Positions 1 to 64,000 of a stretch of DNA of 64,000 nt are shown here, piece by piece. Under the pieces are notes generated by a model. It saw only the letters and a list, made by a program, of their open reading frames with translations. It had not been told where the DNA came from and did not search any database. Both the position numbers and the translations under genes were made by a program. Numbering within the stretch: position 1 is the stretch's first letter; every line of letters starts with the position of its first letter. The DNA comes from Plasmodiophora brassicae (taxonomy: Eukaryota), in the NCBI GenBank assembly GCA_036867785.1, contig CP145409.1, positions 1 through 64,000 on the forward strand. The letters are read 5' to 3'.

Positions 1-256
1 AACCTAAAACCCTAAAACCCTAAAACCCTAAAACCCTAAAACCCTAAAACCCTAAAACCCTAAAACCCTAAAACCCTAAAACCCTAAAACCCTAAAACCC
101 TAAAACCCTAAAACCCTAAAACCCTAAACCCTAAAACCCTAAAAACCCTAAAACCCTAAAAACCCTAAAAACCCTAAAAAACCCCTAAAACCCTAAAAAA
201 CCCTAAAAAACCCTAAAAAACCCTAAAGCCCCTATAAAACCCTAAAAAACCCCTAA
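1..256 (+). repeat. Telomeric repeat tract (CCCTAAAA)n = TTTTAGGG on the other strand
   Basis: Perfect 8-mer repeats to about 120, then variants with variable A/C run lengths up to 256, at the very start of the window. Confidence 0.98.
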
Positions 257-3200
257 GTACCGCGTTCTCGTCGTTGGCGACTTCAACACGCGGCTCGGCT
301 ACTTCACCGGGGACCACGACCAGCACCCGCAGGAACGACGAGACGACTTCTTCGAATTTATCGGCAAGTTCGACCTCACCCTGCTGAACGTGTTCCACAA
401 GAGGAACCCGGACAGGTGGACGTGGCGCTCCGACCAAGGCAAGAGCATCGTCGACTACGCCATGGTATCTAGATGCCACTACGCGCGCCTGGAGATCGTC
501 GCAACACCGGTGGAGAAGCCCGGGCACCAGATGTTGATCGTGACGACGGACGGCGCGGCGCCGGTTCGCGAAGACACCAGCCGCTGGAGCTGGAACAGAA
601 AGGCGTTCCAATCGGAGCCGAAATCAATGGTGATTCGTCATTTGCTGGAACCATGTATTGACGATTTGTATAGGATGTGGAAAGATATCCAGAAGGAGAT
701 GGACGAGAATTACGACGCGCCGGAATCGCAACTCATCGGGCTGCTCGACGAGGCGTTCGAACTGACCTGCGAGGCGCTGCGCCACGATATGATCGACATC
801 GCATGCTGGCCGCCTCACCGGTCGAAACGACACGAGCGCGCCGTGCCGATCATCAACTGGGACGACATGGAGGACTGCACGAACCCGTTCATGCTGACCC
901 GAACCAGAAGGTACCTGATGGCATCGGCGCAAGCGATGAACAACGGGATCGAACAGCAAGCCCCATCGGACGAGGAGCACGTCTCGCACTATCAGCAGCT
1001 GTACGCAGCACCGGAGGGCCACGAACCGCCTCGATCGCGACGCGTTGCCAGGAAACGAGACGATGTCGACAAAGCTGAGCTCAAGTACTTCAACGCGGCG
1101 TGCGTGGAGGGTCGCATCCGTCGGGCGCGATGGATGAAAGCGATGGGCCCGGACAACATGTGCGCTGATCTGCTGAAGGCGCACCCTGAGGCATCTTCGA
1201 AGCTGCTGAGCGTCATCAGCGAGATCTGCTGGACGCACCAGGTCGCGCCGACGGTGTGGAACCGCGGCTACACCAGGCCGATACCGAAGAAGAGCGAAGA
1301 CCGGAGGCATCCGGGCAACTGGCGAGGACTGGCCATGTCCAGCCACATTCGAAAACTGCACGAAGTCGGCGTTCGAGAGCTGATGCGCGACAAGGGCCTC
1401 TACCAGGTGCACGAGCTGCAGATGGGATTCCAGCGCCGGATTGGCCCGATCGAAGCCGTCTGGGTCGCTGATGAGCTTCTGGAAACGTACGCCAGGAAGG
1501 GTGTACCGCTGATGGCGGCGCTGCTCGACGTCAGGAAGGCGTACGACAACGCGGATCGCGAGCTGATCTGGCGGGAGCTGGAGTCCCGAGGAGCTGAGGC
1601 GACCATCGTCTCCAACATGCAGTCGCTCTTCGACGTGTTCGCGGTCGTCCTGCTCGTCGATGGTCGTGCACAAGAACCGATACCAATGGCGATCGGTGTC
1701 GCTCAAGGCGTCGTCAATGCGCCCGACCTATTCAACCTGCTGGTCAACCCGCTGCACGAACGGCTCCGGGCGATTGCTGGCCCCGACTGCCCAGTACTGG
1801 TGAAGATTCGCATCCCCATTATCTCGTTTGCTGACGATCAGACGTTGTTCTGCCGCGCTGACCGCCCGGCGGTTATGCAGGCAATGCTCGACGAGTGCCA
1901 CAAGTACTCGATCGAATACCACTATAGGTACAATGTCAACAAGTGCGTCCTGAGCGTGCCGAAGCACCCGGCGCTGCCGCCGCTGCCGACCCTGACGCTG
2001 GGTGGTGAACCCATTGCTGATGGCGAGGATCGCGCCGTGAAGTTGCTGGGCGTCTGCATGAAGAACGGGCGGATCGATCACGCGGCACAACTCAGGACGA
2101 GGACGGCGAAGGCCAGGTCGACGCTATTCGCGCTGAGCCAATCGGGCTGCTTCAAGACGAAACACCTGAACGTGAGCAAGAAGCGCGTGGTGTTTATGAG
2201 CTTCGTGCGATCGCAGCTGGAGTACGGCCTCTGCATCGCCAACCACAGCAGCTCGACGCTGAAGGAGATCGACTCGTGGGTCATGCGAACGTGCGCCGAG
2301 TTCCTCGGCGGCCATCGCAACGGGTCGATCCTGATGATGCGCTACGCCGGCATTGTCCCGATGGCGATCCGGCAGGCACAGCTACGTGGCGGGTTCCTGC
2401 TCCACCTGAAGGAGAAGGCCGACGAGTACCCGAGGACCATGAGCGGCAAGATCGCCAAGGCCATGTTCGCGAACCCGGCATCGAGGCTGTCGACGATCGT
2501 GCAGAAGTGCCCGGTCTGGTCGCGGGTGCAGGCGCTGATGCGGCAGCAGGCCCGGGTGAGGGACCTGCGCGAGTGGAAGATCAGGCACGGCACCCGATTG
2601 GAGGAGGCGGACAAGAACGAGGGCGGACCCGGGGACGCGCTGGTCCAGGCGCTGCAGGAACGGGCGTGGCGGCCGTGGGCGCGTGCGAAACTGATGCGGG
2701 TCCAGAAGCAGGAGTGGAACAGACCGCACGCGACCGCGTTCCAAGCGACGGCGGACGCGTACCGGATCGCCAACTGGCTGACGAATCGCCTACCGGGCAT
2801 ACCTGTTCCATGTCAGAACTGCAACGGGGCGTACGAGACGAATCGATACCATTGTACGATTTGTGTCGGCGCCCAGCAGCGGCTGGAGCATGTGTATCGC
2901 CCGGAGGTGCATCTGAAGTGGTTGACTGATGCCGACAACGCGATCGACGCCTGCCTGCTCCAGCTGACACGGCCGTCGATCATCCAAGCGCCGGCGTATG
3001 ATGGGCGACCTAGGAAGCAAGCGTCAGAGGCGGCGTATCGACTCGACGAGCGAACCAGACCGGTGGCGACGGCGATCGCGACTGTCCTCAAGGACATCGA
3101 CGAGCTGTGCAGGCCGCGACAGGGTCGTGATGGCGGCGACGACAATGGCGGCGACAATGGCGACGACAATGGCGGCGATGATGGGGACGGCGGCGGCGAA

Positions 3201-3386
3201 GATGGACCTGTCGAGCTCCGCATCCAGGACGGCAACGGCGACGATGATGGCAGCAACGGCAACGGCGACGATGATGGCAGCAACGGCAACGGCGACGATC
3301 AGGGCAGCAACGGCAACGGCGGCGACCAGGGCAGCAACGGCAAGCGGTACGAGCGGCGCCCGCCGATCTGGATCCGGGTACCGTGA
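255..3386 (+). CDS. LINE ORF2-like polyprotein with the N-terminus missing: partial APE, reverse transcriptase, C-terminal zinc knuckle
   Basis: APE motifs GDFN, WTW and IVDY. RT motifs KAMGPD, WRGLAM, QMGF, LDVRKAYD, QGVVNAPDLF, FADD and KLLG. CxxC-x-H-x-C knuckle CQNCNGAYETNRYHCTIC. No stops or introns. Confidence 0.93.
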   Translation, partial: KYRVLVVGDFNTRLGYFTGDHDQHPQERRDDFFEFIGKFDLTLLNVFHKRNPDRWTWRSDQGKSIVDYAMVSRCHYARLEIVATPVEKPGHQMLIVTTDGAAPVREDTSRWSWNRKAFQSEPKSMVIRHLLEPCIDDLYRMWKDIQKEMDENYDAPESQLIGLLDEAFELTCEALRHDMIDIACWPPHRSKRHERAVPIINWDDMEDCTNPFMLTRTRRYLMASAQAMNNGIEQQAPSDEEHVSHYQQLYAAPEGHEPPRSRRVARKRDDVDKAELKYFNAACVEGRIRRARWMKAMGPDNMCADLLKAHPEASSKLLSVISEICWTHQVAPTVWNRGYTRPIPKKSEDRRHPGNWRGLAMSSHIRKLHEVGVRELMRDKGLYQVHELQMGFQRRIGPIEAVWVADELLETYARKGVPLMAALLDVRKAYDNADRELIWRELESRGAEATIVSNMQSLFDVFAVVLLVDGRAQEPIPMAIGVAQGVVNAPDLFNLLVNPLHERLRAIAGPDCPVLVKIRIPIISFADDQTLFCRADRPAVMQAMLDECHKYSIEYHYRYNVNKCVLSVPKHPALPPLPTLTLGGEPIADGEDRAVKLLGVCMKNGRIDHAAQLRTRTAKARSTLFALSQSGCFKTKHLNVSKKRVVFMSFVRSQLEYGLCIANHSSSTLKEIDSWVMRTCAEFLGGHRNGSILMMRYAGIVPMAIRQAQLRGGFLLHLKEKADEYPRTMSGKIAKAMFANPASRLSTIVQKCPVWSRVQALMRQQARVRDLREWKIRHGTRLEEADKNEGGPGDALVQALQERAWRPWARAKLMRVQKQEWNRPHATAFQATADAYRIANWLTNRLPGIPVPCQNCNGAYETNRYHCTICVGAQQRLEHVYRPEVHLKWLTDADNAIDACLLQLTRPSIIQAPAYDGRPRKQASEAAYRLDERTRPVATAIATVLKDIDELCRPRQGRDGGDDNGGDNGDDNGGDDGDGGGEDGPVELRIQDGNGDDDGSNGNGDDDGSNGNGDDQGSNGNGGDQGSNGKRYERRPPIWIRVP
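3231..3338 (+). repeat. Four copies of a 27-bp tandem repeat encoding GNGDDDGSN-like units in the LINE ORF tail
   Basis: ggcaacggcgacgatgatggcagcaac twice, followed by two variants. Confidence 0.9.
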
Positions 3387-3400
3387 CGATCGCTCATGCC

Positions 3401-3461
3401 CGGCCGGATTTTTCCCATCCGACCAGCGTCTGACGCCCGGATGGGTTTTTTCATCCGGCCG
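3401..3461 (+). other. Stem-loop in the LINE 3' UTR
   Basis: CGGCCGGAT(3401-3409) pairs with ATCCGGCCG(3453-3461); CCCATCCG(3414-3421) pairs with CGGATGGG(3438-3445); inner GCGT/ACGC; U-rich internal loop. Confidence 0.75.
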
Positions 3462-3743
3462 ACGAGGCCATCACCAGGCCTACCGCGACATGCTGGCGAC
3501 GACGACCATCGGCGCCGCCAGCATCGACACGCACCACCCGCACTGCGCAGTCCGTCACAGGCGGCCACTGCGTAGCGCTATTTCTATCATGTGACCCTTC
3601 ATCTACCTACTCAAGACGACACTGGCAATCGTATTATGCTCGGCATCGGTTGGAAAAGGGTGGTCTACGCCTAATACACACAAGACTAAAACCCTAAGAT
3701 CGCAAGACACGACTACCCGAGAGAAGCAGAAAACCGTAACGAC

Positions 3744-6700
3744 ATGCCTGCCGAAGACGAGCAACGGTCGATTGAGTCCACACCTTTCGATGTTGCACCG
3801 CTGATCGAGTTTGATGACTTCGCTCCGAATTCGAAGGGCGTGGTCAAGTCGCACACGACCGACCGATCGGGTGCGACTCTGACCGCCGTTGGCGACGCGA
3901 TGAACGACGAACACGACGGGGACGGTTGGTATCGACACCGGCAAACGCGATATTCACCTGCTTATTTTGAGTTAGGTGGTTCAAAATCGTCTCTGATGGA
4001 AATCGAAATATCGCTACCAGCTGACCCGACACATGCGCCGGCGCAACACGCCGACCGAATTGGGCCGCTCCCTTCTGGTGCATCCGTCGACACTTCAGCA
4101 GCACATCCAGAAGTCGCCACCGTCGCCGTCGCTGCGGGAGCTGAAGACTCGTGTCATGGTAGGTAATCTGGCTTAGGGTTGCTATCGCGTCCAATTACTT
4201 ACTAATGGGCCAAGCTGACCTACCCGCGTGCCCAGCTGACACACTGTACAACCGCTCTGCTTCTCCTGGCATCTCCTTGACGGCAATTTTAACCGGGGAC
4301 GGTGGTGCACCAACGCGTGTTCCTGACGCTGCTATCGAAGACGACCTCCCATATCCTTCGCCTGAGGAAGACCCGGTCGATTTGCCCGTTTCGTCAGATG
4401 ATGCCGATATGGATGATCTCCTGCAATCGACATTTGACCATCGTGCGTGGTTCGCCGGGCGCCGTCGTCTGACGACGTGTACCTCGAACCGGGCGCTTTC
4501 GGACAACATTCGCCTGACCCTGGTCGATGTCACCATGACGTACGGATATGCTCCTGATCCCGCCGTTTTCTCGCTGTTCGAATCCTGCGAAGACCTGTCC
4601 TGGGATTCGTTCCGCAACGTCTCTGGCTGGCTTCTGTCTTACTTGTGCTGGCACGACCACGTGCCACCACACCAAGGCATGATTGAACGCCATCGGCGAG
4701 AGGTCGTATCTTGCCTGCAGGCTTCACCGGCAGGCCTTCGTGACAAATTCGACCAATGGCTTCGGCAGACCACTGCGACACCATCGTCTGGTGCACAGAT
4801 GATGCGTCACTGTAGCCTGCTCTCTACATCATGCGGCTTGTGGCCGCTGGATTTGATGGTCACAGTGTGTTTGAGCACCGATCCTGTCATCGTCGACCTA
4901 TTCTTGGATTCCCCAGTGTCGGTCGACAACGTGGACGCCCTCTTCAACGAATACGGTGTCCCGTTCGGCTGCCTGTGGGACGTCGTCCACCCTCTGATCG
5001 ACAGACGGCGGTCCCACATCATCGCTTTGCGGTTTGGCACGTCAGACGTCGTTGCTGTAAGCCTTTGCGATTCCTTGTTCCTGTACGTTTCTGACTTCGT
5101 ATGTAGCGGTTAGGAAGGGGCGACGACTCGTTGCCGGTCAAACGAGTGGCAGCTTTGGCGGTACTGTCTACAATAGCGCTACCCCTGATGCACCTGCGGA
5201 ACAGCTCGCCGATGCTCTGGCTCGAAGTACTGCCGTCGTCAGCGGTACGTGTCAGTTGTGAAAGGGCGCCGGCCCCGATGATAATGGTCTGCGACGGACA
5301 TGGCCAGCCTAAGCAGGAGTGCACCGGGCACAAAGATCCAGTCGAACACGGGGACGAGGACGACCGCACAATAGAATACCTGGAGCGTATCAGGGATGCA
5401 CACGAAGCCGCTGAGCGTGACGAAGTCGGTGATGATTGCGAGGATCCGGTGGGAGACTCCGAGTGCGATGACCCTGACCCAGGCGACGCAATCGGGGACG
5501 ACGTCGAAACTGATTCTGACTCTTCGTATTCGATGGATGACGGCGACGTCCCTGACCCCAGCAATGTCGACGGAAGCGATGACGAACGCATCGACCCCTC
5601 CGTAGACCACCTCGTCCGCCAGTCGACGCCGCCCTGTGCTAGTGCACCAGCAATGGATCTGTCCACGTTTGAGGTCATACACCTCGACGAATTCGCCGGC
5701 GAACGCTTCTGGGATGTCTTCGGATCCCCCAGGAAAGAGGCCTTCTGCGGCCGGTTCCGCTTCGATCTGGCGGATGAGGCGCGTCGCGCCTCAGACGCTC
5801 ACGGGGGTCGCCCGCGATTGCGGCCGGTGTTTGACGTCGACTCTTTGCAAGCAATCACGACTTCGATCGGGACCTGGCTGCAGCACTTTCCTGTGCACGA
5901 AGCCAAATCGTTTGCCTTCCTGCACATGATGCAGAGGTACGGGAACTACCGTGCACGTCAGTCGGATACGGGAAGCTCGGTACACGATCTGCGTGTGCAG
6001 CGAGACGACGAGAAGGCGTCGCGGTCAGTGGCGCAGTTGCCGCGATTCCTGTTGGGTCAGGTTGACTGCCATCCCATGGCAAATGTCTCGATCTTCTTAA
6101 TCGCTGCCGCACCCCGTTGGACGCATCGTTCCCTCAAGCAGCACTGCTCCAGGGCGGTTTCCGCTGCGTTCAGTGCCTGCCAAGCAGATCTGCCGGACGA
6201 GATCAACGACTACCTTAACCAGTTTGGGGCCCACCGCCGCCCCGTGGTTATGCCACCTTCGTCCGCCCGCGCTGTCCTGGAGGCTCTTGAGGATGAGCTT
6301 GACGGCTCCATCATGGTGTTGATGCAAGCGCTAGGTGTGCGCTCGTTGATGAAAATGACGTGTGTCGCCGACGTTCTCGAGGTGCGCCGCTACTTGCGAA
6401 CGTTCTGGCCGTCAACGTTAATGGACTGCGCGCGCTTCGACATCGGGTCCAACGTGTCGGCCGAACCCTTCCCCGACAACACAGCCGTTGCCGTCTGCCG
6501 CGACTACTCAGCGCTGCGAGATCTGGACGTCGGCTGTGGCATCGCGCCACGCAAGAGCTCGTACTATCCGGTCGGGGAGGTCGCCGGGTTCGGTGGATGC
6601 AAGTCACGTTGCAGTTCCGTTATGGCATCCGCGCGCTCGTGCTACAACGCGACCGTGTCGCAGCGCACGCGGGATCGTGGGCGCGTTCTGGTGGACCCCG

Positions 6701-9141
6701 TCCGCTTTGCCCACATCGGTACCCTGAACGCGGCCGTCCGCGCTACGTTCGAGAAGGGCAAGGTCCGGAAGTCGATCGCTGGGTTGCCCGCCGCGCTTAG
6801 GAAGTACGGCCCGGTCAAGAAGGAAGACGTAAAGCGGGCGTTGAATCCGGTGAGGGACGCGATGCGGAAGCGTATCCGATTCTGTCGCCAGATGGCCGCC
6901 GAACGCGTTCCTGTCGTGCACCGCGTTGAGTACGTCGCTAACCTGACCATGCGCCATGCGTGCTTCAACAGCATGTGGCAGGAGGCCGATGGGTTCAACG
7001 ACGATGCCACGTTCCTGCTGCTGGACGCGGAAGCCGTCTGGGCACATCTCCGGCGGAAACTAGAGCAGTATGTCGTGTTCCCTCGCAAGATGTACCGCGC
7101 GATGTTTCGCCGGCTGGAGCGCGGTCGCCGGTCTCCTTTCGTGTCCAACATCGATCGGCGGTCGCTGAACGCGCTGCAGATCTTCGAAGACTGTTTCAAT
7201 GCGGTTTTTGACGGCTCGTCCATCAACCCAGGTCGGTTCTACCACCGGGCCACGCCGGACAGCAATGTCGGGCCGTGGCTGTCGAACGGGTCGCCTCTCG
7301 ACTACGTGTCTTCGTCTCTGCAGTTTGGCCGCTTCTTCGTCGACGACACGTACATGGATCCGCTTGCCCTGGTCATCAACAAGGGCGAGTTTATGAATTT
7401 CATTCAGAGCCTCGACTACGTCGACATGATGTCGACAGTCCTGCGGATCTCCGTCAGAGGAAACCGGCATGCGCTCCACTACCTGGTCCAGTCGTGGTTC
7501 CTGGTCATCTCATCAGGGCTGAGCTCAATGCTGACGCCGGACGCCATTGCTCTGAACCTTCTGCAGACTGAAGCTGCGTATACGTACGATCAGTTGGCGA
7601 AGAGGAAGATTTTGGCGCCCGGGGTATGGCATGCTCTGGATCGACCGGACCTGGACCAGGAGCACGATTACCTGTTCGCGGGTTTCATGCGGTCGCTGGA
7701 CGCCCTGTACCGCCTGGGCAGGCGTGGATCGACGCTCGATCCGTCGCTGTCGTCGCTGCCAACCGTTAGTTTTTCCAACTGGATCGCAACGAATTGGATG
7801 TCGCCGGGCGTCGAACGGTTGCCACACCGGGCCCTGTGGCGCGACGTGATGTCCATCATACCCGAATCACGATACGACGATTACAACGTGACGAAAGCGT
7901 TGGTGGAGCGCGTCAAGAGAACCAGGGACCGTCAGGGACGTGATGGCATCCACGTGACGCTGTTGCTCCGCTGGTCGGGACGCGTCATCCATCCGTTCGT
8001 CGCCCTGGTCGACCCGCCTCCTGACGAAATCACCGATGAGTATGTGTCCGATCTGATGGGGTCTGCGACCAAGACCGTCGCTCAGCGTCGAGCGATGCGT
8101 GCTCGCCCCGATGGACGCTGGGCGCCGTCGTCGCGTTTTCTGGCCGTATTGGCGCACGTCGTCATGATTGTCCCGCCATTGCATGATCGATCGGCTGTGG
8201 TGCGTCTGCCAGCGTCGTCTGACCCGATGACTCTGAGCACGTTGCCGCTGGCACCACGGTCAGTCACGCTGTTTGATGCGTGCAAGAGTTGGCGCGACGT
8301 ACCCCTCCCGTCGGCAAACCAGGGGAGCAAGAAGCGGCACTGGCTATGGGAGGCGCTGGCCCTCATCCAGGGCGTCCTGCACTCGTCGCCGGACGCGCGG
8401 GGCGCCTGCACCAAGATCGACTGGGGCTCGTTCCTGGCCGACCCGCACAACGGCCTGCTAGTCCAGGCAGCGGGCGTCGACGCGGTCGTGCATTTGTCCA
8501 AGGGCCACAGGACAATGTCGACGCAGGTGCACGCCGCTGTCAAGGGCGTCAAGGACAGGTGGCCGTCTCCCGTCGACCTGTCGACTTGGTCGACGGCGGA
8601 AAAAATCCTGATTCTCGTGTATCACGCACGCGCGCTGGGCCCCGGCGTGCTGACGTATGTCGGCGCCGGTCGAAACGACGCCGTTCGTGACCCCGCTGAG
8701 CATGTCCTCGTCGTCGACGACTTACTGGAGATGTTCGGCGCTGCACGCATCGATTGGCGCCCCTACAAGCACGCTCTCGCGCTGATCGGCGCTGTGGGGC
8801 GCACGCTCGTCGAGATCGGCCTGAGCTCGAGGCACGCACATGCCTATTTCGTCAACGCCTTCGAGCTGGTGATCCTGGACTCACGACCAAGGCCGATGGC
8901 AGAGGCGACGTCGTCGAGGTTTCGCGGCATCGTCGACGATATGGTGGGCGCGTACGTCGCCGCCATTCGCCAGCGCCGGGGGAACCGAGCCGACCAGGCT
9001 GACGAGGCCGTTGACGACGACGCTGCTGCCGACGGCGATGGACCTACGCGTCGAACGAGGAGCAGTCGACGCGCCGTTACCCTGCAGAGCCGCGCAGCAG
9101 TCAAACGCAGGCGAATCGTTCGTCGCTGGCTGCTTTGCTGA
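3744..9141 (+). CDS. Large orphan protein (~1760 aa), 3 exons: 3744-4158, 4215-5056, 5107-9141; possibly mobile-element encoded
   Basis: Introns 4159-4214 (GTAGGT..TACTAAT..AAG) and 5057-5106 (GTAAGC..CTGAC..TAG) join the 140-, 302- and 1336-aa ORFs in frame. The last exon is a 4-kb open frame; a further in-frame intron at 5245-5316 is possible. Confidence 0.7.
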
Positions 9142-9827
9142 TCACGGATTACTGTACTGACTGCGTTCCCAACAGGCCGCTGCAGACGCCCTCTCGATGT
9201 CCAGCTCGGAAGACGACAGCGATGACTCGTCAAGGGACACCAGCGAGCTGTGCCAGTCGACGTCGCGCGAAAGCCAGGTTGACAGCGTTGGACGCCGTTT
9301 GCAGACTGACGATGGATGTGTGCCACAGAAGAAACGAAGCCATCAGGGTGCGAAGCGCCGAAAGTTGTGTGGCACGACGACACGCCCTGTGGTCAGTTGC
9401 TATATTGTGATGCGAGCGGGATGTAGACTGAACTGGCGGAACGTTGCAGAGGCCTCTGCCGGTTACGTCGACGACTGTGATCAAGGACCCTCCTAACACG
9501 CGCACCATGCCGCCTGCTTCGGTTGGCATTCCTTGTACCCCGCCTCGACTGCGTTACTGACCGTCCGCCTGCTGTAGGCACAGACTGGACATGCGAACCG
9601 CCGTTTCACAGCGCCAAAACTGGTTCGAAACTGACATCGCCGGTACTCAGGCGAAGATAACATCTAACACGCTCGCATTGACCATAGGCACCCGAACGTA
9701 CACCTGGCGGACGTGCGAGCCGGCCCGCCCAAGGCGTCAACCGCGAACCGGTGAAAGAAGAACAAAGTCCTTCACAGGTGTGGTATACTGCATAAGTGTC
9801 ATAGTCGGCGCTGAAATTGACATTTAG

Positions 9828-34746: not shown

Positions 34747-34954
34747 TTAAGTTAAGTTAAGTTAAGTTTATTTGTGTTTCGCGCTTTTAACGCAGGCGCC
34801 TCGTTCTCGGATCCGAGGACCGTAGGGAGGCTCGCAGAACGCTCACTTTCCCCGACCTGGCAGAGCCGGTCTGTCACCTCTGTTCTGGGGTCTTGCAGGG
34901 TGGCGGCTCCGGGGCGAGTCTAAGGGCTCATCGAGTCCTCCAAGGTTCGTAGGT
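34747..34954 (-). mobile_element. 208-bp retroposed insertion (5'-truncated LINE or SINE) with a (TAACT)n tail and 15-bp TSD
   Basis: Flanked by identical GTCGAAAACATGAAG at 34732-34746 and 34955-34969. On the minus strand it ends AATAAACTTAACTTAACTTAACTTAA. Confidence 0.85.
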
Positions 34955-35097
34955 GTCGAAAACATGAAGACAGCGGCGTCGACGCTGATCGGGGGCACGC
35001 AGAACGAACATGACCGTCGCAGTGGCGTGTCGACCGGCGGCGCGTATGGTGATCTGTGCGCACCTGGGTTCTGGCGGGGGTGACCGCAATCGGCCGA

Positions 35098-35982
35098 ATG
35101 CCAGTGCCGCCGTGCGACGTCGACGGGGCAGTGCCTCCCATGCCTGACGATGGCGTCACCACCAGGCTGTGCGTCGTCTGCGGGACGGCCACCGCCGGGT
35201 GCTCCCGGGCGTGCTACCGGTGCGGGACCTTCGCCTGCCTGACGTGCGCGAAATCGCACTGGCACTGGACGTCGGTGCGCGGTCCCGCACCCGTCCAGCA
35301 CTTTTGCCCGTCGTGTGCACCGCCAACGCGCTCGACAGGCACCGACCCGGACGACGACGACACGTCCCGATGGGCGTCGCTCCTGCATCGCATGGAGGAT
35401 CGCGCCCTCGAAGATCTGCATCACGGGTCACCAGCCGTCAGCGAGGCCCTGTTCACGTTGCTCGCCGACGCCGTCGACGATGACGACGGCGCCGGCGCCC
35501 GTGCCACCCTGGTCGACCTGCGCAACAGGGCGGCAGCGGATGCCGAACGGAAGGCAGTTGCCGATCGGGAGGAGGCGGTGCAGGGCGCCATCGAGGTCGC
35601 CGTCTGCGCCGTCGTCGACGACGTGCTCCGCCAGGCGGATGCGGCGTTCGACGACGGCAGGTACGACGTCGCACAGGGCCTGTACGAGTTCGTCCTGCAG
35701 CGTCGGGCGACGGACGCGCGGGCCTGCGAGCGCGTCACGCACGCCAAGGTCGCCGTCATGCACGCCCGCGACCTGGTCGACGACGCCGACCTGCACGATC
35801 GCCTGCGTGCGACCGCGCGCATCGTCAAGGTCCAGGGCGACCGTGCCCTGAACAACAACCAGGTCGACGCCGCCCGGACGCTGTACGAGGCCGCCCTGAC
35901 CATGGACCCGAACGATACCGACCTGCACCAAGCGCTGCGACTGGCCAAACAGCACACGCGGGGCCCCACGCCCGCCCTATGA
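35098..35982 (+). CDS. FYVE-like zinc finger plus TPR protein
   Basis: CVVC..CYRCGTFACLTC..FCPSC; C-terminal TPR-like helices (GDRALNNNQVDAARTLYEAALTMDPND). Start uncertain. Confidence 0.7.
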   Translation: MPVPPCDVDGAVPPMPDDGVTTRLCVVCGTATAGCSRACYRCGTFACLTCAKSHWHWTSVRGPAPVQHFCPSCAPPTRSTGTDPDDDDTSRWASLLHRMEDRALEDLHHGSPAVSEALFTLLADAVDDDDGAGARATLVDLRNRAAADAERKAVADREEAVQGAIEVAVCAVVDDVLRQADAAFDDGRYDVAQGLYEFVLQRRATDARACERVTHAKVAVMHARDLVDDADLHDRLRATARIVKVQGDRALNNNQVDAARTLYEAALTMDPNDTDLHQALRLAKQHTRGPTPAL

Positions 35983-36143
35983 ACACACACACACAACCCG
36001 ACGAATGCATTTGTACGTTGCGCAAGCTCGGCCGGATGTGGTGGTACCCGGGACGGTTCCCGTGCCCAGCACACGGAACGTCAGGAATCTGGTCAGGCGT
36101 CGATCGCGGCTGTCGGTGAATATCTATCCCGCCGCGCGTCGGT

Positions 36144-37928
36144 ATGGCGAGCGATGCCGACACTGGCAACGTCGGCGGTGGCCGTCCTGCTGCTGCTGCT
36201 GCTGCTGCAGAGCAGGCGGCGGCGGCGGCGGCGCCGATGTCGTCGCTGCTGGGCGCCGTTCGTCACCCGCAGCATGGGCAAGGTAAACCCTGGATGGGAT
36301 TGCAGTCGGGCGACTGGGTCGTCTACCGCCCCAGCCGGCACCCGCCGTCCCTGCGCCTGCTGCGCGTCTCGTACGCCACGTCGATGATTGAGTGGGATTC
36401 GCTCGATTCGTCCGCCCTGTCGCGAATGTTCCGGTCGCGGGCGCGCGAACCCATCAAGGCGCTGGTACGCGCCGAGCCCGGCACCCGTCGCCAGGTCGTC
36501 ATGCGGCAGTTCAGCCCCCGGAACCTCACCGACGCCGACGGCGCCGACGAGTCGTTCTCGCTCGTGTTCGCCCCGCTGGAGCGGTACGTGACGTTCGTGG
36601 CGCGCACCGTCGACGAACGCGACAAGTGGGTGCGTTCGTTCAACGAGCTCGCCGTGGGCATCTTCAACGTGCAGCACGTCGCGCACGTGTCGCCCCTGTT
36701 CCAGTGGTCGACGTCGGGCAACGCCGAGCAGGAGTTCGAGGTCGGCGACCTGATTGGCGCGGGGTCGTACGCCGAGGTCTACCGGGGCAGGCATCGCCCC
36801 ACCCAGTTCCCGGTCGCCATCAAGATTGTGCACCAGGCATCGACGCCGAAGGCCCGAGGCGCCGGTCGCCCGCACCTCGGGAACACGCCCGTCGCGGGAA
36901 GCTTCCGCGTCGCTGGCGACGAGCTGGCGCCGCAGGCCGGGTCCCCGATGGCACTGCCGCCCAGGTCCAAGTCCCTGCAGGACCAGCAGATGTCGTCCGC
37001 GCTCAGCATTGACGCGGAGGAACGCCTGCTCCTCAAGTGCCGGCACGCGAACGTCGTCACGTACTTTGGGTCGCTGCACGACTCGCAGGGCAGGTCGGCG
37101 GGCGTCTGCGCGCTGACATCGTTTGCGCTGACAACCTGCGGGGGCAGGCTGTGGATGCTAACGGAGCTGTGCGAGGCGGGCAGCATACTGGACGTGCTGA
37201 TGCGGACGCCGGTGCGTCTGACGGAGAAGCAGATCGCGACGATCCTGCGGGCGACGCTGTCCGGCCTCGAGTACCTGCACAAGAGCGCCGTTGTCCACTG
37301 CGACGTCAAGTGCAGCAACGTCCTGATGAACGGCAGCGCCCAGGTGAAACTCGCCGACTTTGGCGTGTCCAAGCAGATCGACGCGGAGACGATCGGCAGG
37401 AAGAAGGGCGTCGGGACGCTGCTGTGGATGGCGCCCGAAGTGATGAACGGCGCCCGAAACAGTACGGCCAGCGATATCTGGAGCCTGGGCATCACGACGC
37501 TGGAGCTGGCCAACGACGGCAAGGCGCCGTTCTGCGACGATTCGCTGCCGGACGCGCTGGCCAAGCTACGATCAGGGACGGTGCCGACGTTGGCGAACGA
37601 CACGTGGTCGCCAGCGTTTCACGATTTCGTGCGGACCTGCCTGGCAACGAACCCGAAGCTGAGGCCGAACGCGTCGCAGCTGCTGCAGCACCCGTTCCTG
37701 TCGCAGCGGAACGCCTGCGCGCCGCTGAACGACCTCATTGCCGACATGTTCAAGCGGGAGCTGCACGAGCAGATCAAGCTGGTCGACGACCAGGTGTCCG
37801 TCCGGGAGAACCTCGACAGGTTCGGGAACGGCGGCGTCATCAGGAAGAGCGCGCATCGGCCCAGGCCGGCGCTGAACACGAACGTGTTCGGCGACGATCC
37901 AGGCCCGCCCCAGGAGGAGCACTTCTAG
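36144..37928 (+). CDS. PH-like domain plus STE20-family Ser/Thr kinase (probable in-frame intron 37094-37147)
   Basis: IGAGSYAEV, VAIK, HCDVKCSN, DFG, GTLLWMAPE, DIWSLG; N-terminal FSLVF..TFVA..ERDKWV PH-like signature. Confidence 0.92.
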   Translation: MASDADTGNVGGGRPAAAAAAAEQAAAAAAPMSSLLGAVRHPQHGQGKPWMGLQSGDWVVYRPSRHPPSLRLLRVSYATSMIEWDSLDSSALSRMFRSRAREPIKALVRAEPGTRRQVVMRQFSPRNLTDADGADESFSLVFAPLERYVTFVARTVDERDKWVRSFNELAVGIFNVQHVAHVSPLFQWSTSGNAEQEFEVGDLIGAGSYAEVYRGRHRPTQFPVAIKIVHQASTPKARGAGRPHLGNTPVAGSFRVAGDELAPQAGSPMALPPRSKSLQDQQMSSALSIDAEERLLLKCRHANVVTYFGSLHDSQGRSAGVCALTSFALTTCGGRLWMLTELCEAGSILDVLMRTPVRLTEKQIATILRATLSGLEYLHKSAVVHCDVKCSNVLMNGSAQVKLADFGVSKQIDAETIGRKKGVGTLLWMAPEVMNGARNSTASDIWSLGITTLELANDGKAPFCDDSLPDALAKLRSGTVPTLANDTWSPAFHDFVRTCLATNPKLRPNASQLLQHPFLSQRNACAPLNDLIADMFKRELHEQIKLVDDQVSVRENLDRFGNGGVIRKSAHRPRPALNTNVFGDDPGPPQEEHF

Positions 37929-38003
37929 CGTAGCACCTCAGCATCTACTATATACGGTATATCATCATACAGAGCAATAGGCAGGGGGTGGGGCGCGCCG
38001 TCG

Positions 38004-38843
38004 TTAAGGGTTGCCGTCCTCGGGCGGTGGCGGATCCACGAACCAGGTCGACATGGACGCCACGAAGCGTTTCGTGCTGTTGGCCCAATCGGGGACGATC
38101 GTGGACACACGCTTGGCGTACAGCTCCTGTGGCAGCGTTGTCAGGTTCTCGATCACTGCCAGCGCAGGGGCATCCCTACGTACCCAGAACAGGGGCTGCG
38201 TCATCGTCCGGGCCCGTCCCACCATCCGGTGGATGACGGCGGCCTGTGCGCCCAGATGCCTCTGGACACGGTCTGTGGCCTTCTCCAGCAGGGTCCTGTC
38301 ATCAGGCAGTGGTGCATCTGGAGGAGTCGCGGCCGGCCGAGGCACAGCTGGAAGGCGTCTGGGCATGACCACGGCAGCTGGGTCCACCTGTTTCTCGTGG
38401 GGTCGTATGATGCCCGACAGTTGTGGCCCTGGTGGCCCGTGACCCTGCTGCGGCTGCTGCTGCCCCTGCTGCTGCTGCTGCTGCTCCCTGAGTTGCTGAA
38501 TCGCTTTGATACGCGCGTATTCGGCCATCTTTCGCCTGACGAACAGGATGCGAAGGCCCGGGCCACAGTGCGGCACATTGGACTTCGGGTCGCCTTTCCT
38601 GCTGATGCCCAGGCACCACATTTCGTCGAGGACGTCGCCAGCGACCGACACGCCCTTGTCGTAATCGGATCGGAGCGTCTCGGCCATGTCTTTGGAGATG
38701 TGGACCGTGCGTTTCAGGCCGAAGCAACGGGGCGCGCGTCCCTCCTTCAAGTACGAATGGTGGAAGTAGGTCACGCCGATACAGGACGTGCATGGCGACG
38801 ACCCGGATCCCGAGCGCGGCTGCCGCGTCTCGTTGGCCGCCAT
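38004..38843 (-). CDS. Hypothetical protein with a Cys-rich N-terminal domain
   Basis: Open frame from MAANETRQ; SCIGVTYF..PRCFG..WCLG..PHCGPGL; poly-Q tract. Confidence 0.65.
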   Translation of the reverse strand: MAANETRQPRSGSGSSPCTSCIGVTYFHHSYLKEGRAPRCFGLKRTVHISKDMAETLRSDYDKGVSVAGDVLDEMWCLGISRKGDPKSNVPHCGPGLRILFVRRKMAEYARIKAIQQLREQQQQQQGQQQPQQGHGPPGPQLSGIIRPHEKQVDPAAVVMPRRLPAVPRPAATPPDAPLPDDRTLLEKATDRVQRHLGAQAAVIHRMVGRARTMTQPLFWVRRDAPALAVIENLTTLPQELYAKRVSTIVPDWANSTKRFVASMSTWFVDPPPPEDGNP

Positions 38844-39105
38844 GAAGCGACGCCTGTGGGGAGGGCGACGTTGACGACCTGTCGTTGGGACACTGACGGG
38901 CTGTCTATCTATCACTGGCGCACGATGCCGTTCGAGAACGTCTGTGCCCGTCCTGGTGCTTCGCGTCATACATCTGTCGGCTGCCGCTGGGCACCCTTCC
39001 GTCTGGATCCATGAACGTTGTGCAGCGCCCGTGACAGTGCTCGTTGATCAGAAATACGCTCATGTGTTCATTAAACATTGGAAACGCTTTGACGTCGTGG
39101 AAGCC

Positions 39106-40119
39106 TCAGTTGTACCCACCGTACGGCGGCGGGTGGTACGTTGCCGGGGGCGATGGGGTGTCCTCATCGCAGGGTGGTGGGGGTGGAGGCGTTGGCGTGT
39201 CGCAGGGCGGCGTTGGCGTGTGATGCGAAGTAGGGACAGGCGGTTTCTGGCTTGGCGGCAGGTATGTTGGTGGGGGAGGAGGAGGCGACGTCTTGGCCGG
39301 TGGGGGCGTGCTGTACGCTGGAGGAGAGGTCGGCGTCTGGGTGGTCGGTGCCGGCGTCGGCGCTTGGTAAGTGGGCGCGGGAGGCTTGCTGCTGGGCGGC
39401 AGGTACGTCGGAGGAGGCGGCGGCTTGGTGGTCGGTGCCGGCGTCGGCGCTTGGTAAGTGGGCGCGGGAGGCTTGCTGCTGGGCGGCAGGTACGTCGGGG
39501 TAGGCGGTGCCTTGGTGGTTGGTGCCGGCGTCGGCGCTTGGTAAGTGGGCGCGGGAGGCTTGTTGCTGGGCGGCAGGTACGTTGAAGGGGGAGGTGGCGG
39601 CGACGAGGTCGGCGGAGTGTACGTTGTGGGCGTAGGGGGAGGTGGTGGCGGCGAAATGGTCGGCGGACTGTACGTCGTGGGAGGTGGCGACGTATAATCA
39701 GGTGGGGTGGACGATGGTGGTAGGTAGGTGGGCGGTGGAGGCGGTGCGTACGTCTGCGGTGGCGGCGTGCCGGCCGAGTAACTGCTACCGTGATTGTTCT
39801 TGTTGGGCACGACGACGCCGAACACGACACCGAGCACGATGGCAAGCACAACCAGGAAGATACCACCACCGATCACAAGATGCTTGTTCCTTTTACACGC
39901 GGCAACGCACCTGCCAGCGAAGGTCGTTGGCGGTACCGGAGCAACAGCGGTCCCTGATTCGCAGGCAACGGGCGTGGACGCCGCATGATACGCATGTTCA
40001 GCCGGCAGGGCGCATTCGCGTCCACGTTCGATGTCGTCGCGGGTCCCCGATACGGTGCCAAGCGTGATGACGGCGATGATGACGACGGCAGCGATGCCGG
40101 CGCCCTTCAACATCATCAT
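39106..40119 (-). CDS. Extensin-like Pro/Tyr-rich membrane-anchored protein
   Basis: N-terminal hydrophobic segment, second TM (LVIGGGIFLVVLAIVLGVVFGVVV), SPPPP and PTY motifs. Confidence 0.8.
   Translation of the reverse strand: MMMLKGAGIAAVVIIAVITLGTVSGTRDDIERGRECALPAEHAYHAASTPVACESGTAVAPVPPTTFAGRCVAACKRNKHLVIGGGIFLVVLAIVLGVVFGVVVPNKNNHGSSYSAGTPPPQTYAPPPPPTYLPPSSTPPDYTSPPPTTYSPPTISPPPPPPTPTTYTPPTSSPPPPPSTYLPPSNKPPAPTYQAPTPAPTTKAPPTPTYLPPSSKPPAPTYQAPTPAPTTKPPPPPTYLPPSSKPPAPTYQAPTPAPTTQTPTSPPAYSTPPPAKTSPPPPPPTYLPPSQKPPVPTSHHTPTPPCDTPTPPPPPPCDEDTPSPPATYHPPPYGGYN
39341..39583 (-). repeat. About three copies of an 87-bp (29-aa) coding tandem repeat
   Basis: Unit starts at 39341, 39428 and 39515 (PTYLPPSSKPPAPTYQAPTPAPTTKPPPP). 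Confidence 0.9.
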
Positions 40120-40860
40120 GTTGGGGACTGCCCGACGATATGACTATGATGGCCTTAACGGGGACGTTTTACGAACGACTTGCGGGTGACCGTCGGGGCA
40201 TCCGGGAAAATCGACGGTGCAGGACTCGACCGGCGTCCAAATTTGGGCGACTGGCCCGGCATGCCAAACGCGCGGCGGCGTTGTCGCGCGCCATGCCGCG
40301 ATCCGCATTTGGCGCCGCGGCGTGGCGACTTGCCGGTTTGGGGGCGGAGGGCCTTCAGGCACAAGTCGCGTATCGCGCGGGTGGGTGTGCCGCCGGCATC
40401 CACTGTCAGGGCTTGGTTTTCGTTGCCCCGCACTAACGTCGACCGGCGTCCATTTCGTGCGGGGATAATCTCGCACGACCTGGCTCGCGACATCAGCCAG
40501 GCTCAGAGTGGGCAACGTCTTGTCGATCGTGCTCACCGCAAATGGGCCGCTTAGGCGACGTTCCCAACACTTGATCAGCCTGAACCGTCCTGGCTCCTGA
40601 TGCGGACGTCAGGTGCCGCAACGAATCGACAACGAGGGCCAGGCGAATGACTTTGCGCACGCCGGTCTACGCAGATGCTGAAAGGAGCCTGGGAACGATT
40701 CTCAGCTGCCCGAACGCGTCAACGGGCGGACGGAGCGCACCGAATTCGCGACTTGCCGTCGCGCGGTGGATTGCGCAGTAAATTCGGGGGGCGGAACGCT
40801 TTGAGGGCGATCGGAGCACGGCGCCCACCTATTACCAACGCGGCAACCGCCCCGCGTTGC

Positions 40861-41532
40861 ATGGCGTCGGTATTGCCGATGTCGACGTCGGCCAAGGTCG
40901 ACGCAGGTCAGCGTGCCGGCATGTGGGATCGCCTGGCGAGTGCGGCGCATTCGGCGAAGGAGGCGGCCCTCGCTGTGCTGCGCCAGGAGATCACGCCCGA
41001 GACGCTGACGGCGAGCGTCGCGCTAGGGTTCATGATCGGCGTCTGCCCTCTGGTCGGGTACGCTGCTCCGCTGCGGTGCTCCACCTTTGCCCGTCGCCGC
41101 TCATGGTTCCTTGCGATCCAGGGTGACGTTCGTCATCGTGGCCATCGTCGGCATCGTGTTCCGCCGATTGAACATGGCGGCCATGCAACTGGTCAATGCA
41201 GTCACGACGCCGGTCGAGCTCGCCATGCTGGTCCCGTACCTGCGACTCGGCGAGTATCTGCTCGGGTCGGACATGCCGCTCGCGCTGTCGCCCGCCGTCA
41301 TCACTGAAAGCCTCCGGGAGAGCCTGCTCGGGACGCTGACGAAATATTCGCATGGTACGTGCTGTGCTGGCGGCTCCTGCAACGAACGCACGTCCATTTG
41401 TCGACGACAGGGTTGATGATTGCCACGTGCGCTTGGCTGGTGACGCTGCCGGTCGCCGCAGGCATCCTGTACGTCGTCCTCCTCCCGCCCATCAGATGGC
41501 TGCACCAGCGCCACACCAAACGCCAAGTCTGA
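40861..41532 (+). CDS. DUF2062-like membrane protein (multi-exon)
   Basis: LRQEITPETLTASVALGFMIGVCPL|GVT..RLNMAAMQLVNAVTTPVELAMLVPYLRLGE. Confidence 0.7.
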
Positions 41533-41622
41533 ACGATAAAGCGGGTTTCGCTGTTGGGGAAGGTTCCGGCGCACGCCAGCTAGCGGATTCGTTCCGGTTT
41601 GATATTATCCCCGGGGGCGGTC

Positions 41623-43472
41623 ATGCAGGTGTACCCACCGTATTCCATGCCGACGGTGAAGCCGCTGGGCGACCATTTGCATCCGGTGGCACACCGCAGC
41701 AGCAGTCGACGACGCGTGTCGTTCCGTCACCCGCCGCCGCACGCGTTACGACAGGCGTTCGCTCGTGGCAGCAGCCCTCGACCCGCCAACCCGGCACATC
41801 TGCCCTCGTTAACGCTGACGTCGTCGACCCATCGCGGTTCGCATCCGGTGACGGATACGACGGCCCTGGCCGCCTGGGACGCCCCGCACTGGGCCCTGCA
41901 GACCGTTCGACGGATCTTCAGCATGGCGTCGTGCGCGCCCGGCAGGTCCTTCCGCCTGTTTCGGAACACGGCCGACCGGACCGCCCTGACGAACGCCCGC
42001 ATCCTGGACGTCCTCGAGATGTAAGATCAGGGCGCACGTCACGGTGCTGGTCTGACCGTTGCCAGGCCATGGACGCAACGAGAATCCATCGACGTGGACG
42101 TCGTCGATCGGTGGCTCGAACGGGAAGCGCTGGAGCCGTGGTCGTCGCTGTCGCCGCTGGATCGCTGGATTGCCGCCCAGTCGGTGGAGTCGGCGGCGGT
42201 GGCCAACGGCGAGATCGTCCAGCCGCAGCAGGTCGCCGCCGACTCGGCGTCGGCCGCCCCCGAGATCATCGTCTGCGTCGTCCAGGGTCGCATCCGTGTG
42301 GCGTGGGCGACCAACATCCATGGCGACGATTACACGGACCTGGGCCTAGCCGACACCCTGGTTACCAATGAGCCCATGGCCATTGTCGGCCTGGAACAGT
42401 CGACCTTCATCTGGCTGCCTCGATCGACGGGGCAGGAAGTCACCGAGGCGTACCGGATCGCCCAGCTGGAGGCGTGGCGACCCGTGATCGACGTCCTCCT
42501 GTGGCAGCGGTCGACGTGGACCCCGGAGCTGGTGCTGGCCCTCGTCGACCACGCCGAAGGCCCATATGTCACGCCGGCGCTCGGCTACGTCTACAGGCAG
42601 GGCGACCCGACCGCCTCGCGCATGGTCATCATTGCTGCCGGGTCGGCGGTCGAATTCGAAACGGACGACGAGTCCAAGTTGCACCTGGCCGTATACGAGG
42701 TGCGATCCAGGGGCAGGGGTATACATGGCATGGGTTGCTGACGTTGGCTGGGTGGCAGGCAGGGCAGTTTGCCGGCCTGGAAGTGTGCTCGACGGGAAAG
42801 CATCGCCGGACATGGCTTCAGGCAGCGAAAGCGGATGTGCAGTGGTACGCGCTGGACGCTGGCGTCATCAGGAGCGAGCATCCGGCGATCTGGGACATCC
42901 TGGTGGATGTCGACGAAGGGCGGCGCCTGGGTACGGTGCGTCGAGAGCGACAGCATCGTCGGTGCCGGCGGGCGATGGCGCTTCTGGAAGGCAACCAACG
43001 GGTGCGGGACGGGGCAGCCGACCGGGAGCGTCAGGAGCAACGGACACAACGGCTAATGAAGATGCTGCCCAAGCTGGCCTCGCAGGGTGACGATAGGAGG
43101 CGCTCGACGCTGGCGGCGATCAACATCGATATCTTCAGAAGCCATCGGGACAGTACGCGTCGCGTACCGAATTTCCTGCACAAGCTATCGTCAACGCCCA
43201 GGAGGGCCGACGAGTTCCGACATGGCATCGACGCAGCGTTGAACGGCAGCGCCGACAACGACAACGACATGGACGAATCGGACGGTCTAGCGTCCGCCGC
43301 GTCTGCGCCTGCTGCCGCACAAGCCCGTCGTCGTGCGCCCAGTTTGCCTAAACGGGAACGCAGGCGAACAGCAGCGGAACGGCTGAGCATCGTCGTACCA
43401 TCGGGTGTCGCCCAGCTATCCGCGCAGGGGTCCCGCCTGAACGTCAAGATTTTCGGCAAGGACGTTGCCTAG
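41623..43472 (+). CDS. Divergent cyclic-nucleotide-binding-domain-like protein (multi-exon)
   Basis: YVYRQGDPTASRMVIIAAGSA..|AGQFAGLE; introns near 42021-42066 and 42700-42762. Start uncertain. Confidence 0.55.
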
Positions 43473-43930
43473 CGAGGCGTGCACGGTCGCCTGCCGTGCT
43501 GACTGCTGTGGAGCCCGCCCCGCGGGTTGATGCCCGACGGTCATTGGGACTCCCCGCTGCCACACTCATGATGTACATTTGTACGCCGACGCCTCGACGC
43601 TCTCTGTCTCTAGGTGGGCACATAGCGATAGGCCGTCCTGTGAGGGCACACCCCGTTCGACAACGCGGCGAGTAGCAAGTGGCCTGCCGATGTCACGCCG
43701 TCGGACAGTATCGGTTGCCGGCACGGCCTGGCCGGTAGCGGGATGCGGTGACAAGCTGGTGGCGAGCCCCGACGAGCAGACACTTGCAGGAGACGGCGCT
43801 CTGCAGGGCGTGGCCGTTCCACCTGGGGCCGATTGTGGTCCACATTGGGTGCGGGCGGCCAGCAGGCGACGCGGGTCGTCGGGCGCGAGAAGTGCGCTGG
43901 ACTCACAGGCGGCCGGCGGCGGCGGTGGTC

Positions 43931-44721
43931 ATGTCGCTTCTGGTCAGCCTGGTCGGCGCCGTCCCTCAGGTCAATGTCGACCGCCTGAACGACCACCTGT
44001 CGACGATCAGTCGTTCCGGGTCGCCGATGGCCGTCCATGAATGCGTGTTCGACAGAATGGGTACGTCCCGTGGATCGCAGCGGCAGGCTGCCGCGCGCGC
44101 GCGCGCTGCTGATAACGCTGGTCGGCGTTCAGGTTCCGCTGGCGTTGCATCGCGCAAGTCGTCAGAGGCTCGCGCCCGTCGGGACCTGCACGGCGGTGAT
44201 TCCTGGGTGCTGCGCATCCTCGGCCACGTCATCGAACCCGGCAAGCGACGCGCCGTCATCCGATCGGCCACCGACGTGGCCGTGTCCGACAACTTCGAAT
44301 CGCTGCTGGCCGCCCTGGACTATACGCGCGCGTACCAGGTCGTCCTGCGCGGTATGCAATACGATATCCGGCCATCCATCAGCGTCCGCGTCTTCCAGCT
44401 CCTCAAAGTCGGCCGTCTGCCGCGTCCGCCAGCAACGAAGACGTGTGCTGATGTGACGCGTTTGGCTGATGTAGGTCGTCGGGCCAGATGGGGGAACGGA
44501 TCAGTTGGAGCCCGTCGGTGACGGCACACGTTGGATCGTCGAGCTGGCCGCCCTGACGACGGCGCTGGATGGCGACCTGAGTGCTGTCGAGGCCACCCTC
44601 GTGCAGATCTCCGTCTCCCTGAATCAGTACGTGTCCGTCCGCCATGCCTCTCGTGCAGTAACTGAACGAGCATTCGCACGTCGGCAGGATTGCATGTGTA
44701 CAGTTCCCGTCGACATCATGA
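43931..44721 (+). CDS. MED18: Mediator subunit 18-like
   Basis: SLVGAV..RLNDHLSTI..VHECVF; WVLRILG; LLAALDYTRAYQVVLRGMQY; WIVEL. Confidence 0.75.
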
Positions 44722-44741
44722 TTAGTACAATGTGTGTTGCC

Positions 44742-45568
44742 CTAGTCTTCGTTCGGGTTGTATTCCTCTTTGACAATCCCCTTTCGGACGACGCGAATCT
44801 CGGTGGCATCGTCGCCCTTCAACGCGTCCTTCACGACGGAGGCTTCGACACGGATCTGCACCTGGACATTGTCGGGGCACGTTCGTCAACCTGAAATGTT
44901 TCCGCATTCGCCGTCCCTGGCATCGTACCATGTCGAGCGCGCCCCGGATGACCCCACAGAGCAGGTCGCACATGTTCAGGCCGGCGTACGCATCAGGGAG
45001 TTCGACGAATTCCGTCAGCGGGTTGCCTTTGCCGGGGAGGACCAGCGTGAACGACGACCCATCCGCCGACCAATTCTGAACGCCCGCCGACACTACGTAC
45101 GCACGGCGAGCGATTAGGCATAGACTGGGATGACGAGCGGTCTGTCGGCCGCGCTAACCGCCAAGGAACATCTTGAATGCGACACGCCCGATCAGGTCGG
45201 CCGTGTCCTTCAGCGATTTGCAGGTCCCAATGCCGGTCTGCACGAGGAAATCGTCGACAATGCGCTGGCCAATATTGAACCCGCTGCACGGCGGTTAGCA
45301 AGGCATTCGGTACGGGCAGACAAGACACGAGCAGACACACATTCGATCGAGAATGCGGTTGACTTCGACGACGTCGTCGCGCTCGTCCTGGAGGAGCTGG
45401 ACGACGAAAGCGCCATAGGTGAGGGAAAAGAGTTCAGCGGTCTAACAGCATGCCCGGAGCGGATCAGTGCCCGGACGCCTGCAAGTGACAAACAGCGAGA
45501 CGTACGACTGATTCAGCCTTGTTGAGCAGGGCCTCTCCCAACCGCAACTGCTCCGATTCCGTCGACAT
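44742..45568 (-). CDS. BET3: TRAPP complex subunit BET3 (TRAPPC3), multi-exon
   Basis: AELFSLTYGAFVVQLL, FNIGQRIVDDFL, AFKMFLG, NPLTEFVELP, LLCGVIRGALDM, DALKGDDATEIRV. Confidence 0.93.
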
Positions 45569-45841
45569 CACCACCGAGGGGACTGGGCGCGAATCCGACC
45601 ACCACCACCCGGACTGCGCCGACTCGAATCTGGAATCGGAGACGGACCGATGAGCGGCCAATTGGAGCGATGGATGCCGCGAAGACCGCACACGTGCCGA
45701 AACGACCCTTGTGTATTACAGGTTGGGTTGCCGTGAGACTATACGATGACATCGATGCAGGCAGCCAATGATTCTATATCTGACAGGCTCAGGGAGGGCA
45801 ACAACATCGGATGACGGGGCAAAACAAAAACGATGATCTGC

Positions 45842-45925
45842 TCCTCCCGCCCGGAGTCGAACCAGGGACCGCCCGATGACAGGTAATACTACAGTCAGGC
45901 GCTCTGCCAACTGAGCTACAGGAGG
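45842..45925 (-). tRNA. tRNA-Tyr(GTA) with a ~11-nt intron
   Basis: CCTCCTGTAGCTCAGTTGGCAGAGCGCCTGACTGTAG-intron-ATCGGGCGGTCCCTGGTTCGACTCCGGGCGGGAGGA; A and B boxes; downstream T-run. Confidence 0.93.
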
Positions 45926-46474
45926 CGTTGCTGGTAACCGAGGCGCACACACTGGCTCGAGACAGCGACCATGCGGTCGGTGATCCAGCCATACCCTTAC
46001 AAGAATGAAGCAGACGCGACCGATGCCCGTTGCCCAGCGTCGTCGTCGAACCAGGTACCCGTCGGTCACAAACCCAATGTCTGCAAAGCTTCAGGCGAAC
46101 ATCTACCGTTAGACAGCGCGCTCGAAAGCAGACCGGCGGCAGCGTTTACAAGGCGCAGCGCCCGAGGTCCGGATATCCTGGGCAGACCATCCATGAGTCC
46201 TTGGGACGTGAGAACTCATGCTCCTACGCAGCACGCGTTTGCTTCCTCATTGATACTGAACGTCGGCCCAGGGTTCCGACCGTATGAGATTGCCAGCGGA
46301 TTCGGTGATGGGCTGATGGCGCAGGCATCAACCTCGTATCGCGGATTTTGGGCCGGTTGTGCCTGCCAGGCAGGTGCTGAAGGGTGTCCAGAAAACTCCG
46401 CGCAGTTGCCTCAAATCCGTCGCGCGTCGCGTCCGTTTGGCATTGGAGCCGATCGCCGCACCGCTTCCGCCATC

Positions 46475-49400
46475 ATGGCCGCGGCGCCCGGCACGCTCCA
46501 GAAGCGCCCACTACGGGACCGGATCGCCGAGGCCACCGCCAACGCAAACTCCACTACCACGGCGAAGCCCATGCCGGCGATCACGACGACGGACCAATGC
46601 GCGGCGCATCTGCTGGGCGAGTTCGCCAAACTCGGCCATGCCGCTCAGGTCGTCAAACTGCTGCAATCGAGTAACCGGCCGGCCGTCGAAGCCATCGATT
46701 CCGCGTTCCTAACCGCCGTTGAGCACGGTCACGAGTCGATCGTGCACATCCTCGCGTCGCACATCTCGCCGATCGTCCGTCTCGCCCGGCACGGCGATCC
46801 GGCCACCGTCCTTGCCGCCCGATCCAACTCGGTCGCATGCCTGTCTGCCGTCGTTGAACGATGCGGTACCTCGGTTGATTTATGCAACGCGAATGGACGC
46901 ACGGCATTGCATATCGCCGCCGAACACGACTACGCCGATATCGCTCAGTGGCTGGTCGACCATGACGCGGACCTGAACGCCGCTGACAACGATGGTATGT
47001 TCACCCACGTCGCGCGCAGACGACGTTCGCTAACATTGTGTACGGCCTGTAGGTGTATGTCCACTGCATGTTGCGTCGATGAACAAACGGGAGCGCGTGC
47101 TGCGCATCCTGCTCGACAACGAGGCGTCTCTGTCGCTCCGGAACAAAGATGGTGCCACGCCGCTTGATGTCGCGTACGACTGCGAGGTGAGGAGGCGTTG
47201 TCCCTATCGTTGGTCGTGTCCCCTTGGTGTTGACGTTGTGCCTCTGCCCAGGTCGTGCGTATCGTTCTGAGTCACGCGGCGCGTTCCGGCCTGCACACCG
47301 AGGCGTCCGAGAGGATCGACTGCAGCGGGTTCGATCAGCTTCGCGCGGGACCTGTCGCTGTGCTGTTCTGGTCCGCGATCGGCGTCGGCCGTGACAATGC
47401 CATGTTTCAGCAGCTTGGCGTGTATCCGTTCGACCGGCTCAACGATACGGAACGCATCGTCGTGCTGACCGAGGTCTGCGAGCGCATCGCCGGGTATCGT
47501 CAGGACATCGACATCGACGTCCTCCGGGATTCCGCCCTGTTCGCCGTGTTCGCCATGATGAAGCTTCGCGTCAAGAAGGAGATCGATGCTGGTAACACGA
47601 AGTCGGCCTCGAGCCGGACCGATGATGACGAGCGACGGTACGGATGGCGTCGTAAGATCGTGGCCGCCTACGAACACCTGCTGGAATGCGATGCCGCTGA
47701 CGCTGGCCTGTCTGTGGAGTGCACCAAGCGGATCGTCTGGAGCACGATCGTGAATCTGCTGGCGCAGCACAGCGCGTTCGGATCGACGTTCTGGGACAAA
47801 CGCAGGGTCTTCAGCTGCGTTAACGTCCAGGAGCGCCCGAGGCTGCTGACCACCGGCGCCCCGGATAACTATTGGGCGTCGCGTCTGCCGACCACGTCGC
47901 AACTGTCGCAGGGCGTCGTCCAGCTGACGTTCAAGAAGCTGATGACCATGTCCAAGACGTTCCTCGCCGAGGAGTCGCTCGATTCGAACGGCTGCTTCTG
48001 CCAGGATTGCGTCGCCGAGCGCGAGGTCCCCCTGACGTTCAAGCTGCGGTTCCTGGATGAGACCGCCGAGTGCAAGCGCGACTTGAAGAAGGGTATCGTG
48101 AAGCGTACACCGTGCTGCGACGAGGACGCCCGCCTGTCGTCTGCTGCGGCGACACGGGAGCAGGTCGATGAACTGCTGCTGTCGCAGAACGGCGAGCTGT
48201 GCAAGTTCTGGTCGAACCTGACGACGGAAGAGAAGTGGGCGCTGACCGAGATGACGACAACGGAACTGGCCGATCTGATCGCGGAACCGGGGCCGTTCGA
48301 ATGGGAAACGCTTCGTGCAGCGCTGACGTCGTACACGCAGTACCAGTGGGAGGAGGACAGCCTCGAGATCAACGACGATTGCATAACGATCGCGGACGAG
48401 ATCAGCGAGACGAAGGACCTGAACGACCTCATCCACATCATGATCGAAGCGGCCGTTCGCATCCTGCGTGGCGAAGGTGCCGACGTGCCCGTCGTCCCTG
48501 TTCTGCCGCCGATCCCGTTGACGTGTTCGGCGCACGCTAGCGAATGTCTGCGGTGCGTTTCCGAGGAGGAATGGGACCGTCGAGGTCGTCAGCTTCTGGA
48601 GAACATCGTGCTGTGCGAGTTTGCGCGCCGCATCGCCGCCCAGTACCTGGTGAAGAAGGAGGAGAGTCGGGCGCAGCGGATTGCTCTCGAGCACGAGCTG
48701 GAACTGCTGCGCGAGGTCGAACAGCTCGAGCGGAAAGAGCGACGGAAGAAGGCGAAGTCAAGGAGGAAACGAGGGCGGCGAGCACAAACGCGTCCTGCAG
48801 TTGAGACGCCCCCTGAGACCCGTCCTGCTGCTGCTGCTGCTGCTCCTGCTGCTGCTGCGCCATCTTCGCCGTCGTCGGCGTCGACGCCGTCGTCGTCCTC
48901 ATCGTCGAGTGACGATGTTGACAGCGATGGAGAGGTCCCCATCGCCCTGCCTTCGTCGGTCCTGCTGCGCAGCAATCCGAAACAGCCAGCGCCCGCCAAG
49001 TCGTCGCGATCATCCGTCCGCCCGAGCGGTTCGTCGCCGGCGCCGTCTCCGTCGTATACGGGCGGGATGATGTTCATCTGCACGGACGACACGTACGATG
49101 AGTGCCAGGCCCTGGGCATCTTCGGGCTCCCGCGCCAACACCTGGCATCCGTCGTCGAGTGCCGTCCTGGTGGGTCCTGCGCGCTGTTCCTCTTCAACAT
49201 CACGACGCGGTACCTGTACGGCCTGTTCGAGCCCAGTGCGCCCGGCGCCGACCTTATCGATCCGACCGCATGGGCACGACCGCGAGGGGGGCCGACCCCG
49301 TTCCCGGCTCAGGTACGGTACAAGCAGGTCGGTCCGAAACGACCAGGCCTGCCCGAATCCGCCTTCCGACACATCTTCCCCGACGGCAACCGGATACGGA

Positions 49401-50431
49401 AACTGACCGGCGACGAGGTTCGCGACCTGCTCCAGACCTGGGACACTTTCGACCCCAGGAAGGATTCCAGCGCGGCGTCGTCTGCAGCGGCGTCGTCCAC
49501 GCCTGCCCAGCAGTCCAAGCGAGCATCCAGAGCGAGCAAGAAGCAGCAGCAGCAGCCACCCGTATCCTGCCAGCCGGCTGGTCAGCCGTCGAAATCGCAG
49601 TCCCAGCAGCAGCAGCAGCAGGTTCAGCCGCAGAAACGTCAGGTAGGTCAACAGCAGGCACAACCGCGACCAGCTGAACAACGATCGTCACCGCGGCGAC
49701 AACCACCCGACCCGCCGTCACAACCACGGCCAGAGTCGGTGCAGCAACCGCCATCGGCGCCGAAGCCGTCTGCGCCACTACCGGATCAACGACAGCAGCA
49801 GGAGCGGTCGCAACCGCGACCAGCACAGCACGGTCCTGCCGGTGTCGCCCCTCCCGTTGCCGCCCGTACTGCTCCCGCTGTTCCAGAGCGGAACCCGGTG
49901 CAACAGGATGCGGCACCGGTCGTCCAGGACCCCGCGTCGCATCTGTCGCCGCCTCCGTCGTCGTTACTGCCCTCGGTGTCGCTCCGGGCCGACGCCATAC
50001 CGATGGCCCCGTTTGCGTCTCGGCAGCAGCCGGTCCCCGCTGTCTCCATCCTGACACGGCCTGCACCGTTGCCGGCGATCGATCCTGGCGTCGTGTACCC
50101 GTCGCAGGGTCCGCCGCCTCCCGTCCCGCCGCCCAACGTCGCATTCGTGACGCCGTCGCCGATCCCCTGCGCCGACCCCATCTGGTCCACAGCGTCGTCG
50201 GCGCTGACATGGGACCGGACTGCATCGTCGTTGGCGCCGCCGCGGCCGTCGTCGGCGTCGGCGACGCCGCAGGCGTCCAGGTTTCAGCAGGCGCGACAGC
50301 AGCCGTTCGAGCGTGGCAATCGGCCGCCGATACGGGCGTCGTCCTCCGTGAACGGGCTGAACCTGTTCGGCGACTGGAACGGAATCTGGGGCACCCCGTC
50401 CCAGCAGCCGCCGACGTCGTCCATCTGGTAG
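46475..50431 (+). CDS. Ankyrin repeats, NST1-like/coiled-coil middle, DCD domain and low-complexity tail
   Basis: GRTALHIAAEHDYADIAQWLV and GATPLDVA ankyrins spliced to the 1058-aa ORF. DCD motif GGMMFICTDDTYDEC..FGLP..LFLFN..LYGLFE..IDPTAW..FPAQVR. Confidence 0.8.
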
Positions 50432-50542
50432 CGGGCGACCTGCCCCGCCCGCCGACGACTGCACTAAACCGCACCGATCGCATTGTTAACGTACCAGGTG
50501 TCGTGTATGTCGGCTGGCAGTGAACGTTCGGATAGGTCAGGG

Positions 50543-51470
50543 TCAGAAGCGGACGGCCGCATGGAAGAACTCGTGGTCCGGGTACGACTTCCGGAGCTCG
50601 TCGACCAGCTTGCCGCGAATTTCCGACCCCTTGGGGACGGCGTCGTCCAGGTGCGTCAGGCAGACGATCGAGTTGACGAGCGTTGCGGACGACGGCGTCA
50701 TCTCCTGCGATCGTGCCAGGGCGCGCGCCTTCTTCAGGCTCTTGAGCGCGTCGGCGAACTCGCCCCGTTTCATGAGCAGCGCCGCCTGCAGTTCGAGCAG
50801 GTAGACGGTGTCGCCGAATCGTTGCAGCAGGTCGGATACGAGCTCCAATGCAGCCGCCGCTTTCTCAGCACCGGGGCTGGCCATTGCTAAACGGCGCTGT
50901 TAGACGCGACTCGTGTGCACACAACGGGGGAGGAGACTCCGATTCCCGACCTAACGTAGCCGTGCTGATCACGGTCAACACGTCATCCTCATCGAGCTTG
51001 GTCATGCGAGCGACCTGTTTCTCGGCAAGGTCGACGCGGTCGATCTTGGCGTAGATCTGGGCGGCGACGGCGAGCTCCTCCAGCGCATCGCCTTTGTGGA
51101 CCAGGTTCAGCGCGGCTTTGTAGTTGCCGACCTCCTGGTAGACCAATCCGATCAGCAAACGCGACACCGGGTCGCCCATGATTTCGCTGTCGTGCTCGGC
51201 GCAGATCCGGTCGAGCGCGTCCATGACGCCCTCCGACCGGGACCCGAGCAGGCGCAGGGCCTGCATGGCGGGCGACGACACGTCGACATGGCCGGGATAC
51301 GCGTGGCCCAGGGCCAGGTGCGCGCGCACCTCGAACGACTGCGCCAGAAGGCGCAGTGTCGGCGTGTCGGCTATGACAGTGCCCGCCTCCTGCAGCGCCC
51401 TGCCGAACGCGCCGACATAGAAGTAGGAGCGCAGCGAGAACAGCTCCTCGGGCTCGTACTCCGAAGACAT
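50543..51470 (-). CDS. COPE: Coatomer subunit epsilon
   Basis: ELFSLRSYFYVGAF, ALEELAVAAQIYAKIDRVDLAEKQVARM..DEDDVLT, TLVNSIV..PDHEF. Confidence 0.88.
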
Positions 51471-51695
51471 TCTTGCGCCTTCGACAGAGCGGCGCGGCGC
51501 GGTGCAATCGCCCCGCCACGTTTTTGGCCGGGGCAACACGTTTTCCGCCGCCGCCACCGCGCGCCCCTCACTTGCGGGACACTTCGTTCGCCAGTCCTGT
51601 TGGTCACACCCTCCATACGTTGCCGGGTTACGAGGCACAATTGGCCTGGTGTATATGCGACCATGGACAGCCGGTGGGGCAAGCAGGATGGCCGG

Positions 51696-53771
51696 TTACT
51701 GGACGGCGACGGAGCGGCGCATACTAGGCGTGCGGGATCGGGCCTGGCGGATCCACTGGCGGATGCTGGCGCGATGGATGCGCCGTGCCTCCTGGACGGG
51801 TGCGCCATCGGACTGCGGTGCAACGCCTCAGCGATACGGTCGCGTCTCACAGGGGGGGCGGGCAATACCGCATCGGAAGCTCGCAGGTCCAGATGATGTG
51901 CCGCACCGGGGATCTGAATCGTCACGATGGACGGGTTGCCGGATGACAGCACACCGCCCCCGCTCCAGGGGTCTGCCGCGACAGTATCAGGACTAGTACG
52001 ACTCGGTGCCCGTTTCAACGTTGTGGGCACGAACGAACGCCTGCCGCCTTACCCAGGACGCCGTTGCTGAAGACGATATTGCTGGCCGTCTCGAGCCGGT
52101 TGCCACCGAACTCCCGTACTGCATAGGTCGCGTCGGGCGTGACGGAGAACCGTTGCTGGCACGCCTGAACAGGGGATCGTCAGCAACGGGAGGTGCACAC
52201 CCGGCGATCAGGGGCGCGACAGGACCAGCGAATACGCGTCAAAGTCCCACGGTTGCGGCGGGAACATCGACGCCGGCCCGGAAGACATGGGCATGACCTG
52301 TCGTCACCACAGCAGCTGGTTAGACGCTGGCGATCCGCACCGTTGCCCATGGAACCATCGAAGTGCACGCAAGGTAGTCCCATCCCTGCTCGTCCAGCGA
52401 CGGCGATGAGTCGACGTCGATGTCGTTGCACGGGCCCGCATTGCCTAGCGTGGGCATGTCAGCGATGCGATTCCCCTGCAGCGCGTACCGGGAAACGTGC
52501 CCGTGCTGTTGAAGTACACGCTCACGCCCGCAACGAAGCACGACAGCGGGTCGTCGTCACACCCGTCGCCCATGATCGCGTCGCACGTCGCGTTGACCGG
52601 CCAGGCAGGCAACGGCTGCGAACGTTCCCCTCAGCGGACCGAACAGCAATGGATACGCGGGGACCCGTCCCCCGACCTGGACGAAGCTGGCCTCGGTCGG
52701 GTAGTCAACCATCGCCTCGTACCTATATGGCGCATGTCAGCCGTTGTCGAACGCGACGCGCCCAGTTGCCCGGGGCATACGCGAGCCCATTGCTGATCCA
52801 GTCAACGAGTTGCTGGCGTCCCGGCAGCGGTTTGCACAAGCGGAACGCCGTCTCGAGGGTGCCGGTCGGCGTCCGTTCGATCCGTTCGAACGCGGAACGG
52901 ATCGCGTGCGAGCACCCCGCCCGGGACGACTCGAACGTTCGGGTGACGATGTCGTTGAACGTGTCCGACGGCGTGATCCCCGTGAACTGGAGGATCGGGG
53001 CCGATGCCGCAATGGCACCGTCCACGACGCCGGGGTACTTGATGCGAAACCAGGCGCTCAGCATGCCCCCGTACGACCCGCCGAATGCAATGACGGGCGC
53101 GTCCGGCACCGCCCGCGACGCCTTGAAGCGGTCGACGACGACGGCGTAATCCGACAGGGCCTGCTGCACGCTCAGGAACCCTATGGCGCGCGTTCCGATT
53201 AGCACAACGCCATGCATCATCGGCAGGCGAACGGGCGACGCTGACCGAGGTCGGCGTCCGGCGTCGACCTGCCAAAGTACCGGTGCTCGGCGAACACGAG
53301 CGCGGCGCCGAATTCGCTGGCCGCCTCGCACATGAACCTGCGATGGATATGTTGGTACCGGTCAGAGGCAGCGCGACCGGCATTGCCCGCCTGGCGACAC
53401 AGGTATCATCGTCGGGTGGACGGCGCCGTACCCGGTGTTGTTGGCGAACAACGTGATGTCGCCCTCGTTCCCGGTGTAGAAGAAGATCACAGGCGCCCGC
53501 CAGTCGACGGTATCGGTGTTGACCAGCACCCGCTGCTGGAACGTGCGGGTGTCCTTGAAGTCGTAGTGGTCCAGCGGCTGGCCCACGTTCAGCGAGCGAA
53601 CGGCGCAGGCGCGGCGGTCCATACCTGTCGGTACCATTCCTCGTGGAACAGCCTGCCGCACAGCAACCAGGTCGGATCGTTCGCCGCCGACGCTGGCGGA
53701 ACGGGGAACCGAACCGCCGCCGCGCCCAGGGCGGCGGTCAGCATGCAGATCGCTGCCGTCGTCGGTCGCAT
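51696..53771 (-). CDS. PRCP: Lysosomal Pro-X carboxypeptidase (peptidase S28), multi-exon
   Basis: Signal peptide; QPLDHY, FFYTGNEGDI, FAEHRYFG, GGSYGGML..KYP..GAIAASAP, DPWSGGGV, GAAHHLDLR. Confidence 0.92.
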
Positions 53772-53888
53772 CGGGTGGGGCCGACTGAAGCGTCACGTCA
53801 CTCACGTCCGGCACCGGGCGGCAAGAATAGGGCGTGGCCCACCACCACCAAGGTGTGCCCCTACCGTCGTCGTCGTCGTTGCCGGACG

Positions 53889-54661
53889 TCACGATCTGCT
53901 GGGTTTATTGATGGACGTGACCAGGCCGGCGAGGACGGGGCCGGCGGCCGCCGCCGGGTTGGATCGGTGCAGCAGGCCGGTGACGACGGCGCACCATGGC
54001 GCGTATCGGGTCGGCGTCCAGGACGCCATGCCGACGTAGAACATGAACGAGTTGATCTGGTGCAGGCGCCCGCGGGGCACGAGCCTGGGCAGGATGCAGG
54101 CGGCCGGCACGCACGCCAGGTACTGCTGGATCCAGTACCGCCATCGGACGCCGCATGCGCGCGTCAGGAAACAGGTCGTGGCCCGGTACGCTTGGATGTT
54201 GGCCGTCAGGGCGAGCGCGCTCCAGAACGCGTCCCGAATAACGCGACCGACCCGTCTGACGCTGTACCGACCGCCAAACAGCATCTGCACGGTGAAGATC
54301 TTGAGGTACATGACGAACAGGAGGCGGGCGGCGCGCACGAAGTTGGGCAGCAGGGCCTGCAGGCAGGCGTCGGTTTCCGGGTGCATCACGCGACAGGGCG
54401 ACGGGTCTGTGTCGGATGTGCCCCACGGCTGCGTCACGACGTAGGTGGGCGAGACGAGCCCGGCCATGAGCGTGCGGAACCCGCCGACCGGCCGCCCCGA
54501 CAGGCGTACCAGCTGCGTGATGACGATGGGCCCAATGACGAACCCTTGCAGGTTGGCAGCAGACAGCGGGATGGACGGATGCGCCCTCTGGAAGACCGTG
54601 TGCCACATGGCGACGATGGCCACCTGGCGCCAGTCCACATTGGGCACCCGCATCATCAGCA
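53889..54661 (-). CDS. TMEM135-like membrane protein (tentative)
   Basis: PCRVMHP..C..F..A..MY pattern with several hydrophobic segments. Start uncertain. Confidence 0.5.
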
Positions 54662-54881
54662 TGGCGGTGGGCAATCGATCGCCCACTGGACCCGTGTCCT
54701 CTACCTACTGGAACACGGACGAGGGCTCTGTCCAGCGGGCGCAGTCAGTGCCAGGACCATCGGGACAGGTCACGCGGGTGTGCCATCAGCAGACGCGCCT
54801 GTCAGACTGGTCGCTCAGAGTACTATACTGTATGGCATAGTAGGGGCGAGGTTCGATCATTTATGAAACGCATGCCACGCG

Positions 54882-56076
54882 TCATACTGCATTGTCGGGA
54901 GCGGTCTCGCCGCCGGGCGTGTCGGTGGTGCCGTCGTCGTCGAGTTTGTCGGTGTCCGGCTCGTTGAATCGCCGGCGGACGCTGCCCACGAGCATGAAGG
55001 CCAGGTAGACGATGGTCAGGACAAGCAGCGTGCCGCCCACTGAATCCCATGTGCGACGCGCCTCCTTCCCTAGGACAAGAACGGAGCAGTCAGTACGTAC
55101 GTCTGGATGGGCCAGCGTCATCACGCGCGTGACATACAGAACGACTGGTCGTACGGGGCCGTCCCCCTGACCAGCGTGTAGAACATGTTCACTGCAAACG
55201 ACTTAGTGGAACCGCTGCCGAGCGGACAACGCTGCCACAGTACCTGGCATGTAGCAAAGTATGGGGACGAATGCCAGGAACGCGTGAGACCATTCCAGAC
55301 GGATCTTGTTCAACAGGACGTACTCGACAAGGATGACCAGCGACTGCAGACCGTGCACGTTGACTAGGAAGGGCCATAGTCATCGTCACGCCTAGCCGAG
55401 GGGCAATGCCGAACGTGTTTACCGCAGATGAACAGGGCGTGGACACGCCCAAGCTCGCTGGGCTCCTCCCTGATCGACTTGCGGATGGCATCCATCCAGA
55501 AGGCGATCGTGACGAATTGCGACAGGAACAGGGAGATGATATAGATCGTATAGGTGACCGTCCCGTGGTACGACTCGACGATGGTGGCCGAGTCCGCCCA
55601 GTCCGACAGCGGGTTGCCGGCCAGGTTTGCCGCCAGGCGGTACCCGGATGCCAGCATCGACAGCAGGAAATGCAGCCAGACGAAGGAGAAGCACCAGTTC
55701 GTGACTGGCCCCATAGTCAGCAACACTGTCCGCTGGCGCGGTCCATCGCGGGGCACCTACGGTACATGTAATAGTCGACGGGGCTGGTGATGTTCCACTC
55801 CTTCTCCGCACTCGTCTGGAAGAACTGGTACATTTGCATGCCGGTCGCCCAGCTGATGTACAGCAGGACGGAGAGCCTCCACCGGAACAGTGCCCGATCC
55901 GACAGGTAGTACGACGTTACCAGGTTGACGGCTTTGACGTCCGGGTACCTCATGAAGCGGACTAGGCAGTTGTTCACCTTCACGGGCCGCACCGTGGTCC
56001 CGCCGACTTCCACCGGCCCGGGACCACTGGTGATGTCCTCTACACCGTCATGTGCGCTCGCACTGTCGCTGGCCAT
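54882..56076 (-). CDS. Multi-pass membrane protein (rolling-stone-like, tentative), multi-exon
   Basis: TSYYLS..LFRWRL..Y..TNWCF..QFVTIAFW..HAL pattern, with TM segments across four or more exons. Confidence 0.6.
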
Positions 56077-56349
56077 CGACGGGTGGCAGCCCTCCCACAG
56101 ACCGATCTGAGCGCACGTGCGTCGGGCACCGAGCAAGCGCGTCTCAGAATAGCGGACTACCAGGCGGCGGCCGCCGCATTGACGGCATTGACCGCCACGG
56201 GCCACCGCAGTTGGTCACCGAACGTCGCCTTGACGGCGGTGACCTACGGAAATAGACCACTGCCCGGGAATAGGTACATAGCCTCGTCCGTTTGTCGGTC
56301 GGGTCGTCCATCCTGCGTCGTGCATAATGAAACTGTATTACGGTTATGT

Positions 56350-57618
56350 TCAAGGGCCGGCATGGCCATCGATGCGGGAGGCGATCATGTCGGTCATCGT
56401 GGGCGTGCAGGCGCGATTGCCCAAGGCAGCTACCCGGGCCAGGGCGGTGCAGGCCTCCACTGGTTCGTGCTGGCAAGCGGCAACAAGCATGTCGTCGATA
56501 TCGTCGCTGCGTACGTAGTAGCCGCTGGCCCATTCCTGTAGGTTGCAGTACTGTCTGGCGGCCTCCAACGCGTTGCAGGAGTCTCCCGTGTACTAGCAAA
56601 CATGGACGCACATCAGTATTCTGTGGCCACGACAGCAATAACAGGCTCGACTTGACGTCCTACCAGGTAGTGATGCCACAGCAAGCGCAGGACGATGCTG
56701 GAGGCCCTGCTATCGTCGGCGAATCGGCCAAGAACGACCTCCAGGTCCTGTTGGTATTCGCGGAGCCATCCACGCGCGTTGTATGCCGGACGCATGGGAC
56801 CGAAGCACGATGCCAGGCGCACGCCGATGGAATCGGGTACCCATTCATCCGGGGGCGGGCAGTATTGCCAATCGACCAGGCCGCCAACGCGTAGCCCCCG
56901 CTTCATCAGATCAGCGCCATCGTCCAGCTGCCCGCGTATCGCGTGAAGCATGCCGAGCCTGCAGAGCGTCAGGGCACGCGGGACGGTTCCTGGTGACCCG
57001 CAGTGCAGCACACGTTGCAGGACTGATACGGCTTCATCGGTCCGTCCAGCGCGTTCAAAACAGGCGCCAATCAGCTCAAGGGCCTGCCGCCTCGTCCACG
57101 TATCGCCCACGTCGTCCTCGTCCGCATCGAGCAATGCCAGCGCATTACGAATCGTTTCGAGAAGGGCGCCGTTCTGGTGGGCGATGCCGCCCTGGCCGTC
57201 AAGGTACGCGGCCCAGGCGATGGCTCTGGCGAGCTCGGCGGAATGGGACGGCCCCGCATCGGCCAGGACGTCTTTCAACCTCCCGACGGCGTATCGCATT
57301 CGGGCAGGATCCCCTTTCATGCGAATGGCAGCGCTGTTCCATAGCTGGACGCGATCATGCCACGCATTCTGCTAAGAACATTAGGGCGTTGCTCGTATCG
57401 ACGACCGATGCGAACACCTTGGCCCCGTGCTTGGCGTCGATGCGGTCGCACGCGATGAGATAGTCGTTGCGAAGGGGTTCGCCACCCGCTCCACCGCCGT
57501 CGACGAACCTGCTATCACTGGACAGGAAGGCGGCTTGTCCCCAGGCGCCCCGAAACACAGGCAACCTAGTCTGCAACGGTACACGCCACAACCCGCGTCC
57601 GGCCGCCCTCAACGCCAT
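56350..57618 (-). CDS. TPR-like hypothetical protein (boundaries uncertain)
   Basis: ALELIGACFERAGRTDEAVSVLQRVL and TLCRLGMLHAIRGQLDDGADLMKRGL TPR-like helices. Confidence 0.5.
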
Positions 57619-57814
57619 CCTGGGACGGAATCGGGCAACGTCCTCTCCAGTTCAGGGACAAGTTACCGGCGACGGGTCCTCCATTTACGTTTCACCCAAT
57701 AATGACGCGCCCTCTCAGAGGAAGCATTTGCAAGACGACAGGGCGGCAAGCCTAGGGCGACAGCATAACGAATCCAACAGGGGCACCTCGGCAGATTTGC
57801 AGTATGATTCTTAG

Positions 57815-59996
57815 TCAGGCTGGAGGGAGCGGGGCGCTGAGCGGGATACGATTAGGCGTTACGTGGGCGGGATCAGGAAGGACCTTGTACGGGTTCAGGA
57901 TGCCATTGGGATCGAACATGGACTTGATGGACTGCATGGCGTGGATGCTGGCCGCACATTTGGAGTACCCGATGCAGTTCGCTTTCATCAGCCCCAAGCC
58001 TGCTACGCGTTCATACTCGACTCGTATTTGGAGGCACAAGCCACCCGACCGTGCTCAGCGCTGACGCTGCCTTTCAGCGACGATGTAACCTCGTACACGT
58101 AGGGTTCAATCAGGCGCTGCACGTCCGGGCTGTAGGTCTGGCTGACAATGTTCAGGTGCAAGTTGGAATCGCCAAGGTGCCCATAGCCGCAGACGTGCTG
58201 CTCGTCAATAACTCCTGATAGCCTGCGAGAATGCCGTCAGATACAATCCTGTTATTTCCGAATGCGTCCAATTAACGCACCGCTGTCGCATGTCGGTGAC
58301 GACGTCATACATTCTGGTGACAGGAACGGAGACGTCGTACTTGAACACGCACCCTTCTTTCGTTAGACACTCCGTAATGGACTCTCTGAACTTCCACAGA
58401 GATTCGAACTGGGCTTTATCCTGCGCCGCGTTCCGGGTGCGGTAAGTCACGCAACCGTCTTCTGCCCAGACATCAATCACGAACCTGAGCGATTGTGCCG
58501 TCCATAACTAGGGAGCGATCCATGAGGTCGGACAAAAGGTCGCCGACTCGTGTTGAATCGCTCTCCTCACAGAACCCGGAAGCCTCGAGAAGCTGAACGA
58601 GGAGCAGTATCGGTACAAAGCGCGGCATCTGCCACTCCCCAACGTACCATGTAGAACGGGTACGAACGCTCAAGTGGGTCATGGGCACCAGGCAAATGCT
58701 TCAGTACCATATCAAACGACGCTCGGTCCTGGAAGCAACGAAAGGATCATGTGTCAATTCGGCAGTCGTGTTACATTTCCGACGGGACATACCTCGAACT
58801 CAATTGCTGACAGAATTTCGCCGAGCTCGGCACGAGTGCGCTTCAAGACCTCAAGGACCTTCAAACGGCATCCGTCAGGACACGGAGCGGAACTGTGTTC
58901 TGCCCAGCACGCCCGACCTTGGCGAAACTCTCAACGCCAACGAAGGCCAGCTGTGCCGTCGTGGGCCGACGGGGCACCAGGATGGCAACCTTGGTAATCA
59001 CACCTAGGGTGCCTTCGCTGCCAATCATCAGCTGCTTCAGGTCGAACCCTGGCACAAAGCAGCATTAGCCAGGTTAACCCGAACATCAAAGAACGGCGTA
59101 GGCAACCGGTGTTATCTTTACGTAGCTTGCTCATCGTATCGACAACGGTACCGTCGGGAAGCACAAACTCGACGCCGAGAACGTTGCCCCGCAGTGACCC
59201 ATACCGGAGCAATCGAATCCTACGATCAGCAACGGTAGGTACCCGCCCAGGCAAACAATCGACGGCCGCGACAGACCCCACCCGCCAGCGTTCGTTGCCA
59301 GATTTCCGCCAATATGGCAGGATCCTTTGGCGCCCAGATCGAGCGGCATTGTAAATCCCGACTTCGCAAGATGCCTGTCCAGCGTCTCCAGTACACATCC
59401 GGCCTCGCAAACGAGAACCTGCCCGCCGCTACACAGTAAGCATCGCTTTCCGGCTGCCATCCGCGGTATGGGGCCGCACCTGAGAGGCATCATCGACCTC
59501 AATGATGCGGTTCATGCGGTTCAGGGAGAGGACGATCTCGTCGAACACTGGGACGGATCCGCCAACGAGGCCAGTGTTGCCACCCTGGGGCACAACTGCC
59601 AGCCGCCGCCCATTACAATAGCGGAGGATTTGCGAAACCTGCCATAGTCGTAAACAGATCAGGGACGATCGTCGCGGAAGACGCCCGTACCTGGTCGGTG
59701 GACGACGGGCGCAGGACCAGTTGCCCGCTGCCTTTGTATTTCCGCTACGACGACAGCCAGCTCGTCAAATAGCGGCTGGGTTGACAGGCCACCGGGCATC
59801 ACGTTACGAGCCAGTCCTGATTGTAGGCGGCAACCTCATCGGCGTCGCGGACGACGCCGTCGTCGCCGCAGATGCCGACGAACGCGGCCAGGTCGGCATC
59901 GGTCACCGTGCCGAGGTCCGTGCGACGCGACACCGTCACGGTCGACGTCGCCAGGCCACGCCGGGCCGCGGCCGCCCTCAGGAGACGCGTCGACAT
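57815..59996 (-). CDS. D2HGDH: D-2-hydroxyglutarate dehydrogenase, mitochondrial (multi-exon)
   Basis: Presequence; [88 protein letters not shown]. Confidence 0.95.
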
Positions 59997-60211
59997 TGGC
60001 GACACGCGCATTGCCCCAGAAGCAACGCTGCTGTGGACGCGAGGGGGCGTCCCGCGTTTTTTGAACTATTAATGTCCGAACTCGAATGCTACATGGGCGA
60101 ATGGGGCGTGTGGACGTTTTTTCAGAGCGGGGTGTCGACTCGCCCGGCGGCTGTTCCTCCGAGGGTGTCCGCGTCGCTGTGCCGAACAAATCGTCCGGTT
60201 GGCGCACCCGT

Positions 60212-61210
60212 ATGTCGGCTGCCGGCACGCCAACGTCGCCGGCAGTGTCCGAGTTGACCATTGCCGCGCTGGATGACGGGTTCCCAATCAAGGCGACGCT
60301 GTTCGCGCCGTCGCCTAGTGGTGCTGCTGGTCCCGCCGTCCTCGTCAGCGCGGCGACTGGCGTTCCGCGAACCTTCTACGCCGCGTTTGCCCAGTATCTC
60401 GCCGAACGGCATGGATGCGCAGTGCTGACCTATGATTACCGCGGTCTTGGCGACTCGTTGCCCGCTGCCGTCGGGACCCAGCACCCGCTGTCGCGTTTGC
60501 AACACATTCACATCCACAAAGAGTGGGCGCAGAACGACCAGGCCGCCGCCGTCAAGCACCTGCACGAGTCGTTCCCCGGCAGACCGGTCGTTCTTGTCGG
60601 TCAGAGCGTCGGATGTCATATCGCCCCACTGAACCCGCTGCGCCACCTGGTGTCCAGATACGTCTTCATCAGCGCCAACAATGCCTACTGGGGCTATAGC
60701 ACGTCGCGGCTGCTCACGTACTCGTTTCCCTGGCTGGTCGAAACGACGTCGGTTGTTGTGGCGCCTTGGCGCCCCGCTGATCGCTATTTCCCGGCCCGCA
60801 GGTTCGGGTTATGCGACGATCTTCCACTTGGCATTGCACGCGACTGGGCCAAATGGACCAGGTATCCAGAGTATTGCACTGTGGAACCCGACGTCAAGGA
60901 GCTGTATGCGCGGTTCGATCCTGGGCAGGGTAATGCCATCGCGATCGGGTTCACCGATGACGACTTTTGTGCGGGGAGGGTCGCGTTCGATTCCTGGTTG
61001 CGATTGGTGCCGCGTATGCAGGCGCCGCTGATATATCTGCATCCGCAGCAGGTCGGTCTGAAGGACGTGGGGCACATGGGCTTCTTCAAGAAGTGCTGCC
61101 AGGAAGGAGCATGGGAACCCGTTGCCCAATTTATTGTAGCGGGCGTTGAACCTCGGTTCAGTTCCGTACCTGCAGGGCAGCCATCAGAGAAAGCCAGAGC
61201 GAAATTGTAA
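60212..61210 (+). CDS. Intronless alpha/beta hydrolase of bacterial type (COG4757-like)
   Basis: AATGVPRTFYAAFAQYLA..VLTYDYRGLGDS, GQSVG nucleophile elbow, DLPLGIARDWAKW, FTDD, VGHMGFF. Confidence 0.85.
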   Translation: MSAAGTPTSPAVSELTIAALDDGFPIKATLFAPSPSGAAGPAVLVSAATGVPRTFYAAFAQYLAERHGCAVLTYDYRGLGDSLPAAVGTQHPLSRLQHIHIHKEWAQNDQAAAVKHLHESFPGRPVVLVGQSVGCHIAPLNPLRHLVSRYVFISANNAYWGYSTSRLLTYSFPWLVETTSVVVAPWRPADRYFPARRFGLCDDLPLGIARDWAKWTRYPEYCTVEPDVKELYARFDPGQGNAIAIGFTDDDFCAGRVAFDSWLRLVPRMQAPLIYLHPQQVGLKDVGHMGFFKKCCQEGAWEPVAQFIVAGVEPRFSSVPAGQPSEKARAKL

Positions 61211-61619
61211 CCCAACTACCGACTTGTACGTTCGCAGGCTGATCATGGTTGAGCGAGTGTTACTATACTATTGTTGGCGTTGCACACTGTTAGCATGTCA
61301 CGTAAATCGTTGCTCCCATCTACCGGGTTCCGGCAGCACGAACCTCCACATCCCTCGGCAAGGCAACCACCGCAGACTGGCCCATGTCGGCGCGGAAGTA
61401 GCACGACAGTTTCCAATGCCGTTAGGCATTCGGCCTCGAAATCGTGAACGTCGCGCCACGGCTCGAACAAGTTCTAACGGGCCGTGCTGTACAGCGGTAT
61501 TTGTAACGGAAACCTGTACAGATATATTCCACCAAAGCGACGCGCTGGAACTCGACTGGCTCACGCTGCGTGTTGCAACGTCAGGCGTAGAGCCGTCAGC
61601 CGGCACGCACCCGCGCAGA

Positions 61620-61692
61620 GCTCCTGTGGCCCAATGGTTAAGGCGCGTGCCTACGGAGCACGAGATTCAGGGTTCGACTCCCTGCAGGGGCT
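61620..61692 (+). tRNA. tRNA-Arg(ACG)
   Basis: Acceptor stem GCTCCTG/CAGGGGC, anticodon arm CGTGC-CTACGGA-GCACG, GGTTCGACTCC B box, downstream TTTTT. Confidence 0.93.
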
Positions 61693-61782
61693 GCACCTGC
61701 ATTTTTGCCCGCGAACCGGACACGAGGCCCTGCGAGACGAAAGCGCACCGGGGACTGGGGGTCGCAAACATGTCTTTTGCAG

Positions 61783-62836
61783 TTGCAGTGCAGAAACCGA
61801 GTTGCTTTGACCTCGCAGGCGTCTCCAGCATGTCTCGTTCCAAGTCCACGTCTGGATTCCTGAGGAGCTTCGCCATCATTGTGGATTGGAGTGTTCGTTA
61901 CTCAGTCTTGGCGTCATCAGTGCGACTGCGCTGGAGCAGGTTATCGAGGAACGTCGCACCCGTCTACACGTCCTGCCTCGACCTGCACGTTAATTACTGA
62001 TAAGCACGACGTTCACTGCGCAGGTTTGAGCCTGCCACAACGGTCAGCGACTTGCGCCTCGCGGAAGGATCGTTGGTATAACTTCGCGCTACGCTTCCAA
62101 ATGGACGGCGCGTCCTCGGTGCAGGCACGGGTTTGTCAAGAATGGAGGTAATGGTAAAATCGGTCCGATAAAGAGCCTCGGACGATCGCGGCACAGCTGG
62201 GGGGTGTCCCGACTTATTCACATGTGGTTTCCAAGTTCCTGACAACACCAAGATCAATATGTACTCGAGGTCAGCGACCATGTTAGATGGACGGACAGGA
62301 GCGGGGAGAGAAGCAACGCCCCGGAGGGTGTTCTTTGGCTAGAAATGCACCTGCGGTCAATGCAGAGATCGAAAAGCGAAATGATGACACAAACCTTGGA
62401 GGCGGGAAGCTGAGTCTTATTCCGACATGATCTCTTCCGAGGCCTTTTAGGTTTTACCATTACCTCCATTCTTGACAGCACCCGTGCCTGCACCGTACCG
62501 AGGACGTCCCATCCATTTGGAAGCATAGCGCGAATACCAACTATCCTTCTGCGAGGCGCAAGTCGCAGACCGTTGTGGCAGGCTCAAACCTGCGATACTG
62601 AACGTCGTGCTTCTCGGTATCATGCAGATCTACAGGAGGTAGAACGTGTAGACGGGTGCGACATTCCTCGGTCACCTGCTAGCTCCAGCGTAGTCGCACT
62701 GGTGACGTCAAGACTGAGTAGCGAACAATTCACTCCACAATGTTGGCGAAGCTCTTCAGGAACACAGACGTGGAATTGGAACGAGATACGCTGGAGACGC
62801 CTGCGAGGTCAAAGCAACTCGGTTTCTGCGCTGCAA
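61783..62836. repeat. Long imperfect inverted repeat: arms about 61783-62182 and 62436-62836, ~250-bp spacer
   Basis: gcagaaaccgagttgctttgacctcgcaggcgtctccagc and tgtcaagaatggaggtaatggtaaaa, among others, recur as reverse complements. Confidence 0.9.
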
Positions 62837-63172
62837 ATATAAATTGTTGAACAACAGTACTATCGAGGCGTTCCCGCGAGAAGGAACACGACCAATACTT
62901 ATTCTTCATACAGCGATAGGAGAGAAAACCCACCCCCGGCGATTGCGACGATCATATACGTCGCGACAGACGCCGCCATACCGCTCCACCTACGGCCGCC
63001 ACAGAATCAATTCGACTCGCTTGCCCATGAGGGGTCCGACTCCGTGAACCCCCAAAAATCGGGCGACGAATCGGTCAAACGACAGTCCGAACGACCCCCG
63101 GGGGTGAATCACACACACAGCCCATCTCGCAGACAGACGATGGTACGCGGCATGCAGGTCAATTGATACAGT

Positions 63173-64000
63173 TTAGAACGCATTTGATGATGACGTTACG
63201 CTGGCACTTCCAGTTGCGTTGCCTTCCGAGTTCGACGAATCGTCTTCGCCTAAATGGTCTTCGTCTGCCCGCTGCTCATAGCCCTGTTTTCTCAGGGCAC
63301 GATCGGCACGTTGCGCGTCCTCCAGCTCGACCTTCTTTGTCTGTGCCAGGTCGAAGTTGCCCTCGGCGAGTGCGACCAAGTCAGCCCTAAACCTGGAGTC
63401 CGACGGCAGCGGGTCCGCTACCGCCTGCGCAAAGACGTTGCTTTTGACGCGCGCATCGTACAGGACCGTGCCGTTGCTCTTGACCTCGTTCAGCCACGAT
63501 CCTTCTACCTGGGCGACCCTCGATCCCTTTCTCATAATGTCGCCTCGGAATATGTCTGAAGGCGACGAGCTCGATACGAAGAAGCTCCTGTAGACGAATG
63601 TTCAGCCACGGTGACGACCGACCACAAAGGCGCATTTCGACATTACTTTAGGTAACTAACGCCATCGGGGTTGAACACGATTTTGCAGTCCAGCTCGTTC
63701 CTCCTGTCTGCGACCTGCATTTCTCCTAGGTACTCTGAAATGCGATCGCCGTACCTATCCGATATCAGTCAGCATGGCGCTTCAAAGACACGCATGTCAG
63801 TTGCTTACAGAATCCCACTTAGCCACAAATAAGGAAGAGTGTAGGACACGCGGGAGCCATCTTGAAATTCAACAACGTTCGGCCCGCTTTGCGATCTGCG
63901 AAGCCAATGAGTCGACAGCCACGGCCGAACCGATGCGAACTACGTTACCCTTTCAGACAGTTCCCCCGCCACGCTGCCGCGAATGTCGCATACCCATACA
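63173..64000 (-). CDS. Oxysterol-binding protein family, C-terminal part (5' end beyond the window)
   Basis: VEGSWL..PLPSDSRFRADLVALAEGNFDLAQTKKVELEDAQRADRALRK. Confidence 0.88.

Follow-up and report, generated by a model that had tools for sequence, protein, structure and literature searches.

GilM/GilT of Giardia and HeT-A/TART/TAHRE of Drosophila lie with their 5' ends outward and carry poly(A) or oligo(A) tails, and Zepp of Chlorella has a poly(A) tail and forms nested arrays. MoTeRs are CRE-like elements with a restriction-like nuclease, TART produces abundant spliced antisense RNA, and Athena/Coprina copies were reportedly described by Gladyshev and Arkhipova in 2007 as 5'-truncated and capped by telomere repeats. 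According to the available text of a published listing, telomere-associated retrotransposons are recorded for insects, Giardia, Chlorella, a fungus, an anole lizard and rotifers, and the telomere-located elements fall in four clades, namely CRE, L1-like and R1, along with Jockey (PMC10088271). The same text places GilM/GilT among the CRE-like elements and HeT-A/TART/TAHRE in Jockey, describes head-to-tail arrays at chromosome ends for both groups, notes that Drosophila is without telomerase, and gives Zepp and Tx1-1_ACar (from the anole) as telomere-repeat-associated LINEs of telomerase-positive hosts (PMC10088271).

For SART1 and TRAS1, the 3' UTR is needed and stringently recognised (PMC7265360, PMC4700185), and for SART1 it has been suggested that target-like bases at the 3' end of the RNA base-pair with the nicked telomere strand (PMC7265360). 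TRAS/SART elements carry poly(A), have repeats on both sides in long arrays and need at least 3 repeats, and the available parts of these papers report only full-length copies at telomeres (PMC4700185, PMC7265360). MoTeR and FoTeR elements occupy the chromosome ends of plant pathogens with working telomeres; the 3' end of FoTeRs is followed by 3-7 TAACCC units, and in truncated MoTeR/FoTeR copies the side that is intact still bears the repeat (PMC12857005, available text). At the 3' end of Athena/Coprina elements stand short telomere repeats in reverse complement, which are thought to pair the RNA with G-rich overhangs; these elements have no endonuclease domain, telomerase RT is the nearest to their own RT, and hammerhead ribozymes lie beside the repeats (PMC8557442, available text).

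The window analysed here is the whole 64,000-nucleotide stretch of DNA from the clubroot parasite Plasmodiophora brassicae, and the telomere tract, the LINE with its parts and the decayed LINE fragment described below lie on its + strand. The window begins at a chromosome end with a terminal telomere tract at 1-254, which reads as the C-rich strand, (CCCTAAAA)n, over ~29 units; TTTTAGGG is given as the telomere repeat of P. brassicae in the accessible text of two publications (PMC6823432, PMC11191646). TRF detected an 8-base repeat at 3-247 with 28.9 copies and 91% matches. Perfect CCCTAAAA makes up the outer ~15 units, and the inner ~13 contain irregular A- and C-runs. A 5'-truncated LINE copy follows directly at 255-3697, with ORF1, the 5' UTR and ~150 APE codons missing. 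The original prediction had read this truncated 5' end as capped by telomere repeats, and longer copies do continue 5' of position 255, where contigs of the public runs X6 and X16 go on in non-telomeric sequence that reads in frame as further APE.

We considered whether the join between telomere and LINE at 254/255 could be an assembly artefact, given that no contig from X1 or X10 among the matches listed bridges it and that some contigs differ from the window in the lengths of the A-runs at 195 and 232. X1 and X10 are DNA-like public runs, whose contigs give junctions rather than chromosomal positions. Their contigs nevertheless reach and cover the irregular repeats at 232, with a word depth far under that of the regular repeat at 195, and the best runs contain 0.92-0.93 of the words sampled from 150-3900. 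At the join itself, the LINE strand reads ...ACTT followed by AGGGG TTTTTT AGGG..., in register with T4AG3. An artefact is therefore highly improbable.

The ORF2 remnant spans 255-3386 (1043 codons plus stop), with 1043 residues read without a stop from 255-3383 and the stop at 3384-3386, and its translation matches the P. brassicae gene model PBRA_009663 at 652 of 654 residues. The uninterrupted reading frame with APE, RT and CCHC regions that had been predicted was recovered, with the APE reduced to its last third. This C-terminal third of an APE-type endonuclease (residues 3-72, 261-470) keeps the GDFN and IVDY motifs and matches Pfam Exo_endo_phos_2 over profile positions 32-94 of 117 (E 1e-4, under the curated cut-off). 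The reverse transcriptase domain (residues 343-600, 1281-2054) matches RVT_1 with E 1.8e-20 and, by the family profile, the RT structures of L1 ORF2p and R2, and the C-terminal CCHC motif C-x2-C-x9-H-x3-C (C853, C856, H866 and C870; 2811-2864) is invariant in 4/4 family sequences. Low-complexity D/G/N-rich coding repeats with 12-, 24- and 27-nt periods were found by TRF at the C-terminus of the ORF (3130-3343) and are without counterpart in relatives.

Full-length relatives (P0003, P0004 and P0005) have ~150 extra N-terminal residues and a complete APE (Exo_endo_phos E 8e-10 to 7e-15), in which the usual SDH motif is TPH, ASH or PGH within the family and P0003 has Y for H. When the family profile was searched against PDB, the L1 ORF2p structure (128.5 bits) and the R2 structure (122.4 bits) were not separated from one another, and no structure of a telomere-specific LINE nuclease was among the 13 matches at E <= 0.01. 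Self-comparison found no internal or terminal repeat, as in LINEs. Judged by its RT, the APE of its relatives, its 5' truncation and its telomere-unit tail, the element is a non-LTR retrotransposon with an APE-type endonuclease, and by the same anatomy the window copy is a dead, 5'-truncated APE-type LINE with a full-length relative that has two ORFs. The ORF looks recently active: its frame stays open for 1043 codons, and of the 11 differences seen in four runs, 7 are synonymous.

Downstream of the stop codon lies a structured 3' UTR of 299 nt (3387-3685) ending in ...TAATACACACAAGA, for which RNA folding gave an MFE of -115.9 kcal/mol (z -5.1), with 0/100 shuffles being equally stable. Before the tail, the P. 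brassicae 3' UTR reads ...ACACAAGA, and the motif ACACAAG also precedes the telomere tail in the relatives L001 and L002. The element then closes with the telomere 12-mer CTAAAACCCTAA at 3686-3697. This 12-mer has 19 matches in the window, 18 of them within 1-196 and the sole other at 3686-3697, and it was not matched in any of 100 shuffled sequences. There is no A-run or poly(A) at the 3' end of the LINE, which agrees with the earlier claim of a 3' end running into telomeric sequence without poly(A). GATCGCAAG is not part of the element.

LINE contigs stop at 3697 (X1) or 3698 (X10) and then continue into other flanks, placing the contig boundary at 3697/3698. The identical 12-mer precedes three different non-telomeric flanks in two runs, among the matches listed, as anticipated for copies sharing a 3' junction with telomere sequence. 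Elsewhere, the DNA that lies right of 3697 adjoins unrelated sequence that is foreign to the window, and two loose-end contig sequences gave 0 matches to the window with up to 3 mismatches allowed. Because this flank joins unrelated DNA elsewhere, its homology is cut exactly at the LINE tail, which is as expected if the LINE had been added to a broken or eroded end. A subtelomeric gene starts 47 bases inward of the LINE. Farther along the window, a helicase ORF at 19498-22056 was considered as a telomere-linked RecQ-type gene and ruled out, as it matches DEAH-box DHX9/DHX36.

The exact cut at 3697/3698 could also be read differently, with the 12-mer being foreign to the element: it would be what is left as a stub of a telomere formed earlier in healing a break at 3698, and an unrelated, ordinary LINE would have been added to it or inserted at it. 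X6 and X16 contigs stop at 3692, five bases before the DNA boundary and thus within the 12-mer, which suits such a stub (X16 cover ends at 3708). A stub would not account for the same 12-mer preceding three flanks in two runs, among the matches listed, nor for relatives that carry a repeat in the same place, and we regard it as improbable. If 3692 is the 3' end of the RNA, the last CCTAA would be untemplated, and a simple annealing model would need amending.

The relatives, which have 33-36% protein identity to the window LINE, come from environmental DNA. A search of the family profile against 1.84 billion representatives gave ~16-20 matches of full-length type with scores over roughly 390 bits, the generic LINE plateau lying near 250-330 bits, and all ten family matches that were looked up are unnamed environmental proteins. 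No further relatives were found in viral contigs, and genome contigs gave only distant RT matches (24-33%). A short C-strand telomere repeat was present just 3' of the ORF in 3/3 relative loci, which represent 2 lineages. The tail comprises 37 nt of CCCTAAA units in L001, 30-31 nt of CCCTAAA units in L002 and CCTAAAACCCTA in L003, such that its unit is 7 bases long in one lineage and, like that of P. brassicae, 8 bases long in the other. A telomere-like 11-mer was absent from 5/5 distant LINE loci (L004-L008). Two copies that are 99.6% identical have tails differing by one unit, and their flanks differ too. The L001 contig closes up through a 99-nt overlap of its ends, and the next ORF1 ATG lies 20 nt past the tail; this self-closure indicates head-to-tail copies with the tail alone between them. 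Taken together, the tails in the relatives make the telomere link a family trait, and a telomere-repeat tail is, at these loci, common to the family. Since distant relatives share the tail, the family probably has a tie to chromosome ends.

We therefore favor, at a probability of roughly 55%, the reading that the window holds a dead, 5'-truncated APE-type LINE from a family whose 3' end consists of the host C-strand telomere repeat rather than poly(A), and that this copy was likely primed from a telomeric end. What is observed is the anatomy of the element, its truncation, its exact 3' boundary, the telomere tail throughout the family and, in one relative, the tandem array; from these we infer telomeric-end priming and an order of events. 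Element RNA ending in CUAAAACCCUAA would pair with a G-rich telomeric 3' end, which could be the natural overhang of the chromosome, an eroded end or a nick that the nuclease of the element itself had cut into telomere repeats. This DNA end would then prime reverse transcription of the element RNA. Priming from a telomeric DNA end would orient the new copy so that the 3' end faces inward and the 5' end outward, and the 5' end of the LINE does face the chromosome end, the polarity reported in the original prediction. Synthesis of the copy would have stopped at base 255, or erosion would later have cut it back to there, and telomerase would then have lengthened the outward end of the truncated LINE.

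The copies in P. brassicae bear on this mechanism. They are few, comprising two named gene models and one further ORF that matches the window's own fragment. This fragment is a decayed internal piece of the LINE family at 13293-13656 (87.7% nucleotide identity to 1123-1481), which has the same orientation as the LINE, an in-frame stop and no adjoining telomere motif. Contig word depth approximately doubles at 922 in X1 and X10, which suggests about two near-identical copies and is a hint of a second copy only. In both of these runs, a second near-identical copy begins at 922, where it abuts non-telomeric sequence, which counts against end priming, as does the P. brassicae tail being 12 nt only and not adjoining telomere arrays in the contigs listed. 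The variable 5' truncations that had been foreseen are thus seen as breaks at 255 and 922, although the junction at 922 is non-telomeric. Likewise, the proposal of a telomere-targeting family is supported by the tail in 3/3 relative loci and 0/5 distant LINEs and is weakened by the few P. brassicae copies, their non-telomeric flanks and the break at 922.

These same observations fit an explanation in which the telomere-like tail is real but insertion is driven by the APE at ordinary genome sites, with the window copy being subtelomeric by chance or mild bias and a later break at 255 being healed by telomerase. Most of the APE catalytic motifs are kept in relatives, which would leave the element free to insert anywhere, and the window copy could be terminal by accident. 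The three different non-telomeric 3' flanks among the matches listed, the copy whose break at 922 abuts non-telomeric DNA and the decayed 13.3 kb fragment without a telomere motif are all compatible with this, as is the gene-like DNA, with a match to Zn2Cys6, that comes after the L002 tail. However, insertion at ordinary sites would require two independent events and the right orientation by chance. It also offers no reason for telomere tails, in 7- or 8-base units, to be kept in divergent relatives, and it leaves unexplained the L001 array with the tail alone between copies. We consider this explanation possible but unlikely, and we retain priming from a telomeric end as the preferred reading.

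No telomeric retroelement of P. brassicae was found in the available parts of the literature, in keeping with the earlier view that the family was not known to be described in this lineage, although supplementary repeat tables may list it as "LINE". None is mentioned in the accessible text of rhizarian genome papers, and for the supergroup of P. brassicae telomere-associated non-LTR retrotransposons were not found in print in the sources available. More tentatively, and at somewhat less than even odds, a nuclease-bearing LINE lineage in Rhizaria and uncultured soil eukaryotes may have replaced poly(A) with a host C-strand telomere tail that tracks the host unit (7 or 8 bases) and may use chromosome ends as primers, so that it would heal eroded or broken ends beside telomerase. 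If true, the device would have arisen here independently for a third time, after the nuclease-less Penelope-like elements and the fungal MoTeR/FoTeR elements, and the lineage would supply the first mobile element shown shaping chromosome ends in Rhizaria. Telomere-associated retrotransposons are few, and they matter for the question of how the upkeep of chromosome ends is divided between telomerase and retroelements; a family in Rhizaria with environmental relatives would widen the list and provide a natural test of whether tail and host telomere unit co-vary. For clubroot, the published telomere-to-telomere assemblies and the 55-genome pangenome could reveal remodelling of chromosome ends by the element, and P. 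brassicae subtelomeres are reported to be variable in the available text of one study (10.64898/2026.10.14.759018).

Among the described systems, TRAS1 and SART1 (R1 clade, Bombyx mori) resemble the P. brassicae family in being APE-type LINEs with two ORFs at a telomerase-type telomere. The P. brassicae LINE differs from TRAS/SART in having no poly(A), 12 nt of repeat on its inner side and a truncated copy. L001 ORF1 has no Pfam match and no CCHC knuckle by eye; with the missing poly(A), this sets the family apart from R1 in these features. Athena/Coprina elements also differ, as the P. brassicae family has an RVT_1 RT, an APE in relatives and, by the tail, no ribozyme match in Rfam at E <= 1 (window 1-5200 and L001-L003); on these features, it does not fall with the endonuclease-deficient Penelope-like elements. 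The head-to-tail array of the relative L001 is like those of GilM/GilT and HeT-A/TART/TAHRE, whereas the P. brassicae LINE, unlike the Drosophila elements, is capped by a canonical telomere tract. The likeness to Zepp and Tx1-1_ACar comes from the published listing. Separately, our reading of the contigs suggests that spliced antisense RNA of the LINE may exist, for which TART offers a comparison. MoTeR/FoTeR elements of Magnaporthe and Fusarium share the arrangement of a few C-strand telomere units 3' of the element, and the P. brassicae family is unlike MoTeR in its N-terminal APE nuclease and C-terminal CCHC motif. From sequence, the LINE is an addition to the known class of telomere-associated non-LTR retrotransposons that includes TRAS/SART, MoTeR/FoTeR and GilM/GilT.

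A tandem-repeat search placed 28.9 copies of the 8-base repeat CCCTAAAA at the start of the window. Since this unit matches the P. brassicae telomere repeat, given as TTTTAGGG in the available text of two genome papers (PMC6823432, PMC11191646), base 1 marks the distal tip of a P. brassicae chromosome, with the window following the C-rich strand. Repeat units in the outer part of the tract are perfect; in the inner ~13 (about 120-254), the A-runs vary from 3 to 6 bases and the C-runs from 3 to 4. In one contig from sequencing run X1, the irregular telomere-proximal repeats (window ~217-247) are shared up to 247, after which CCCTAAG leads into 23 different letters. Judged by eye, these letters loosely resemble LINE sequence just 5' of 255, a likeness over too short a stretch to tell; the contig may represent a second telomere-capped, diverged LINE copy, again on a very short stretch.

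From 255 the LINE reading frame is open for 1043 codons up to a stop at 3384-3386, and its translation matches the P. brassicae hypothetical protein PBRA_009663 at 652 of 654 residues. Pfam searches of this plus-strand ORF identified the last third only of an APE-type nuclease (residues 3-72) and a reverse transcriptase (residues 343-600). Environmental assemblies supplied three full-length relatives (P0003, P0004 and P0005, 31-37% identity); these align to the ORF end to end and have about 150 extra N-terminal residues, with the nuclease domain complete. A C-x2-C-x9-H-x3-C motif is invariant in all four family sequences, and the D/G/N-rich coding repeats at the LINE C-terminus are not present in the relatives. 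The SDH nuclease motif reads TPH, ASH, PGH and TPY, such that the Asp is missing in 4/4 family members, and in the lineage of P0003 and the ORF2 of environmental locus L001 a Tyr at the end of the APE domain replaces the catalytic His. Other nuclease motifs are mostly kept; the altered SDH motif may weaken the nuclease.

The 3' UTR (3387-3685) is predicted to fold far more stably than shuffled sequences (-115.9 kcal/mol, z -5.1). It ends in ...TAATACACACAAGA, followed by CTAAAACCCTAA at 3686-3697, with no A-run at the LINE 3' end. Outside the terminal tract, this 12-mer has no second copy in the 64 kb window, and 0 of 100 shuffles contained a match. We examined these junctions in Logan contigs of four public runs from four studies. 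Contigs from X6 and X16 continue 5' of 255 into non-telomeric sequence that reads in frame as more of the nuclease domain, so longer copies exist and the window copy is truncated at 254/255. The original prediction of a truncated LINE beneath the telomere, lacking poly(A) and telomeric at its 3' end, thus holds. LINE contigs end at 3697 (X1) and 3698 (X10), where the LINE end runs on into other sequence, one in X1 and a second in X10; elsewhere, the window flank adjoins a third sequence not found in the window (X1, X6 and X10). These contig ends and alternative joins indicate that the sequence common to the family stops exactly with the 12-mer, one and the same 12-mer preceding three different flanks. 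Taken together, the LINE with its telomere tail is a real, cleanly bounded feature, and the repeat is either carried along by the element or its constant end rather than a chance stub.

P. brassicae has few copies of the element. PBRA_008893 (P0013) is, apart from PBRA_009663, the only named gene model matching the LINE; it lies on another contig of 83.8 kb and is identical to LINE residues 294-401 at 108 of 108 positions. A 51-residue ORF without a source likewise matches and is taken to be the window's own decayed fragment, which lies at 13293-13656 in LINE orientation (+; 82% protein identity), contains an in-frame stop and lacks an adjacent telomere motif. The internal LINE piece spanning residues ~292-401 is found both as this isolated fragment and, with the same limits, in PBRA_008893. 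In both X1 and X10 a loose end is seen at 922, where a second LINE copy is broken against non-telomeric letters; word depth approximately doubles from 922 in the same runs, which is a hint only. Seven of the 11 ORF differences across the four runs are synonymous.

We took run X6 as RNA on account of two GT..AG skips found in its contigs over the flanking gene. A 2920-nt X6 contig (window 255-3258) lacks 2803-2849 (47 bases) and 3010-3060 (51 bases), and these skips are bounded by CT..AC, or GT..AG on the minus strand, suggesting spliced antisense transcription of the LINE; they may instead reflect a deletion variant of another copy. X6 and X16 contigs both end at 3692, within the 12-mer, and the X6 letters beyond are presumably Illumina adapter. 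This stop is weak indication that the RNA has a defined, poly(A)-free end; it could equally be where an antisense RNA starts.

The two GT..AG introns that X6 reveals in the flanking gene (4159-4214 and 5057-5106) fuse the plus-strand ORFs 3744-4166, 4205-5113 and 5131-9141 in frame into a gene of about 1763 aa (3744-9141) that starts 47 nt past the LINE tail and has no Pfam match. Its paralogue elsewhere has a different and longer upstream part. Farther in, an 852-aa ORF (19498-22056, +) contains a DEAH-box helicase core; a telomere-linked RecQ-type helicase was ruled out here, as the closest structures are DHX9 and DHX36, and this is an ordinary gene. At 39326-39582, an 87-nt unit is repeated in tandem (2.9 copies, 94% matches).

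A metagenome scan recovered three family loci, L001-L003, whose 3' ends, like that of the window LINE, all carry a short C-strand telomere repeat (3/3 loci, two lineages); five distant LINE loci that the scan also returned contained no telomere-like 11-mer (0/5). L001 and L002 represent one lineage (99.6% identical over 2683 nt), in which the 3' UTR closes with ...AAAACACAAGCA and CCCTAAA-type repeats come next (37 nt and 30-31 nt, respectively), after which the flanks differ. The L001 ends overlap by 99 nt, closing the sequence on itself, so it was assembled from head-to-tail copies. Its 4214-nt unit comprises tail, 20 nt, ORF1 (217 aa, no Pfam match), ORF2 (1129 aa), UTR and tail. With just 20 nt (L001:1131-1150) between one copy's tail and the next ORF1 ATG, transcription may depend on the 3' end of the upstream copy. 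The L002 flank is unrelated to the element; about 270 nt past the tail, an ORF (2944-3207, +) matches a fungal-type Zn2Cys6 domain above cut-off (E 1.9e-5, 25.1 bits), which offers a clue to the type of host and shows gene-bearing DNA directly behind the tail. L003 represents another lineage (42% identity with P0004) and carries CCTAAAACCCTA some 145 nt past its stop codon. All four tails start in a common phase, (C)CTAAA, with units of 7 bases in one relative lineage and 8 in the other; compared for P. brassicae alone, the tail unit equals the host telomere unit. By profile search against 1.84 billion representatives, the family would number roughly 16-20 clusters, and 10 of 10 looked-up representatives are environmental proteins. 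LINE-like RT matches (24-33% identity) also occur on 0.73-Mb and 1.5-Mb contigs (L009:6001-7869 and L012:6001-6400) labelled as a Nitrospirales MAG, an odd location.

Reverse transcription would be primed from a G-rich telomeric 3' end. Such priming fits the element's polarity, the flank homology cut exactly at the tail, the L001 array and the FoTeR-like junctions. Read as LINE minus strand ...ACTT + AGGGG TTTTTT AGGG..., the 5' join is in register with T4AG3, the outcome expected if telomerase extended a non-telomeric end. The strongest competing account, which we consider less likely, is that the LINE inserts generally and has a telomere-like tail, and that its window copy was later broken and healed. 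The three 3' flanks are non-telomeric, as is the 5' junction at 922, and copies are few, all of which argue against strict telomere-specificity. The proposed telomere-targeting family is supported in part, by the tails of all three relative loci, and weakened by these same flanks, junction and copy number.

Our literature searches on P. brassicae telomeres and retrotransposons and on Plasmodiophora non-LTR elements found no publication describing an element of this kind, and the available text of five rhizarian genome papers makes no mention of a telomeric retroelement; within these sources, the suggestion that it is undescribed in this lineage is borne out. Existing complete assemblies make the LINE a good case for follow-up. 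Accessible portions of a 2023 survey list telomeric retroelements in insects, Giardia, Chlorella, Pyricularia, an anole and rotifers (PMC10088271). The LINE 3' junction resembles those of FoTeRs, for which 3-7 TAACCC units are described at the 3' end in the available text (PMC12857005). The primer could be a natural or eroded chromosome end, as described in part of the literature for the nuclease-less Penelope-like elements (PMC8557442), or a nick made by the element's own nuclease, as in the accessible accounts of TRAS/SART (PMC7265360, PMC4700185).
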